A program made the translations under genes and the position numbers. 64,000 nt of DNA from an uncultured bacterium. GTDB lineage: Bacteria > Joyebacterota > Joyebacteria > Joyebacterales > Joyebacteraceae. The DNA is taken from NCBI GenBank assembly GCA_964521425.1, contig CAZFRO010000007.1, forward strand, positions 50,106 through 114,105, read 5' to 3'. This document shows, piece after piece, positions 1-64,000 of the stretch (the first letter of the stretch is position 1; the number at the start of each line of letters is the position of its first letter). The notes below the pieces were generated by a model, which did not search any database, was not told the origin of the DNA, and saw only the letters and a program-made list of their open reading frames with translations.

Positions 1-1709
1 CGCACCGACCCGAATCGCGACGTCGAGCGAGCCTGTGCGTCTGGCTTACGGTGCTTCTTCTGGTTGCCATCCATCCCACGTGCAGAGCAGCGGGCCGGAC
101 CATCAACCTCGCAGAGGTCGGCGTCACCGTCCTTTCCGGCGAGACAGTCGGTGAGCAGTTCGGCTACTGCCTGACCACCGGCGATCTTGCCGGGTCTGGT
201 CTTGAAATGATCATCGTCGGGGCGCCGGGTCGAGCCTCTGACGATGGATATCCTGGAGCCGGCGGTGTCTATGTATTCTCTCCGGCGGATATCGCCGCCA
301 ACGGAGGCGTCACGGCCAAGTCCGAACTTGCCACCATCGCGATCGCGGGCACTACCGCAGGCTCACGATTCGGGGCAACCGTCGCTGCGGGAGACTGGGA
401 TGGCGATGGCTCTGACGAGCTGGTGGTTGGGGCGCCTGACGACGGCCTTCCCGGCGCCATGCTCCAGGGGGCGCTCTATCTCTTCGACATCCCAGACAGT
501 GCCCGCGGGCTCCGCCTCTCGCCGGCTGATGCGCGGCTGATCATAAGAGGGACTCAGGATGCGGGACGGCTCGGGAGTTCTCTTCTGGTAGCGGACCTCA
601 ATGGCGACGGCCGTGATGAACTCATCGTCTCAGCATTCAGATCCCCTGGACCACGCGGTCGGGACGCAGGAGAGATCCATGTGCTTGATGGCGCCCTGCT
701 CATGCAGGCGACCGGCGAGATCCCTGTGGACCTGGTTGCGGGAATCCGGATAACCGGAGAGGATGCGGGAGACGGCATCCGGGGTATCGCCGTTGCCGAC
801 ACCGACGGCGATGGAGACGGCGAACTTCTTATCGGCGCCTATCTGGCAGATGGACCAGGCCGGAACCGCTTCGATGTCGGGAAGGTCTATGTGGTCGAGG
901 TCACCGAGATCTTTGCGTCGTTTGAACCTCCGGCTCCCGATTCGGTGGGCTCGGTGGAACCTGCCGACCATGGCGCGGTCGCTCCCGGCACAACCGAAAT
1001 CACGCTTCCCGACCACGCAAGCGCGATCATAACCGGGGCCGCTGGGAGAGGTTTTCTTGGACGCACGATCGCCGCTGGAGACGTCGACCTTGATGGCAAT
1101 GATGATGTACTCGTGTCAGCATATGGAGCCCGTGGTAAGGGAGACAAGGAGACCGCTGCCGGCGAGGTGTACCTGCTCTTCGGGGGTGACGACGGTCTCA
1201 CTGGAGCGCTCGATCTTGCGGACTCGGGGACGGACGGTTCATCGGGCGATGTGCGACCGCGATTCGTCGCCCGATCCAGGTGGAGTCTCTTCGGCCTCCC
1301 CCTGCTCATGGCCGACATGAACGGGGACGGACCCCAGGATCTGATCGCGGCTGCGCAGTTCGCCGGCCACGGCTCCGACCGTGGACGGTGTGGAGAAGTC
1401 TACATCTACTTCGGCAGCCTCGAATCAGTGATGGCGGCCAAGGCAGGCAGCACCGAGCATGCCGACGTGACCATTGTCGGTGCTCACGCGCTCGACTCGA
1501 TAGGCGGGGCGCTTCTGGCGGTCGACCTGACGGGATCCGGGCGCCTGGCACTCGTCATAGGGGCGCCGGATGCTACTGCTCAGAGAATCGTGGAAGAGGC
1601 AGGCGGTGACAGTATGAGGCCCGGCGACGCGGACGATGTGCTCGCCGAGAGAATCGAACGCGGTGGGAAGGTGTTTGTTGTTACGTCCGGGCTTCTCCTC
1701 GATCGCTGA
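1..1709 (+). CDS. FG-GAP (integrin-alpha-like beta-propeller) repeat protein, secreted; 5' end probably outside the window
   Basis: Repeated FG-GAP units (FGATVAAGDWDGDGSDELVVGAP, LGSSLLVADLNGDGRDELIVSA, GDVDLDGNDDVLVSA). The frame is open from the window edge through the ORF call at 51. Confidence 0.85.
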   Translation, partial: HRPESRRRASLCVWLTVLLLVAIHPTCRAAGRTINLAEVGVTVLSGETVGEQFGYCLTTGDLAGSGLEMIIVGAPGRASDDGYPGAGGVYVFSPADIAANGGVTAKSELATIAIAGTTAGSRFGATVAAGDWDGDGSDELVVGAPDDGLPGAMLQGALYLFDIPDSARGLRLSPADARLIIRGTQDAGRLGSSLLVADLNGDGRDELIVSAFRSPGPRGRDAGEIHVLDGALLMQATGEIPVDLVAGIRITGEDAGDGIRGIAVADTDGDGDGELLIGAYLADGPGRNRFDVGKVYVVEVTEIFASFEPPAPDSVGSVEPADHGAVAPGTTEITLPDHASAIITGAAGRGFLGRTIAAGDVDLDGNDDVLVSAYGARGKGDKETAAGEVYLLFGGDDGLTGALDLADSGTDGSSGDVRPRFVARSRWSLFGLPLLMADMNGDGPQDLIAAAQFAGHGSDRGRCGEVYIYFGSLESVMAAKAGSTEHADVTIVGAHALDSIGGALLAVDLTGSGRLALVIGAPDATAQRIVEEAGGDSMRPGDADDVLAERIERGGKVFVVTSGLLLDR

Positions 1710-1726
1710 AGCCCGTGCGGGCGTCC

Positions 1727-2209
1727 CTACGCGGCCTTGACTCTCTTGTCCGCATTGAAGACCTTCCAGTAGTGCTCCTCGGCCGTCCCGGCTTCATCCT
1801 CATCGAATCCCACGCGGATCATCACTCGCTCAACGAAGGCATCGGCGTCGCGCTCCTGGTTCCGCTTCTCCGCCCTCGCCAGATAGTAGTGACCCCATTC
1901 GTGCGCCACGAGGTACCAGACAGCCAGCACGACCGTCTCCGGGTCCGTACCGGTCATGTGATAGAGATTGTGGATGAAACCGAAGTCGTAGACGGGGATG
2001 ACGGCCTTGTACTCGTCATCGGTCAGCGTGACCTGCCCACCGGTGGTGTCCCAGTGGCGCAGCCGGAGCGAGCGCGAGGAGTAGCTGTCCCTGATCTTGA
2101 GCGCCTTGTAGACGAGCGTTCCGACTTGGCTGTGAACGGTCGCCATGTATCGGAATCCCGACCGCACGCGCCGGACCCACTCCACTTCACTCTTGAGCTT
2201 CTTGCTCAA
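1727..2209 (-). CDS. Small HExxH protein, ImmA/IrrE (M78)-like metallopeptidase motif
   Basis: VAHEWGH followed by ERDADAF. Start re-called at TTG 2209, downstream of a GAGGAGG RBS. Confidence 0.6.
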   Translation of the reverse strand: MSKKLKSEVEWVRRVRSGFRYMATVHSQVGTLVYKALKIRDSYSSRSLRLRHWDTTGGQVTLTDDEYKAVIPVYDFGFIHNLYHMTGTDPETVVLAVWYLVAHEWGHYYLARAEKRNQERDADAFVERVMIRVGFDEDEAGTAEEHYWKVFNADKRVKAA

Positions 2210-2288
2210 CGTCGCTCCTCCTCGCCCACAACATAGCACAGATCGCCGCCGGGAGACGGGTTGGCCTACGCAGGCGACCACAGAGAGA

Positions 2289-2314
2289 AGGGGCAGCGCA
2301 AGAGCGCCGCCCCT
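2289..2314 (-). terminator. Putative intrinsic terminator
   Basis: GC-rich stem aggggcggcgc-tctt-gcgctgcccct with a pyrimidine tail, just after the stop at 2348. Confidence 0.5.
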
Positions 2315-2347
2315 CTCTTCATCAATCCACGAGAACACTAGAACACC

Positions 2348-4138
2348 CTACTTCAGCACGACCAGCTTGCCGAAGGCAGTGAGGCCGTCGACGTTCAGTC
2401 TGGCGAAGTAGACACCGGATGCAACCTTGCCCCCGGTGTTGTCCATGCCGTCCCAGTAGGCCAGCTTGTCGCCCGCAGCCATCTGTTCGTTCACGAGCGT
2501 CCTCACCTCACGGCCGTTGATATCGTAGATGGTCATCTCAACAGCTCCGCCGCCGTTCTGGATCGAGTAGGAGATCGAAGTTCCGGCGGTGAATGGGTTC
2601 GGACTCGCCGGCTTCAGAGCGAAGACATGAGCGTCGATGTCATCGACACCCGTGTCCACCTGCTCGGCGCTGAAGAGATACTCCATATCATCGTAGTTCG
2701 TGCTGCCATTGACAACGATCATCATGATGTAGTCGAGCGTATCCCAGCCGGCAACCGTAGTATCGCCGTTACCCCACGGGTTCAGGCTGATCTCACCGAG
2801 GTGGTGGGTTCCGCCGGAGCCGAAGATGTCATCCCGCACACATAGGTCAGTCCAGTAGTCGAGCATGGCGAGCGACGGACCATCGAAGGAGAGGTGCAGA
2901 CCGGTCCAGCCGTTGCCGGGGTTACTGAACTTGATCAGGTTGTACGCCATCGCATCCGGACGCATGGCGGTGTACGGCCCGACGTCAGAGATCGGATACA
3001 TGCTGAACGTCCTGGAGGTCGCGTTGAGCGGGAAGAACTGCCCCTCCTCATAGTGACCACCATCATATCGCGCGTTCGTGAAGAAGTTCCAGATGGCGAA
3101 CTCGTGGAACTCCTCCGCGAGCGATGTCCCACGCGCCAGGAGCACGTTGTTCATGGCGACATACTCGCTCGACGTCTCCATCTCCCACCAGTTCTCGACG
3201 ATGACGTCCTCGTGGACGTTCTCGCTGAGGTAGAAATTCCAGACGCATGTTCCGTACCAGCGCATGCCGCCTGAGGGGTTGTAGTCCAGCGACTGATACG
3301 GGCTGTTGTAGTAGTAGTTTATGTAGCCCGTGTAGTCGTTGACGCTGTCGTACACGAGTTCCTCAGCCCACACCGACGTGCACTCTTTGTACCAGGTCGG
3401 CTCGTTGACATCGTGCGCGGCCTGCAGACCGTGACAGAACTCATGCGCCACAGTGATCTGGATGCACTCCGTCTGTGTGTGCCCGAATCCGCTGAAATCA
3501 TGGTTCATGACGACGAAGCTCGTGGCATCGTTGGCAGGGCCACCGGGGGCATAGTAGGTAGCCTGGCAGTACCCGAAGAGACCCGCGCCAAGATCCTGGA
3601 CGTAGATGTCGTAGAGGTCGTTCCCGCCACCACCGTCAGGGTCACTGCCGTCAGGGGGAGGTGAACGGAAGCCCATGACGTCGACCTCCTCAGTCCATGA
3701 GGTCTCTGCGGCCGTCATGATGTCATCGCGGAAACTCGTGTCCGGCCAACCATAGATCTTGTGCGCTCCCGATGTGTCGTAGTGGATGCGGAAGTGCGTG
3801 GTCTCGACATACGTCATGCACGACGGCCTCGCTCTCAGCCCACGGATCTCACCAGCGACCTCCTCAGGAAGCGTGGAGAGAACGCTCTCCAGTTCCTCGA
3901 TCGTCGGCAGCCCGCACTTCTCTATCACGCCGCCGACGTACTCGTCCGGAACGAGTTCAGGCGCGTAGACAGAGTAGGCCTTGAGAAGGTACATCTCGGC
4001 GCGATCGATCACTCCACGCTCGAAGGCGTCCGTGATCACATGGCCCGTCGTCGCCTGCTCCACATCGAGCTTGGCGGAGCTCGCGACGGCCAGGACGACC
4101 AGAATCGCCAGTGCCAGCACTGCAGTCAGCCTGCGCAT
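2348..4138 (-). CDS. Secreted zinc metalloprotease (MXAN_6640-like) with C-terminal FlgD-Ig/T9SS-type sorting domain
   Basis: Signal peptide; HFRIHY motif; TVAHEFCHG followed by WYKE; C-terminus PNPF...IYDINGREVRTL...WDG...SGVYF...KLVVLK. Confidence 0.8.
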   Translation of the reverse strand: MRRLTAVLALAILVVLAVASSAKLDVEQATTGHVITDAFERGVIDRAEMYLLKAYSVYAPELVPDEYVGGVIEKCGLPTIEELESVLSTLPEEVAGEIRGLRARPSCMTYVETTHFRIHYDTSGAHKIYGWPDTSFRDDIMTAAETSWTEEVDVMGFRSPPPDGSDPDGGGGNDLYDIYVQDLGAGLFGYCQATYYAPGGPANDATSFVVMNHDFSGFGHTQTECIQITVAHEFCHGLQAAHDVNEPTWYKECTSVWAEELVYDSVNDYTGYINYYYNSPYQSLDYNPSGGMRWYGTCVWNFYLSENVHEDVIVENWWEMETSSEYVAMNNVLLARGTSLAEEFHEFAIWNFFTNARYDGGHYEEGQFFPLNATSRTFSMYPISDVGPYTAMRPDAMAYNLIKFSNPGNGWTGLHLSFDGPSLAMLDYWTDLCVRDDIFGSGGTHHLGEISLNPWGNGDTTVAGWDTLDYIMMIVVNGSTNYDDMEYLFSAEQVDTGVDDIDAHVFALKPASPNPFTAGTSISYSIQNGGGAVEMTIYDINGREVRTLVNEQMAAGDKLAYWDGMDNTGGKVASGVYFARLNVDGLTAFGKLVVLK

Positions 4139-4199
4139 AGTTCTCCCTCCGTTTGGGGGTACTCACCCGGTATCTACGCATGTATCTTGCCAAGTATCC

Positions 4200-4228
4200 A
4201 TTGTAACACAGCATAACCCGCGAAGCAA
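4200..4228 (-). promoter_or_regulatory. Sigma70-type promoter
   Basis: TTGCTT-N17-TACAAT, with TG upstream of the -10 box, ahead of the gene starting at 4138. Confidence 0.5.
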
Positions 4229-4271
4229 GAGTTTGGGGACACGCACACTCTCCTTTGATGCAGCGACGGTG

Positions 4272-4368
4272 TATCGGTCTCCGCGGAAGGCGGGGGGCTC
4301 ATATCGGTCTCCGTGGAAGGCGCGGGGGGGCCTCTCAACCAGCGGTGCGGGGGGCCATATCGGTCTCC
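4272..4368. repeat. Three copies of TATCGGTCTCC separated by G-runs
   Basis: Copies at 4272, 4302 and 4358; the first two units match over about 28 bp. Confidence 0.8.
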
Positions 4369-4462
4369 ACCGACGGCGCGAGGGCCCACAGAGCACCCTC
4401 CGCCGAAGATGTGGGGCCGATTCAGCGATCTCCGCCGATTCCGCCGCACGACCGGCCCTCGC

Positions 4463-4491
4463 TTGACGGTCGGCGATTCCGGGCTCATAAT
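4463..4491 (+). promoter_or_regulatory. Sigma70-type promoter, probably giving a leaderless mRNA
   Basis: TTGACG-N17-CATAAT; an in-frame ATG lies 7 nt downstream at 4499. Confidence 0.55.
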
Positions 4492-4498
4492 GAGGACT

Positions 4499-5671
4499 AT
4501 GAGAGCTTCCGGAGGTGGGCCGGCAGTCGCCGGCTTCTGGCGCAACCGCGGAATTCCCCTCTTCTCGGTCATGGGAATCCGTGTGGTTGCCGATTACAGC
4601 TGGTTCCTGATAGTGGCCTTGATTGCGGGCAGCCTGAGTCTGGGCTGGTTCCCCAACGTCATCCCGGATCGGACCACCATCCAGTACGTCTCGCTCGGTC
4701 TCATCACAGCCTTCTTCTTCTTCGCTTCCGTCTTCGTGCACGAGCTGGCCCACAGTATCGTCTCTGTTCTGCACGGCATCCCGGTCAGGCGAATCACCCT
4801 CTTCCTGTTCGGAGGCATCGCCGAGATAAGCAGGGAGCCGTCGGATCCGGCAACGGAGCTGAAGATCGCGCTGGCAGGACCCGTCGTGAGCGCCGTTCTG
4901 GCGACGATCTTCTGGGGTGTCGTCATACTCTTCGGCATTGGTAGAGCGCGACCCGCCGCGCAGTTCTCATTCCTCTACCTCGCCGTCTCCAACACCTTCC
5001 TGCTGCTCTTCAATCTGCTGCCGGGACTCCCGCTTGATGGCGGACGTGTCCTGCGCGCCCTCGTCTGGCGCGCAACAGGAAACATGCGTCGTGCAACCTA
5101 CGTGGCAAGCATCGCGGGCAAGGCGCTCGCTGTGATCATGATAGCCGTTGGACTCCTTCTCATCCTCGCGACTCGTCAGATCATCAGTGGGCTCTGGCTC
5201 ATCATGATCGCAATGTTCCTCAGACAGGCCGCCGATGCGAGCTACCGTCAAGCGGTCACCAATCATGCCTCGCAGAACATCAGAGTATGCGACGTCATGA
5301 CGCGAGACGTTGTCATCGTTCAGGCGGATGCGACGCTCGCCGACCTCTTCGAGCGCAACTTCCTTCACCATCACTTCATCTGCTACCCGGTGATGAGCGC
5401 AGGTGTACTCGTGGGATACATCGGCATCAAGGATGTAGCACGTGTCGCAAGGGATGCCTGGGGACACACGAGCGTGGATGAGACCATGACGCGACTCACG
5501 CCCGAGAACGTCCTCTCTCCAACCGACACGATCGCCTATGCAATCAGCGTGATGTCGGCAGGCGGTGGTGGAAGACTAGTGGTGGTTCAGGATGGAGAGC
5601 TCTCAGGGATCGTGACGCGAGGCGACATTATGAAGGGCTTGAGAACCCGGACCGGCCCTTCATCGAAATAG
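4499..5671 (+). CDS. Site-2 protease family (M50) membrane zinc protease with CBS pair
   Basis: VFVHELAH, LFLFGG, IALAGP and FNLLPGLPLDGG motifs; C-terminal CBS domains. Confidence 0.92.
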   Translation: MRASGGGPAVAGFWRNRGIPLFSVMGIRVVADYSWFLIVALIAGSLSLGWFPNVIPDRTTIQYVSLGLITAFFFFASVFVHELAHSIVSVLHGIPVRRITLFLFGGIAEISREPSDPATELKIALAGPVVSAVLATIFWGVVILFGIGRARPAAQFSFLYLAVSNTFLLLFNLLPGLPLDGGRVLRALVWRATGNMRRATYVASIAGKALAVIMIAVGLLLILATRQIISGLWLIMIAMFLRQAADASYRQAVTNHASQNIRVCDVMTRDVVIVQADATLADLFERNFLHHHFICYPVMSAGVLVGYIGIKDVARVARDAWGHTSVDETMTRLTPENVLSPTDTIAYAISVMSAGGGGRLVVVQDGELSGIVTRGDIMKGLRTRTGPSSK

Positions 5672-5738
5672 CGCCGGGGGAAACATGTCTCACAGCGGAG
5701 GTAGCGCCGCGGGGAGACGTGTTTCGGAGCGAACGTAG
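5669..5738. repeat. Degenerate tandem duplication (~33 bp) starting at the M50 stop codon
   Basis: tagcgccg-ggggaaacatgtctcacagcggagg versus tagcgccgcggggagacgtgtttcggagcgaacg. Confidence 0.6.
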
Positions 5739-5771
5739 AGAGGGCGCACCCATGTTGGCTGCGCCCTCTCT
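5737..5771. terminator. Hairpin between convergent genes, probably a bidirectional terminator
   Basis: 12-bp inverted repeat agagagggcgca / tgcgccctctct. Confidence 0.65.
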
Positions 5772-5820
5772 CTGGATCTGATGTCTGCGGCGGCTTCTCA
5801 CCACCTTGCCGCCCGCCTTC

Positions 5821-6423
5821 CTAGCTCCCCGAGATCTCCTTGCATGCCATTCCCATGAGGACGAAATCGGACAGCTCCTGTGCTTTCGCGCCCAGGTGAT
5901 AGGAGCAGTCGGCAGCCACCCACTCGAGCACCACGTTCTGATATGCTCCGAATATCATGACCGCTGTGGCGACGGGATCGCACTCCCGGAATACCCCTGC
6001 CGAGACCCCGTCCTTCACAACACCCTCTATGATGTCCTTGTATACGCGGCTGCTCTTCTTCGCGACGGTCTTGATCATCTCCGAACTCTGCCTGAGCTGC
6101 GAGAGGAATATCGTCGCGCTCGAGGGGTTGCTCTCCATGAGCTCGAGCCCGATCGTGAGCAGGCGGCGTGTCTTGGCCTCCGGCCCGGCTACGGCGTCCA
6201 CTCCATCCTTGAGACGGTGCATGTGAGAACCAAGAAACTCTTCGAAGACCGCCACGATCAGCATTTCCTTGCTGCTGAAATAGATGTAGATCGTCCCTGC
6301 GGCGACGCCGGCCGCATCCGCGATCTCGGATGTCGTCGTCCGATGATAGCCCTTCTCGCCGAACAATCTGGCGGCGGCATTGATGATTCGTTCTCTCTTG
6401 TTTCCAACACGCTTCCTCGCCAT
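5821..6423 (-). CDS. TetR/AcrR family transcriptional regulator
   Basis: N-terminal HTH IINAAARLFGEKGY...IADAAGVAAGTIYIYFSSKE; GGAGG RBS before ATG 6423. Confidence 0.93.
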   Translation of the reverse strand: MARKRVGNKRERIINAAARLFGEKGYHRTTTSEIADAAGVAAGTIYIYFSSKEMLIVAVFEEFLGSHMHRLKDGVDAVAGPEAKTRRLLTIGLELMESNPSSATIFLSQLRQSSEMIKTVAKKSSRVYKDIIEGVVKDGVSAGVFRECDPVATAVMIFGAYQNVVLEWVAADCSYHLGAKAQELSDFVLMGMACKEISGS

Positions 6424-6579
6424 GACTCCACCTCCACTCGCAGTTGACACCGTCAAGGGCGCCCAAGTCAGAAGCCGACTGATTCCCGGTTCACTTTGTT
6501 CTGCCTACGTGAATATGCTTCAACAACAGCCTAAGCAAGAAGGCTCTCGAAGGCAAGGAGGTTCTGGAACAAAATGAAC

Positions 6580-6625
6580 TACGGTCAGCGCCCGAGGCAA
6601 GGAGATGACTCGGACACTGACCGTA
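6580..6625 (-). terminator. 17-bp RNA hairpin (terminator or stabiliser) downstream of the PKD lipoprotein gene
   Basis: On the minus strand tacggtcagtgtccgag pairs fully with ctcgggcgctgaccgta (two G-U pairs), followed by GUUCAUUUUG. Confidence 0.6.
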
Positions 6626-6694
6626 TGAATAGGCGGGGCGGGTCAACCAGGGGTCGCAGCGCGGCGAACCAAAGGAGAGGAATCGCCGTCCAGG

Positions 6695-9004
6695 CTAGTG
6701 CTTCCCGCTAGTCAGACCCTTATCCCCGCCACCGCTTCTGGGTCTCCCCCTGAGTTCCGGCTTGATGATGTCGCCGAAGTCATGGACCAGGGGAACCCCA
6801 AGCACGTAGCTGACAACGCGCGGCATCACATGACCGCTCGTCCAGTTGTTGTAGAAGCTGTGTTCCAGGGGCTGGGTGGTGACGATGACCCATCCCCCCT
6901 TGTAGTCGTACTCCACCAACGTCGGATGTCCTGCGTCGTCGACCGTGTACACGGTCGCGCCGTCCGGCAGGTTGCTGATGCCCTCGTGACTCGCGTACTG
7001 TCCGTAGAGCTCGCCCGGAAGCCCCTCAACGATCGGAGCGCCCGGCAGGGCGACGTAGTTGTACCAGGTCTCATACTCGGCAAGCTCTATGGCGCCGGGC
7101 AGGATGATGCCGGCACTCGCGATGGACCCGCCGTTCCATCCAAGATCGCACGCCTCCCAGAAGATCGTGCCTCCGCCTGAAACAAACTGGAGGAAGCGCA
7201 CCTGATTGTCAGCGTACTCATCATAGAACGACTGCGGCTGATCGTTCTGGATTATGATGAGATCCTCCCCTGGCGTAAGCGAGGCTGTTGCCATCTCCGA
7301 GGAGCCAAGGACTTCGTATTCGTTCGCGCCCGTGCCTTCTGTGAATTCCATTATCTCAAGCATCTGGTCGAGCACCGCCGGCACTTCAGGACCCCAGGGA
7401 ATCGCGTCCCTGAAGATGATGATGTGAACTGCGTTGTCCTGACTCCCACCGACGTTGACCGTGTGGACAACGGTGTCGTTGAGGCTTAGGGGGTCCTTCA
7501 CCTGCATCGCGACACTTTGCGCCCCTGCCTCCGCGAAGACGTGCTGCATCACCTTTTGTGTATCCCAATCGGTATCCCACTCACCGTCGTTGTCCCAGTC
7601 CCAGCGCACCTCGAGATCGACGGTCTCATCGTCAGGGTCGGTTGATGCCAGAGCGCTGAGTGAGAATGTAGATCCGGCCATCGCGAACGGTGGGCTCACC
7701 GTGAACACGGCCGTCGGCGGAGAGTGTGAGTCCACGTAGCTCATCACTCCGTCGAGTTGTGTGATCCGCTGCTGCTCCTGGGGGGTCTGCGTTACCATGC
7801 GCGAGATAAGGGGCACTCGCGTCTCGCCTGCGGCTATCACTTCTGTCGAGAACGTGATACCGGACATGAGCCGGCTCAAGGCCTCTATGTAGTCCGCACA
7901 GTCAGCGCTCGGGCCCTCCCAGAACCAGGACGCGACCGCGTCGCTGTCTTGAGAGATGTTATCCAGAAGCACGTTGATGAAGCCGTATGTATCGTGTGCC
8001 GCCGTGCTCGATCCGAGTCTGTTGTCCCATCCGGAGAGATCAAGGTCCGCCGAGTCATGCTCGACGACTACGCCTGATCCCACTGCGACCATCTCGGCGA
8101 TCGCCCGGCACGTGTTCATCACGGTTGCGAGACCGTCTGCAGTCTGGGGTTCGAAGGATCTGAAACTCGCGCTTGTGAGGGTCACGTCGTATGTGCCGTC
8201 GCCCAGATCGGGAGAACTTCGCGTTACGCTCGTGACATCAACGAGAGGCGGCCAGCCGGCCGAGATTCTCACCTTCTCTCTCGCCGAGTCGACGAGAACT
8301 AGAAGCGAGTCGGCGCTCCCAACGGTCTTGAAGACCGACGTGTAGTAGATAGGATCCCGGTTCACCCATGTGACGCTGCCGCCTGCCATGTCCTCGAGCC
8401 ACGGATCCGACAGTGGAAGAGGATTGACCGTCCCGTCGTCGAGCGCATCCACGACGACCACACATGCCGCCTGCACGATCTCCGGCACTAGTTCGCTTGT
8501 CAGCGACCCGCCCGACGCGTTCGCGAGAACGGTCTCTATTGAGGTGACAAGGCGATCCCAGTCGTTCTTCTCCATCACCGATCCGGCCAGCGACGCACGG
8601 TCGCCGGATGAGAACAGGACAGTGAACGGATTGAGCATCGCCAACGCTGTTGCGGTTGATGCGGCATCAACAGTGATCGCATCGTCGGTCGATCCTACAT
8701 AGGCGAGCACAAGCGGGATTCCGCCTGGATCCACCACAATGAGAACCTGATGGGAATCGGTGTCGGGGATGAGGACGGTGAACGTCCCGTCCGACGCCAG
8801 GGTCGCGCCCTCGGCGAACGACAGGATCGTGAACTCCGCGAGGTCAACTCGAGACCCTTCCGGCAGCTCCACGGTTCCGTGGAGAGTCCGGGTTGGTATG
8901 ACACCCCCATCTTGGGGATCGGAGGGACCGACCGTGCTTGAGCATGAAACAAGCAGAAGCGCGATCCCGAGAACGACAGCGGTCAGAGTTCTGGCATTCC
9001 TCAT
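6695..9004 (-). CDS. Large lipoprotein with a PKD domain
   Basis: Lipobox LLVSC; PKD-like segment PTAVFTVSP...STDPD...RWDWDNDGEWDT; start re-called at ATG 9004 after a GAGGGG RBS. Confidence 0.75.
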   Translation of the reverse strand: MRNARTLTAVVLGIALLLVSCSSTVGPSDPQDGGVIPTRTLHGTVELPEGSRVDLAEFTILSFAEGATLASDGTFTVLIPDTDSHQVLIVVDPGGIPLVLAYVGSTDDAITVDAASTATALAMLNPFTVLFSSGDRASLAGSVMEKNDWDRLVTSIETVLANASGGSLTSELVPEIVQAACVVVVDALDDGTVNPLPLSDPWLEDMAGGSVTWVNRDPIYYTSVFKTVGSADSLLVLVDSAREKVRISAGWPPLVDVTSVTRSSPDLGDGTYDVTLTSASFRSFEPQTADGLATVMNTCRAIAEMVAVGSGVVVEHDSADLDLSGWDNRLGSSTAAHDTYGFINVLLDNISQDSDAVASWFWEGPSADCADYIEALSRLMSGITFSTEVIAAGETRVPLISRMVTQTPQEQQRITQLDGVMSYVDSHSPPTAVFTVSPPFAMAGSTFSLSALASTDPDDETVDLEVRWDWDNDGEWDTDWDTQKVMQHVFAEAGAQSVAMQVKDPLSLNDTVVHTVNVGGSQDNAVHIIIFRDAIPWGPEVPAVLDQMLEIMEFTEGTGANEYEVLGSSEMATASLTPGEDLIIIQNDQPQSFYDEYADNQVRFLQFVSGGGTIFWEACDLGWNGGSIASAGIILPGAIELAEYETWYNYVALPGAPIVEGLPGELYGQYASHEGISNLPDGATVYTVDDAGHPTLVEYDYKGGWVIVTTQPLEHSFYNNWTSGHVMPRVVSYVLGVPLVHDFGDIIKPELRGRPRSGGGDKGLTSGKH

Positions 9005-9085
9005 TACACACCCCCTCATCACATGCCTGGAGAAGCCCCAATGGGGGCCTACATGGGCATTTCGTTGCAAGGGGTGTTCCAGAAA

Positions 9086-9116
9086 GACCGGCTCCCCCAT
9101 CAAGGGAGAGCCGGTC
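9086..9116 (-). terminator. Intrinsic terminator
   Basis: Inverted repeat gaccggctccc...gggagagccggtc followed by a U-rich tail on the minus strand, after the stop at 9144. Confidence 0.6.
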
Positions 9117-9143
9117 ATGAAGTGCGTAAGTTGTTGTCTGTCG

Positions 9144-11786
9144 CTACCTAAGGACGATGACCTTGCCGCGGCGCACATCGTCTCCAGCCACCAGCTTCAT
9201 GAAGTAGAGACCGTTGCCTACTCTGCGGCCATGTTCATCGCGACCGTCCCACATCACATCGACGGTGCCTGGGTCCATCTCATCGTCCACGAGCGTCCTC
9301 ACGAGGCGACCGTCAACACTGTATATATCGAAGGTCACGTCCGCCCGAGTCGGGAGCTCAAACGACAGCGATGCCTCTCTGCCGAACGGGTTCGGCCTGG
9401 AGGGGTGGAGAACCAGCGTCGCAATCCCCGCGTCCTGAACCCCTGTCTCCTCGACGATGAACGATGCCGTCGCCATGAGCTGACTCCGCTCCGTGCCGTC
9501 ATCGGCGTAGGTGCGCCAGTAGTATGTGCCGCTGCCGAGCGACGAGGACACGGTCCACGACGTCGTGCCTGAACCCTCGGTCACGCCGCTCGTTGAAGCG
9601 ACAAGACTTGTGCAGAGCTCATCATCGTACACCTGGAATCCGTACGTCAGCACGTCGCTCGGATCAGGGTCGTACGAATTGACGACGGTGAGGTCGGGCG
9701 TTGGACTGCTCACGGTTCCGCCGTCCGGCGGATCGGAGAGCGCCGGAACCGTTGGTTTGACGTTCCCGGTCGGCGGGCCGCTGATCGTCACATCATCGAC
9801 GTACCACCCGTCCTCCTCCACGTACGTGTCGGACGTGAAGCGGAACCTCAGCGAGAAGTCCGCAGTACCCACGAAATCGTTCAGAGACAACTCCACCTCT
9901 TCCCATCCGTAGTTGTTTCCGTGGTACTTCGGTCCGACCTGGTACCACGTTGCGCCGCCGTCGGACGAGGCCTCGACGTAGCAGTAGTCGTAGTCCGCCT
10001 CGGTATCGACCCGATGCCAGAACGACAGATCTGCCGCGGTAGCCGATGAGAAATCGATGGCTGTGGCGAGTTCAATCCACGTGTTCCGGTAGCTGCCGTA
10101 ATTCCCGCTCGGGCTGTCGGTGTAGGAGGTCGAAGGTGAATGCGACTGCGTGCTTGTAAGCCCCCAGTAGCCATCGTTCTCGACCCAGTTGCCCGTGCCG
10201 CCTTCCATATCGTCGAAGAAGACGACCGTCGGCTCCCCGACCATCCAGGAGAGTGTCTCCTCCATATAGAGCCCGTCTCCCGTTATCTCAAGCGTGAGGA
10301 CCAACCCATGTCCGTCGGGCGTGCCCGCATCGACCGAGAACGAGAACGGGTCGCCGGCGTTGTCGGCAGCAGAACCCGCCGAGATCGAGCCGAGTGTCGT
10401 GCTCGCATCGTGGAGCTGGACGTACGGGTCATCCGTCGCGATGGCCACGCTCACATTGGTGGCCCCGGCAATGACTCCCTGGTTCTCGATTGAAACAACG
10501 AGGTCGAGAGTCTCACCGGCATCCGGCTGCTGATCGCCGTTGCCGCCGGAGAACGTGGTTCCGTCCACCGCAAGGTAGCTCCCTGCGATCCGACAGATGT
10601 ACTGCTGCGGCCAGAGGTTCTCGGCATTCAGGCTCGGGATCTCACTCTCGGCCGGCCAGAATCCAGTTCCTGAGACCTCGACGCAGAGAGACAAGACGTC
10701 TTCAATACCGTACGCCCAGTCGCACGTCGTCCCGGCGCAGTTATAGAGAATCTCGCCCGCCTGCCCCACCTGGTATCCGTTGTACTGCGCCATGCTGTTG
10801 GCAATCACGCGGAACAACGCGTCGTCCGGCGTGTGCGCATTCGTGTAGCCCCATGGCAGGAGAACCATGCCGGCGACCGAATGGAATGTGATGTTGGTGA
10901 CAAACTCATGTGCTGTGACGAAATCTGTGTAGGCCTGTATGCAAGGCTCAGAGTGAGGAGCGGTGCCACGGTAGGTTTCGCTGCAAGGATCACCGGAGCT
11001 TCCGACTCCACCCCACTCGTAGTCGTAGTTGCGGTTTGGATCCACTCCGTAGCAGAACGAGCCGGCATTGTTGCGTCGGTTCTTCCGCCACATGCCTCCG
11101 CCGCCTGGATCCGTCAACTCGTTGTAGCAATAGCCGTCCGGGTTCACGACCGGGACGAACCAGATCTCCCGGTTGTCTACGAGGAACGTGGCCTCCGGAT
11201 CGGTCCCGTAGTTAGAGGTCAGCCAGGTCATGTAGTGCAAGAGGACTTCAATCGACATGGGCTCGCGCGCGTGATGCAGACCGTCGAGGAGAATCTCAGG
11301 CTCGGTCTCATCCACACCCGGGTTGTCCGAGATCTTGATCGCCCAGATGTCGCGTCCCTCGATGCTCGTACCGATGCTTATCTTCTCACCAACGATCGAT
11401 GGGTACGCGGCGATGAGACCGTCGATGAAATCGATGGTCTCGGAGAAGGTGTGAAAATCACCGAAGTTGGGACCGCGCACGCGGGTGGCATAGAACTCCG
11501 CCATGTCCTCGATCTCTACCTCCACGCCGAACCCGAGCGCACGGAGTTCCTCGATCTGGGCGTCGTTGGTAACTATCTCCACCATCAGCCCGGGCTTGGA
11601 TTTCATGATGTCCATGCCCTCGAGGTTCACGAATCGATACCAGTCCGCCATGGATGCGAACTCAACTCTCGCCTGGATATACGGTCCGTCCGGACCTGAC
11701 GCCGTAACTCCCACCGCAAGACCGAGCAGAAGGCCGGCCACCGTCAGAACCGCAAGAAAGGACTTCGAGACACGCGCCATGGTCAT
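9144..11786 (-). CDS. Secreted M14 zinc carboxypeptidase (carboxypeptidase T-like) with accessory beta domains and FlgD-Ig/T9SS-type C-terminus
   Basis: GLHHAREP, VVNPDG, MWRKNR, GVDPNRNY and TFHS motifs; C-terminus PNPF...GLYFMKL...KVIVLR. Confidence 0.92.
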   Translation of the reverse strand: MTMARVSKSFLAVLTVAGLLLGLAVGVTASGPDGPYIQARVEFASMADWYRFVNLEGMDIMKSKPGLMVEIVTNDAQIEELRALGFGVEVEIEDMAEFYATRVRGPNFGDFHTFSETIDFIDGLIAAYPSIVGEKISIGTSIEGRDIWAIKISDNPGVDETEPEILLDGLHHAREPMSIEVLLHYMTWLTSNYGTDPEATFLVDNREIWFVPVVNPDGYCYNELTDPGGGGMWRKNRRNNAGSFCYGVDPNRNYDYEWGGVGSSGDPCSETYRGTAPHSEPCIQAYTDFVTAHEFVTNITFHSVAGMVLLPWGYTNAHTPDDALFRVIANSMAQYNGYQVGQAGEILYNCAGTTCDWAYGIEDVLSLCVEVSGTGFWPAESEIPSLNAENLWPQQYICRIAGSYLAVDGTTFSGGNGDQQPDAGETLDLVVSIENQGVIAGATNVSVAIATDDPYVQLHDASTTLGSISAGSAADNAGDPFSFSVDAGTPDGHGLVLTLEITGDGLYMEETLSWMVGEPTVVFFDDMEGGTGNWVENDGYWGLTSTQSHSPSTSYTDSPSGNYGSYRNTWIELATAIDFSSATAADLSFWHRVDTEADYDYCYVEASSDGGATWYQVGPKYHGNNYGWEEVELSLNDFVGTADFSLRFRFTSDTYVEEDGWYVDDVTISGPPTGNVKPTVPALSDPPDGGTVSSPTPDLTVVNSYDPDPSDVLTYGFQVYDDELCTSLVASTSGVTEGSGTTSWTVSSSLGSGTYYWRTYADDGTERSQLMATASFIVEETGVQDAGIATLVLHPSRPNPFGREASLSFELPTRADVTFDIYSVDGRLVRTLVDDEMDPGTVDVMWDGRDEHGRRVGNGLYFMKLVAGDDVRRGKVIVLR

Positions 11787-11854
11787 CGGCTCCCTTCGTG
11801 ATGAAACTACCCTCGTGAAATCACCATGTATCACACATTTGACCCTAGCTTACT

Positions 11855-11883
11855 ATAATAGCACAGAATGCTCAGAGAATCAA
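11855..11883 (-). promoter_or_regulatory. Sigma70-type promoter
   Basis: TTGATT-N17-TATTAT with an extended TG, upstream of the M14 gene. Confidence 0.55.
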
Positions 11884-11907
11884 TAATTGGTCGTTCAGGG
11901 GGGGTCT

Positions 11908-13038
11908 CTACCTTCGGGGACCAGTCGTATCGATCGAAAGCACGCCGCCCTCGGAGGCGTGGCCCAGGCGCGGCATCCACGATTCCAGCTTCGCTGCCGC
12001 TCCGGGAATCCTGAGCCCCAGGCTCAGTGGTCCGGGGCCTAGTGCACGCACGAGCCTGCTCAGCCGCCTCGTATGGTTGAGCACCGGCACAATCTCTTGA
12101 GCGGCACGTCTGCAATAGATCGTCGACGCGTCCGATCCACCACCCTCTGCTTCGCTTGTCGCCTCAGCCGCCAGGCGACCGCTCGCTATCGAATAGGAGA
12201 TCCCCTCACCGGTGATCGGATCCGCCAGGCCGGCGGCATCACCCACAACGAGGATGCGCCCCATGGCGAGACCCGCCTTCTTGACCTCAGCCGGTGTGGG
12301 CCGCGCGAAGTGACCTTCCATCCTCCAGGAACTCAAACCACGCTTTTCGATGAAGCGATCGACGTCGCGGATGTAGCCCGGACCAAGCGGCGCCGTTCCA
12401 CAGACGCCTATGTTCAGATGATCCCTCTTTGGGAAGACCCAGCCGTATCCTCCGCGGCACACATCACCATCGATGATCACCCTGTCGAGGAACGGCTCGA
12501 GAGCGAGAGGCGTTTCGGGGAATACGCGCGCGTATGCCGCGGCCGAAAGCCTGAGTGTCGGCATGCCGACCATACCGCGGATGGAGCCCCTGACACCATC
12601 GGCCGCCACAAGATGGGGAGCGCCGAGAGTGCGCGAACCAACCACAATCTCTACGCGGTCACCGAGGTCGGTGACGGAATCAACGGCAGCACCAAACTCC
12701 ACACGCGCCCCTGCACGCATCGCGCGCTCGGCAAGGTACTCGTCGAGTTCCTTCCGCGAGGTCGTGGCGACTGTTGTGTCGCGCCCGGTCCAGGTCACGG
12801 TTACACGCGGACCGACCACGATCTCACTGGTTCGGACGTTGTGGTGAATGATGCTGTTGACGGATGGACCGAGAAGCCCCAGGGCCCTCGAGGAGAGCCC
12901 ACCGGCACACGGCTTTGAGCGCGGGAACTCTGCCTTCTCGAACACTGCGATGCGGAGACCCAGCTCGGCCGCACGCTCGGCACAACTGCTTCCCGCGGGC
13001 CCTGCACCCACGACTATGAGATCGAAGCGCTCGTTCAC
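11908..13038 (-). CDS. Geranylgeranyl reductase family FAD-dependent oxidoreductase
   Basis: VVGAGPAG, FPRSKPCAGG, AADG, GYGWVFPK and GDAAGLADPITGEGI motifs. Confidence 0.9.
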   Translation of the reverse strand: MNERFDLIVVGAGPAGSSCAERAAELGLRIAVFEKAEFPRSKPCAGGLSSRALGLLGPSVNSIIHHNVRTSEIVVGPRVTVTWTGRDTTVATTSRKELDEYLAERAMRAGARVEFGAAVDSVTDLGDRVEIVVGSRTLGAPHLVAADGVRGSIRGMVGMPTLRLSAAAYARVFPETPLALEPFLDRVIIDGDVCRGGYGWVFPKRDHLNIGVCGTAPLGPGYIRDVDRFIEKRGLSSWRMEGHFARPTPAEVKKAGLAMGRILVVGDAAGLADPITGEGISYSIASGRLAAEATSEAEGGGSDASTIYCRRAAQEIVPVLNHTRRLSRLVRALGPGPLSLGLRIPGAAAKLESWMPRLGHASEGGVLSIDTTGPRR

Positions 13039-13039
13039 G

Positions 13040-14827
13040 TTACTCCAGTATCAGCTCGCCGAAGCTCTTCGGGTTGTAGTCTATCGGAACCTGCCAATCG
13101 GCCTGGGACTGCGTCCGCTGCTGCTTGCGCCGGAAGTTCAGGCCCCATACTCCAGTCTCTCCAGAGCCCACGCCGAATGCGCTGAACGGCAGCCTCACCT
13201 CCGCGCGCCAGCCTTCATCCGTCGTCCGGCACGTGATCTCGTACTCTCCATCCCACGACGCATCGACCGTGTAGCGCATATTCTCGTCGAACGTTATCCT
13301 CTGGTCGAAGACCGTGCCAATTGAGTTCACGTAGACCTGGTAGACGACCATCTCGTCCGGATCCGGATGGAAGAAGAACCCGATGCAGTCGTCCATGTAG
13401 ACGGGACCGTCCCGCTTCTCGACGGCGGCTTGAATGCCCTCGGCCTCCGGGTCGTTGCAGATGGCCATCACATAGAGATTGTCGGCATCGTGCCCAAAAC
13501 CGAATGCCGTCTTCCCCTCGACCTCATAGCCCGCGTAGGCAGGGTAGAACCTCGATATGAAGGCCGTCGCCGGCCAGTCATCAGCTACTGCATCGATCCC
13601 CGGAGCCGGCGAGAGTTCGTGAGCGGAGGCGGATCTCACGACACGGAGCGGCACGGTGGCTTCAATCGTCCTGCCGTTTGTCAGAGGATAGGTCACGCTG
13701 AAATCCGGAACAGGGTAGAGCTCGCCCACGTTCCGCAGACGGACTGGAAACTCGCCTGTCTCACCGGGAGCGATCTCAACCTGGAACGACTCGGGGTCGG
13801 CCACCCACCCTATCGGGAGATTCCAGCCGGCCTCATCCTGGATCGCAACGACGCCCTCATTCGCGATCGTCACGGTCACGTCCACCCACTCGGCCGCGCC
13901 TTCAGCCAGCGGGATACTGCTCACGGAGATGAGACTCCCCTCGATCCTGGACATCTCACGCTCGTTAGCGATCGTGTTGACGTCCCAGGGATGGACGCTC
14001 CCCGCGTGTATGATGGCCAGGTCGTGGCCACCGTCGCCAACCGTGGCCCACGCGAACTGGAAGAACTCGCCACGCGCAACAGGCTCGCTATCCGCCCGGT
14101 ACATATGACCGCCGGAACTGCCTATGCTCGAGTACGGGATTCCGTCGTATTCCCCTGCGAAGTAGTGGTGGTAGTGCCCGGTGAAGACGGCATCCACACC
14201 GTACTCGACAAACAGATCGTGCACGGCGTCCGGGTTGCCGTTGGCCGTCGAGGCTGCCCAGAACGGCTTATGGTAGAAGACGAAGATTCTGGCTGACTCG
14301 CGGTGGGTCTCGAGGTCCTCGGTGAGCCAGGTAAGCTGCTCGTCAGAGATATCAGACCACGACTCAAGCCTGCTGTTGTCGAGAATCACGAAATGGGTGC
14401 TCTCGTGATCGAACGAGTAGTATGTCGCGAATCCCGTCTTCAGGGTGTAGAGGGAATCGGACTCGTCGCTCCAGATATCATGGTTGCCTGCGAGGAGGAA
14501 CCAGGGAGCCTCGAGTTCGCCCAGAAACGCCAGTACGGTGTCCCATTCGGCGCTCACGGCCTCCATATCGTCGGTATAGCCCTCTATCTGGTCACCCACG
14601 GTGACTACGATATCGGGTCTCAAGAGGTTGATCTCATCGATTATGGCCGGGTATACGCCCTCCGTATGCCCGCCCGTCCTGTCGCTCAGGATCACCATCC
14701 GGAATGTCGCATCATGCTCAGCCACCGGCGGCGCCTTCGCAGCGTTCGTCGCGGCGCACCCCACCAGAGCAACGGCAAGGGCCATCCCGGCCACCGTGCT
14801 GATTGCCCGTACCCGTAGAGCTGTCAA
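13040..14827 (-). CDS. Lipoprotein metallophosphoesterase with a C-terminal CBM9-like sugar-binding domain
   Basis: Lipobox ALVGC; SD, VGD, GNHD, FYHKP and GHYH motifs; C-terminal DNLYV...GWRAEVRLPF...WGLNFRR. Start TTG 14827 follows an AGGGAGG RBS. Confidence 0.8.
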   Translation of the reverse strand: MTALRVRAISTVAGMALAVALVGCAATNAAKAPPVAEHDATFRMVILSDRTGGHTEGVYPAIIDEINLLRPDIVVTVGDQIEGYTDDMEAVSAEWDTVLAFLGELEAPWFLLAGNHDIWSDESDSLYTLKTGFATYYSFDHESTHFVILDNSRLESWSDISDEQLTWLTEDLETHRESARIFVFYHKPFWAASTANGNPDAVHDLFVEYGVDAVFTGHYHHYFAGEYDGIPYSSIGSSGGHMYRADSEPVARGEFFQFAWATVGDGGHDLAIIHAGSVHPWDVNTIANEREMSRIEGSLISVSSIPLAEGAAEWVDVTVTIANEGVVAIQDEAGWNLPIGWVADPESFQVEIAPGETGEFPVRLRNVGELYPVPDFSVTYPLTNGRTIEATVPLRVVRSASAHELSPAPGIDAVADDWPATAFISRFYPAYAGYEVEGKTAFGFGHDADNLYVMAICNDPEAEGIQAAVEKRDGPVYMDDCIGFFFHPDPDEMVVYQVYVNSIGTVFDQRITFDENMRYTVDASWDGEYEITCRTTDEGWRAEVRLPFSAFGVGSGETGVWGLNFRRKQQRTQSQADWQVPIDYNPKSFGELILE

Positions 14828-14873
14828 TGTGCCCTCCCTTTGACTGGTCGCTCGCTCCTTGGCATTCGCTCCG

Positions 14874-14902
14874 ATGCTAGTACCACACGTGCCTGTTGTC
14901 AA
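14874..14902 (-). promoter_or_regulatory. Sigma70-type promoter
   Basis: TTGACA-N17-TAGCAT. Confidence 0.6.
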
Positions 14903-15077
14903 TCCGCACTCGATGGCGGGCCGACGGCGTATCGATCCGGGATTCGCGGCGAACATGTGGCGGGCGGACGTCCGACCAACGCCAATCCGCCGCGTGTAGA
15001 ATCCGTGCCAACTCGCGCGCGACACTCAACATCTTTCGCGAGGACGATTCGCGAAGAAGAAGAGTGTAACTTTGTAT

Positions 15078-15105
15078 TTGACTCCGGAGGGCGTGTTGCT
15101 AATAT
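15078..15105 (+). promoter_or_regulatory. Sigma70-type promoter
   Basis: TTGACT-N16-TAATAT with an extended TG. Confidence 0.5.
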
Positions 15106-15158
15106 CTTAGTCGTTCGTCTTCGAGCCACCCATCAACGACAGCGTGGAGGATTACAGG

Positions 15159-15497
15159 GTGCGCATCTGTCCCGAGTGTGAAACCGTTTACGAAGAACCA
15201 GGCATCGACGTCTGTCCAAACTGTGATGTTCCTCTGATGGACAAGGTCGAGGAACTCGATGCGGCGCCGACGGTGGACGACAGCAACCTCCCGTCGGACG
15301 GTCTCATCGTCATCGAGTCAACAGATGACGATGACAGGATCGGGCTTCTGCGAGAACTGCTCGAGGATGGCGGCATCCCCTGCTTCCTGAGTGATGAACT
15401 CTTCACAGAGGAACCGACCGCGCTTGAGAAGATGGTGATGATTCCGCGAGAGATGGAGAGCGACGCGCGGAAGCTCATCAGAAACTATTTCTCCTGA
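15159..15497 (+). CDS. Small acidic protein with zinc ribbon (CxxC...CxxC) and DUF2007-like domain
   Basis: CPEC...CPNC; LLRELLEDGGIPCF; GGAGG RBS before GTG 15159. Confidence 0.7.
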   Translation: MRICPECETVYEEPGIDVCPNCDVPLMDKVEELDAAPTVDDSNLPSDGLIVIESTDDDDRIGLLRELLEDGGIPCFLSDELFTEEPTALEKMVMIPREMESDARKLIRNYFS

Positions 15498-15536
15498 CGT
15501 AGTCGGCGCGCGTGAGACTCAACTCAAGACAATACG

Positions 15537-15575
15537 GAACGAGGCGAACCGTGAAGGATCGCCTCGTTCTTTTGT
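15537..15575 (+). terminator. Intrinsic terminator
   Basis: Stem gaacgaggcga...tcgcctcgttc followed by TTTT. Confidence 0.75.
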
Positions 15576-15659
15576 TTCGATGATGGATGCACCCGGACGC
15601 GGGCGGGAGGCTCCGCCACACTGAGCATCGCCTGCCCCGAAGCTCTGCCACACTGAGCG

Positions 15660-16142
15660 CTATCTCTTGTGACCTATCATCCTCAAGAACTCCCTGCGCT
15701 TCTCCGCATCCTGAGGCCCCTCGACACCGAGCGGAGCAGAACCATCTATAACTCCCAGGATGCCTCTGCCGCTGCCGTTTTCGGCGGCGACTACGTCGAC
15801 GGGATTCCCCGTGGCGCAGTAAACGGAGCACACCTCCTGACACGCCTTCACCGCAGAGAGGACACTGATGGGGAACGCCTCCTCCATGACTATCACGAAC
15901 GTGTGCCCGGCTCCGACAGCCTCCATGATCGCGACCGCCGCATTCTCCAGCTTGTCGCTGTTGCCATCGTGACGGATGAGACACGGCCCGGACGCCTCGG
16001 CAAACGCGATCCCGAATTTCACAACCGGAGAAGAGGTCACCATGATCTCGTACAAATCCTCGACGGTCTTGATGAAGTGACTCTGCCCGAGGATGATGTT
16101 CGACCCCTCGGGGAACTCGATGGCAATGCTCCTGAGCTCCAT
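15660..16142 (-). CDS. Adenosine-specific kinase family (DUF355)
   Basis: NIILGQSHFIKTVEDL, FAEASGPCLIR, YCATGNP and GRGILGVIDG motifs. Confidence 0.88.
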   Translation of the reverse strand: MELRSIAIEFPEGSNIILGQSHFIKTVEDLYEIMVTSSPVVKFGIAFAEASGPCLIRHDGNSDKLENAAVAIMEAVGAGHTFVIVMEEAFPISVLSAVKACQEVCSVYCATGNPVDVVAAENGSGRGILGVIDGSAPLGVEGPQDAEKRREFLRMIGHKR

Positions 16143-16214
16143 GGGCTTCTCCTTGTCACGTGTGGGCGGTTCAGTCACACACATCGTTGTCATCATACCG
16201 CGATTCGGGGGGAG

Positions 16215-16265
16215 AGTGAAGGGCCCTGTACAAGTGAAGGGCCCTGCACGAGTGCAGGGCTTGCA
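16215..16265. repeat. 18-bp tandem repeat (about 2.8 copies) abutting a -35 box
   Basis: agtgaagggccctgtaca / agtgaagggccctgcacg / agtgcagggcttgca. Confidence 0.75.
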
Positions 16266-16266
16266 G

Positions 16267-16295
16267 TTGACCTTGGGGGAAGATGCGTCTAGACT
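16267..16295 (+). promoter_or_regulatory. Sigma70-type promoter
   Basis: TTGACC-N17-TAGACT. Confidence 0.55.
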
Positions 16296-16327
16296 GTGAC
16301 AACGTGTGGCTCACCCAGGAGAGACGA

Positions 16328-17470
16328 GTGCGGGTCCTATATCTGTCAGAAGTTCAGTGGCTCTCGCAGGTGTCGCGGAAGCACCAGATGATACGGCGCT
16401 TCCCACGGGACTGGGAGATCCTGTTCATCTCACCTATCAACTCCCGCAAAGACGAGAACAGCTTCAGAGAGAGAGAGACAAGAGTCCCGGCCCGCGCACG
16501 CTACGTCTCGATCCCGCTTCCCAAGCCGGATTCACTCATTCCGCCGATCCGTTCCTTCACAAGATTCCTGACAGCCCTCGGTCGTCGCTCGGTGCTTCGT
16601 GCGGTAGAGACGTTCAGGCCCGACGTCGTCGTCTGCTCCTATATCTGGGCGGCCCCGTTTGTCTCCGACATCCAGAAAGCGGGCGTCCCGGTCATCTACG
16701 ACTGCAACGATCTCCACCCCCAGTTCTACCCGTGCTGCCGGGAAGAAGCGGAGGGCATGTTCCGCGCGATGACGTCGGTTGTGGACGAGGTCGTCGCTTC
16801 GTCGGAGCATCTGAGGAACGAGTGTGGGCGCGGCTGCCTCATCGGCAACGGTGTGGACCTTGCCACGTTCAAGGGGAAGCAGGAGACTCCAATCCCTGAG
16901 GTCATAGCCGAAAGCCAGCTCTCGGATTGCGAAGATCTGGTGATCTACGTGGGATCGATAGACGGCAGGCTCGACTTCGGGATCCTGCGGCGCGTTCTCG
17001 AGGCGGTCACGGCGCGCGACAGGCGCACGGGTCTTGTTCTCAGCGGTAGGATCTTCGACTCGGCGAGGGCCGAGAGGGAGGCTCTCGAACAGGCGTTCCC
17101 GGATTCCATACTCTTCACCGGGAGAATCGAGTATGAGAAGCTCCCGCTCTTCATGTCATCCGCTGTGGTGGGAATCACACCGTTCGTGATGACGCCGCTG
17201 ACGGAGGCCATCAACCCCAACAAACTCTACATGTACGCGGCGATGGATCTCAACGTCGTCTCGACCCCCTTCTCTGAGGAGGTCCGACGGCACGACGGCA
17301 ACATCTACATCGCCTCGAACCCCGGTGAGTTCGCTTCCGCGGTAGAAAAGGCGATCGGCGACGATGAACGCCGCCGATCGATTCGCGAGAAGATTGCGCT
17401 CCCGAACAGCTGGGATAAGCGGGTGGAGGAGTTTACCCGCGTCCTGTCCGGTCTCAAGCGCGCGGGCTAG
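16328..17470 (+). CDS. GT-B glycosyltransferase (family 4/TuaH-like)
   Basis: VIYDCND, IGNGVD, YVGSI and NPNKLYMY motifs; AGGAG RBS before GTG 16328. Confidence 0.85.
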   Translation: MRVLYLSEVQWLSQVSRKHQMIRRFPRDWEILFISPINSRKDENSFRERETRVPARARYVSIPLPKPDSLIPPIRSFTRFLTALGRRSVLRAVETFRPDVVVCSYIWAAPFVSDIQKAGVPVIYDCNDLHPQFYPCCREEAEGMFRAMTSVVDEVVASSEHLRNECGRGCLIGNGVDLATFKGKQETPIPEVIAESQLSDCEDLVIYVGSIDGRLDFGILRRVLEAVTARDRRTGLVLSGRIFDSARAEREALEQAFPDSILFTGRIEYEKLPLFMSSAVVGITPFVMTPLTEAINPNKLYMYAAMDLNVVSTPFSEEVRRHDGNIYIASNPGEFASAVEKAIGDDERRRSIREKIALPNSWDKRVEEFTRVLSGLKRAG

Positions 17471-17976
17471 CCTGCCTCGTCTTCCCGCGGTCCACCTTCA
17501 AACACCTTGCCCGGCTCGAGTTCCTCATCACCGAGTCCCTCTCCTCGCTCGGCGGCGGGGAACGGAACGATGTAGAAGTAGAGGCTCTCACTCGGACGGT
17601 TGTAGTCAAGCTCCAGTGTGTAGCTCTCCGACTGGTAGCCCGCTGCATAGACAGTGACTCTGAAGACCCTGTCCTCTGGACCCCCATTGCCGTGGTAGTA
17701 GAGATATCCGCCGAAGACCGGGGTGTAGCCCGCGCCGTTGACGGTCCATGTTCCTATGTAGTTCCAGCTCCACCAGTCGGCCTCCTCGAGATCGACCGAC
17801 GCCCAAGTAATGGGCATGCCCGTGTAGTAGTCGAGCGCGTACACGTGAATCTGCGCCATCCTGGGCGGGTAGTGATCACAGTCCCAGGACCACGGGCAGA
17901 CTATGCACCCGGATGTGACTGCCGCCAGAATCACGACGGCTACGAGCAGCCATATCTTCCGCACTGTTGGTCTCAT
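17467..17976 (-). CDS. Hypothetical lipoprotein (Tyr/Trp-rich, carboxypeptidase-regulatory-like beta domain)
   Basis: Lipobox VTSGC after a hydrophobic stretch; GAGGAGG RBS. Confidence 0.65.
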   Translation of the reverse strand: MRPTVRKIWLLVAVVILAAVTSGCIVCPWSWDCDHYPPRMAQIHVYALDYYTGMPITWASVDLEEADWWSWNYIGTWTVNGAGYTPVFGGYLYYHGNGGPEDRVFRVTVYAAGYQSESYTLELDYNRPSESLYFYIVPFPAAERGEGLGDEELEPGKVFEGGPREDEAG

Positions 17977-18046
17977 CTTCAAGACCTCCTCTCGTCCAGC
18001 CTCTCTCCAACCCGACTCTTCATTCCCGGGCCAGCCGCGCGTGGCA

Positions 18047-18075
18047 TGGGACGATCGAACACCATTCCGATTCAC
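18047..18075 (-). promoter_or_regulatory. ECF sigma promoter, copy 3
   Basis: GTGAATC-N15-CGTCCCA, with the same spacing as the copies at 19762 and 21725. Confidence 0.55.
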
Positions 18076-19673
18076 CGGCAGCCAGTTGCCCTGACCCTGA
18101 ACCTGATCGACTTGATGCGGCTGGGTTTCCAGGGGCTGGCCTTGATCAACTTGACATCGGTAATCTCTATCTCAACACTGAGCGGTCCCTTGGTGGTAGT
18201 GAAGACGCGTCCCTCGCGGGGGACCTCACCGTGCCTGCCTTCGACATCCAGTCTGAAGAGCGTCTCTCCTCCCCAGCCGTCGTTCCAGCTCAGTCGCCCG
18301 ATTATCTCCGTCGGATCCCCGCGCCTGCTCTCGGTGCAATCGATAGACATATATGCAGTCTCGCCGCGGCAACGCAGCTCCTCGAGATACGCATCAGACG
18401 GACGCTTCATACGGAAGTGGTCGTTCAGGAGCACGCCTCCCTGCCACTCGCCGCCCCACGAACCGTCATCCCACTGGTCATCGTATTGCGAACCACTATT
18501 CCACGACGTGTCGTTCCACGACCCATCGTTCCACGAACCACCGTTCCACGAACCCTCGTCCCACTCGTCGTCCCAATCGTCCTGCTCCCACAGATAGCCG
18601 CCCCAGTAGGCATCGTCCCAGTAGCCCGATGCCACCCTGAAGCTGACGGAATCGTACGCCCAGTAGCCCGGGTCGGAGTGCCAGTCGATGTGGACGGGCC
18701 ACCAGTCACTCCACGAGTTCCAGGACCCACCGACAACAACGCGGCCGCTGGGCTTGCCAGCAACGACGCGACCACGAGGTGAGGAGGAACGACCACCCTC
18801 AATCACCACGCCGGCGCGCCCGCCCCAGCCACCGATCGAGCCGTGGAACACCCATGAATGGTAGGTTGGAAGCCAGGCGCCACGTGAACCTCTGGGCCAA
18901 GGGAGCTCGTGAGCGCAGGCTACGAGCGTCTCGATGCCCCCCGGCCCAGCGATATGGAGGGAGTTTCTCCGATCATCCGGCACTCTGTAGACACGTCCCG
19001 GATAGACCCTAGATGAGCTGGACCACCTGTTTGGATAGAGAACCTCCACCCTTCCATCAGTTGTGTAGTCGAGTATCGTCACGTAGCAGGGTCGGTTGAC
19101 TCGGAAGTAGATCCATATTTCGTCCCCCGGTCGGTACGTCCCCCACTCACCACGATCCACCCACGTATCAATGCGAAGTCCACCGGGTTGGAAGTGGTAG
19201 TAGACCTCGTGCGTGTCGTGCCAGCCGCCCAAGTTGGGATTGTGACCAACGATGCGTCCCTGGCCGCCCTTTATCACGACGCCACCGTGCGGCACGGCTG
19301 GTCCCGGACCGCCCTCTATTACAACGCCGCCCCCTGGAGCCCCCGGCGGGTCCCACACGTGCTCAACGTTCGGATGTTTGGGAGGCGGAGGCTTATGCTC
19401 GGGCTCGACGGCACCGGTCCCCGGAACCACGGTAGGGTGCTTAGATCCAGCGGCACCCGTCCCTGGAACCACGGTGGGGTGCTGAGGTCCGGCGGCCGCA
19501 GTCCCCGGAACAACGGTGGTCTTCGGCGGATCCGCGGGGCCGGAAGGTCTTGCCTTGCCGACGGTCACGTCGGCATGAGCCATCGACGTAATGAGAACCG
19601 TGATGAGAAGTGCAGCTGCCAGAAGCCAGAGAATGGATCGGCAGGATGTCGGAAGTGCTATCACTCGTGTCAT
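18072..19673 (-). CDS. Secreted DUF4384-domain protein with Pro-rich and Trp/Asp-rich repeats
   Basis: Signal peptide (AHA-D); 14-aa TVVPGT repeats; DUF4384-like YRPGDEIWIYFRVNRPCYVTILDYTTDGRVEVLYPN; xxSWN repeats. Confidence 0.8.
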   Translation of the reverse strand: MTRVIALPTSCRSILWLLAAALLITVLITSMAHADVTVGKARPSGPADPPKTTVVPGTAAAGPQHPTVVPGTGAAGSKHPTVVPGTGAVEPEHKPPPPKHPNVEHVWDPPGAPGGGVVIEGGPGPAVPHGGVVIKGGQGRIVGHNPNLGGWHDTHEVYYHFQPGGLRIDTWVDRGEWGTYRPGDEIWIYFRVNRPCYVTILDYTTDGRVEVLYPNRWSSSSRVYPGRVYRVPDDRRNSLHIAGPGGIETLVACAHELPWPRGSRGAWLPTYHSWVFHGSIGGWGGRAGVVIEGGRSSSPRGRVVAGKPSGRVVVGGSWNSWSDWWPVHIDWHSDPGYWAYDSVSFRVASGYWDDAYWGGYLWEQDDWDDEWDEGSWNGGSWNDGSWNDTSWNSGSQYDDQWDDGSWGGEWQGGVLLNDHFRMKRPSDAYLEELRCRGETAYMSIDCTESRRGDPTEIIGRLSWNDGWGGETLFRLDVEGRHGEVPREGRVFTTTKGPLSVEIEITDVKLIKASPWKPSRIKSIRFRVRATGCR

Positions 19674-19761
19674 TGCAATCACCTCCTGGGGTCTTGAAGC
19701 GGTGTGTCACGATCCCATTGATCTCACCGCTGATCGTGCCCGTATCCCCCCTGCTCATGTT

Positions 19762-19791
19762 TTAGACGCGAGGAGAGAAGGGGTATTCACA
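19762..19791 (-). promoter_or_regulatory. ECF sigma promoter, copy 2
   Basis: TGTGAATAC-N14-CGTCTAA upstream of the DUF4384 gene. Confidence 0.75.
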
Positions 19792-19796
19792 AACAG

Positions 19797-19828
19797 ACCC
19801 GGCCGAACCATCGCTGGTCCGGCCGGGT
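19797..19828 (-). terminator. Hairpin terminator ending the sigma/anti-sigma operon
   Basis: Inverted repeat acccggccg...cggccgggt followed by CUGUUUG on the minus strand. Confidence 0.6.
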
Positions 19829-19902
19829 GCACATCTGGAACTGAAGAGCCTCCTGCTTTGATCCCCGCACACATGTCAGACATCGTCATGCCACGCGCGG
19901 GC

Positions 19903-20424
19903 CTACCCTCTTGCGGAAAGCGCTAGAATGAGTACCCCTCCATTGATCGGGGGACCACCCAGAAGCACCGTTCCACCGTTCTCGAGCCGAATCTTCGTCC
20001 TCAGGATGATCTCCTCCCTGGGCCGACCGTGTCCTGCTCCGGTCACCTCTGCCTGGAGATCCCTCATGAGTGTAACCATCATCTCGATTCGACCAATATC
20101 GTCCTTCTCAAACCGCTCGGGCCTTACCTCAAGCACGAAGTGCTCGGGGAGTTCCAGCCTGACAGGATCGCCGAACTCCGTCTCAGATCTGGCGTGGCTG
20201 AGGAACGAATAGCTGTTGTAGGCAAAGAGTGACTGAAGTTTCGGCGCAAACGCCTTGATCTTGGCGTCTATGATGGGACCGCCAGCTCTGGAGAGAGCTT
20301 CGGGGGAAACCGTTGCCGCGGCGATAGACGTCACCTCGATAGTCACGTCCTTCGCGAATGACGGCGAAGAGAGGGCCATCACGACGACCAGAGTTGTGAG
20401 AAAAGCCTTAGCAACGGTTCGCAT
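19903..20424 (-). CDS. Secreted hypothetical protein, third gene of the ECF module
   Basis: Signal peptide (SFA-K); beta-rich C-terminus LRTKIRLENGGTVLLGG. Confidence 0.65.
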   Translation of the reverse strand: MRTVAKAFLTTLVVVMALSSPSFAKDVTIEVTSIAAATVSPEALSRAGGPIIDAKIKAFAPKLQSLFAYNSYSFLSHARSETEFGDPVRLELPEHFVLEVRPERFEKDDIGRIEMMVTLMRDLQAEVTGAGHGRPREEIILRTKIRLENGGTVLLGGPPINGGVLILALSARG

Positions 20425-20519
20425 GGTATCCCTCGTGAGATTCACGCGTAAAACAACGCTTCACACATCTCCGTCGACATGCGTGTGCGTCAGCAACCAA
20501 CGAAACGGGCAACCACCAA

Positions 20520-21074
20520 CTACATCGCGCCGGGACCGTTTCCTCTGATACTCCCGTCCACCTCTTCGGCGAACACCCAGATGATTGTCATCTCGGGGTC
20601 GTTCGATGTGAAGGCCATCGGTGTGTAGCCGACCGACGGCGTCTCGATCGACTCAACGATACAGGAGTTGCCACCACCGGAACCGGTGAACCCGCCTATG
20701 ATCCCCAATGGACCAATGACAACAAACGCAAGCACGGCCATGGCGCAGACACCGGCCGCGGCAAGAGCCCGCCGGCGTGGGTCCGCGTGAACGGGCCTGG
20801 CTTCGCGAATCCGAACGGGCCGCGAGGCCTTCCTCTCCACCCTGTCGAGTTCCTGGGAGAGGATGCGGTCGAATCGCGCCCACTGCTCATCCGTGACCAC
20901 AGGCGCCGTCGGCGCCTCTCTCAGGATTCTATCAAAGCCCCGGATTGAGTCAAGCTCCCTCGCGCAGTCTTCACAGGATGCCAGATGTCTCTCGACCTTG
21001 CGAGTCAGCCTCTCGGATAGCTCGTTGTCGGCGTAGGCCGTCAGATAGCGCCCTATGCGGCAGGTCATCTTCAT
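20520..21074 (-). CDS. Membrane-anchored zf-HC2 anti-sigma factor
   Basis: C...LTAYADNEL...HLASCEDC motif, then one transmembrane helix. Confidence 0.85.
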   Translation of the reverse strand: MKMTCRIGRYLTAYADNELSERLTRKVERHLASCEDCARELDSIRGFDRILREAPTAPVVTDEQWARFDRILSQELDRVERKASRPVRIREARPVHADPRRRALAAAGVCAMAVLAFVVIGPLGIIGGFTGSGGGNSCIVESIETPSVGYTPMAFTSNDPEMTIIWVFAEEVDGSIRGNGPGAM

Positions 21075-21077
21075 CGT

Positions 21078-21707
21078 TTACTCGTTTCCAATATCCGTCT
21101 TCACATTAAGCCCCGCCTCCACGTACGGCTCGAGCATCGTTCTGAGCTTCTTTCGTGCGTAGTGCAGTCGCGACATGACCGTTCCTATCGAGCATCCCAC
21201 GACGTCGGCTATCTCTTTGTACGGCATTCCCTCTATCTCGTAGAGGACGAAGACGGACTTGTGATACTCGGGGAGCGCGTCGACCGCTTTCTGAATCTGC
21301 TCTCCGAGTTCCGATGTCAGAGCCTTCTTCGCCGGCCCTCTGGGAGGTCTGATCCCAATCGGTTCGCTGTCCGCGTACTCGGCGACCTCTTCAGGAACCG
21401 CCTGCGATGAGACTGATCGCGACTGTTTCCTCGTGTAGTCAATGCAGGTGTTGATCGCGACGCGGTAGAGCCAGGTTGAGAATCTCGAACGTCCCTTGAA
21501 GCTCTTGATCCCCTTGAACGCCCTGATGAAAACATCCTGTGCGAGATCCAGGGCGAGATCCTGGTCCTTGGCAAACCTGAATGCGACGGCGTAGACGATA
21601 TCCTTGTGCTTCGTTATGAGATAATCGAACGCCTCGCGATCGCCGGCCTGGCTCGCTCGGACCTTCTCAAGATCGAGTTCGAGTTCCCTCGGGTCGCGCT
21701 CAGGCAT
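21078..21707 (-). CDS. ECF RNA polymerase sigma-70 factor (RpoE/SigW-like)
   Basis: DLAQDVFIRAF, FSTWLYRVAIN and YKEIADVVGCSIGTVMSRLHYAR motifs. Confidence 0.93.
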   Translation of the reverse strand: MPERDPRELELDLEKVRASQAGDREAFDYLITKHKDIVYAVAFRFAKDQDLALDLAQDVFIRAFKGIKSFKGRSRFSTWLYRVAINTCIDYTRKQSRSVSSQAVPEEVAEYADSEPIGIRPPRGPAKKALTSELGEQIQKAVDALPEYHKSVFVLYEIEGMPYKEIADVVGCSIGTVMSRLHYARKKLRTMLEPYVEAGLNVKTDIGNE

Positions 21708-21724
21708 GATCCCTCGCAGCATCC

Positions 21725-21754
21725 TTAGACGGAGAGAGTCTTGGTGTATTCACA
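21725..21754 (-). promoter_or_regulatory. ECF sigma autoregulatory promoter, copy 1
   Basis: TGTGAATAC-N14-CGTCTAA directly upstream of the sigma gene. Confidence 0.75.
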
Positions 21755-21761
21755 GCGGCTT

Positions 21762-23117
21762 CTAGTAGCGTATCTCTCCGTACTCACTGAGCTTACGGGT
21801 CACGATCTCCTGGATCTCAGTGAGGCGTTCCTTGGTCTTGGCCTCGAAACGCATCACGATGACCGGCTGCGTGTTGGACGCCCTGACCAGGCCCCAGCCG
21901 TCTCCGAAGAGGATCCGGACGCCGTCGACGTCTATGACGTCGTAGTTCGCCTTGAAGAACTCTACGGCTTTCCTGACCATCTCGAACTTGATCGCGTCGT
22001 CGACTGTTTCACCGCGTATCTCCGGAGTCGCGTAGTACTTCGGGATCGTGCTCACCATCTGGGAGAGTGTCTCGTCAGTCCGTGACAGCATCTGGAGTAT
22101 TCTGCAGGATGCGTAGATGGCGTCATCGATCGGGTAGAAGTCGTCAGCCAGGACCATGTGCCCGCTCATCTCTCCCCCGATCGGCGCCCCGGTCTCCCGC
22201 ATCTTCTGCTTGAGAAGCGAATGGCCCGTCTTCCACATGGTCGGCGTCCCACCGTGCGCGCTGATATCCTCGATCAGCGCCTGCGAGCACTTCACGTCGA
22301 AGATGATCTCTGCCGGCCCTTTCGCAAGAACCTCCCGAGCAAGAAGCGCAAGCATCTTGTCGGCGAAGACGACCTCCCCGTTCTCATCGACCACGCCCAC
22401 GCGGTCGGCATCACCATCGTAGCCTATGCCGATATCGGCGCCGTGCTCCTTGACCGCAGCGATGAGATCGGTGATGTACTCCATCACAGTCGGGTCGGGG
22501 TGATGGCCCGGAAAGTCCCCGTCCGGCTCGCAGAAAAGCGAGATCACCTCGCACCCGAGTCCCGTCAGAAGGTCCTTGGCCACGAGACTCGCGCATCCGT
22601 TTCCGCAGTCCGCGACGATTCTAAGCGGGCGTTCGAGGTGGATGCGCTGACTCACCGCGTTCGTGTATGAGTCAAGGATCTCCGCGGTCGAACGGCCACC
22701 CTCCCCCGTCTCGAAATCGGCGTCCTCGATGAGCTTCCTGATCTTCTGGATCTCCTCACCAAAGACCGAGGCCTTACCCAGGTTCATCTTGAAACCGTTC
22801 ATGTCGGGAGGATTGTGGCTGCCCGTGATCATCATGGATGCGTCAACCGGGAGTTCGTACAGCGTGAAGTAGAGGGCCGGCGTCGGGACTATGCCGACAT
22901 CCACAACATCGATTCCCACCGAGTTGGCGCCCTCGGTGACAAGAGTCATGAAGGGTCTGGTCGAGTGCCGGACGTCCCCACCCAGAGAGATGGTCTTCCC
23001 GCCGTGCCTCCTCACGTACGTACCGAAACCACGACCGATGTCGCGCACGACGTCATCGGTAAGATCCGTCCCGACGACGCCGCGGATATCATACTCCCTG
23101 AAGATGTAGCTCTTCAT
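21762..23117 (-). CDS. Phosphomannomutase/phosphoglucomutase (AlgC-like)
   Basis: IFREYDIRG, ITGSHNP (phospho-Ser), DGDADR, GEMSGH and VRASNTQP motifs. Confidence 0.95.
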   Translation of the reverse strand: MKSYIFREYDIRGVVGTDLTDDVVRDIGRGFGTYVRRHGGKTISLGGDVRHSTRPFMTLVTEGANSVGIDVVDVGIVPTPALYFTLYELPVDASMMITGSHNPPDMNGFKMNLGKASVFGEEIQKIRKLIEDADFETGEGGRSTAEILDSYTNAVSQRIHLERPLRIVADCGNGCASLVAKDLLTGLGCEVISLFCEPDGDFPGHHPDPTVMEYITDLIAAVKEHGADIGIGYDGDADRVGVVDENGEVVFADKMLALLAREVLAKGPAEIIFDVKCSQALIEDISAHGGTPTMWKTGHSLLKQKMRETGAPIGGEMSGHMVLADDFYPIDDAIYASCRILQMLSRTDETLSQMVSTIPKYYATPEIRGETVDDAIKFEMVRKAVEFFKANYDVIDVDGVRILFGDGWGLVRASNTQPVIVMRFEAKTKERLTEIQEIVTRKLSEYGEIRY

Positions 23118-23129
23118 ATGGCTCCTCTT

Positions 23130-23732
23130 TCACTCTGCTGTATCGTTGTCTATCAGGTCTGAGTAACTCGGGTCTGAACTGAGACGGAGCGCTTTTCTGA
23201 TATCTACCCACCAGCCCTCAGAATTGACGCTCGTGAGTTCCACGCCCATCTTGGCTTTGCCCACTATCTGCACGGTCACAGTGACCGGCCCCCCACCCTG
23301 TCTGTCAAGCCTCGCATCGAAGACACCGAGTTCGTTCACCGATTCGAGATTGATGACGAATCGCATCGGGTCCCGCTTGCCGGACTTGTCGAAAACGTAG
23401 AACGCTGAGCGTGTGAGTCTGACATCGGCTCTGAAGGGCCGGGTTCTCTTCCCGTTCACGAAGCGGACGTTGACTCCCGACTCCTCCCGAACGATGCCCT
23501 CGTGGAGCGCGCCCTCGTCCCACTGCCTCCGCGCCTCAGCGGCCTTGCGTTTCTTCCAGATGGCACTCAGAACCGCGAAGAGCGGCGCCGCGCCGTACGG
23601 AATGGCAGAGCCCAGCTTGCTGATCAGCCTTCGGTCCAGCTGTATCACGTCGTGCTTGAGGAAGATGAAGTAGCCGACGGCAATCGCGGCAAGGGCATAC
23701 AACACCCATCGCTCGTCACGCTCTCCGCTCAC
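23130..23732 (-). CDS. Hypothetical membrane protein
   Basis: Two N-terminal hydrophobic segments; AAGGAG RBS; lies in an operon between trpS and the PMM/PGM gene. Confidence 0.6.
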   Translation of the reverse strand: MSGERDERWVLYALAAIAVGYFIFLKHDVIQLDRRLISKLGSAIPYGAAPLFAVLSAIWKKRKAAEARRQWDEGALHEGIVREESGVNVRFVNGKRTRPFRADVRLTRSAFYVFDKSGKRDPMRFVINLESVNELGVFDARLDRQGGGPVTVTVQIVGKAKMGVELTSVNSEGWWVDIRKALRLSSDPSYSDLIDNDTAE

Positions 23733-23822
23733 TGTCGTCTCTCCTTGCTTCGATGTTCCGGTCACTCCGCACGCGCCAACTTTCGGTCCACTTACTGAAG
23801 CGTTCACCAGCTGAAGCACCCG

Positions 23823-24806
23823 CTAGCCAAAGGTCAGTCCCATCCGGCTCTTGACCTCAACCATCGTCTCGCTGGCTATCTTCTGCGCACGGTCCGAGCC
23901 GGCCACGAGTATGTCCCTGATTGTGTCGGGCTTCGCCAGAAGCTCGATTCGCTTCTCTCTGAGTGGCCCTACGGCCTCCTCGATGTGGGCGAGCACGATC
24001 TTCTTGCAGTCCACGCAGCCGATGCCCGCGCTCCTGCATCCCTTGGCGCAGTGCTCCATCTCCTCAGGAGTCGAGAAGATTTTGTGGTAGCTGTATATGT
24101 TGCAGACATCGGGGTCTCCCGGATCATCGCGTCGCTTCCGCGCCGGATCCGTCTTCGCACTCCCTATCTTCTTGCCCAGGTCCTTATAGGAATCATCCAG
24201 ATAGATGCAGTTGTCGAGACTCTTGCTCATCTTGTTCTCGCCATCGAGACCCATCACCTTCGCCCCCGTGCCCAGTACCTCCGCCGGCTCCGGGAAAGTC
24301 TCTCCGAACGTCGCGTTGAACTTCCTTGCGATCTCTCTTGTGAACTCGAGGTGTGGAACCTGGTCCTCCCCCACGGGGACTATGTGTGACTTATAGAGAA
24401 GAATGTCGGCGGCCATGAGCACGGGGTAGTCGAAGAGCCCCATGCCGACCTCTCCCGGGGTCTGCCGCACCTTCTCCTTAAACGTCGGAATGCGCGACAG
24501 GCGCCCCATCGATGTCTGGCAGTTGAATATCCAAGCCAGTTCTGTGTGTTCGCTCACGCGCGACTGGAGCATGAGGATGCTCTTGTCAGGATCGACCCCG
24601 GCGGCAAGATAGCCGGCCGCCGCGTCCAGAATGCGGGTGGGCATGTCATTTGGATCGTACGGAGCCGTTATCGCATGATAGTCAACGATCCCGAAGATGG
24701 GCTCGTACTCATCCTGAAGACCCGTCCACTGCTTTATCGCACCTAGGTAGTTCCCTATGTGAAGCCGGCCGCTCGGTTGTATCCCACTGAAGAAGTGCTT
24801 CCTCAT
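23823..24806 (-). CDS. trpS: Tryptophan--tRNA ligase
   Basis: SGIQPSGRLHIGNY (HIGH), YPVLMAADIL, VPVGEDQ and KMSKS motifs. Confidence 0.97.
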   Translation of the reverse strand: MRKHFFSGIQPSGRLHIGNYLGAIKQWTGLQDEYEPIFGIVDYHAITAPYDPNDMPTRILDAAAGYLAAGVDPDKSILMLQSRVSEHTELAWIFNCQTSMGRLSRIPTFKEKVRQTPGEVGMGLFDYPVLMAADILLYKSHIVPVGEDQVPHLEFTREIARKFNATFGETFPEPAEVLGTGAKVMGLDGENKMSKSLDNCIYLDDSYKDLGKKIGSAKTDPARKRRDDPGDPDVCNIYSYHKIFSTPEEMEHCAKGCRSAGIGCVDCKKIVLAHIEEAVGPLREKRIELLAKPDTIRDILVAGSDRAQKIASETMVEVKSRMGLTFG

Positions 24807-24819
24807 CCGTATCCCTTTC

Positions 24820-27144
24820 CTACTCTGACTCGACGTCCTCTGCCTGCTCGAGATCGAGAATGAGGCCCCTCGCCTCATCACTGATCGGATTGGCATCCAA
24901 GGCATCGCGGTATGATAGAAGAGCCGCCTCGCTGGCGCCGTTCGCGGCATGGAGCATCCCTGCCGCAATGTGGAAGCGCTCCATGGCCCCCCGTGATGCG
25001 GTGCCGCCTGCGACAAGCTCCGACGCGACATCCAGGCTCAGGGCCGCCTCTTCGACGCGACCAAGCTTGAGCAGCACGATCGCGCGGTCGCTGTGTCCGA
25101 CGATATCAGTAGGCCTGAGCTCGGTATAGCTATCGAGGTGCAAGAGAGCCGCCGCGTCATCGCCGGCGGAGGTCTCGAGCCGCGCCACCCACAGGATATA
25201 TGATGCGCTGTCGGGACTGAGTTCGATCGCGCTTCGAAGCGCAGCGAGACCGTCGGTGAACCTCCCTGAGCGCACAAGCGCTTCGCCATAGCGATACTCG
25301 TACTCGGACTTGCCGGGGTTCAACAGTACGGCCGCACCAAACCCGTCTACTGCGGCGCCCCAACGATTGGCCAGAGCGGCACGAGCGCCCTGCTCGAAAT
25401 GAAGCCTCGCACGCTCGACCTGATCGACTCTGGGAATCACCTTTCGCGCGTCGATGACTACCTGAACGGGTTCAAGTTCGGCACTGAACTCGAACGACTG
25501 CGCGGCGCTCTCGATCGTCACCCACTCGTCGTACGTCCAGCCTCCGAGATCCACTGTCAGGGGAACCGGGGTCCTGAAGAACTCTCCCGTTTGCGTGATT
25601 GTTCCACGCACGAGATGGCCCCCGTGATCTGACACCGTCTCGTATTCAAGAACATACACGGGAAGCTCGGCTCGGTAGATCCACTCGTACAGGAACCAGT
25701 TCAGGTCCTTCCCTGAGATGTCGGAGAGAGCCCGGGCAAGATCGCGGAGACCTGTTGCCCCGCCGGCATGGTCCTGAGCGAGCGCTGTAAGCGTCCCGCA
25801 GTAGGCATCGTGACCCAGCATCTCATCGAGCATACCCATGACGGCTGATCCGCGTCCCCTCGCAATCCCCTTGTCGCAGTGCCCATCCGGGGCGATGCAG
25901 AGACTCAGAAGGGTCTGTTCTGAGGAGTCCGCCATCACACGAGCGAACTGACGGTGACGAAGCGCCCGCCTGAGCGCTGCCTCTTCCTCCCCACGAACAT
26001 CCTCCAGCCACCGGATCTCCGCGTGAGCCGCAATCCCTTCAGAGACGAGCGCGCCGGCAGAGATCGAGTGTCCCCACCAGCATCGAGCCAGCTCAAGGAT
26101 GTACTTGTCGGGAGATGGAGACCCTGCCATCCCGCCTTCACTTGCCGCTTCCTCAACGATTATGAGACCGGGACCGGAGACGGCAGGGACACCGAGCGCG
26201 CCGATGGGAACCGCGACCACACTCAGCCAATCGTAGGGATAGGGCCCGAGACAGGTCTCCAGGAAACGGATCGGCTCCTTCACGACCTGAGCCTTCGGGA
26301 CATGAACCTGTGTGCGGTACTCCGCATCCTGAGAGCCCGTATCATAGAACTGGTGATAGCCGAGAAAGAGATCGCCCACAAGTCCCCACGAGCTGTCGAG
26401 TCCACCGACAACAAGGGCAGCGGAGGAGATGGGAATGCTGGTCTGCCAGACATCCCCACCGGCGCACGAGCCCGGAACAACCACCGGCGTAGACGCCATG
26501 CCCGAGAGCGTCCCCGTGAAGAGACATGACTGACCGATCGGGTATCTCACCGTCGCATGAAATAGCGCAACGTCACCGTCCCGCGGCGAGGGATACCAGG
26601 CATCCTCGCCGGTGAGGATCACAAGGCCGCCGCCGCCGTCGCCCGGATCGTGTGCCAGAGGCACCAGACCTTCATACGCGATTATGAGTTCGACATCGGC
26701 GGACTCATTTCCACGCGCTCTTCTCGAGGCGCCCGCCGGTTTGAGAAGCACTTCCATCCTGCGACCGGTGCGATCGAAACCCAGGGGATCACCACTCGCG
26801 GTCGTGAGAGAGAGAACTGTGAGCGCTTCGTTGAGCTCGAGTTTCATGGTGGGACCGTTCACACGCGCGACCAGGCGGCACTTGCCTGAGAGCCATCCCC
26901 GCCCGGGATCCACGCAGACATCGATCCTGTACCGCTCCACGTCCTGAGTGGCCAGGAGGCTCGCGGTCCGGGCTATCCTGCCGTCGTCGAGGGCGAAGAG
27001 CTGTTCCAGGGCAGCCGGGATATGATCGGACATGGGTCCTGGAGGCGCCGCGCCGGACGGCAGCACCTGAGACTGCTGCGACGACGCTGCACCGGACATG
27101 AGCACGGTGAAGGCGACCATCACGGGCAGGAAGCATCTGATCAT
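24820..27144 (-). CDS. M1 aminopeptidase-fold protein with C-terminal TPRs; zinc motif degenerate
   Basis: Signal peptide; GPYPY; LELARCWWG in place of HExxH; SEGIA; WFLYEWIY; TPR helices. Confidence 0.75.
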   Translation of the reverse strand: MIRCFLPVMVAFTVLMSGAASSQQSQVLPSGAAPPGPMSDHIPAALEQLFALDDGRIARTASLLATQDVERYRIDVCVDPGRGWLSGKCRLVARVNGPTMKLELNEALTVLSLTTASGDPLGFDRTGRRMEVLLKPAGASRRARGNESADVELIIAYEGLVPLAHDPGDGGGGLVILTGEDAWYPSPRDGDVALFHATVRYPIGQSCLFTGTLSGMASTPVVVPGSCAGGDVWQTSIPISSAALVVGGLDSSWGLVGDLFLGYHQFYDTGSQDAEYRTQVHVPKAQVVKEPIRFLETCLGPYPYDWLSVVAVPIGALGVPAVSGPGLIIVEEAASEGGMAGSPSPDKYILELARCWWGHSISAGALVSEGIAAHAEIRWLEDVRGEEEAALRRALRHRQFARVMADSSEQTLLSLCIAPDGHCDKGIARGRGSAVMGMLDEMLGHDAYCGTLTALAQDHAGGATGLRDLARALSDISGKDLNWFLYEWIYRAELPVYVLEYETVSDHGGHLVRGTITQTGEFFRTPVPLTVDLGGWTYDEWVTIESAAQSFEFSAELEPVQVVIDARKVIPRVDQVERARLHFEQGARAALANRWGAAVDGFGAAVLLNPGKSEYEYRYGEALVRSGRFTDGLAALRSAIELSPDSASYILWVARLETSAGDDAAALLHLDSYTELRPTDIVGHSDRAIVLLKLGRVEEAALSLDVASELVAGGTASRGAMERFHIAAGMLHAANGASEAALLSYRDALDANPISDEARGLILDLEQAEDVESE

Positions 27145-27263
27145 GGAACCTCCGCAGCCTGAGCGGTATGAGACCGTACAACTTGGGCCATCTTAGCACC
27201 CTCGCCCCCGCTCGGCAAGGTCGCCTCAAGGCAAGCCGCCTTGACGAGCCCGGGCAACCCGTC

Positions 27264-27292
27264 TTGACGGAAGCGGGCTATGGCGTTATCAT
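27264..27292 (+). promoter_or_regulatory. Sigma70-type promoter
   Basis: TTGACG-N17-TATCAT upstream of iscU. Confidence 0.55.
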
Positions 27293-27325
27293 CAGCGTGC
27301 ACGACAGGGAAAGGAGTAGGGTTAA

Positions 27326-27730
27326 ATGACACCGGTATATAGCGACAAGGTGCTGGAGCACTTCAAGAATCCGAGGAATGTCGGCGAACTTGAGAATCCG
27401 GACGGGGTAGGTCTCGAAGGCAACCCCGTCTGTGGAGATCTCATGGAGATCCAGATCAAGGTCGAGGACAACCATATCACGGATATCAGATTCAAGACGT
27501 TCGGCTGCGGTTCCGCAATCGCCACGAGCAGCATGGTGACCGAGATGGCCAAGGGCATGTCTCTCGAGGATGCCCTCAAAATCACGCGGAACAGCGTTGC
27601 GACTGCTCTGGATGGTCTGCCACCTCAGAAGATGCACTGCTCCAACCTGGCAGCAGACGCATTGCACAAGGCCATCAAGGACTATCTGAAGAAGCAGGAG
27701 GCGGGCCCGGACGAAGACTCGAGCTCGTAG
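27326..27730 (+). CDS. iscU: Fe-S cluster scaffold, IscU/NifU N-terminal type
   Basis: YSDKVLEHFKNPRNVG, GNPVCGD, FKTFGCGSAIA and LPPQKMHCS motifs. Confidence 0.93.
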   Translation: MTPVYSDKVLEHFKNPRNVGELENPDGVGLEGNPVCGDLMEIQIKVEDNHITDIRFKTFGCGSAIATSSMVTEMAKGMSLEDALKITRNSVATALDGLPPQKMHCSNLAADALHKAIKDYLKKQEAGPDEDSSS

Positions 27731-27835
27731 GACAGGGACGAGGATAGCGTCACAGCCGTTCCGGTGGTTCGTTCGGAGCGGCAATTGGTTCCGGTCTAGG
27801 GGGGCAGGTCAGCGCGGCGTATGGAGGGATTGGCC

Positions 27836-28153
27836 ATGGAGGAGACTCCGCAAGTCCAGCCACAGATGAATACCACGCAGGTGATCAAACCGCATCGTGG
27901 CGGTGTGGTCCTGGCACTCGGCATCATCGGGATTGTACTGTGCTTCATCACCGGCATCATCGCCTGGGTGATGGGAAAGAACGATCTCGTGGAGATGGCG
28001 CAGGGACTGCGTGACCCTGAGGGTGAGGGTATGACCCGCGCCGGCATGATCTGCGGCATCATCGGAGTCGTCCTGTCAGCGATAGGGATTCTCTGGTGGC
28101 TCGTTGCGGTGTTCATCATTGGCACGGCCGGCTTGATGGAAGCCGGGATGTAG
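27836..28153 (+). CDS. DUF4190-like small membrane protein
   Basis: PHRGGVVLALGI...GIIAWVMG...AGMICGIIG. Confidence 0.7.
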   Translation: MEETPQVQPQMNTTQVIKPHRGGVVLALGIIGIVLCFITGIIAWVMGKNDLVEMAQGLRDPEGEGMTRAGMICGIIGVVLSAIGILWWLVAVFIIGTAGLMEAGM

Positions 28154-28165
28154 GGACCCGTTCGG

Positions 28166-28585
28166 GTGAGAGTTGAGCTGGTTCGGGGAACATCAGGATA
28201 CCGCGCACCGGGCGCAGCAGTCGTTGCAGCGATCATACTGGTCGCGCTCGGACTGACTGTCGCCTGGCTGGAGACGTCACATCAAGGCCCCGTCGTCTGC
28301 CCGTTCAGGGCGGTGACGGGGCTTCCCTGTCCAACCTGTGGGCTTGTAAGAACTACAGCGGCGCTTCTTCATGGCCGAATCGGAGAAGCCGTTCTCACGA
28401 ACCCGTTCGACGCATTCTTCCTCATCGTCGTCGTACCGGTTGGCATTGTGTTCTGGTCTCTGAATCTCGCCTTCGGATTGGCGGTAAGGGTATATTCAGG
28501 CAGAACCGAGCGCATGGTGTTCTGGTGGACCGTGGGAGCGGTGGTCGCAGCCAACTGGGTCTACGTGCTGGTCACACAGGTCTAG
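28166..28585 (+). CDS. DUF2752 membrane protein
   Basis: CPFRAVTGLPCPTCGLVR...NP motif. Confidence 0.85.
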   Translation: MRVELVRGTSGYRAPGAAVVAAIILVALGLTVAWLETSHQGPVVCPFRAVTGLPCPTCGLVRTTAALLHGRIGEAVLTNPFDAFFLIVVVPVGIVFWSLNLAFGLAVRVYSGRTERMVFWWTVGAVVAANWVYVLVTQV

Positions 28586-28611
28586 TGCAGGAACGCGCAC
28601 CCGGCCCCACG

Positions 28612-30894
28612 CTAATCCCCATTCACTCCATAGATCTCATCGTAGGTCCGGTAGTAGCGATAGACTCGCCGCACGTAGTTCGATGTCTCCGAGAAGCCGA
28701 TGTCCTCTACGAAGACATCGGAGTCTGATGTGCCGCCGTACTTCCACCAGCGCTTGACGTTGTCCGGTCCTCCGTTGTACGCGGCGAGCGCCCTCAACAG
28801 ATCTCCGTCGAAATCGTCAAGCTGCAGTGACAGGTAGTAGACGCCGAAGTGGACGTTGGTCCCTGGATCGAGCAGATGCGACAGATGAAAACCGCGGTGC
28901 CCGACCCGGCGCGCAATCCAGCGTCCGGTCGGCGGCATGATCTGCGTGAGCCCCCGCGCTCCAACCCAGGAGACGGCGTCGAACTCGAACAGGCTCTCCT
29001 GACGCATCAGTGAGTAGACGATGTGCGGCTCGAGATCCCGCTCTCTGGATTCGGCCCCGACGATCTCCGAGAAATGCCTGGGGCAGATCTTCTTTCTCAG
29101 ATAGATGGGGGCATCGCTTAGGTCCTCCGCCGGTGACATGGCAAGGATTCTCTCGGCGATGCGGATGGCCCGTTTGTTGAGGCTGCTGTTCTCGCAGTAG
29201 ATCGCGAGGATGTCGAGGGCGACTGGATCGGTACGAATCTCCCTCTCAAGGAGGGCGAGTTCCCGTTCCGCCTCCGGCCGCATGTGGAGTGCCAGCATGT
29301 GGTCGGCCCGAATCATGTGGGGTAGATTCATGAGGCGCTGCCTGGTGGCCATCCGCTCGACCGGAGCCAGGGCCTGCCCATACCACTCCCCGACCCATCT
29401 CCCGAACTCGTCCGCCTCGCGTCCCCAGAGACGCACCTCGAAGCCTCTCGTGGTGTCCTCGGTCGGAGTCTCGTCTGTGGGGAAACGATGAGGAGCGTCG
29501 AGGACATCGAGGCGCTCGAGTGACCTTCGCCCATAGTAGGAGTCGCGATCAGCATCGGCCGCTTCGCGATAGATCTCCGTGGCCTCATCCGTATGCAGAA
29601 GGAGTTCGCGCACCTTGCCGATCCAATAGAGGGCGCGCGCCGTGGTTGTACCGTTGCCTCCCGCGTAAATGTCGGCGAATGCCGCTTCGGCCTCATCCAT
29701 CAGGCCACGCTTGAACAGGCATAGTCCCGCTCTGAACCTCGCGTCGGATATGTGTTCGCTTCGGGGGTAGGATTCGGCGAGTCTCTGATACTCGGCGGCT
29801 GCCTCCTCCCACCTGCGCTCGTCCTCAAGAAGGCGGGCCTTCTCCCACTGGGCGTCGGCCGCCTCGGGCCTCTCGGGATGAAGTGCGATGTACTCATCGT
29901 ACGTGGCGAGGCTCTCCTCGACGCGCCCTATCGCTCGGCGACAGTAAGCCAGTTTGAGCCACGCCAGATCGTAGTACTCACCGTCGCTATCAAATTCGAC
30001 GGCGTCCTCGAACTTGTGGGCCGCCGTCCTGTAGCTTCGCTTTCGTTGGTAGCTCCGACCGAGGAAGTAGGTGGCCTCCGCCGCGAACTCCTGCTCGTCG
30101 TTGTTCCTGATGTAGTAGCTCAAGAACTCTGCCGCATCACGGTAGAGCTTTCTATTATAGAGAACCAGCCCCTGATGGTAACGATCGGTGAACGACCTCG
30201 ATAGCCTGCGGCCTCTCTTCATGGCGTCGTGGGAGTGACGCGATCTCGGGTAATCGTTGACGGCCGTCCTGTAGCTCGCCTTCGCTGCCTCGTGGTCCCC
30301 CCTCTTCTCGAGCGTCAGACCCATCTGGTAGTGCGCGCTCGCACTCACATCGTAGCTGCTCGATTTCGTGAGCAGCACGCGGTACCACTGGAGAGCCATG
30401 TCCCAGTCGGACGATTTCCTGTACGTGTCGGCGAGTTCCTCAATGGCCCCCAGATCGAGAGACGTATCCTGATCGTCATCTATCACCTCCCGGAGCAGCT
30501 CCACCGCGCGCTCCTGATCGCCGCCTTCTCGCGCCGTCACGGCCATTCTGATCAGTACGACATCGCTGATGTCGCGGAGTTCCGGTAGTGAGGCCGCGTA
30601 CGCATCGAGCGCCCTTTCCCAGTCCTCCTCCCGCTCGTAGGAACGTCCCGCCATGAATCGCGACCGGGCGGCGAGTCTCCGGAAGTACACACCGTCGCCT
30701 GCGTCGTGACCGGCTATGATGACGGCGACGTCACCGAAGATCTGCGATGCCGTGCGGTAGTCGCCGTCATCATAGTGGAGACCCGCGAGCGCATAGAGCG
30801 AGTCGGCTGACGCGCGCCATGACGCCGGAGCCTGTGATGGAAGGGCTATGCAGCAGACAAGAGCAACCGGAAGCCAGATTCTCCTGATGGTCAT
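28612..30894 (-). CDS. slt: Soluble lytic murein transglycosylase (Slt) with TPR repeats
   Basis: MRQESLF, GARGLTQIMP, ALAAYNGG and ETSNYV motifs; signal peptide and TPR array. Confidence 0.9.
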   Translation of the reverse strand: MTIRRIWLPVALVCCIALPSQAPASWRASADSLYALAGLHYDDGDYRTASQIFGDVAVIIAGHDAGDGVYFRRLAARSRFMAGRSYEREEDWERALDAYAASLPELRDISDVVLIRMAVTAREGGDQERAVELLREVIDDDQDTSLDLGAIEELADTYRKSSDWDMALQWYRVLLTKSSSYDVSASAHYQMGLTLEKRGDHEAAKASYRTAVNDYPRSRHSHDAMKRGRRLSRSFTDRYHQGLVLYNRKLYRDAAEFLSYYIRNNDEQEFAAEATYFLGRSYQRKRSYRTAAHKFEDAVEFDSDGEYYDLAWLKLAYCRRAIGRVEESLATYDEYIALHPERPEAADAQWEKARLLEDERRWEEAAAEYQRLAESYPRSEHISDARFRAGLCLFKRGLMDEAEAAFADIYAGGNGTTTARALYWIGKVRELLLHTDEATEIYREAADADRDSYYGRRSLERLDVLDAPHRFPTDETPTEDTTRGFEVRLWGREADEFGRWVGEWYGQALAPVERMATRQRLMNLPHMIRADHMLALHMRPEAERELALLEREIRTDPVALDILAIYCENSSLNKRAIRIAERILAMSPAEDLSDAPIYLRKKICPRHFSEIVGAESRERDLEPHIVYSLMRQESLFEFDAVSWVGARGLTQIMPPTGRWIARRVGHRGFHLSHLLDPGTNVHFGVYYLSLQLDDFDGDLLRALAAYNGGPDNVKRWWKYGGTSDSDVFVEDIGFSETSNYVRRVYRYYRTYDEIYGVNGD

Positions 30895-30980
30895 TCTCCT
30901 CATCTTTCGCCTTTGCCGGTGAGCATGTCTGAACCTGCAAGTTCCTGTCCTGAGACTGCGCTTGATGACCCAGAGACGCG

Positions 30981-32363
30981 TCATCTCCCGAGTTTCTTCA
31001 CCGCCTGCCCCGCCGCGACGAGCACCGGGTCCCAGACGGGCGAGAAGGGCGGCGCGTAGCTCATGTCGATCGCCGCCAGGTCGGAGACGGTCATGCGCCC
31101 ATAGATGGCGGTCGCGACCGTGTCGATCCGTTTCGCCGCACCCTCGGCGCCGATGATCTGGGCGCCCAGCAGACGTCCCGATTCTCTCTCAAAGATGATC
31201 TTGACGGTGATCGGTCCCCCACCCGGGTACGCGTGCGAGCGTGACCGCGCCCTGATCCTGGCCGAGTCGACCACAAACCCAGCCTTCTCAGCAGCCGCAG
31301 TCGAGAGGCCGGTCTGCGCGGCTTCGAGACCAAAGATCTTTGTGACGTTGGTTCCTGCGACACCCGCGAACTTCCTGCTCCCACCGACGGCGTTCTCACC
31401 GGCTATCCGACCCTGCTTGTTGGCCGTGGTCCCGAGTGGAATCCACGTCGGTCGCCCCGTCACCATGTGCGTAGCCTCGGAGCAATCGCCCGCTGCGAGA
31501 ACCGAGGGTGCGCTTGTGATCTGACGTGCATCGACGCGGATGGCGCCGCTCTCACCAAGCTCAAGTCCGCCGCTTTCTGCCAGCGCCGTGTTCGGTCTGA
31601 CCCCGGCTGACACGATAACCATCTCTGACGGGATACGCTGCCCGGAGGCGACCACGTATCCGACGCTGTTGCCGGCGCCACCCTCGAAGCCCTCGACCTT
31701 CGTCTCGGTGCGGACCGTGACTCCCTTGTCCGCAAGTTCACGGGCAACGATCTCACTCATATCGGGATCGTAGTTCGAAAGCAGTGTCGGAAGAAGCTCG
31801 AGCACCGTGACTGCAATGTCACGCTCAACCAGCGCCTCGGCCATCTCGAGCCCGATGTAGCCCCCGCCGAGAACGGTGGCGTTCTTGACGGCGTGATCCT
31901 CGATGAACTGTCTTATGGCGTCGCCGTCAGGGACGGTCCTCAGCACGAAGACACCCGGAAGCTCCATCCCGGAGAGCGGTGGGATCGTAGCCCGCGCTCC
32001 CGTACCGATTACGAGCGCGTCGAACTCGAGCGTCTCGGTGCCACCGGGGTGATCGTAGGTGACGGTCTTGGCTCTCGGATCGAGAGCAAGAGCGTTCGAC
32101 TCGAGACGGACATCGATGTGTCGTTCGCGTCGGAAGAAGTCGGCATCGTAGGCGATGAGATCCTCTCGCTTCTCGACCACGCCGGAGATGTAGTAGGGAA
32201 GCGAGCAGGCGCCGTACGAGACTATCCGGCCGCGTTCCAGCACGACTATCTCAATGTCGGGTCTGAGCCTTCGAGCCCGGCTGGCAGCGCTCATGCCGGC
32301 GGCGTCACCTCCGACGACCAGCAGTCGTCCTCCCTCTCTCATGGCTGGGGGCACCTGTGTCAT
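30981..32363 (-). CDS. CoA-disulfide reductase / NADH oxidase family flavoprotein
   Basis: GGDAAGMSAA, SYGACSLPY (redox Cys), GGGYIGLE, LGTTANKQG and SYAPPFS motifs. Confidence 0.88.
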   Translation of the reverse strand: MTQVPPAMREGGRLLVVGGDAAGMSAASRARRLRPDIEIVVLERGRIVSYGACSLPYYISGVVEKREDLIAYDADFFRRERHIDVRLESNALALDPRAKTVTYDHPGGTETLEFDALVIGTGARATIPPLSGMELPGVFVLRTVPDGDAIRQFIEDHAVKNATVLGGGYIGLEMAEALVERDIAVTVLELLPTLLSNYDPDMSEIVARELADKGVTVRTETKVEGFEGGAGNSVGYVVASGQRIPSEMVIVSAGVRPNTALAESGGLELGESGAIRVDARQITSAPSVLAAGDCSEATHMVTGRPTWIPLGTTANKQGRIAGENAVGGSRKFAGVAGTNVTKIFGLEAAQTGLSTAAAEKAGFVVDSARIRARSRSHAYPGGGPITVKIIFERESGRLLGAQIIGAEGAAKRIDTVATAIYGRMTVSDLAAIDMSYAPPFSPVWDPVLVAAGQAVKKLGR

Positions 32364-32653
32364 CCTCCTGTAGTGGTTGGGAATGTGTTCGGAAGAAGAA
32401 CATCCGCCCATCAGCGGAAGATCCTCTCATCTATATATAGAGTGGCTCGTCGGCCCCCGCAGGCAGACCGCGAGTCTTGCACCCACAGGGACATGTACAC
32501 ATGACTAGCACACTGAGGGACGCCCCGCAAGCGGGGCGACGGGTAGGATGGGGCTTCTGGGATGCTCCCTGATCGCAGTCGTAGATTCGCTCAGGAGATC
32601 ACTCTCGCAGATCTCTGCCTGCGCGACACGGCATGTGCGTGGTGGCCGCGGAC

Positions 32654-35254
32654 CTACCGAATGACCGTGATCTTCCTTCCTCCTGAGACAACCCGACCGT
32701 CTACTTCAAGGGCCGCTAGGTAGATGCCCGAGGCGAGTGGAGACCCGTTCCGAACATCAGCCAACCGGAACTCCCACTGGTTGTCCCCCCGTCCGAACTG
32801 GTGCACCGGAGATGACCCGACCTCCCTTCCACCCACATCGTAGACGCGAATGCGCACCGATGACGATTCGGGAAGGAAGAACCCGACACGGAGACTACTA
32901 TTGAGCGGCGTGGGGTTCGGATAGATCGACGTGAGCCCCTGGCTGTTGATGTCCGATTGCTGGGCAGGGTCACCTTCCAACCCGGTTGCGATCAACTCCT
33001 CGACCAGGACCTCATCGATGTAGACGGCCTCTGCGCAGTCCTGCGGAAGAAACTGAAGCTTGATTCGACGTGGGCCAATCCCGTATCCGGGATTGTCGAA
33101 CTCTGTCTCATGCTCGCTCCACGCCGGAGACGAACTCAAGATCTCCGACAGGAGCTCCGCACTTGTCTCCGCGTCAATGACGGTCACTCTGAACGTCGTT
33201 GGATCCGGTGCGTAGTGATGGAAGCCCATGTGGTAGGTCTGCACATCCGTGTTGGCGTGGAAGATGTGTTGTGCGCCCTCTCCGTTGCACCACTGGTCGA
33301 AGACCTGCAAGTAGGCTTCCCCGGCTACGGTGGAGATGTCATCCCGGCGGACCGCATTCACCGATGTGGTTTCGCCGATTCTGTTAGTCCAGAAGTCCGG
33401 TGTCCCATTGGCGTCAACATCATCCTCAAACGAGTAGTTCATAACTTCGTAGTCACTCGATGGGAGCATCTGCTCAACTCGGATGTCGTCGACGTACGCC
33501 TGAAGATCTCCAAACTCACCGCTCACTGTGGTCTCGTAGCGCAACCGGAGGTCCTCAAGCACTGTGCCCTGCATTGGACTAAGATCAGCGTAGATGAATT
33601 GCCATCCCGACATCAGAGGAGAGCGCCACTTCGCATTCAGTGTCTGGCCATTCTGATCAACGATGTCCACATTGTCCTTGATTCTCCCCACCGGGGTGCT
33701 CCCGTCGATCACAAGCTTGTCATTCCCATCCGGCGAATTGACGATGTTGATCCAGTAGGACAGTACCATGTTCCGCTCCACCGGAAGGTCAAGGTCATCA
33801 AGTAGCATCCACTCGATGTAGTCGGCGCTACCAGAGGCATCGGTCATCTCAACTCGGAGCATTCTGTCCGAGTTGAGCGGGGATACGTCGCCCTCCACGT
33901 GCACGACGCGTGTGTTCTCCAAACTTATGCCACTCGACTTCTCGACAACATGATCCTGCGAGACCGCTGCATCCTCGATTTCCATCCCCTCTGAGAACGC
34001 GGTCGGTGGTGGTATGGGGTGCAACTTGATGTCAAGGGCTGGATCCCCCATAAGCACATACTGCCTCAACAGAAGCTCGTGGCCGCTCTCCTCCTCTAGA
34101 CACAACCCCACCGTCCCAGAGAAGAGTCGCCCAAGATTGCGAATCCCATCATGCAGCATCATGTGAGCGAACACCCCGTTGATGTGCTTCGATTCCACGA
34201 TGTCGCTCACGTGTGTTGGACCTACCAGCGCGATGGCACCGCGGTCATCTGCACTGAACAGCAGATCCTCGCAGATCGATAGTCCCGAAGTCGTAGATAG
34301 GCTTCGATAGAAATAGGCCGGCAAGCACGTAGCGGCGAAGATCACCGGTAAATGGTTGGTTGTGCCCAAGCTCTGCGTGAACGTCGGCTCGCCGCTTGGG
34401 AAGAACTCGGCCATGAGGACGAGGTTCTCGTGGCCGTATGTGTTGCCGAACGCGTTGATGAAACCGTAACCGTCGTTGACCGCGGACCGCGTGGCTGAAG
34501 TGGCTCCTTCGGGCCACTGACCGGCGACTTGGTAGTCCCGCGAGTACAGAGTCACAGGAGCCGGAGTCCACTCACTGAACTCCTCGTCAAACAGCTCGTC
34601 GTTGAGGGTTCTGTAGACCTCGTTGTTGGTGTTGATGTTGGCGTCACCAACGAGCATGAGGATTCTGCCGAGCCACGCCGGAACACCTGCGATTCCGTCG
34701 TAGTAAATGATCTTGTCCACGATGTTCGTCAGCTGTGCACTGTCGGCAACGGGGAGCCGCCCGATCCGCATGATCGGTTTCTTCTCCGACGGGTCCGGTG
34801 ACTCAACGTACCAGCCATCATTGGCAAACCATCTATTGCCGTGCCATTCGGCGAAGTCGTTGTAGGTGAGCATCGCCGGCAGATGATTGCCGTTCGTGGC
34901 GTCGATCATGTCGGGAGGATCGGCGTCCACCATATTGGCGTCCCCGATCAGCAGCAGATAGGTCGGCGCGATCTTCCAGTGTTCGTAGGCATGGAGCACG
35001 AAGCTCCGTATCTTCTCTACATCGCTGGCCCCCGAGAACGCAGCTGTGACTTCGGATGTCAGCACAACGCAACTTCGAAGCGATTGGCTCCGGTGATCAC
35101 AAAGACGCTGAGCACCTGCCTGAAACGAGTCATGAGACAGGATCACGTAGTCATACTGATGGTGTGTCGCAAGCGGGTCAAGCGCTGAACTCGGTGCTGC
35201 CATCAGAAGAACAAGGGCCAGCATCACCAGAACCAGGAATGGACGCGACGCCAT
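32654..35254 (-). CDS. Secreted C25 (gingipain-family) peptidase-domain protein with FlgD-Ig/T9SS-type C-terminus
   Basis: YLLLIGD, IGRLP, ATC, GAIA and YVLMGDPAL motifs; C-terminus YPNP...SGIY...RKITVIR. Confidence 0.82.
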   Translation of the reverse strand: MASRPFLVLVMLALVLLMAAPSSALDPLATHHQYDYVILSHDSFQAGAQRLCDHRSQSLRSCVVLTSEVTAAFSGASDVEKIRSFVLHAYEHWKIAPTYLLLIGDANMVDADPPDMIDATNGNHLPAMLTYNDFAEWHGNRWFANDGWYVESPDPSEKKPIMRIGRLPVADSAQLTNIVDKIIYYDGIAGVPAWLGRILMLVGDANINTNNEVYRTLNDELFDEEFSEWTPAPVTLYSRDYQVAGQWPEGATSATRSAVNDGYGFINAFGNTYGHENLVLMAEFFPSGEPTFTQSLGTTNHLPVIFAATCLPAYFYRSLSTTSGLSICEDLLFSADDRGAIALVGPTHVSDIVESKHINGVFAHMMLHDGIRNLGRLFSGTVGLCLEEESGHELLLRQYVLMGDPALDIKLHPIPPPTAFSEGMEIEDAAVSQDHVVEKSSGISLENTRVVHVEGDVSPLNSDRMLRVEMTDASGSADYIEWMLLDDLDLPVERNMVLSYWINIVNSPDGNDKLVIDGSTPVGRIKDNVDIVDQNGQTLNAKWRSPLMSGWQFIYADLSPMQGTVLEDLRLRYETTVSGEFGDLQAYVDDIRVEQMLPSSDYEVMNYSFEDDVDANGTPDFWTNRIGETTSVNAVRRDDISTVAGEAYLQVFDQWCNGEGAQHIFHANTDVQTYHMGFHHYAPDPTTFRVTVIDAETSAELLSEILSSSPAWSEHETEFDNPGYGIGPRRIKLQFLPQDCAEAVYIDEVLVEELIATGLEGDPAQQSDINSQGLTSIYPNPTPLNSSLRVGFFLPESSSVRIRVYDVGGREVGSSPVHQFGRGDNQWEFRLADVRNGSPLASGIYLAALEVDGRVVSGGRKITVIR

Positions 35255-35271
35255 GATTGCCTCCTGGACTG

Positions 35272-36747
35272 TTATCGAATCACAGCCAGCTTCTGTACAG
35301 TGAGTTCCTCTGGGGTCTCCAGACGGACGAAGTAGACGCCCTGTGCGACAGGCTCCCCTCGCGTGTTGCGGCCGTTCCAAGACCACAATGTGGTGCCCGG
35401 CTGGAGTGCACCATCATGAAGTGTCTGCACTCTCTGGCCTAGGGCATTGTAGACGGCAAGCGTCCCGGTACCTGCTTGGGGGAGATCGATCTGGAAGGAA
35501 AACCCGTCACTTGACGGATTGGGATACGACGAGATCTTCGCGGCGACAGGGAGGGCAGTCCCCAGATGGACCTGACCCATCCGGTACGTGTTGCCATACG
35601 CGTCATTCGCCGCCAAGCGATACCACACTGCAGTCCATCCCTCTGGGAGCGCATCAACGAACTCGTAGTCCTGTTGCCCCTCCACGGTGAAGATCGGATC
35701 GACGTTTGCCTGCGCGTACGGACCCGCTGGGACCGGAGCTCTGAGCACGTCGAAAGAGTCTATATCCCCGAGGAAAGACACACGCCAACGAATCGCGGTT
35801 CGCATCACACCGCCTTCGAACCACAGATCCCCGCCAATCTCACCGGCGAGCAGCGGAACTGCCGGCGGGTGCTCAGGATCTCCCTCGTCAGCATTGCCCA
35901 TGGCATCCCACCATCGGATTCGCCAGACGTGCTCCAAGTCATCAGTGGCCACCCAGCTCAGCTTGTACTGTAGCGTATTCGGATTATTGTTGCCCGAGGG
36001 GGGCGTTGTATCGTAGTAGAACTCCGAGGCTGCCGGCGGATATGCTCCGCCTTTCGCAGCCATCGCTTCGAAGTCGAAGTCGTCCACGACGATATCGTCA
36101 ATCATGAGTTCCATTCCCCCAATGCCGTTGTAGACATCCCCTACTGGGTCAGCTGCCCAGATCTGCCAGACTGATGGACTGCCAACGGGAGCCGTGTGCA
36201 CAACCGGGTTCTGCGTGATCTCCGGCAGTGTGCTGTCTGCATTCCACAAAGCACTGCTCAGGGCGGATCTCCGAGGGCTTCTGAGGTCAGCATCCGTGAT
36301 GCTGGCATCGGATGAGAGGAACAGCTCAAAATGCAGATGAGAGCCCGTGTCGATGGCACCCACGGTGGTGCTGACACCAATCCAGGATCCGACCGTGAGA
36401 CCAGTGTTCGGCACTATGTGGATCATCTGGCACAGTGCGTAGTCGCCGCTCTGCCGATTCGACCCCAGCAGCGCGACGAAGTCGGCCCCGACAGCGATGA
36501 CTCTGCATAGCGAGCCCGACTCGATCGGGGGGTAGGTCGGATCGCCCGCCGTGACTGCGATATCCACGCCGGTGTGTAGGTTGAAGGGTGATATCTGGTC
36601 AATCTGCATGAAGGCGTTGTAGACGAACTGCCCCGTCGAGCTTGGCAATGGGTCTCCGGAGAAGACCTGTTCCCGTGCCCCAGAGTGGCACGGCGCGAGG
36701 AGAAGGGCTGCCGCAACGCCAAGAAGCAGGAACTGTCGTGCATCCAT
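35272..36747 (-). CDS. Secreted M23-like metallopeptidase domain protein with FlgD-Ig/T9SS-type C-terminus
   Basis: HTGVD (HxxxD) and HLH (HxH) zinc motifs; YPNP...WNGRN...GVYFVRL...QKLAVIR. Confidence 0.7.
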   Translation of the reverse strand: MDARQFLLLGVAAALLLAPCHSGAREQVFSGDPLPSSTGQFVYNAFMQIDQISPFNLHTGVDIAVTAGDPTYPPIESGSLCRVIAVGADFVALLGSNRQSGDYALCQMIHIVPNTGLTVGSWIGVSTTVGAIDTGSHLHFELFLSSDASITDADLRSPRRSALSSALWNADSTLPEITQNPVVHTAPVGSPSVWQIWAADPVGDVYNGIGGMELMIDDIVVDDFDFEAMAAKGGAYPPAASEFYYDTTPPSGNNNPNTLQYKLSWVATDDLEHVWRIRWWDAMGNADEGDPEHPPAVPLLAGEIGGDLWFEGGVMRTAIRWRVSFLGDIDSFDVLRAPVPAGPYAQANVDPIFTVEGQQDYEFVDALPEGWTAVWYRLAANDAYGNTYRMGQVHLGTALPVAAKISSYPNPSSDGFSFQIDLPQAGTGTLAVYNALGQRVQTLHDGALQPGTTLWSWNGRNTRGEPVAQGVYFVRLETPEELTVQKLAVIR

Positions 36748-36757
36748 GATCCTCCCC

Positions 36758-38035
36758 CTATTCTGAGTAGTCATAGACTCTGATCCGCTCCGTGGTTCGG
36801 TAGTTCACAGGCACAGGAAGGGGGTGCCGCTGAATCCCGACGAACAGGTATGTGCCCTCCCACTGGAGTCCGCCCATGTTCACTTGGTCAGCGGTGGCGA
36901 TCGGCTCGTCAACCTCAAGCATCGAGTCGTCTAGCACTACGACCCGCTTCGTCACACGGCTCGGGTTCCCTTCTGCATTGAGAATCTGAAGAGCAAGGAG
37001 GGATCCATCATCACAGACAGCTGCAGTAACGATGAAATCGTCGGCTTGATAGTCGCCGAGTCGAATTGGATTGAAGGGATCGCTCACGTCGTAGTATGTC
37101 GCCGCTCCCAATCCCATCTGAATCACAACCATCCGGGTGCCATCCTCGGAGTAGTACCGTATGCCGTCCTCAACATCAACACTCGACGACTGGCTGGTTC
37201 CTATGTCCAGGGCAACGGTCTCTGCTGCCTCCTGCCGGCAGGTGCGGCGAAATATCAGTGTCTCTCCTGAGGGAGTCAGATAGAGCTGGCCGTAGCTGCT
37301 GCGGGTGGGACTGGACTCCATAATGGCTTCGCCCTCTGGGTTGAACGCCACGAGCACCTGCCGTGCCGAATCCACCGCGGGTGTCGCCTGTTCCCCGTAC
37401 CTAGCTACTGCGGCGAACCTCCCGGATGTCGCCGAGACGGCTGCAGAGCCTGTCGGGCGCAAGTAGATCGGAAACGGGTACGGTCCAGGAGGTTCGTTGC
37501 TCCCCCCCTGGAAGAAGAGGGTCTGTTGCGGCGTATGTACCATGGCAAGACCATCCGGCGAGAGTAGCTCCCACCCGAGGATCTCCTGATTCGGAAGATC
37601 GAGAAGATTGACAAACTTCACCGGGACACTGGCCCCGCGCATGTCCTCGCCCGGCAGAGAAAGCACTGTGAACGGCGTGTCAGGGGAGTCCCTAGAGACC
37701 CGCGACTCAGCGAAGAATGCGAGGTATGATCTGCTGCCTCGCCCAAGTGTCCCATCGGCGTTTACGTACAGTGGAGCCAGCTCCAGCCGTATGTCCAGTG
37801 CCAGTCGCTCTCCGATTTGCTGCGATGAATCAACCACCCGCATGATGCGCAGATGGTCTTTTGGAAACAGCAGTGTGGAACCGAAGTGGTTCACCTCCAG
37901 GTGCGCCGTTTCCCCTTCTATGCCAACGGACCACACAAGCCTGTCCCTCGTACGGGTCCCTTGCGCGGAGCAGAAACCGCAGTTCACAGCAGTAGCTAGC
38001 ACGAGCACGATGAACCAACGCGCGATTGATCTCAT
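36758..38035 (-). CDS. Secreted hypothetical protein, beta-strand-rich (possible propeller)
   Basis: Signal peptide; GAAGGAG RBS; short spacing to the downstream genes. Confidence 0.6.
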   Translation of the reverse strand: MRSIARWFIVLVLATAVNCGFCSAQGTRTRDRLVWSVGIEGETAHLEVNHFGSTLLFPKDHLRIMRVVDSSQQIGERLALDIRLELAPLYVNADGTLGRGSRSYLAFFAESRVSRDSPDTPFTVLSLPGEDMRGASVPVKFVNLLDLPNQEILGWELLSPDGLAMVHTPQQTLFFQGGSNEPPGPYPFPIYLRPTGSAAVSATSGRFAAVARYGEQATPAVDSARQVLVAFNPEGEAIMESSPTRSSYGQLYLTPSGETLIFRRTCRQEAAETVALDIGTSQSSSVDVEDGIRYYSEDGTRMVVIQMGLGAATYYDVSDPFNPIRLGDYQADDFIVTAAVCDDGSLLALQILNAEGNPSRVTKRVVVLDDSMLEVDEPIATADQVNMGGLQWEGTYLFVGIQRHPLPVPVNYRTTERIRVYDYSE

Positions 38036-38383
38036 GGCCTGCACTCCTTCCGTCATCCCGGTCACACCGTGTCTGGGCGGCTGCCGCGACGAACTCGCCC
38101 GCGCAGCATCGACTCTGCGCTCGGAATACAGAGGGCTTATGTCCGCAGCACAGATCTGAACACCGTGTATGCAGACTGCGGCCAGCGAGTGAACGACCGA
38201 CTCCCTCCGTTATCGTAGAATAGTACCGCAATGGGAGTCCCGAGGGCAACCGAGATTTACGTCATGTAGCGCGTGGCCACAGGATCTCTTGCCGACGGCA
38301 TATCTAGGCCGGAGTCGATGTGGAAGTGAACCCGGACGGAAAGGCGAGTGCCCTCGGGCTGGGAACCGCGCCCTACAAAGAGA

Positions 38384-38403
38384 CGGGGCCCGGAAGGGCC
38401 CCG
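38384..38403 (-). terminator. Intrinsic terminator
   Basis: Hairpin cggggccc-ttcc-gggccccg followed by UCUCUUUG on the minus strand. Confidence 0.65.
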
Positions 38404-38483
38404 CCTCGTGTGTTGTTCCTCGATGCCTCAGGCGCTCTTTTCTGAGCGTGACGCTGCGACCGCGACGACGCCTCAAGCTGCGT

Positions 38484-38747
38484 CTAGTCCTTGGGGTCTA
38501 TGCACGCTCTGAGTGCACTCATGATCCCGCTGTGCACGTCCTGCGGCACTGCCTTGCATCGCGTCGTCCTGTAGTAGACGATGGTCTGCCGCAACGTTCT
38601 CACGACCGACTGGCAGCGCTCACAGTCACTCATGTGCACCTCGAACTTGGTGACAAGCGCGAGATCGAGTTCCCCATCGTGATAGTCAGACAGGAGTTCG
38701 AGGAACTGCAAACACTCTGTGCACTCTTTGTGATCATGCATACTCAT
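38484..38747 (-). CDS. Soluble zf-HC2 anti-sigma factor (RsrA-like)
   Basis: C..LLSDYHDGEL..HMSDCERC motif; no transmembrane helix; extra Cys residues. Confidence 0.82.
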   Translation of the reverse strand: MSMHDHKECTECLQFLELLSDYHDGELDLALVTKFEVHMSDCERCQSVVRTLRQTIVYYRTTRCKAVPQDVHSGIMSALRACIDPKD

Positions 38748-38783
38748 TGGTCCCTGTGAGCTGAAGTCCAGGCTCCGGTTTCG

Positions 38784-40742
38784 CTATTCCTGCACCTCTT
38801 CGGGTACTTCCTCGGTCGCAGTCTCTGAGCGCCCACCCAGGTGATTCGCGAGGAACGCCTCGGCCTCGCCGTAGAACCTGAGGCGATTCTCGGGTCTCGC
38901 AAAACCGTGGCCCTCATCCTCGAACAGGATGTAGTTGACCTCGAGTCCCTTCTCCTCCATCGCGTGCACGATCTGCTCCGACTCGGCCTGCTTGACCCTT
39001 GGATCGTTGGCGCCCTGGGCGACGAGCATCGGGATCGTGATCTCATCGACCTTGAATAGCGGCGATCTCGAGATCAGGAAGTCGGCCTCGGTCTCCGGAT
39101 TGCCAACGCGCTTGTACATGGACTGGATCATCGGGGCCCAGTACGGCGGGATCGTCTCGATAAATGTTATCAGGTTGCTCGGTCCCATCATGGGCACGGC
39201 GCAGCAGTAGAGATCCGGCGTGAAGGTGGCGCCGGCGAGTGCTGCGTAGCCTCCGTACGATGCTCCGTAGATGGCGACGCGCTCGGGATCAGCGATCCCC
39301 TGGTCGATCGCCCAGTTGACCGCGTCTGTGAGGTCGTCCTGCATCGTGCCGCCCCACTCCTTGTCGCCGGCGTTCAGGAACTCCTTGCCGTAGCCCGTTG
39401 ATCCTCGGAAATTCACCTGAAGGCAGACGTAGCCACGGTTGGCCAGCCACTGCGCCTCCGGATTGTATCCCCACTGGTCACGCGCCCACGGCCCGCCGTG
39501 AACGTTCAGGACCATCGGAAGGCCGGTGCGCCCCGCGCCCGGCGGATACGTCGCGTAGCCGTAGATGGTAAGGCCGTCGCGCGACGTGAACGAGACAGGC
39601 TCCATCGGAGCAAGCGTGTACTTGTCGAGGTCGTTCCTATGATTGAAGAGGAACGTAGCTTCTTTGCTCTCGCGATCGAAGCTGTAGTACGAGACCGGCC
39701 CATTGTCCTTGATGAAGGCGACGAGCCACGTGTCGTCCGCATCGTCGCGGCTGTAGACACCCCAATCGCCGGTGTCGAGCTTGGCTATGGCCTCGAAGTC
39801 GGCGGCCACCGCATCATCCAGCGGCGTCCACTCGACCCTCTCTCTCAGGAAAGACACGGCCTCGATCTCGAACGTGTCGGGATTGATCATGACATCCTCG
39901 ACATCGTACGCCGTATCCTCCGCTATCACCTCGTACTCCCCGGTCGCGATCTCGTACTTGATGAGTCGGCCGGCGTTCACGTTCCGTGAGTCGATGAGGT
40001 AGACGGAGTCGCCATCCTTGGTGAAGCCCAGGGGACCACTCGTGTAGTTGTCCTCCATGCCCCACTGGATCAGCGACTGCCAGGAGTCGTCCTCGGTCTC
40101 TCTTATCAGAAGTTCGCTTCCACCGTCCGGAGTCGCGGCAATGGCCCCGCGCACCTTGAGATCGAAGTCGGTCATCCAACCGACGATGTTGCCTGGATTG
40201 CGGGCAACTATCTCCATGTCGCCGGTCTCGAGGTCCAGGCGATACACGTCATGCAATCTCGGATCCTGCTTGTTCATCGAGATGAGCATCGTGTTCGGAT
40301 GGTGCTTGCTGTGGTCGACGATCCGAACCTGGATACCGTCGAACGGCGTAAGATCGAGCGTCTCGCCCGAGCTGAGATCTGTGGTGTAGAGACGCCAGTT
40401 CTCGTCACCGTCCGAATCCTGAAGATACATGATGTGATTGCTGTCCTCGTCCCAGAAGTAGCGATAGATGCCTCGGTGCTCGTCGCTCGTAACAGCGTGA
40501 TCATCGTCTTCGCCAACGGTCCTGACCCAGACGTTCAGCACATCGTTCACTGGAGCAATGTAGGCAAGCTTCTCGCCGTCGGGCGAGATACGGGCACGCA
40601 TCTTCTCCGGGTTTCCGAAGAGCACGGAACGCGGGATGATCTCAGACTGCATCGTCCCACATGACGAGAAGAGAACTGCACCCGCCGCAATTACCAGGAG
40701 CAGCACCGCCACTATCGCTCTTCTGCTTGTTTTCTTGTGCAT
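38784..40742 (-). CDS. S9 family (acylaminoacyl/dipeptidyl) peptidase, lipoprotein
   Basis: Lipobox LFSSC; VHGGPW; triad motifs GASYGG (Ser), GANDPRV (Asp) and DEGHGF (His). Confidence 0.93.
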   Translation of the reverse strand: MHKKTSRRAIVAVLLLVIAAGAVLFSSCGTMQSEIIPRSVLFGNPEKMRARISPDGEKLAYIAPVNDVLNVWVRTVGEDDDHAVTSDEHRGIYRYFWDEDSNHIMYLQDSDGDENWRLYTTDLSSGETLDLTPFDGIQVRIVDHSKHHPNTMLISMNKQDPRLHDVYRLDLETGDMEIVARNPGNIVGWMTDFDLKVRGAIAATPDGGSELLIRETEDDSWQSLIQWGMEDNYTSGPLGFTKDGDSVYLIDSRNVNAGRLIKYEIATGEYEVIAEDTAYDVEDVMINPDTFEIEAVSFLRERVEWTPLDDAVAADFEAIAKLDTGDWGVYSRDDADDTWLVAFIKDNGPVSYYSFDRESKEATFLFNHRNDLDKYTLAPMEPVSFTSRDGLTIYGYATYPPGAGRTGLPMVLNVHGGPWARDQWGYNPEAQWLANRGYVCLQVNFRGSTGYGKEFLNAGDKEWGGTMQDDLTDAVNWAIDQGIADPERVAIYGASYGGYAALAGATFTPDLYCCAVPMMGPSNLITFIETIPPYWAPMIQSMYKRVGNPETEADFLISRSPLFKVDEITIPMLVAQGANDPRVKQAESEQIVHAMEEKGLEVNYILFEDEGHGFARPENRLRFYGEAEAFLANHLGGRSETATEEVPEEVQE

Positions 40743-40870
40743 CTATCCTCCATAGTCCTTGTCCTGTGGCCCCGTCAGTAGTGTTTCCAATGGGCCCGCC
40801 TGTTTCGATTCAGAGTCAGAGATTTCGATTCGGGAATATCCTCCACCACTATATATATCGCATTCGGGTG

Positions 40871-41470
40871 TCAGGCCACGGCCCCCCCGGATGCGTAGTA
40901 ATGAGCGAGCCTCTCGCGAAGAAACAGCCTGGCTCGATGAAGGCGGGACTTAACGGCAGGGATACTCAGCCCAAGGATGTCAGCCGTCTCCTCGGTCGAT
41001 ATCCCGTGCACGTCCCTGAGCACGAAGACGATACGATTGTTTGCGGGAAGGGCGTTGATGTGCCGGGTCAGAACGCCACCCAGCTCCTCGTTCATGACCG
41101 TCGAAGCCGGGTCGGTGGTCCAGTCCGCAACCTCACGGGGAATCTCAGCCTCGCCGAGCTCGAGCGGTTGGTCGAGCGACACCGTATCGAGCTTCCTCTT
41201 CCGGATTCGCATGAGGCATGCGTTCGTGGCGATGCGGTAGATCCAGGTCGAGAACCTGGCTTCCTCACGGAAAGAGGGGAGCGCCTTGTAGGCTTTGACG
41301 AAGACTTCCTGAAGACAGTCCTCGGCGTCCTCGGGGTTCCGGAGCATCTTGATGCAGAGGCCGTAGACGTTCGCCTCGTGCCGCTCTACGAGCAGACCGA
41401 AGGCGTCATTGTCGCCGCCCCTTGCTCTGCCAACGAGCTCCGTATCGGTAGGATTTGTGTGATCGACCAT
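40871..41470 (-). CDS. ECF RNA polymerase sigma-70 factor
   Basis: DAEDCLQEVF, FSTWIYRIATN and AVKSRLHRAR motifs. Confidence 0.93.
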   Translation of the reverse strand: MVDHTNPTDTELVGRARGGDNDAFGLLVERHEANVYGLCIKMLRNPEDAEDCLQEVFVKAYKALPSFREEARFSTWIYRIATNACLMRIRKRKLDTVSLDQPLELGEAEIPREVADWTTDPASTVMNEELGGVLTRHINALPANNRIVFVLRDVHGISTEETADILGLSIPAVKSRLHRARLFLRERLAHYYASGGAVA

Positions 41471-41497
41471 TCGACACCAGTCTGCGGAAGCGAGAGA

Positions 41498-41983
41498 CTA
41501 GATCCTGCTGCGCTCCGGCATCCTGTCACTGAATTCCTCGCGGACTATCTGCTCCACGAGTCGCGGGACAGCCTCTTCTGCCATCTCCAGCAGCTCGGTG
41601 CTTCGTTCAGCACCCGTCCCCACCTCTATGGCATAGACGGATATCTCCTGAGGCATTGTCGCGCCACCCATGCCCGGAATCTCCACCGTAGCCAGGTACT
41701 CGGCCCCATTCTCCGACTCGCGAGCGTTCACGAGCTCAAGATCTTCGAGTCCGAGTCTCCTGAGTTCACCGACGTCCCAGTCATCGCCCTGGACGCAGTC
41801 CACGACCACGACCTTCCGGTAGCCGGCCACGACCCCGAGCAGATCTACGCCCGAGGCCGGAGTCTCAATAATGTCGATACTCGGATCCCTGAGTGCGGCA
41901 TGAAGACCGCGGGCCACATCGAGCCCCATTCGTTCCTCAGCAAAGCCCGGGTCGCCAAGCCCCAATATGAGCGTCTTGATCAT
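41498..41983 (-). CDS. Hydrogenase maturation protease-like protein (HybD/HycI fold) with degenerate motifs
   Basis: KTLILGLG...VVVVDCV...YAIE pattern; the usual GN...DDG and His motifs are altered. Confidence 0.7.
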   Translation of the reverse strand: MIKTLILGLGDPGFAEERMGLDVARGLHAALRDPSIDIIETPASGVDLLGVVAGYRKVVVVDCVQGDDWDVGELRRLGLEDLELVNARESENGAEYLATVEIPGMGGATMPQEISVYAIEVGTGAERSTELLEMAEEAVPRLVEQIVREEFSDRMPERSRI

Positions 41984-41991
41984 AAGTCCAC

Positions 41992-43623
41992 CTACGCCAG
42001 AACATCGACCTTGTTCTTTGCCTTCTCCGGCCTGCGGTATTCCGGCAGGAGTATCGGTGCCACGCGGTTCCGCCCGACTCTCTTTGCGGTCAGTTCCTTG
42101 TGGAACTTCTTCAGATGGTCGAGCGTTAGCTTGCCGGGACGCTTGATGCTTGCTGCCCGCTCTGCTGCAGCGGCTCCCGCGCGCTTTCCGAACACGACGA
42201 CATCGAGAAGCGAGTTACCCATGAGCCTGTTGCGGCCATGGATGCCGCCCGCCAGCTCGCCCGACGCATAGAGGTTCTTGATCGTAGTCTCTGTATCCAC
42301 CTTGATCTTGAGTCCACCGTTCTGATAGTGCTGCGTCGGGTAGATCAGGATCGGTGTCTTGCTCATGTCGATCCCGAAGCGCTGGTACTGGCGGTACATC
42401 GCCGGAAGCCGCTTCTTGATCGTTCCCGGGCCATGAATATCCTCGATAATCGGCGTGTCGAGCCACACCACCGAGTAGCCGGACGGAGTCTCGACACCGT
42501 TCTTCCGCTCGCTGCACTCTCTGATGATCGCGGCTGCCTCGACATCGCGCGTCTCGAGTTCGTAGACAAACCTGTTGCCCTTCGCGTTCACGAGCTGACC
42601 ACCCAGTCCCCTGACCTTCTCGGTGACGAGCTGACCCAGAAGCTGCTCTGGATATGCGGCGCCGGTCGGGTGGTACTGGATGGTGTCCATGAAGACGAGA
42701 GGCACACCGGCACGGTAGCCGAGCACGAGTCCGTCCGCCGTCGCGCCGTAGTGGTTGGTCGTCGGGAATCCGTCAACGTGAAGGCGCCCGGCGCCACCTG
42801 TCGCCAGAATGACCGTCTTCGCCCGCGCGATGAGATACTCGTGAGTCTCCATATTATAGAGGACCGCTCCGGTGACCTTCTTTCCATCTGTCAGAAGCTC
42901 ATATGCAGGCGAGAACTCTACGCACGGGATCTCCCTGTTCTGAACCTCGTCCTTCAGGGTCTTCATTATCTCGCCGCCGGTGTAGTCGCGCGCCGCATGC
43001 ATGCGCTTCCGCGATGTCCCACCACCGTGGATCGTGAGCATCGTCCCATCCGGGTCCTTGTCGAACATCACGCCGAGTTTCTCGAGCCACGCGAGAACGC
43101 CCGGCGCATCTCCGACGAGAGCCTCCACGAGGTCGGGGTCGTTGAAGTACCAGCCGCCCCCGATCACATCCAGATAGTGGGTGGCCGGAGAATCGTTCGG
43201 CTTGTCAGCACCCTGGATCCCGCCCTGCGCCATGACCGTGTTGGCGTCTCCGACCCTGAGCTTCGTGACGAGAAGCACGTCGGCGCCGGCGTCATGAGCC
43301 ACGATCGCAGCAGCAGCGCCCGCACCACCACCCCCCACAACCAGCACATCCACGTCGTAATCGATGTTGGAGAGGTCAAACTTCTCCGGATCGATCATGC
43401 TGCGCGCCTCAAGGACATTGGCGAACTCCTTCGGCGTCAGCGTGCCCTTCGAGGGGCCGACCTTCAGCTTCCTGAAGATTCTCTTGATGTAGTCCGGGTG
43501 GTGGTTCTCGAGAAGCTCGACCTTGCCAACGGCGTCGAGGAGTGGCATCTGCTGCTTCTGCCGTTCCTTGCGCGTCTTCTCGACAAGCTTCATCGACTTC
43601 TGCATGTCTGGTGTGTAGTACAC
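41992..43623 (-). CDS. Soluble fumarate reductase/succinate dehydrogenase-family flavoprotein (TfrA-like)
   Basis: GGGGAG, NTVMAQGG, LATGG, QYHPT, TEKVRG, TRD, HYQNGG and HGRNRLMGNSL motifs. Confidence 0.88.
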   Translation of the reverse strand: MYYTPDMQKSMKLVEKTRKERQKQQMPLLDAVGKVELLENHHPDYIKRIFRKLKVGPSKGTLTPKEFANVLEARSMIDPEKFDLSNIDYDVDVLVVGGGGAGAAAAIVAHDAGADVLLVTKLRVGDANTVMAQGGIQGADKPNDSPATHYLDVIGGGWYFNDPDLVEALVGDAPGVLAWLEKLGVMFDKDPDGTMLTIHGGGTSRKRMHAARDYTGGEIMKTLKDEVQNREIPCVEFSPAYELLTDGKKVTGAVLYNMETHEYLIARAKTVILATGGAGRLHVDGFPTTNHYGATADGLVLGYRAGVPLVFMDTIQYHPTGAAYPEQLLGQLVTEKVRGLGGQLVNAKGNRFVYELETRDVEAAAIIRECSERKNGVETPSGYSVVWLDTPIIEDIHGPGTIKKRLPAMYRQYQRFGIDMSKTPILIYPTQHYQNGGLKIKVDTETTIKNLYASGELAGGIHGRNRLMGNSLLDVVVFGKRAGAAAAERAASIKRPGKLTLDHLKKFHKELTAKRVGRNRVAPILLPEYRRPEKAKNKVDVLA

Positions 43624-43635
43624 CGTTGTGCCCTC

Positions 43636-44319
43636 CTAGTCTGCCGGCTCGATGTCTCTGGCCTCGTAGAGTTCGGCAAGCTCGCGCCGCTTTATGGATT
43701 TCAGACCCGCAATCTCCTTGTCGTACTTGCCTCTCTTCATCTCCTTCATGCGCTTGTCCAGATCCTTCGCGCGAGGAGCGATCTTGCTCGAGTAGAGGCG
43801 ACGACAGAGAAGAGCAACATTGTACTGCACTATTTCAGCCGGGCACCGCGACGCGCAGAGACCGCAGAGCAGGCAGTCGAACGAGAGATCCGCGGCCTTG
43901 GCAATGTCGCCTCTGAGGGCCGCCTGGATGTACTCCATGACCTCAATGTCCTGCGGGCACGCCCTCGTGCAGGTGTTGCAGGCCAGACAACGGAACACCT
44001 CGGGGTACAGCTTGAGCACCGTCTCGGAGTTGGGCTTGAGCCTATCCAGATTGTATGTCGCCTTGTTGCCCGGGAAGAACGGGATCTCCGCGAGGTACAT
44101 CTCGTCCTGGACCATCTCCTGGCAGGCGAGTCCCACCTTGAGACGGTAGTCGTCCTTCGTGCGATAGACCGTGCCGCAGGCCCCGCAGAACGCCCCCCTG
44201 CATCCACACCCTCTGATGAAGCGGTAGCCGGCGTATTCCATCGCCTTCATGATGGTGAGATCGTGAGGGACCTCGTACGCCTTCCCCATCACGTAGATGG
44301 TTACCATCTCTGATGCCAT
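43636..44319 (-). CDS. Fe-S subunit ([2Fe-2S] plus two [4Fe-4S]), FrdB/SdhB-like
   Basis: CRGAFCGAC...LAC; CLACNTCTRACP; CLLCGLCASRCP. Confidence 0.85.
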   Translation of the reverse strand: MASEMVTIYVMGKAYEVPHDLTIMKAMEYAGYRFIRGCGCRGAFCGACGTVYRTKDDYRLKVGLACQEMVQDEMYLAEIPFFPGNKATYNLDRLKPNSETVLKLYPEVFRCLACNTCTRACPQDIEVMEYIQAALRGDIAKAADLSFDCLLCGLCASRCPAEIVQYNVALLCRRLYSSKIAPRAKDLDKRMKEMKRGKYDKEIAGLKSIKRRELAELYEARDIEPAD

Positions 44320-44390
44320 CTTGGATCGTCTCCCTGTTGGTCAGACGGGAGTCGCGCCAACACACAAACGCTTCCCGTGCGCCGCCTGCG

Positions 44391-44882
44391 TTATCGCTTC
44401 GCCTTGGCCTTCTTCTTCGCGGTCGATACCTTCACGCCTTTGGCCTCGTCCGGAGCCTCGGCGCCACTCAACCTGTCGGTGAGATCGAGTTTCATCGGAC
44501 CGAGATCTCTCACAGTCTCGACGAACTCGCTCATCACGTTGACAACCTTGTCACCCTCTGCGGCCGATATCCAATCGAGCCTCAGCCGGTCACTCTCGAT
44601 ACCGAGTGACTCAAGCACCGGCTTCAAGAGCGCAACGCGACGCATCGTGTTGTAGTTGCCATCCTGGTAGTGACAGTCTCCGGGGTGACATCCACCAACC
44701 AGCACGCCGTCGGCTCCCTCGCGGAAGGCCCAAAGAATGTGCTGCGGGTCGACCCGGCCGCTGCAGTTCACGCGCAGCACGACGCCGTTCGGCGGATACT
44801 GCTTGCGTGAGGTCCCTGCGAGGTCGGCGCCCGCATACGTGCACCACTTGCAGAAAAAGCAGACGATTCTGGGTTCGAACAT
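44391..44882 (-). CDS. mvhD: Methyl-viologen-reducing hydrogenase delta subunit ([2Fe-2S] adaptor)
   Basis: FCKWCTYAGAD, CSGRVDP, GADGV, GCHPGDCHY and WISAAEG motifs. Confidence 0.93.
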   Translation of the reverse strand: MFEPRIVCFFCKWCTYAGADLAGTSRKQYPPNGVVLRVNCSGRVDPQHILWAFREGADGVLVGGCHPGDCHYQDGNYNTMRRVALLKPVLESLGIESDRLRLDWISAAEGDKVVNVMSEFVETVRDLGPMKLDLTDRLSGAEAPDEAKGVKVSTAKKKAKAKR

Positions 44883-44883
44883 A

Positions 44884-46842
44884 TCAGTCCTCCAGGGCCG
44901 CCGAGACCATCATATAGAGTTGGTTGTCTGTGAGGTTCTTCTGCTGCACTGTCGCAGACGGACAAGCGGCGATACAAGCACCGCAGCCCTCGCAGATCGC
45001 CTCCTGCACACGCGCAACTCCCTTTTCATCATCGAACTCGACCGCGTCGTACGGACAGACCGAGATGCAGATCCTGCAGCCCGCGCATTCGTCCTCGTCT
45101 ATCCAGGCAACGACCGGCTCTCTGTGGTACTCCTCCTCCGCGAACAGTGCGCAGACCTTGCTCGCCGCGGCCGATGCCTGAGCAACGACCTCCGGAATGT
45201 CCTTCGGTCCCTGCGCCGCACCGGCGAGATAGAAGCCGGGGGCCAGACTCTCGACCGGCCTGAGCTTCGGGTGCGCCTCGGAGTAGAATCCCCACTGGTT
45301 CATCTGAATCTTGAGCATCTTCGCAAGCTCGGTCGCGGTAGCGCTCGGGACCATCGCCAGACCGAGCACGACCATGTCAGCCGCGATCTCGACCTTCTGA
45401 CCGGTGAGTGTGTCAACGCCCCACACCATCACCTTTCCGTCGTCCTCAAAGAGCTTGGAGACCTTTCCTCTTATATAGAGGACGTCGTCCTCCTCCGCGG
45501 CCCGCTGGTAGAACTCCTCGTAGTCCTTGCCGGGCGTTCGCACGTCCATGTAGAAGACGTATGCCTGGCCGTCATGCTCGTTGTGCTTGTAGAGCATCGC
45601 GTGCTTCGTGAGGTACATGCAGCAGACCTTCGAGCAGTAGGGCATGTGGCCCTCCGGGTCGCGCGATCCGACGCAGGTCAGGAAGACGACCTCCTTCGGG
45701 ATCTCGCCATCCGACGGCCTCTTTACAACTCCCCCTGTCGGACCGGACGCGGAGAGGAGACGCTCGAACTGGAGACTTGTCACGACGTCCTTGATGTCGC
45801 CGCCTCCGTACTCACCGATATTCACGATCGGGTAGAGATCGAACCCGGTCGCGACGATGATGGCCCCCACTTCCTCATCCAGGAACTCGTCCTTCTGCTC
45901 GTAGTCTATCGCGTCAACCGGACAGACCTTCTTGCAGACACCGCACTTCCCGTTCTCGAAGTAGATGCAGTGGTCGCGGTCGAGAACCGGCTCGTTCGGA
46001 ACTGCCTGCGCGAACGGTGTGTAGATGGCCTTTCTCTCGCTAAGCCCCTCGTCGAACTCGGAGACAGTCTTCGCAGGGCACTTCTCGATACAGAGACCGC
46101 AGCCGTTACAGACATCGCGGTTCACATACGCGGCCTTCTTCTTGATCTTGACCTTGAAGTTGCCGACGTAGCCTGAGACGTCTTCTATCTCACAGTAGGT
46201 GAGAAGCTTGATGCGCGGGTGCTGGGACACCTCCACCATCTTCGGCGTGAGGATGCACTGCGAGCAGTCAAGCGTCGGGAAGGTCTCCGACAGCTGCGCC
46301 ATGTGTCCACCGACCGACGGCTCCTTCTCGACCAGAACAACGTCGTGCCCGGCGTTGGCGATATCGAGGGCGGCCTGGATGCCGGCGATGCCGGCGCCCA
46401 CGACCATGGCCCGATGCGTCATCGGTACGGAGATCGGTTCGAGCGCCTCGTTCTGCTTCGCCTTCTCGATCATCGTCTTGATGATCTTGATGGCCTTCTC
46501 GGTGGCCATCTCCTTGTCGCCTCTGTGCACCCAACTGCAGTGCTCGCGGATGTTCGCCATCTCCATGCGGTACTGATTGAGATCGGCCGCCGCTCCCGCC
46601 CTGCGGAAGGTGGCCTCGTGCAGTGTGGGCGAACATGCGGAGACCACGACCCCGGTGAGACCGTGTTCCTTGATGGCGTCCCTTACCAGGCCCTGACCCG
46701 GATCGGAACACATATACAGGTAGTCCGTCGAGTACGCGACACCAGGGTACTTGGCCAGTTCCTCAGCGACGCGCTTGACGTCCACCACCCCGGCGATGTT
46801 CGTCCCACAGTGACAGACGAAGACGCCAATGCGATGCTCCAT
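44884..46842 (-). CDS. hdrA: Heterodisulfide reductase subunit A (flavin, electron-bifurcating family)
   Basis: GVFVCHCGTNI, NIREHCSWVH, GAGIAG, ETFPTLDCSQC, CVGSRD..YCSKVCC, HPKLRP and GPKDIP motifs; inserted and C-terminal ferredoxin domains. Confidence 0.96.
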   Translation of the reverse strand: MEHRIGVFVCHCGTNIAGVVDVKRVAEELAKYPGVAYSTDYLYMCSDPGQGLVRDAIKEHGLTGVVVSACSPTLHEATFRRAGAAADLNQYRMEMANIREHCSWVHRGDKEMATEKAIKIIKTMIEKAKQNEALEPISVPMTHRAMVVGAGIAGIQAALDIANAGHDVVLVEKEPSVGGHMAQLSETFPTLDCSQCILTPKMVEVSQHPRIKLLTYCEIEDVSGYVGNFKVKIKKKAAYVNRDVCNGCGLCIEKCPAKTVSEFDEGLSERKAIYTPFAQAVPNEPVLDRDHCIYFENGKCGVCKKVCPVDAIDYEQKDEFLDEEVGAIIVATGFDLYPIVNIGEYGGGDIKDVVTSLQFERLLSASGPTGGVVKRPSDGEIPKEVVFLTCVGSRDPEGHMPYCSKVCCMYLTKHAMLYKHNEHDGQAYVFYMDVRTPGKDYEEFYQRAAEEDDVLYIRGKVSKLFEDDGKVMVWGVDTLTGQKVEIAADMVVLGLAMVPSATATELAKMLKIQMNQWGFYSEAHPKLRPVESLAPGFYLAGAAQGPKDIPEVVAQASAAASKVCALFAEEEYHREPVVAWIDEDECAGCRICISVCPYDAVEFDDEKGVARVQEAICEGCGACIAACPSATVQQKNLTDNQLYMMVSAALED

Positions 46843-46852
46843 CACTCCTCCC

Positions 46853-47764
46853 CTAGACCAGTTTCTTCCCGGCCAGAACCGGACGTGGATCAACGTAGTT
46901 ATCAGAGAAATCCAGGTGTTCCTCGTCGATACCGAGCGCAATCCCAAGGAGCTGCGTGAAGTAGATGACCGGGATCTTCTTGAATCCCTTCACCCGCTTC
47001 GCCATCTCCTTCTGCTTCCTGTCGAGATTGTACAGACACAGAGGACAGGTCGTGATGATCAGGTCGGCGTCCCGCTTGATGGCCGAGCTGAGAACGGTCT
47101 GCGAACACGCGATGGCCGTCTCCTCATCTCGCACTATCTGAAATCCACCGCAGCATTCGGCCTTCATTGGGAAATCGACGACGTCACAGCCGAGCGTCTC
47201 GAGAAAGTCCTCGAAGATCGTCGGCCGCTCGGGGTCGTCGAACTCCATCTCCTTCTTCGGGCGAAGCAGCATGCATCCGTAGTAGGGAGCCACCCTGAGA
47301 CCCTTGAGGCTGGTCTTCAAGCTCTTCGCCACCTTGTCGAACCCGACCACGTCCCTCAACATCTCTATATAGTGGAGCACCTCAACCTGGCCGACATAGT
47401 CCTCTTCGAGGTAGCTCTCCATCTCAGCTCGTTCGTCGGTGTCCGCTCTCAGGAAGAGGTTCGCCTTCTCTCTCTTCTCCTCGTCCTCTCGCATGACCCT
47501 GTTCGAGCGCTTGAGCACGTTGTAGCAGAACGAGCAGAGCGTCACGACTTTGTCGCCCATCCTGGAGGCGTATGCCAGGTTTCTGACGCCGGCCAGAATG
47601 TCCATCACCGAGTCAGTCGCCAGAGGAAAGACCGCGCCGCAACACGTCCAGACCGGAAGCTCCTCGAGTTCCACGCCGAGGGTCTTGGCACATTCCCTCG
47701 ATGCCCTGTCGAAGTCGAGAGCACGTTCGTGCAGAGTGCATCCCGGGTAGTAAGGTATCTTCAT
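46853..47764 (-). CDS. hdrB: Heterodisulfide reductase subunit B (CCG domains)
   Basis: YYPGC, WTCCG, CSFC, PYYGC, ECCG, TCPLC and YFTQL motifs. Confidence 0.95.
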   Translation of the reverse strand: MKIPYYPGCTLHERALDFDRASRECAKTLGVELEELPVWTCCGAVFPLATDSVMDILAGVRNLAYASRMGDKVVTLCSFCYNVLKRSNRVMREDEEKREKANLFLRADTDERAEMESYLEEDYVGQVEVLHYIEMLRDVVGFDKVAKSLKTSLKGLRVAPYYGCMLLRPKKEMEFDDPERPTIFEDFLETLGCDVVDFPMKAECCGGFQIVRDEETAIACSQTVLSSAIKRDADLIITTCPLCLYNLDRKQKEMAKRVKGFKKIPVIYFTQLLGIALGIDEEHLDFSDNYVDPRPVLAGKKLV

Positions 47765-47781
47765 CCGTGCCTCCGACTTCC

Positions 47782-48198
47782 CTATCCGTTGAGCAACTTT
47801 CTGAGAGCGCTTACGACGCCCATCTGTGGAGCCTTCGATGCCATCACGCTCGACACATCGCCCGCGTCCACCGCGGGTATCGCCAGCCGCTTCCTGAGAA
47901 CCGTGGCTCTGAGAACATCACAGATGCTTGAGAACTCCACGCCTTTTGGGCAGCGCGCCGAGCACTGCATGCACGAGGCGCATATCCAGATGGTCTTGGA
48001 ACTCAGGACCTTCTCGATCTGACCCAGCTGCAGGAGTCGGATGACCTCGTTCGGGACGACATCCATCTCGTCCACGACGGGACAGCCGGCGGAACATCTC
48101 CCGCACTGATAGCAGGAGGTGATCGACTGTCCAGACAGATCTTCGACCCGTTGGATGCTTTCATTTCTGATGGAGTCTGTGCTCAGCCTAATCCTCAT
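47782..48198 (-). CDS. hdrC: Heterodisulfide reductase subunit C
   Basis: CYQCGRCSAGCP and IWICASCMQCSARCP; GGAGG RBS before ATG 48198. Confidence 0.93.
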   Translation of the reverse strand: MRIRLSTDSIRNESIQRVEDLSGQSITSCYQCGRCSAGCPVVDEMDVVPNEVIRLLQLGQIEKVLSSKTIWICASCMQCSARCPKGVEFSSICDVLRATVLRKRLAIPAVDAGDVSSVMASKAPQMGVVSALRKLLNG

Positions 48199-48326
48199 CC
48201 GCACCTCCGGGAGTTCAATCTGGTTGCAGGCTCTGGAAGAGAAGCCACGAGACCTGTTGATGGCCTCGCATTCGTGAAACCGCCACCGCGACAACGGCTC
48301 TCTGTATCGCGGTGACTCAATCCGGG

Positions 48327-48355
48327 AGTTTACTATGTGCGGGGGTGAGTGTCAA
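48327..48355 (-). promoter_or_regulatory. Sigma70-type promoter of the hdr operon
   Basis: TTGACA-N17-TAAACT. Confidence 0.65.
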
Positions 48356-48525
48356 CCCATTTGGCCGCTCTGGGGGCGCGTCCTCTCCGGGAGACGTGTC
48401 TCCTGAATCCGTGGCCTAGCGGGAAGTTAGGCGTTGAGTACCGAAGACGGGAGTGCTAGCTTGCGGCAGATGCCACCCTGAAGCTGGGCGGCCACATACG
48501 GACGGCCACATGGGAGACAAGACGG

Positions 48526-49509
48526 ATGAGAACTGGAAGCTCAATCCTGCCCGCTTTGACGGCGGTGACCCTCGCCCTCCTCGTCACGTGGTGCGGAGCG
48601 ACGGAGCCGGTAGCCACATTCTCGATCGTGGCCTTCGATGAGGCGACAGGCGAGCTTGGCATCGCCGTTCAATCGAAGTTCTTCGCGGTGGGATCGGTAG
48701 TGCCGTGGGCAAGAGCCGGTGTCGGAGCCATCGCGTCGCAGGCATTTGGAAACACGACGTTCGGACCTCGTGGACTGGACCTCATCGAGGAGGGTCTCTC
48801 GCTCGAGGAGGTCCTCGACCACCTGTTGACCGATGACGAGAAGCGGGAGCAGCGTCAGATCGGCATCGTCGATGCATACGGGAATTCGATCGCTTTCACG
48901 GGCGACGAGTGCATGGACTGGGCGGGCCACCGGTCCGGGCGCAACTACTCGGTCCAGGGCAACATCCTGGTGAGCGAGAAGACCGTCGATGCCATGGCAA
49001 GCGCGTTCGAGGAGACAGAGGGGCTTCTCGGGGAGCGTCTCATGCAGGCAATCGAGGCCGGGCAGGAGGCGGGAGGCGACTCGCGGGGGATGCAGTCGGC
49101 GGCGATTCTCATCGTCAGTGAGGGCGGCGGGTACGGAGGTTACAACGATCGCTACTGCGACCTGAGGGTCGACGATCATGGGAATCCGATCGCGGAGCTC
49201 AGGAGGATCTTCAACATCTGGAAGGAGGTTGCACTCATCACTGAGGGCTACCGTCTTCTCGATGAGGGGGATCATGACAAGGCCATCGCCGTAGGCAGAA
49301 GAGCCGTGGAGCAGTACCCGGAAAGCGCCGAGTGCCGCTACCACCTCGCATGCTATCTCTCTCGCGGGGGCATGTTTGGTGAAGCGATGCGCGAACTCGA
49401 GAAGGCTGTCGGGGGTGACGTAGAACTCGGTTCGCGGGCGAAGCTGGATCCGGATTTCGAACCGCTGAAGAGCGATCCCGGATTTCATCTGATCACGGAT
49501 GCAGAGTAG
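48526..49509 (+). CDS. DUF1028 (Ntn-hydrolase-like) protein with C-terminal TPR
   Basis: Signal segment then ATFSIVA; SVQGNIL, GGDSRG.QSAA and DLRVDDH motifs. Confidence 0.88.
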   Translation: MRTGSSILPALTAVTLALLVTWCGATEPVATFSIVAFDEATGELGIAVQSKFFAVGSVVPWARAGVGAIASQAFGNTTFGPRGLDLIEEGLSLEEVLDHLLTDDEKREQRQIGIVDAYGNSIAFTGDECMDWAGHRSGRNYSVQGNILVSEKTVDAMASAFEETEGLLGERLMQAIEAGQEAGGDSRGMQSAAILIVSEGGGYGGYNDRYCDLRVDDHGNPIAELRRIFNIWKEVALITEGYRLLDEGDHDKAIAVGRRAVEQYPESAECRYHLACYLSRGGMFGEAMRELEKAVGGDVELGSRAKLDPDFEPLKSDPGFHLITDAE

Positions 49510-49808
49510 TGACGACTGCAGATCGTATCGATCGTCCTCGGCCAAGCGAAGCGGCCACTCAGGCTCGGTAGGATGGTTCTCTGGATCGGCGTGGAATGAC
49601 TCGACACTCACGGTCAGATCCAGGACATGCCATGCACAGTATCTGCACACCAAGTAAAGTGTTTGCTAACCGATGATGTGGTGATAGGATACCCTCGCGG
49701 GCGACCGTGTGCGGTTGGCGCGCGCGCAATACGCATTCCCGGGAAGCCGACGCGGCGGAACTGGTTACGTGCAGTTGATTTGCACGCTTCCGAGAGAAAC
49801 ACGCCAAG

Positions 49809-52800
49809 ATGAAGAGACACTCAACATACTGGCTGGTCCTGTCTATGTGCGCCGCCGTGGCGCTCTCTCTGGCGCTCGCGCCCGGCGCCTTGAGCGCGCA
49901 GAATGCACCTGTAGAGAGCCCGGGAACACGCCCGGCACTCCTCGTGCGAGGCGATGACAGCTATCCCCCCTACGAGTTCCTCGATGAGCACGGTCATCCG
50001 AGCGGATTCAACATAGACCTCATGAGAGCCGTCGCTGAAGAGGCTGATCTCAACATAGAGATCGACCTCGGACCGTGGTCGGTGGTCAGAGGGGATCTCG
50101 AATCCCGGCGTGTCGACATCCTCACCGGCATGTTCAAGTCGGCTGAGAGAGGTGTCGGGGTCGACTTCTCAGATCCGTATGTCACAGTTCCGCACTCCGT
50201 GTTCGTCAGAAAGGGCTCGATCATCAGGTCGCTTGAGGACGCTCAAGGAATGTCCGTGATCGTCCAAGAAGGCGACATCATGCACGACTACATCGTAGAG
50301 ACGGGGCTGACCGACAGAATCGTGCTGGCTCGGGACCAACATGAGGCGCTCGGTCTCCTTGCGGAGGGGGAACACGATTGCGCTCTCCTCGCAAAGAGTC
50401 CCGCCCTCTACCACATCTTTGCGGACGAACTCACCGACTTGATCGAGCCGGTCGGCGAGCCCATTCTCGAGAGGGAATTCTGCTTCGCAGTTGTTCGAGG
50501 GAACGCGCCTCTCCTTCTCAAACTGAACAAGGGTCTTGCCGGTGTTAGAGCATCGGGGAACTACGACGAGATCTACTCCGCCTGGTTCTCACCGTCCACG
50601 TCGCGGATCCTCTCGGCGAGGCTTCTCAAGATCGCAGTATGGGGCATCATCCCGCTCGTGCTCCTGCTCGGCGGGGCGCTCTACTGGTCTCGCGCACTTG
50701 ATCAAGAAGTCACCAGGAAGACGCGTGAGCTCAAACGCGAACTCTCCGCGCGTACCCATGCGGAGGAGACCCTGAGTGAGCGGGAGGACCAGCTTCGGCA
50801 TATCCTGGAGAACATGCCGACCATGGTCTTCGCCTTCGATGAGCTCTTCCGTATCACCGCATGGAACCGTGAGTGCGAACGGGTGACCGGCTACTCGGCT
50901 GAGGAGATGATGGAGTCGCCGGACCCGCTCAATCTTCTCTATCCCGATCCCGTCTACCGGGCGGCGATGCTTGAGAAGTGGAGGGAGCGCGGTCGCGACT
51001 ACCGAGGGTGGGAGTGGGAGATCACCCACAAGGATGGCAGCAGCCGTCTCATCTCGTGGTCGAACATCTCTGGGACGATGCCGATCGGGGGATGGAGCAA
51101 CTGGGGAACGGGTGTGGACGTCACCTGGAGGAGAAACGCACAGGACTCGCTCAAAGAGAGCGAGGAGCGCTACCGCCTCACCTCCGCGCTCACATCTGAC
51201 TATGCGTACGCGCTGGCAGTTGAGGATGATCGAGTCACTCTCGAGTGGGTGACCGAGGCCATCACGCGTATCACAGGATTCACGGCGGCCGACATAAGGA
51301 CGAGTGACGGCTGGGAGGCACTGGTCGACCCCGATGATCTTGGAATCAGACAGGGGCAGCTCCAGGCTCTTAAGAACGGCGAGCAGAAGACGGTCGAGTA
51401 CCGAATAGTCACGAAGGACGGCGCGAGACGCTGGGTTAAGGACCACGCCAGACCAGTCATGGGAGATGATGGGACTACGCTGACCCACATCTACGGGGCA
51501 GTCAGGGACATCACCCATGAGAGATAGATTGAACTGTCAAGACACGAGAGCGAGCAGCGATACCGTTCGCTCTTTGCCCAGGCAAACGACGCTATCTTCC
51601 TGGTGCTCGGGGAGATGTTCATCGACTGCAATGCGAAGACGCTTGAGATGTTCGGGTGTACGCGTGACCAGATCATCGGGCAGCCGCCGTATCGCTTCTC
51701 GCCCGCTGATCAGCCCGATGGCCGCACCTCCAAGGACAAGGCGCGCGAGAAGATAGGTGCGGCACTGAAAGGCACGCCGCAGGTCTTTGAGTGGACGCAC
51801 TGCCGATACGACGGCACGGACTTCGACGCGGAAGTCAGCCTGAACGCCATCGAACTTGATGGGAGAACGTACATCCAGGCGTTCGTTCGCGACATCAGTG
51901 AGCGGCACCAGATCGACAAACTGGTCCGCGTGCAGAGAGACCTGGGGATCGCTCTTCACACAGCCACGCGTCTGGATCAGGCGCTCAACCTCTGCCTCGA
52001 CGCCGCACTTCGTGTTTCGGACATGGACTCGGGAGGCATATATCTGTTCGATGATGTCACGGGAGAGCTGAGAATCAGGGCTCACAGGGGCCTCTCCGAT
52101 GAGTTCATGGCAGCAGCCAGTTGCTACGACCACGACCATCCAAGCACGAAGCTCGTGGTGTCCGGTGAGGCCATGTACGCCCCATATGACGAGGTGGAAG
52201 TCCAAAGGGATGAGAGGCGAATGAACGAGGGGCTTCGTGCGCTCGGGGTGCTCCCCATCATGCACGAGAGCCGTGTGATCGGGTGTCTGAATATCGCCTC
52301 GCACACGTGCGATGACATTCAACCCTTCGCAAGACGCGGACTCGAGGGGATAGCGTCTCAGATCGGAAGTGTCATTGCGGGAGCCACCGCGATCGATGCG
52401 CTCCGTATGTCGGAGGAGAAGTTCCGGAGCTTCTTCAATACGACGCGTGACGGCATCATCTTCGCGACGACCGACGGCTTCGCGGAGGACGCAAACCCCG
52501 CCTTCCTGGAGATGGTCGGCTACACTCTCGACGAACTCAAGGGGATGAACCTCCGGGAGATAACACCGGAGCGATGGCAAGGGAAGGACGACGAGGTGTT
52601 CCGAAGCCAGGCCATAGTCAGGGGATTCGCGGGAGAGTACGAGAAGGAGTACGTGAGGAAGGACGGTTCCACGATCCCGGTATCCGTCCGCGCCTGGCGC
52701 GTCGGCGAGGGTGGTGACGATCGCGACCTCAATTGGGGCATCGTGCGCAACATATCCGAGCAGAGGACGGCTGCGGATGTGCAGTCCGTGCTCTTCAATA

Positions 52801-54283
52801 TATCTGAAGCAGTCGGCGGCACCGATACACTCGAGGAGCTTCTCACTATCATCCGCGAGCAGCTGGGAAGACTTATCGACACCGCCAACTTCTACGTTGC
52901 TCTCTACGATGACGAGACCGGGCTCTACACCTTCCCCTATCACGTTGATGTCTGTGATGAGACGCCCACGGAACCCATGAGGCTTGACAACAGCGTAACC
53001 GATTTCGTGAGGCGAACGGGGGAGCCGTACCTCATCAACGAGCAGACGCAGAGACGCCTCGAGAACGAACAGGCTATCACCGTCTACGGGAACGCATCCC
53101 CCATCAGGTTCGGCATGCGCAGAAGCTTGAGAGCCTGGGCGTGCTCGCCGGCGGCATCGCGCACGATTTCAACAACCTACTCACCGGCATTCTCGGAAAC
53201 GCAGACCTCGCACTGATGGATCTTGGGATGTCGGGGGCGGCGCGGCTCAGCATCGAGGCGGTACATGAGGCGGCGGGACGCGCAGCCGAACTCAGCGGTC
53301 AGATGCTCGCGTACTCCGGCAGGGGGCGCTTCGTCACCGAACCGGTCGATCTCAACGTGTTGATCCGTGGGATGGAGTAACTTGTGACCGCCTCCACTTC
53401 CACGGACGCCACCATGAGTTACTCCCTTGCCTCTGATCTACCTCTCATCGAGGGTGACGCGACGCAGTTGCAGCAGGTGATCATGAATATCATCGTGAAC
53501 GCCTCTGACGCCATCGGAGAAGAGAGCGGCAGTGTGATGGTGACGACCGGAGCAGCCTGGTTCGATGTCTCCTCACTGGCCGAAACATGGACGGAAGAAC
53601 AGCTACCAGAGGGGCAGTACGTCTACATCGATGTGCACGACACGGGCTCCGGTATGGACAAGGAGACGCTCTCCAGGATCTTCGATCCGTTCTTCACAAC
53701 GAAGTTCACCGGCAGGGGGCTCGGGCTTGCCGCGGTCCTCGGGACCGTGCGCGGCCATAAGGGGGGAATCTCTGTCGAGAGTGTGCCGAGCGTTGGCACG
53801 ACCTTCCGTATCCTCTTCCCCGCAGGACCCGACGCGGCATCGACGGGCACGAGCAGAGAAGAGACGATCGCACCCGCACAGACAGAAGACACTGAAAGAG
53901 ACGACGGACACGCGGACGGTACGGTCCTGCTTGTCGATGACGAAGCCACCGTCCGCCAAGTCACACAGCAGATGCTCGAACGCGCCGGGTTCTCGGTCCT
54001 CACCGCATCCGACGGACTCAAAGCGATCGATACGTACCGCAAGAACAGCGATGACATCGTCTGCGTGCTGCTCGATCTCACGATGCCGAACATGGGAGGC
54101 GAGGAGACCCTAAAGAGGCTTCTCCGAATCCGCCCGGATGTCCGCGTCATCATGTCGAGCGGCTACGGCGAACTTGAAATCGTCGAGCGGTTCGCGGATC
54201 AGGGGCTGGCCGGCTTCATTCAGAAGCCCTACCTCTCCGCGAAACTTATCACCAAGCTCCGCGAAGTACTTGGAACCGCATAG
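49809..54283 (+). pseudogene. Disrupted hybrid sensor histidine kinase (PBPb-PAS/GAF-HisKA-HATPase-REC)
   Basis: In-frame TAG at 51525-51527; deletion/frameshift near 53102; in-frame TAA at 53378-53380. H-box LAGGIAHDFNN, FDPFFTTK..GRGLGL and receiver LLDLTMP motifs remain recognisable. Confidence 0.85.
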
Positions 54284-54350
54284 CTCCCGCGCGACCCCCA
54301 CCAACTCCATGCATGACGTGGATTTGCTGACTGACCCTTGTGCCGCCTCA

Positions 54351-54404
54351 CCTACGGCACGGGTTTGACACGCCACGCGGGTTTGCCTACAGCACGGGTT
54401 TGAT
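54351..54404. repeat. Duplication of the glgP 3' end including its stop codon
   Basis: cctacggcacgggtttgac (54351) versus cctacagcacgggtttgat (54386), with a partial copy in between. Confidence 0.7.
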
Positions 54405-56846
54405 GCCCCACACGTCGCGCGCGTATTCGCGGATGGTTCGGTCACTGGAGAAGCGACCGATTCTGGCCACATTGAGGATGGCCTTCTTGCGCCAGAGCGA
54501 CTGATCAGCGTACTCGGCGCTCGCCCTGTCCTGCGCCTCGACATACGAGGGCAGATCCGCGAGATGGAAGTAGTGATCGCCATCTTCAAGCAGCGACTTG
54601 TAGATCCATTCGAAGAGCCCCGGCTCGTGCCGGCTGAACCTGTTCGAGCTGAAACAGTCCAGGACCCGCCGGATCTGCTCGTCGGTCGAGTAGATGTGGC
54701 GAGGATCGTAGCTGCCGGACGTCCTCATCTCCGAGATCTGATCGACCGTCAAGCCGAAGATGTAGATGTTCTCCTCCCCGACCTCCGCCAGTATCTCGAC
54801 ATTGGCGCCATCGAGCGTCCCCATCGTGAGAGCACCGTTCATGCTCAGCTTCATGTTCCCGGTTCCGGACGCCTCCGTCCCCGCGGTCGAGATCTGCTCG
54901 CTGATGTCCGCGGCCGGGATGATCCGTTCCGCCAGTGAGACGCGATAGTCGGGAATGAACGCGACCTTGATAAGACCGCGTACGCGCTCGTCGCGATTGA
55001 TCGTGGCGCCGACGTTGTTGATGAGCTTGATGATCTGCTTCGCCGCCCAATAGCCGGGAGCAGCCTTGCCGGCGAAGACGTAGGTCCTGGGCACAGCGGG
55101 TTCATTGCCGTCTTCGACGATCCGCAGGTATTCGTGGACGATGCGGAGCACATTCAGGAGCTGCCGTTTGTACTCATGCATCCGCTTGACGTGCACGTCG
55201 AAGAGCGTATGCGGATCCACGGATATTCCGGAAGTCTCGGCGATGGTCTTGGCGAGCCGTGTCTTGTTGAGTTCCTTGACGTCGGCAAACGCCTCCTGAA
55301 AACCCGGGTCGGACGCGTGCGGCTCGAGCGCGCGAAGCGCGTCGAGATCCGTGATCCACTCACTACCTATAGTGCTCGTCAGAAGGTCAGCGAGAGGTGG
55401 ATTCGCCTTCAGCAGCCACCGCCTCTGCGTGACACCGTTGGTCTTGTTGTGAAACCGCTCCGGCCACAGCTCGTAGAATTCCGGGACCAGCTCGCTCTTG
55501 ATGAGTTCCGTATGAAGCTCGGCAACTCCGTTCACCGCGTGGCTACCTATGATGGAGAGGTTGGCCATGCGCACGTAGCCGCCGTTCTCGGGAGCTATGA
55601 TCGAGACGCGTCGCAGGCGATCATCATCGCCGGGCCAGACGAGCGAGACCTGCTCGCGGAAGCGACTGTCGATCTCACGGATTATCTGGAGGTGGCGCGG
55701 CACTATTCGTTCCATCAATCCGACCGGCCAGCTCTCGAGGGCCTCCGGCATTAGCGTATGATTGGTGAATCCCAGTGTGTCCTTGGTGATCTGCCACGCC
55801 TTCTCCCAGACCATGCCTCTGTCGTCCATGAGGAAGCGCATGAGTTCGGCGACTGTCAGGGCGGGATGGGTGTCATTTAGGTGGATGGCGACGTGCGATA
55901 GGAATCCCTCGAAGTCGTCATTCTCCTTCTCGTACCGCCGCATGATGTCGCGCACGGCGCATGCAACCAGGAAGTACTCCTGGAGAAGCCGGAGTTCCCT
56001 ACCCTTCTCGATCGAGTCCGATGGGTAGAGGACCTTGGAGACGGTCTCGGAAGCGATCTTCTGCTGGACGGCCCGAAGGTACTCACCCTGATTGAAGATC
56101 TGCATATCGAAGTCCTGCGATGAGCGCGCCGAGAACAGCCGCAGGTAGTTCACGGACTTGCCTCCGTACCCGACGACCGGCATGTCGTGCGGAATGCCCA
56201 CGACGACCTTCCAGTCTTTCCACACCGGGCGCGGTCTGCCGTTCGCGTCATATCCCTCTTCCACGCGACCGTAGACGGGAATCATCAGGGACTCGTTGGC
56301 CTTCTCGATGAGCCATGGGTTGGAGCTTGCCATCCAGTCGTCCGGGCGCTCCTTCTGGTATCCGCGTTCGATGATCTGCTTGAAGAGACCATACTGGTAG
56401 TTGATTCCGTACCCGAAACCGGGCATCCCGAGGGTCGCAAGGGAATCAAGGAAGCAGGCCGCGAGCCTGCCCAGCCCTCCGTTTCCCAGGGCGGCGTCAC
56501 GCTCGCATTCCCGCACTTCCTCGAGATCAACTCCGAGACCGAGAAGCGCCTCGGTGCAGACATCATGGATGCCGAGATTGTAGAGGTTGTTGCCGAGCGA
56601 TCTCCCCATGAGGAACTCCATGGAAAGGTAGTACAGCCGCTTGGCGCCGGCGCGCTCGTAGCGATGCTCGGTCTCGAGCATGCCGTCGATCAGGAGGTCG
56701 CGGGCCGCCATGCTGACAGCCCTGAACATGTCATCGTTCGTCATCTCTCCCCACTCGAGGCCGAGTGAGTATCTGGCGTGCCGACGGATGGACGCCTGCA
56801 GAGACGAGACCAGTAGCTCATTCTGTGAAGCTGTATCCTCGCGCAT
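54387..56846 (-). CDS. glgP: Glycogen/maltodextrin phosphorylase
   Basis: YYLSMEFL, LGNGGLGRLAAC, HLNDTHP, KRMHEYKRQ and EASGTGNMK (PLP Lys) motifs. Confidence 0.96.
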   Translation of the reverse strand: MREDTASQNELLVSSLQASIRRHARYSLGLEWGEMTNDDMFRAVSMAARDLLIDGMLETEHRYERAGAKRLYYLSMEFLMGRSLGNNLYNLGIHDVCTEALLGLGVDLEEVRECERDAALGNGGLGRLAACFLDSLATLGMPGFGYGINYQYGLFKQIIERGYQKERPDDWMASSNPWLIEKANESLMIPVYGRVEEGYDANGRPRPVWKDWKVVVGIPHDMPVVGYGGKSVNYLRLFSARSSQDFDMQIFNQGEYLRAVQQKIASETVSKVLYPSDSIEKGRELRLLQEYFLVACAVRDIMRRYEKENDDFEGFLSHVAIHLNDTHPALTVAELMRFLMDDRGMVWEKAWQITKDTLGFTNHTLMPEALESWPVGLMERIVPRHLQIIREIDSRFREQVSLVWPGDDDRLRRVSIIAPENGGYVRMANLSIIGSHAVNGVAELHTELIKSELVPEFYELWPERFHNKTNGVTQRRWLLKANPPLADLLTSTIGSEWITDLDALRALEPHASDPGFQEAFADVKELNKTRLAKTIAETSGISVDPHTLFDVHVKRMHEYKRQLLNVLRIVHEYLRIVEDGNEPAVPRTYVFAGKAAPGYWAAKQIIKLINNVGATINRDERVRGLIKVAFIPDYRVSLAERIIPAADISEQISTAGTEASGTGNMKLSMNGALTMGTLDGANVEILAEVGEENIYIFGLTVDQISEMRTSGSYDPRHIYSTDEQIRRVLDCFSSNRFSRHEPGLFEWIYKSLLEDGDHYFHLADLPSYVEAQDRASAEYADQSLWRKKAILNVARIGRFSSDRTIREYARDVWGIKPVL

Positions 56847-57087
56847 CTATCCCTCACATCTCATGCGGACTCGATGGGTAGCCATGTCTTCCATTCATAG
56901 CCCTGAAATCGCCCACGTCAACCGAGAGAGAACGATGCATCTTGTGTGCCTGATAGTCAAGCCGTGCGTGGACGGCCTGAAGCTGGACTTCGCAGGGGAA
57001 GAGAGTGGGCATGATAATTCATGAGGATTTGTTCAGTATCGCTTCGGAGTTCTGGATGGCCGTGCACGGAGACCGGCCACTGCGCCT

Positions 57088-57116
57088 TTGACTCGCTGCA
57101 CGCCGTCCGCTAGAGT
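57088..57116 (+). promoter_or_regulatory. Sigma70-type promoter
   Basis: TTGACT-N17-TAGAGT. Confidence 0.55.
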
Positions 57117-57198
57117 CGGATTTGCTCGGCCTCTCTCCGGAGGGGCCGTCGCCCGGTCGAGGTGATGTCGCTATCATTTGGGAGACGAGGTCTTAAGG

Positions 57199-59514
57199 AT
57201 GACAGACAGAACCGACAAGTCGCCGAGTGCTCCGGATGCATCTTCATGCTCCCACGTCGGACGCAGTGTTACGCGAGTCGATGCGGAGGACAAGGTACGG
57301 GGTGCTGCCCGCTACGTGGACGATCTGACCTTCCCGGATATGTTGCACGCGGCCCTCGTGTTTCCCGGAGTCGCCCACGCGCGCCTCAAGGGCGTTGATC
57401 CATCGCCCGCGCTCAAGATGCCGGGAGTCCACGCCGTCATTGTGGCGGGAGATATCCCCGGTGAGAACCAGGTCGGCTGCGTGGACAAGGACCAACCGCT
57501 CATACCCCAAGACAGGATCCGCTACACAGGCGATGCCGTGGCCGTGGTTGTGGCCGATACGGAGGGCCTGGCCCGCGAGGCGGCACTTGCAGTGCGTGTT
57601 GATGCAGAGGAACTGCCGGCGGTATTCGACGCCGAGGAGGCCATGCGAGCTGACGCACCGCTGGTTCACGATGGCGGCAACACCTTCCTCCACTTCAAGA
57701 TCAGGAGAGGCGATGTCGCCAGGGGATTCGAAGAGGCAGACACCGTGATCGAGCGCGTGTTTCATACGCATCACCAGGAGCATTCCTACCTCGAGCCCCT
57801 GGGAGCAATCGCGGTGCCCGAAGAGGGTGGGTCCGTAACCGTCTACGGGACAATGCAGTGCCCGTACTACGTCCAGAAGGCGGTGGCCACGGTACTCGGC
57901 ACTCCCCTTTCGCGAGTGCGTGTCCGTCAGACGGTCACGGGGGGTGGCTTCGGCGGCAAGGAGGATGTGCCGAGTGAGATCTGTGCCTGCGCGGCGCTCG
58001 CGGCCTGGAAGACAGGGCGGCCCGTGAAGCTCATCCACACGCGGGAGGAGGACTTCTACCGCTCGAGCAAACGCCACCCGATGTCTGTCTCATTCAAGCT
58101 GGGTGCCACGGCGGACGGACGCTTCACCGCGGCGGAGATCCGCGTCGTCGCGGACGCCGGTGCGTACTCCACCTTAAGCCCCGTCGTCATCTTCCGCGCA
58201 GCTGCGCACGCAACGGGGCCCTACGAGATACCGAACGTCAAGACCGACGCCTACGGCGTGTACACGAATCGCCAGACCACGGGCGCCTTCCGTGGCTTCG
58301 GGCAGCCCCAGACCATCTTCGCAGACGAGTCGGTCGTGGATGAGATGGCTGAGAGGCTCGGGATGGATCCGGTCGAGCTTCGTCTGAAGAACTGCCTGGA
58401 CGTCGGGAAGCATACGGCGACGGGACAACTCCTCACGGAGAGCGTCGGTCTCCCCGAAACGCTCAAGAAGGCTCGCGACGTCTCGGGCTGGCGGAAGAAG
58501 AGAGAGGGCTACGCCACTGACAACGGTCGCATCAGACGGGGAATCGGAATCGGCTCCATCTACTACGGAGTGAGTCTCGGCGCGAAGGGTCTTCTCCTTG
58601 ACGCCTCGGGTGCGCATCTGAACGTCTATCGTGACGGCTCCGTGAGAATCGCCGTCGGTGGGACAGAGATGGGTCAGGGGCTTCTCACTGTGCTCTGCCA
58701 GATTGCGGCAGACAGCCTCGGCGCTCCCATCGAGTCAATCCATGTCGACCATGTGGATACAAGTATCGTCCCCGACAGCGGACCGAGTGTCGCGTCGCGC
58801 ACGACGCTCATGACAGGTAACGCCGTCATCGATGCGGCGACGAAGCTCAAAGCAGCGATGGGAGAGGTCGCGGCCGACATGCTCGGCACGTCATCCGACG
58901 GCATCGAGTTTCGTGACGGACTTGTGCGTGGCGGCGGTGGATCTGTGACGTTCGCCGACCTTGCCAACGAATGCTGGCTTAGGAACGTGAACACGGCCGC
59001 TGAGGGCTGGTACGCCGCTCCTGAGTCTACGTTCGACGAGAACGGTCAAGGCGATGCTTACGCCGTCTACTCCTATGCGACTCACGTGGCGGAGGTCGAG
59101 GTCGACACCGAGACCGGCGAGATTCATCTGGTCCGCGTCACCGCCGCACACGATGTCGGCCGGATCCTCAATCCGGTCACGCTCGAGGGACAGATCGAGG
59201 GCGGCGTGCTTCAGGGCGCGGGAATGGGACTGTACGAACAAATGAAGACAGAGGGCGGTGACATCACGACGCCTGACTTCTCCACATACATCATTCCGAC
59301 CGCCATGGACGTACCGGAGATAGAATCGGTGTTCGTCGAGGCGCGCTATTCGAAGGGGCCGTTCGGCGCAAAGGGTATCGGTGAGACTCCGGCTATGCCC
59401 GGCGCAGTCGCGATCGCGAACGCCGTGACACACGCCACCGGCATCCGCTTCAATGAGCTGCCTGTCACAGCCGAAGCCGTACGGTTGGCGCTGTCAAAGA
59501 GGAGGAATCAATGA
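57199..59514 (+). CDS. Xanthine dehydrogenase family molybdopterin-binding (large) subunit
   Basis: GGGFGGK, GAFRGFG, EMGQG, GQIEGG and GAKGIGE motifs. Confidence 0.92.
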   Translation: MTDRTDKSPSAPDASSCSHVGRSVTRVDAEDKVRGAARYVDDLTFPDMLHAALVFPGVAHARLKGVDPSPALKMPGVHAVIVAGDIPGENQVGCVDKDQPLIPQDRIRYTGDAVAVVVADTEGLAREAALAVRVDAEELPAVFDAEEAMRADAPLVHDGGNTFLHFKIRRGDVARGFEEADTVIERVFHTHHQEHSYLEPLGAIAVPEEGGSVTVYGTMQCPYYVQKAVATVLGTPLSRVRVRQTVTGGGFGGKEDVPSEICACAALAAWKTGRPVKLIHTREEDFYRSSKRHPMSVSFKLGATADGRFTAAEIRVVADAGAYSTLSPVVIFRAAAHATGPYEIPNVKTDAYGVYTNRQTTGAFRGFGQPQTIFADESVVDEMAERLGMDPVELRLKNCLDVGKHTATGQLLTESVGLPETLKKARDVSGWRKKREGYATDNGRIRRGIGIGSIYYGVSLGAKGLLLDASGAHLNVYRDGSVRIAVGGTEMGQGLLTVLCQIAADSLGAPIESIHVDHVDTSIVPDSGPSVASRTTLMTGNAVIDAATKLKAAMGEVAADMLGTSSDGIEFRDGLVRGGGGSVTFADLANECWLRNVNTAAEGWYAAPESTFDENGQGDAYAVYSYATHVAEVEVDTETGEIHLVRVTAAHDVGRILNPVTLEGQIEGGVLQGAGMGLYEQMKTEGGDITTPDFSTYIIPTAMDVPEIESVFVEARYSKGPFGAKGIGETPAMPGAVAIANAVTHATGIRFNELPVTAEAVRLALSKRRNQ

Positions 59515-62420
59515 AGCTCAGGGGTCTGCTACTGACGATTCTGCTCGTGGTCCCATCTGTGCTCCTCACTACCTCGGTTGCCGCAGCGGATGGCTCAGCC
59601 GCACCCGAGAGCATATACTCCGCCGTGTCCGAGAGCGCGCACACCACGACTCCCAAGAGCATGAGCGAGGCCATGGACGACGCCCTCCGCGCCATTGCCA
59701 TGACACGCTCCGACCTCGGCTTCCGGACGGACTATGCAGACAGTCCCGACTCGTTCCGCCTGGCAATCGCCGACCACCTGCTTGAGGCTCCGCTCAAGAC
59801 GAACGGCTACGTGCACGAGCTGGCAGACGATGTCGCCAAGGCATATGATCTGACGCTGCTGGTGGCACTAGCTGCGCGCGAACTCGATCTCGGAGTCGGT
59901 ATCGGCACCTGCGGCACGGAGCCTCCGGGCGGCATAACCGCAGTCGGAGAGCTCCTGAGTGGTATCAAGAAGGCGGAGCTAGAGCTTGAGAGAGCCTTCG
60001 AGCGACTGACCGCAGATGAGATCGAGTTCATCATGAGACACGCTCCCGTACTCCTCGAGGAGGAGGAGTTCGACCCGGACAAGCCGATAGAGATGCGTGA
60101 GAAGGAAGCGGAGGACAAGGAAATCCTCGGTGATGAGCTCTTGAGAATTGCGGGGAACATCGACTACTCCCGCATCGCCACCGCCGGGACGATTCTCGCC
60201 TCAGCCACGGACGCCGCCCTCGCCATCATCGAGGCGAGCAGGCCCGGGGACATGAGCTCCATTCTCCCACAGGATGAGAGCGGGAGCGACAGGCGCTCCG
60301 GCTTTCCCCTGGAGTGGGTGGCAACAGGGGATGTGCTCGAGATCATCGAGACTGAGGCCGGTCTCATTGTGATAGGCGGCCCCGGTGCAACTGCGTATCA
60401 TCGGACGTGCGCGATCATCATCGATCTCGGCGGCGATGACACCTACGAGCAGCCGGCATCCGGCCGGTGGGAGCTTCACCCCTTCTCTATAGTAGTAGAT
60501 GTCGCGGGCGACGACACATACTCCGGCGGCGACCATGCCCTGGGCGCTGGATTCGGAGGTGTGGGTGTGCTTGTGGACCTGGAGGGTGATGACAGCTATG
60601 CGTCCGGGAGCTTCTCGATCGGCTCGGGGCTCTTCGGTGTCGGCGTCCTTCTGGACAAAGGCGGGAACGACCACTACGTGGGCGACACCTGCGTGCAGGG
60701 CGCAGGCGCCTTTGGAATCGGCATCCAGCTGGATGAATCGGGAAACGACTCGTACCACGCCGCGCTCTTCTCCCAGGCGTTCGGTTTCGTGAAGGGCTTC
60801 GGACTCCTGTACGACTCTCTCGGCAACGACCTCTACTTCGCCGGTGGCAAGTACACCGACGAGATCCGCTACTTCAATCACTTCCTCAGCCTCTCTCAGG
60901 GGTTCGGATTCGGCTGGCGGCCTGATGCCTCCGGCGGCATCGGACTCCTCGTCGATTCAGCCGGCAATGACGTGTACGTTTCCGACATCTTCGGGCAGGG
61001 ATCGAGCTACTGGTTCTCAGTCGGTGGGCTCGTCGACTTCGAAGGAAACGATCAGTACATCTCGTACCAGTACGCGCAGGGCGCGGCGACGCACATAACA
61101 GCGGCGGCCCTCGTCGACTGCGCAGGCGATGATAACTACGTGTCCAAGGGCGTCTCCCAGGGATGCGGACACGATCTCGCGGTCGGCATCCTCCACGACC
61201 TGTCCGGAGACGACAACTACATTTGCCACGATCTGTCACAGGCTGCAGGCAACGCCAACGGGATCGGGATCCTGCTCGATGACGGCGGCAACGATACCTA
61301 CTCGGTGCGAAACTCCGACAACACGCATGGCTACGGCAACCTCAGGCGGGACTACGCAAGTGTGGGCATTCTGATCGACGGAGGAGGAACAGACTCGTAC
61401 GGCGGCCGCGGAGACAACGACACCTGGTGGACGCACAGCGACCGCGGCGTCGGCATCGACACGGATATCTCCCTCCCTCCAACTGAGGCCGAACCGACTG
61501 CGGACGACGATTCCGTTCAGGATGCTGAGGTTGACACGCTTGCACTTGCCGCGCTCTCACCGGAGGAGCTCTTCGACCGCGCATCATCGTCGGCCCTTCA
61601 GTTCGCCGCGATGATCCAGCCGTCCCGCCGGCTCCTCGTCAGGAACCACGAGGAGTCCCTCCCCTATCTCGTTACGGAACTGGATACCGACGGGGCCAGG
61701 GAACGCCACGCACTTGAGGATGTCATCGTACGAATAGGAACGCCGGCCGTTGGCCCGCTTATCGAGGCGATCGCCGTCGAACTCGAGCGCACCGATACAA
61801 CTCGCGGTGTGCGGCTCGCCGCCGGCATCCTCGGGCGCCTGGGAGACCCGGAAGCCCTTGATGCTCTCACACAGGCGTCCGGTCATGGTGAATGGAAGAT
61901 CCGCTCCGCGGTCGCGAGCGCCATTGGGAGAATCGCGGTCCAGGATGGAGTCCCGGCTCTCGTCCTGTTGCTCGATGATGAGAATGAGATGGTGCGGAAG
62001 AGCGCCGCCGTTGGCTTAAGAAGGACGGCTGCGGACAACATCATTGATGACGAGACCATTGCCGCACTCATCCGCGCGCTCGGTGATACGTACTACGCGG
62101 TGAGACAGAGCGCCGGCGCCGCGCTGGCCGCAGTTGGGGAGCGGGCGTTGGAGAGACTCACGCATCTCGCTTCTTCTGGGGACTCTGTTTTAAGGCTCGT
62201 GGCGATAGAGACGCTGGGGGCGATTGGAGTGGAGTCGTCGCTCGAGACTATGCTCAGCCTTCTGGAGGATGATGACTGGGCGGTGCGAGTCTGCGCAACT
62301 GAGGCCATAAGGAGAATCGGCCCGGACGGGAAGGCGCGCAAGGAGATGGCGAGACTGCTTCGTAGCGAGAGTCACCCGCTCGTGAGGGCTCGCGCCAACG
62401 AAGCGATAGCACCGATGTAG
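59511..62420 (+). CDS. Secreted protein with Gly/Asp-rich D-x-x-G-x-D-x-Y repeats and C-terminal HEAT repeats
   Basis: Signal peptide; about 11 repeats such as GVLVDLEGDDSY and GILLDDGGNDTY; HEAT/PBS-lyase-like helices. Confidence 0.75.
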   Translation: MKLRGLLLTILLVVPSVLLTTSVAAADGSAAPESIYSAVSESAHTTTPKSMSEAMDDALRAIAMTRSDLGFRTDYADSPDSFRLAIADHLLEAPLKTNGYVHELADDVAKAYDLTLLVALAARELDLGVGIGTCGTEPPGGITAVGELLSGIKKAELELERAFERLTADEIEFIMRHAPVLLEEEEFDPDKPIEMREKEAEDKEILGDELLRIAGNIDYSRIATAGTILASATDAALAIIEASRPGDMSSILPQDESGSDRRSGFPLEWVATGDVLEIIETEAGLIVIGGPGATAYHRTCAIIIDLGGDDTYEQPASGRWELHPFSIVVDVAGDDTYSGGDHALGAGFGGVGVLVDLEGDDSYASGSFSIGSGLFGVGVLLDKGGNDHYVGDTCVQGAGAFGIGIQLDESGNDSYHAALFSQAFGFVKGFGLLYDSLGNDLYFAGGKYTDEIRYFNHFLSLSQGFGFGWRPDASGGIGLLVDSAGNDVYVSDIFGQGSSYWFSVGGLVDFEGNDQYISYQYAQGAATHITAAALVDCAGDDNYVSKGVSQGCGHDLAVGILHDLSGDDNYICHDLSQAAGNANGIGILLDDGGNDTYSVRNSDNTHGYGNLRRDYASVGILIDGGGTDSYGGRGDNDTWWTHSDRGVGIDTDISLPPTEAEPTADDDSVQDAEVDTLALAALSPEELFDRASSSALQFAAMIQPSRRLLVRNHEESLPYLVTELDTDGARERHALEDVIVRIGTPAVGPLIEAIAVELERTDTTRGVRLAAGILGRLGDPEALDALTQASGHGEWKIRSAVASAIGRIAVQDGVPALVLLLDDENEMVRKSAAVGLRRTAADNIIDDETIAALIRALGDTYYAVRQSAGAALAAVGERALERLTHLASSGDSVLRLVAIETLGAIGVESSLETMLSLLEDDDWAVRVCATEAIRRIGPDGKARKEMARLLRSESHPLVRARANEAIAPM

Positions 62421-62517
62421 ACCGCGGCTACGACGCCGGGCGAAGCAACAGCATCGATCCAGACCGCGACTGCCACGCGGGCGAGGCAACAGCACCAATG
62501 TAGACCGCGGCCGCCAC
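62399..62517. repeat. ~42-bp degenerate tandem repeat (about 3 copies) spanning the HEAT gene stop codon
   Basis: Units begin at 62399, 62441 and 62482 and read EAIAPM*, EATASIQ and EATAPM*. Confidence 0.75.
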
Positions 62518-62551
62518 ATCACGCATGGCTGCCGGACGGCGCCGCGCACGG

Positions 62552-64000
62552 CTATCCCCCACCCTGCTGCTTCTCAAGCTCCCGAACCTGCGCCATGTTC
62601 GCGATGATGTTCCGGTCCCCCGGCGCCAGGCGGAGTGCGATTTCCAGCTCCACAAGAGCTTCCCCGTACTGCCCGGTCCTCGCCAGCAGAATACCCAGGT
62701 TGTTCCTGGCTCCGGCGTACTCAGGGTCGATCAGAATGGCTCGATGGTAGGCGGCAATGGCAGGCCCGGGGCGGCCGGTATCTTCCAGCACGACCGCGAG
62801 ATCGTTCCACGCCTCCTTGAAGTCGGGGTTCGCCTGGGTGGCGAGGCGCAGTTGTTCTTCTGCATCCTCCAGCTCACCGAGCCTTGCGAGAACAGACCCA
62901 AGATTATAGAGCGCCTCGTGCATCAACGGGTCGCGCTTGAGCGCTTCACGAAACCACCCTGCCGCTTCCACGAGATCACCGCGACGCATGAAGAGAGTCC
63001 CGATATTGTTCCGGGCCGACGCCAGTTCGGGGTCCAGTTCCGACGCGTGCTTGTAGGCGCCGAGCGCCTCATCTGTGCGCCCGAGCAGCCCCAGCGATAT
63101 GCCCATGTTGTTGTGGGCCTTGGCATACCCCGGTGACAGCTCTACCGCCTTCTGATACTCGGCAACAGCGTGGTCGTACTTGCCTGCTGATGCGTATGCA
63201 AGACCGAGTGTGTTGTGCGTCTGCGCACGCTCTCCGACGTGTGTTCCGTAGAAATCGGTATTGACGAAGACGGCCGCCGCCGCCACTGCGAGAAGCCCCA
63301 CCATCAGAGGTCTCCATCGTCGGTCTCGCGCGCGGTCCCACAGCCAGAGCACGCCGCTCGATGAGAAGATGATGATGACCGGGATGACGGGGAGCCTGAA
63401 TCGCGCGCTGACGAAGAAGAGAAGCACACTGCCCATGTATGAGAGGAGAAAGAAAATTAGAAGCGATGCCCCTTTGCGGCGTCTCGCGACCCAGGCCCCT
63501 ATGAAGGCAAGGGGTGCTATGACACCGAAGTGAAGCCACGAGAGAGAGCGGAAGACCGGTGACATCCGACCGAAGAAGTAGATGTCCTTGTTGTTCGCGA
63601 GTTCGAAGCTGTCCCAGAAGAGCACGAACTTCTTGAGATAGAGCCGTGCTGCAGCGCCCGGCTGGTCGCGCAGGAAGCTATGCCCGAGGCCGTACCAGTA
63701 GCCCGACACCTCGCTCGGCTTCAGAGGCGTCCCGCACTCCCTCTCAGCGATTCGCTCGCAGTCGCTGTACACCCACGCCTCCCCAAGGCCGGGGACGACC
63801 GCTGAGATCCCGTCCGCATGCTCGTTGTTCCCTATGTGGAAATTGATACCGCCCTGTGACGCGATGAGCACGAAGTCGTCGTCCAGGGCCTTGTTCCTCA
63901 ATGTCACAGGAATCACGATGAGTGCGACACCAACCAGGAGCAGCACGGATCGAAGAGCGGCGGTCAGAAGAGGCGTTCTGCCTCGCACGAGCGACAGCCG
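62552..64000 (-). CDS. Membrane protein (GT-C/PMT-like C-terminal part) with TPR repeats; 5' end outside the window
   Basis: GGINFHIGNN and FFVSARFRLP motifs, transmembrane helices, about 6 TPRs. Confidence 0.75.
   Translation of the reverse strand, partial: RLSLVRGRTPLLTAALRSVLLLVGVALIVIPVTLRNKALDDDFVLIASQGGINFHIGNNEHADGISAVVPGLGEAWVYSDCERIAERECGTPLKPSEVSGYWYGLGHSFLRDQPGAAARLYLKKFVLFWDSFELANNKDIYFFGRMSPVFRSLSWLHFGVIAPLAFIGAWVARRRKGASLLIFFLLSYMGSVLLFFVSARFRLPVIPVIIIFSSSGVLWLWDRARDRRWRPLMVGLLAVAAAAVFVNTDFYGTHVGERAQTHNTLGLAYASAGKYDHAVAEYQKAVELSPGYAKAHNNMGISLGLLGRTDEALGAYKHASELDPELASARNNIGTLFMRRGDLVEAAGWFREALKRDPLMHEALYNLGSVLARLGELEDAEEQLRLATQANPDFKEAWNDLAVVLEDTGRPGPAIAAYHRAILIDPEYAGARNNLGILLARTGQYGEALVELEIALRLAPGDRNIIANMAQVRELEKQQGGG

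Follow-up and report, generated by a model that had tools for sequence, protein, structure and literature searches.

A candidate Hdr-coupled soluble fumarate reductase encoded with HdrABC-MvhD in an uncultured bacterium

Introduction

Which electron donor and which acceptor would serve an operon that joins HdrABC-MvhD to a soluble pair of fumarate-reductase type and carries no donor module of its own? The question arises at a locus in a 64,000-nucleotide stretch of DNA from an uncultured bacterium (hereafter the window). An earlier note on this DNA had supposed that related gene clusters might already be on record, and they are (PMC7282089, PMC6315080, PMC9723716, PMC5947623). The pairing of Hdr with fumarate reductase is widespread, and the available parts of two of these papers already propose it for the NADH (Flx) form (PMC7282089, PMC6315080). 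The first of them reports, from a 2019 preprint by Koendjbiharie and van Kranenburg, a Flx-Hdr-linked 'novel fumarate reductase' in the succinate operon of Pseudoclostridium thermosuccinogenes; as excerpted, this operon comprises a fumarase, seven Flx-Hdr genes, two fumarate-reductase genes and a putative transporter, and succinate formation is proposed to be coupled to ferredoxin reduction (PMC7282089). According to the accessible text of the second, the rTCA clusters of Thioflavicoccus mobilis and of tubeworm symbionts carry tfrAB among flxABCD-hdrABC and korABCD genes, an arrangement its authors regard as a possible electron-shuttling complex (PMC6315080). Syntrophobacter fumaroxidans FrdABEF is described, in the portion available, as lacking a transmembrane subunit and induced by fumarate (PMC5947623). 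The literature searched yielded no biochemical test of any member.

Results

The earlier note had read six genes as one operon, hdrC-hdrB-hdrA-mvhD-FeS protein-flavoprotein, and coordinates, domains and the minus strand, on which all genes of the operon and its promoter-like site lie, bear this out. The product of hdrC (47782-48198; 138 aa) contains two [4Fe-4S] motifs (CX2CX2CX3CP twice; Fer4_8, 44 bits) and scores under the cut-offs of CoB_CoM_SS_C (61.5 bits) and QmoC (64.8 bits); its Cys 29, 32, 35, 39, 73, 76, 79 and 83 are invariant among 25 sequences. HdrB (46853-47764; 303 aa) has two CCG domains (PF02754, 75 bits, in two stretches), whose ten cysteines (Cys 9, 41, 42, 77, 80, 164, 204, 205, 240 and 243) are invariant in 30 sequences, and it matches the MFR anchor SdhE (168 bits) nearly as well as the HdrB model TIGR03288 (183 bits), both under cut-off. 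HdrA (44884-46842; 652 aa) is a full-length protein of the bifurcating type, aligning over residues 2-648 with residues 3-648 of 5odc_A (708 bits), and its 808 bits against the HdrA2 profile lie under the cut-off of 1100. The [2Fe-2S] adaptor MvhD (44391-44882; 163 aa) covers the whole PF02662 profile (177 bits), matches VhuD with 129 bits and keeps Cys 11, 14, 40, 65 and 70 in all of 25 sequences. The FrdB-like FeS subunit (43636-44319; 227 aa; Fer2_4, 24 bits; Fer4_9, 38 bits) combines one [2Fe-2S] motif with two four-Cys [4Fe-4S] motifs in a dicluster ferredoxin domain, the respective cysteines (Cys 40, 45, 48, 66; 111, 114, 117, 121; 149, 152, 155, 159) being invariant in 40 sequences. As the earlier note had stated, no CCG domain is found in this protein, and no MvhAG, Fdh, FlxABC or FrdCD genes are found within the operon; neither a fumarase nor a malate dehydrogenase gene adjoins it in the window.

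A seventh and last gene, absent from the earlier note, begins 8 nt downstream of the flavoprotein gene and encodes a paralogue of HycI-type hydrogenase maturation proteases (41498-41983; 161 aa; PF01750, 36 bits; TIGR00072, 53.5 bits). It has no His where the protease encoded beside mvhGA (see below) reads SPHG; paralogues vary at that position, and from its sequence the protein is probably degenerate. Intergenic gaps measure 1-17 nt, save that mvhD and the FeS gene are 71 nt apart. GGAGG precedes the hdrC ATG at 48198, and about 130 nt upstream of this start lies a promoter-like site, TTGACA-17-TAAACT (48327-48355), which agrees with the consensus at 10 of 12 positions; the scan returned 2 such sites against 2.3 expected from shuffles, and as the operon promoter this one is only suggestive. 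The run mvhD-FeS-flavoprotein-HycI-like recurs in nine of twelve lineage loci, counting the present one, and the arrangement is therefore not due to chance. Among the other three, the stretch of L103 starts at the FeS gene, L096 is cut at both ends, and in L099 the FeS gene is preceded by an HdrB-like gene. The HycI-like gene follows the flavoprotein gene in 11 of the 12.

The flavoprotein itself (41992-43623; 543 aa; PF00890, 258 bits) carries a conserved N-terminal extension of 88 aa and lacks the helical and C-terminal domains (no PF02910). Its best NCBIfam match is TfrA (354 bits, profile positions 6-409 of 546, far under the cut-off of 718), NadB profiles (298 bits) score next to Sdh/Frd profiles (299 bits), and every curated cut-off is missed. 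Such scores, together with the unique extension and the missing domains, would suit a substrate other than fumarate, be it L-aspartate or another unsaturated or amino dicarboxylate, a reading that we consider very improbable: the genome has a true NadA-NadB pair elsewhere, and we know of no FeS partner for NadB. With a canonical SdhCDAB also encoded, the flavoprotein would not be a stand-in for another enzyme. E. coli FrdA can be aligned to it over residues 4-419, with all fumarate-binding and catalytic residues kept; His318, Thr334/Glu335, Arg359, His432 and Arg466, presumably the counterparts in role of FrdA H232, T244/E245, R287, H355 and R390, are invariant in 16 orthologues. A fold search returned FrdA/SdhA as top matches, E. 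coli FrdA first.

Neighbouring genes in other species also argue for fumarate. We collected 80 loci whose flavoproteins are 58-81% identical to this one, and in 53 of them, across phyla, a fumarase, an LDH-type malate dehydrogenase or an Asp-Al_Ex permease stands before or after the orthologue; KorAB, SucD or malic enzyme are neighbours at other loci. In P. thermosuccinogenes, the sole fumarate reductase named for the succinate pathway in the available text belongs to an operon of like content (PMC7282089). The FeS gene lies directly upstream of the flavoprotein gene in 78 of the 80 loci. A survey of gene order with and without flx, as the earlier note had proposed, found Hdr genes near the pair in 44 of the 49 loci with at least 7.5 kb of upstream DNA (HdrA in 44, HdrB in 41, HdrC in 42) and FlxCBA in 35, though not here. 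In the other five (L017, L025, L031, L037, L048), no Hdr genes were found within 10 kb of the pair, so Hdr is not obligatory for this enzyme family. The kept catalytic residues, the pathway neighbours and the Hdr linkage thus support the view, which the earlier note had also taken, that the two proteins form a cytoplasmic enzyme of fumarate-reductase type without a membrane anchor, tied genetically to a bifurcating-type HdrABC-MvhD module; as far as sequence can tell, the case for a soluble fumarate reductase coupled to Hdr is good.

Where would this pair attach? The earlier note had placed it in the slot next to mvhD, taking gene order for topology. Accordingly, the pair would dock on MvhD in place of MvhAG or FlxABC, fumarate/succinate would occupy the mid-potential entry, ferredoxin and thiol electrons would be confurcated onto fumarate, and a thiol/disulfide partner would work at HdrB. 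In its favour, the FeS gene comes straight after mvhD in this operon and at L009 and L018, loci of Chloroflexi and Thermoplasmata show the order mvhD-flxC-FeS-flavoprotein, and every CCG cysteine of HdrB is intact, so a real disulfide substrate may exist. One metagenomic protein (P0123) moreover fuses an FlxA-like domain to the FeS protein, which could reflect a donor-side contact or a lost stop codon between neighbouring genes; the same search returned no FeS-HdrB fusion. The 35 loci with FlxCBA nevertheless place these genes after MvhD and before the pair, so that MvhD already has a donor there, and at three loci (L011, L013, L016) HdrABC and the pair occur with no MvhD. L012 reads hdrC-hdrB-FeS-flavoprotein, and its 15.6 kb contain no match to HdrA or MvhD.

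The interface prediction that the earlier note had called for was obtained in part, for HdrB, HdrC, MvhD and the FeS protein; in a complex that also holds HdrA, the flavoprotein and MvhAG, other docking sites may exist. The model's score, 0.84, lay far above the 0.13 of the best of three controls, at a mark that 58 out of 80 solved complexes attained, as did 2 out of 110 mismatched pairs, a calibration that holds only roughly with our own alignments. At least 61% of contacts were common to the runs, and partner pLDDT was at least 77. Confident contacts involve HdrB 8-14, 38-43, 54-62 and 104-118, the HdrC C-terminus and FeS 97-138 and 160-162, stretches that take in HdrB Cys9/Cys41 and FeS Cys111/Cys114; offered HdrB, HdrC and MvhD together, the FeS protein made no confident contact with MvhD. 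The model thus supports a predicted placement on HdrB/HdrC, at the first CCG cluster, rather than on MvhD. By established potentials, moreover, a couple near +30 mV could not feed a bifurcating flavin, and fumarate as acceptor at the MvhD site would waste the energy of ferredoxin. Docking on MvhD is therefore rather unlikely in our estimate, and the pair more likely forms a high-potential acceptor arm than fills the slot at MvhD.

The absence of a donor module, as the earlier note had claimed it, holds for the operon but not for the genome. On the same contig, about 71 kb upstream and outside the window (C7:17846-20887), mvhG, mvhA and a protease gene adjoin one another, with no other partner subunit at that locus; MvhG matches 5odc_E over its whole length (234 bits) and MvhA matches 5odc_F (399 bits), which identifies, by homology, a putative two-subunit MvhGA-type [NiFe] hydrogenase. 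The earlier note had counted mvhAG elsewhere as the first half of what would speak against it; here such genes are, and they also count against docking on MvhD. Of 31 lineage genomes, 28 contain MvhA and 29 the flavoprotein, a co-occurrence within a single family-level lineage and thus not independent evidence. The hydrogenase-protease paralogue at the end of the operon also counts toward H2, and in Anaerolineales L051 and L057 an mvhD-mvhG-mvhA cluster lies 1.5-7 kb from the pair, preceded in L057 by hdrCBA. The electron source here is likely H2, through MvhGA encoded elsewhere, and not NADH. The genome further encodes a class I fumarase away from the operon (C7:7837-9271), two Rnf/Nqr-type clusters and KorA/PFOR-type genes.

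Discussion

We propose, with about even confidence, that the products of the seven genes form a cytoplasmic fumarate reductase that works without quinones and is fed electrons by the HdrABC-MvhD module. H2 would be oxidised by the distant MvhGA-type hydrogenase, and the [2Fe-2S] cluster of MvhD would relay electrons to the HdrA flavin, where the pair would be split. One electron would go uphill to ferredoxin; the other would run downhill through HdrC and the CCG clusters of HdrB to the FeS subunit ([4Fe-4S], [4Fe-4S], [2Fe-2S]) and on to a non-covalently bound FAD of the flavoprotein, reducing fumarate to succinate. The net reaction would be 2 H2 + ferredoxin(ox) + fumarate -> ferredoxin(red, 2 e-) + succinate + 2 H+, with fumarate (about +30 mV) in the role that CoM-S-S-CoB holds in methanogens. 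That such a complex may assemble physically we infer from the docking model; H2 would be the donor, bifurcation would reduce ferredoxin, and HdrB would pass electrons on instead of reducing a disulfide.

HdrA-like proteins also belong to non-bifurcating systems such as Qmo, and electrons of H2 or reduced ferredoxin might pass through HdrA/HdrBC to fumarate without bifurcation, or, in a syntrophic reversal, from succinate and reduced ferredoxin to H2. We regard this as unlikely. The alignment of HdrA with its bifurcating counterpart in 5odc spans the full length, and succinate oxidation to H2 is very unfavourable by its potentials. From work on E. coli, non-covalent FAD fits a reductase and not a succinate dehydrogenase; Asn128 replaces the covalent-FAD His in the alignment to E. 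coli FrdA and so argues against succinate oxidation, for which the genome has SdhCDAB. On the other side, the available text on S. fumaroxidans reports FrdABEF as abundant with fumarate as well as with sulfate and discusses reversibility (PMC5947623).

MvhAGD-HdrABC of hydrogenotrophic methanogens (5odc, 8rvu, 9sw2) resembles the proposed complex in its HdrA, MvhG, MvhA and MvhD scores and in the cofactor motifs of HdrB and HdrC. Here, in contrast, the host is bacterial, mvhGA is unlinked to hdr, an additional FeS-flavoprotein pair is modelled on HdrB/HdrC, and the proposed acceptor is fumarate instead of CoM-S-S-CoB. The thiol:fumarate reductase TfrAB of Methanothermobacter, reportedly described by Heim et al. 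in 1998 (cited in PMC6315080 and PMC11237513), is likewise soluble without a membrane anchor, has in TfrA the top curated family for our flavoprotein, and joins a fumarate-reducing flavoprotein to modules of FeS and CCG type; by comparison, the TfrA match is partial, the CCG domain here sits in a separate HdrB and not in the FeS subunit, and HdrA and MvhD are present as well. The TfrB profile is matched piecewise by the FeS protein, HdrC and HdrB, as if TfrB were their fusion. This, the TfrA match and the intact CCG cysteines would accord with a two-step scheme in which MvhAGD-HdrABC reduces a low-molecular-weight or protein disulfide and the pair with HdrBC forms a split TfrAB-like thiol:fumarate reductase. 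We think it fairly improbable: the single HdrB and single HdrC of the operon would have to serve both reactions, the operon contains no gene for DsrC, a lipoate-binding protein or a similar carrier, no further HdrB/HdrC was found in the genome with the queries used, and CoM and CoB are methanogen cofactors.

The pairing of a CCG protein with an SdhB-type subunit has precedents, SdhE being the HdrB-like CCG protein of type E succinate:quinone reductase and methylmenaquinol:fumarate reductase; unlike the present operon, these enzymes and FrdABEF, likened to our pair by its published description only, have no HdrA or MvhD and are held to use quinones or unknown partners (PMC5947623). The tubeworm-symbiont and T. 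mobilis clusters, as far as described, also tie a soluble, Tfr-like fumarate reductase genetically to an Hdr module and differ in being Flx-type and part of a carbon-fixation cluster (PMC6315080). Also close is the P. thermosuccinogenes operon, in which, by its description, an Hdr module is likewise followed by a two-gene fumarate reductase and whose content corresponds to the order in the 35 FlxCBA-containing loci (PMC7282089); the flavoproteins of those loci are about 60% identical to ours. Our operon, by contrast, is devoid of flxA, flxB and flxC, has the FeS gene right after mvhD and the HycI-like gene last, and likely draws on H2 through MvhGA where the other would use NADH.

This operon is an Flx-less and probably H2-driven form of the published proposal. 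The Rnf/Nqr-type clusters and KorA/PFOR-type genes would offer sinks for reduced ferredoxin, and if fumarate itself is the high-potential acceptor, a thiol/disulfide would be unnecessary.

A seven-gene operon combines Hdr genes with a FeS-flavoprotein pair

Gene calls and Pfam searches resolved seven head-to-tail genes on the minus strand of the window: hdrC (47782-48198), hdrB (46853-47764), hdrA (44884-46842), mvhD (44391-44882; whole PF02662 profile matched, 177 bits), a gene for a FeS protein of 227 aa (43636-44319), a gene for a flavoprotein of 543 aa (41992-43623) and a gene for a HycI-type protease paralogue of 161 aa (41498-41983). The first six genes and their coordinates had been read correctly in the earlier note, which overlooked the seventh. 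Intergenic gaps within the operon measure 1-17 nt, except for 71 nt before the FeS gene. Upstream of hdrC lie a GGAGG ribosome-binding site and a promoter-like site; the latter is only suggestive, since the promoter scan count was no higher than in shuffled sequence.

Several neighbouring genes deserve mention. An ECF-type sigma-70 gene (40871-41470, minus strand) begins 27 nt past the HycI-like gene on the same strand and may be co-transcribed with the operon, and a gene for a DUF1028 protein fused to TPR repeats (48526-49509, plus strand) is divergent from it. Farther along the minus strand (32654-38065), three large ORFs of 910, 500 and 435 aa have signal-peptide-like starts as read from their translations; the translations of the 910- and 500-aa ORFs also end in similar beta-rich tails (...ITVIR and ...LAVIR) that recall C-terminal secretion-sorting domains.

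The flavoprotein keeps the dicarboxylate site of fumarate reductases

The flavoprotein falls in the fumarate reductase/succinate dehydrogenase/aspartate oxidase superfamily (PF00890, 258 bits) and reaches none of the curated-family cut-offs. Its best match is TfrA, from which it differs in scoring well below the cut-off (354 against 718 bits), in matching profile positions 6-409 of 546 only, and in carrying its own conserved 88-residue N-terminal extension. Aligned to E. coli FrdA, it retains the catalytic His/Arg/Thr/Glu set of the dicarboxylate site, as does complex II: His318, Thr334/Glu335, Arg359, His432 and Arg466, all invariant in 16 orthologues, correspond to what we take, in role and numbering, to be FrdA H232, T244/E245, R287, H355 and R390. 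The position of the covalent-FAD histidine is occupied by Asn128, and non-covalent FAD fits a reductase. A structural model of moderate quality (mean pLDDT 72), used solely to confirm an FrdA-like fold, gave E. coli FrdA as the top fold match.

In the FeS protein, twelve cysteines are invariant (C40, C45, C48, C66; C111, C114, C117, C121; C149, C152, C155, C159), as expected for one [2Fe-2S] cluster and two [4Fe-4S] clusters with four cysteines each. Its domains are ordered as in FrdB/SdhB, with only remote similarity to both. A fold search reached TM values of at most 0.33, with FrdB/SdhB among many ferredoxin-domain matches, and the whole-chain match to FrdB/SdhB was weak (TM at most 0.28). 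The Pfam search found no CCG domain (PF02754), bearing out the earlier observation that the FeS subunit lacks one; TfrB, by contrast, fuses FeS and CCG domains. A search for fused forms of the FeS protein returned two matches in all, neither of them a longer FeS-CCG fusion, which counts as weak evidence. These metagenomic proteins, each drawn from one or two sequences, are a FeS-flavoprotein fusion of 638 aa (P0122) and a FlxA-like-FeS fusion of 521 aa (P0123), and they could be true fusions or products of lost stop codons. The FlxA-FeS fusion, a single sequence, might point to a donor-side contact of the FeS protein. A second flavoprotein copy (53-59% identity) occurs in several kin genomes of the lineage (G002, G003, G005-G008, G010, G014, G025 and G030).

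Two known identities were considered and rejected. As a stand-in for NadB, a stand-alone enzyme encoded beside nadA, the flavoprotein scores too low (298 bits against a cut-off of 453), and the source genome has a true NadA-NadB pair on contig C3 (NadB 671 bits). Membership of respiratory complex II is contradicted by a canonical sdhCDAB on contig C12 and by the lack of an anchor gene in the operon. The flavoprotein further differs from its complex II counterpart in lacking the covalent-FAD histidine and the helical and C-terminal domains (PF02910 not matched), and the FeS protein has four cysteines in both ferredoxin motifs where complex II has a [3Fe-4S] cluster. Because the genome encodes its own NadA-NadB and SdhCDAB, the Hdr-linked enzyme is a third, dedicated paralogue.

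Gene neighbourhoods point to fumarate

The flavoprotein family is very large, with at least 7999 proteins at E <= 1e-30; among the 120 matches listed, lengths are 529-548 residues and identity to the flavoprotein is at least 65%. Going by what the closest homologues are called, the source organism is probably a member of Candidatus Eisenbacteria. Pattern matches in the species-genome collection number 598, and 498 of them encode a relative. The best 80 loci (flavoprotein 58-81% identical) span Bacillota (Lachnospiraceae, Oscillospiraceae, Christensenellaceae, Sporomusa), Anaerolineae, WOR-3, Fibrobacterota, Synergistaceae, Thermoplasmata and Culexarchaeum.

We clustered the neighbouring ORFs of these 80 loci, named the common clusters by Pfam and counted each by tblastn. 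An Asp-Al_Ex permease accompanies the pair in 31 loci, an LDH-type malate dehydrogenase in 28, class I fumarase in 21 (beta) and 19 (alpha), and class II fumarase in 20; at least one of the permease, malate dehydrogenase or fumarase genes is present in 53 of the 80. KorAB, SucD and malic enzyme stand beside the pair in other loci. The operon thus likely encodes an Hdr-coupled soluble fumarate reductase.

The pair is constant and its Hdr and donor genes vary

In 78 of the 80 loci the flavoprotein gene is immediately preceded by the FeS gene, and the contig ends there in the other two. Upstream sequence extends for 7.5 kb or more in 49 loci, and among these HdrA was found in 44, HdrB in 41, HdrC in 42 and MvhD in 41. 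A complete hdrB-hdrC-hdrA-mvhD-flxC-flxB-flxA-FeS-flavoprotein arrangement is present in 35 loci, including one from Sporomusa rhizae (L029) whose Flx genes were confirmed by Pfam. HdrABC and MvhD occur without Flx in three loci, two from the source lineage (L009, L018) and one from Anaerolineales (L057); six have a mixed architecture, and five (L017, L025, L031, L037, L048) have no Hdr gene within 10 kb. MvhD is absent beside HdrABC and the pair in L011, L013 and L016, and in L012 the order is hdrC-hdrB-FeS-flavoprotein, with 15.6 kb of sequence giving no match to HdrA or MvhD. In the kin genome G026 (L099), the gene immediately before the FeS gene is HdrB-like instead of mvhD. Given these variable surroundings, the FeS-flavoprotein pair is the constant unit. 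It usually, but not always, has Hdr as a partner, and the genes on the donor side differ between loci.

A hydrogenase elsewhere in the genome may supply the electron donor

The operon contains no flxA, flxB or flxC beside mvhD and hdr, which sets it apart from the NADH-dependent FlxABCD-HdrABC system. Across the source genome (2.45 Mb, 43 contigs), one FlxC query gave no match, and the best FlxA- and FlxB-like genes (39% and 25% identity) occur only in a Nuo-like cluster on contig C29. We rejected these as the donor: they are of the AsrAB/HydBG-like type, and the Nuo-like membrane cluster in which they sit has no adjoining mvhD. That cluster (L008:4712-14030, outside the window) includes NuoD-, NuoC-, NuoH- and NuoL/M-like genes joined to genes for a molybdopterin-type protein, a 4Fe-4S protein and an AsrA/AsrB- or HydB/HydG-like NAD(P)H module.

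On the same contig as the operon, about 71 kb away and outside the window, lies a hydrogenase gene trio (G000:C7:17846-20887). Its small subunit (321 aa) matches MvhG of the methanogen MvhAGD-HdrABC structure over the whole length (5odc_E, 234 bits), its large subunit (503 aa) matches MvhA (5odc_F, 399 bits) and VhuA (408 bits), and the third gene encodes a maturation protease; no other partner subunit was found beside this mvhGA. Judged by sequence, the C7 MvhGA is composed like the hydrogenase usually coupled to HdrA through MvhD. The genome therefore holds a candidate MvhAGD-type donor set, with MvhD in the operon and a two-subunit group 3c-like [NiFe] hydrogenase unlinked to it, so the earlier statement that there is no donor module applies to the operon but not to the genome.

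Of 31 genomes of the phylum, which belong to one family and eight genera, 29 encode the flavoprotein (the two misses are 67% and 87% complete) and 28 encode MvhA; the two genes are 65-74 kb apart on one contig in the source genome and three others (G013, G023, G030). As the lineage genomes are kin, this co-occurrence is not independent evidence. More telling is the linkage in two loci from Anaerolineales MAGs (L051, L057), where an mvhD-mvhG-mvhA cluster lies on the opposite strand 1.5-7 kb from the pair. In L057 the cluster is preceded by hdrC-hdrB-hdrA; in L051 the stretch ends at mvhD, and a protease gene follows the cluster. Split or duplicated HdrA-like genes precede the pair in both.

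The HycI-like gene follows the flavoprotein gene in 11 of 12 lineage loci, and the twelfth contig ends 208 bases past the flavoprotein gene. Compared with E. coli HybD, its product keeps Glu and Asp at two positions that we take to be metal ligands. Where the mvhGA-side protease has the motif SPHG, the HycI-like protein lacks the His and the paralogues vary; it is unlikely to be an ordinary protease. The constancy of its position is another hint of a tie to a [NiFe] hydrogenase.

The FeS protein is predicted to dock on HdrB and HdrC

The operon HdrA aligns over residues 2-648 to residues 3-648 of methanogen HdrA (5odc_A, 708 bits) and scores 808 bits with the HdrA2 profile, below the NCBI cut-off of 1100 for the methanogen equivalog. 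The protein is full-length and of the bifurcating type, with a thioredoxin-reductase-like FAD domain and ferredoxin domains. All 10 cysteines of the two CCG motifs of HdrB (two non-cubane clusters) are invariant in 30 sequences, as are all 8 cysteines of the two CX2CX2CX3CP motifs of HdrC in 25 sequences.

A second mvhD was observed on contig C10 (L007:9768-10595, outside the window), with an in-frame TGA exactly at a conserved Cys of the N-terminal C-x-x-C motif, which reads CCFWUAYG when TGA is taken as U. With a tRNA-Sec gene at C15:4815-4913, the product is probably a selenocysteine protein. It is flanked by a short HdrA-like gene (477 aa) on one side and GltD-like genes on the other, and we rejected it as part of the fumarate reductase system because it lies in a different cluster, unlinked to the fumarate reductase.

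We predicted a complex of HdrB, HdrC, MvhD and, as the partner, the FeS protein, each entered as an alignment. Over three runs the four-chain model had a median score of 0.84, and none of the three controls scored above 0.13. In the calibration set, 58 of 80 solved complexes and 2 of 110 mismatched pairs score this high, a comparison that is only rough for a model with custom alignments and more than two chains. At least 61% of contacts are common to the runs, partner pLDDT is at least 77, and replacing HdrB with an unrelated protein lowered the score to 0.13. Confident contacts involve HdrB residues 8-14, 38-43, 54-62 and 104-118, the HdrC C-terminus (106-137) and FeS residues 97-138 and 160-162; within these stretches lie two cysteines of the first CCG motif of HdrB (Cys9 and Cys41) and two of the FeS protein (Cys111 and Cys114). 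No confident contact between the FeS protein and MvhD appeared in the four-chain model. The prediction, limited to these four chains of the larger assembly, supports binding of the FeS protein to HdrB/HdrC, and the pair more likely forms an acceptor arm on HdrBC than fills the MvhD slot, the place assigned to it in the earlier note. What survives of that reading is the likely Hdr-coupled soluble fumarate reductase; the absence of a donor holds for the operon only, and the MvhD-slot topology is the less likely one.

HdrB, whose CCG cysteines are all intact, may instead act on a disulfide; no thiol-carrier gene was found among the operon genes.

Relation to described systems

The general idea of an Hdr-coupled fumarate reductase has been proposed in print. 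PMC7282089 describes a 'succinate operon' of P. thermosuccinogenes, in which genes for fumarase and a putative transporter accompany a Flx-Hdr complex of seven genes and a fumarate reductase of two, and credits the idea of fumarate-ferredoxin coupling to a 2019 preprint by Koendjbiharie and van Kranenburg. The present operon fits the proposed Flx-Hdr-linked soluble kind in having its FeS-flavoprotein pair, with orthologues across the 80 loci, directly downstream of Hdr genes. PMC6315080 reports tfrAB interspersed with flxABCD-hdrABC in rTCA clusters and suggests a complex, and PMC9723716 places SdhA next to HdrBC genes in Culexarchaeia. According to PMC5947623, FrdABEF of S. fumaroxidans has no membrane anchor, is induced by fumarate and was never purified. 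PMC12054007 mentions none of fumarate, succinate, Tfr or Sdh. Our literature search found neither a Flx-less, Mvh-linked form of the Hdr-fumarate reductase nor a purified or assayed member of this Hdr-linked family. What is new here is a Flx-less, probably H2-driven form with a HycI-like gene.

Proposed mechanism and implications

We infer the following steps from assembly of the complex onward. MvhGA would oxidise H2, and MvhD would carry the electrons to the HdrA flavin. There, one electron would pass to ferredoxin, and the other would travel via HdrC, then HdrB, then the FeS protein to the FAD of the flavoprotein and on to fumarate. Published potentials are near +30 mV for fumarate/succinate (PMC5947623) and, for H2 and ferredoxin, -414 mV and near -500 mV (PMC9304861); on these values the downhill arm can amply cover the cost of reducing ferredoxin. 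In the source genome, reduced ferredoxin could be used by two Rnf/Nqr-type clusters and KorA/PFOR-type genes.

A broader reading, which we offer tentatively and lean somewhat against, is that a large class of 'orphan' HdrABC complexes in bacteria and archaea has fumarate as its physiological high-potential acceptor. The HdrB CCG clusters would then be a pure relay into a docked FrdB-like subunit, with no thiol or disulfide involved, and the donor would be interchangeable (Flx and NADH in gut Firmicutes, Mvh and H2 in the source lineage). If true, hundreds of anaerobic species would have a new class of flavin-based electron bifurcation, an H2- or NADH-dependent ferredoxin:fumarate oxidoreductase.

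Apart from methanogens and sulfate reducers, the acceptor of HdrABC in bacteria is a standing question of anaerobic energy metabolism. The docking model offers a concrete site on HdrB, and the operon version suggests that H2 can drive the same acceptor arm. Should fumarate prove to be the acceptor, reduced ferredoxin would be a product of both succinate-forming fermentation and the reductive TCA branch. A very large number of anaerobes, common gut Clostridia among them, would then gain extra energy from it via Rnf or hydrogenases.
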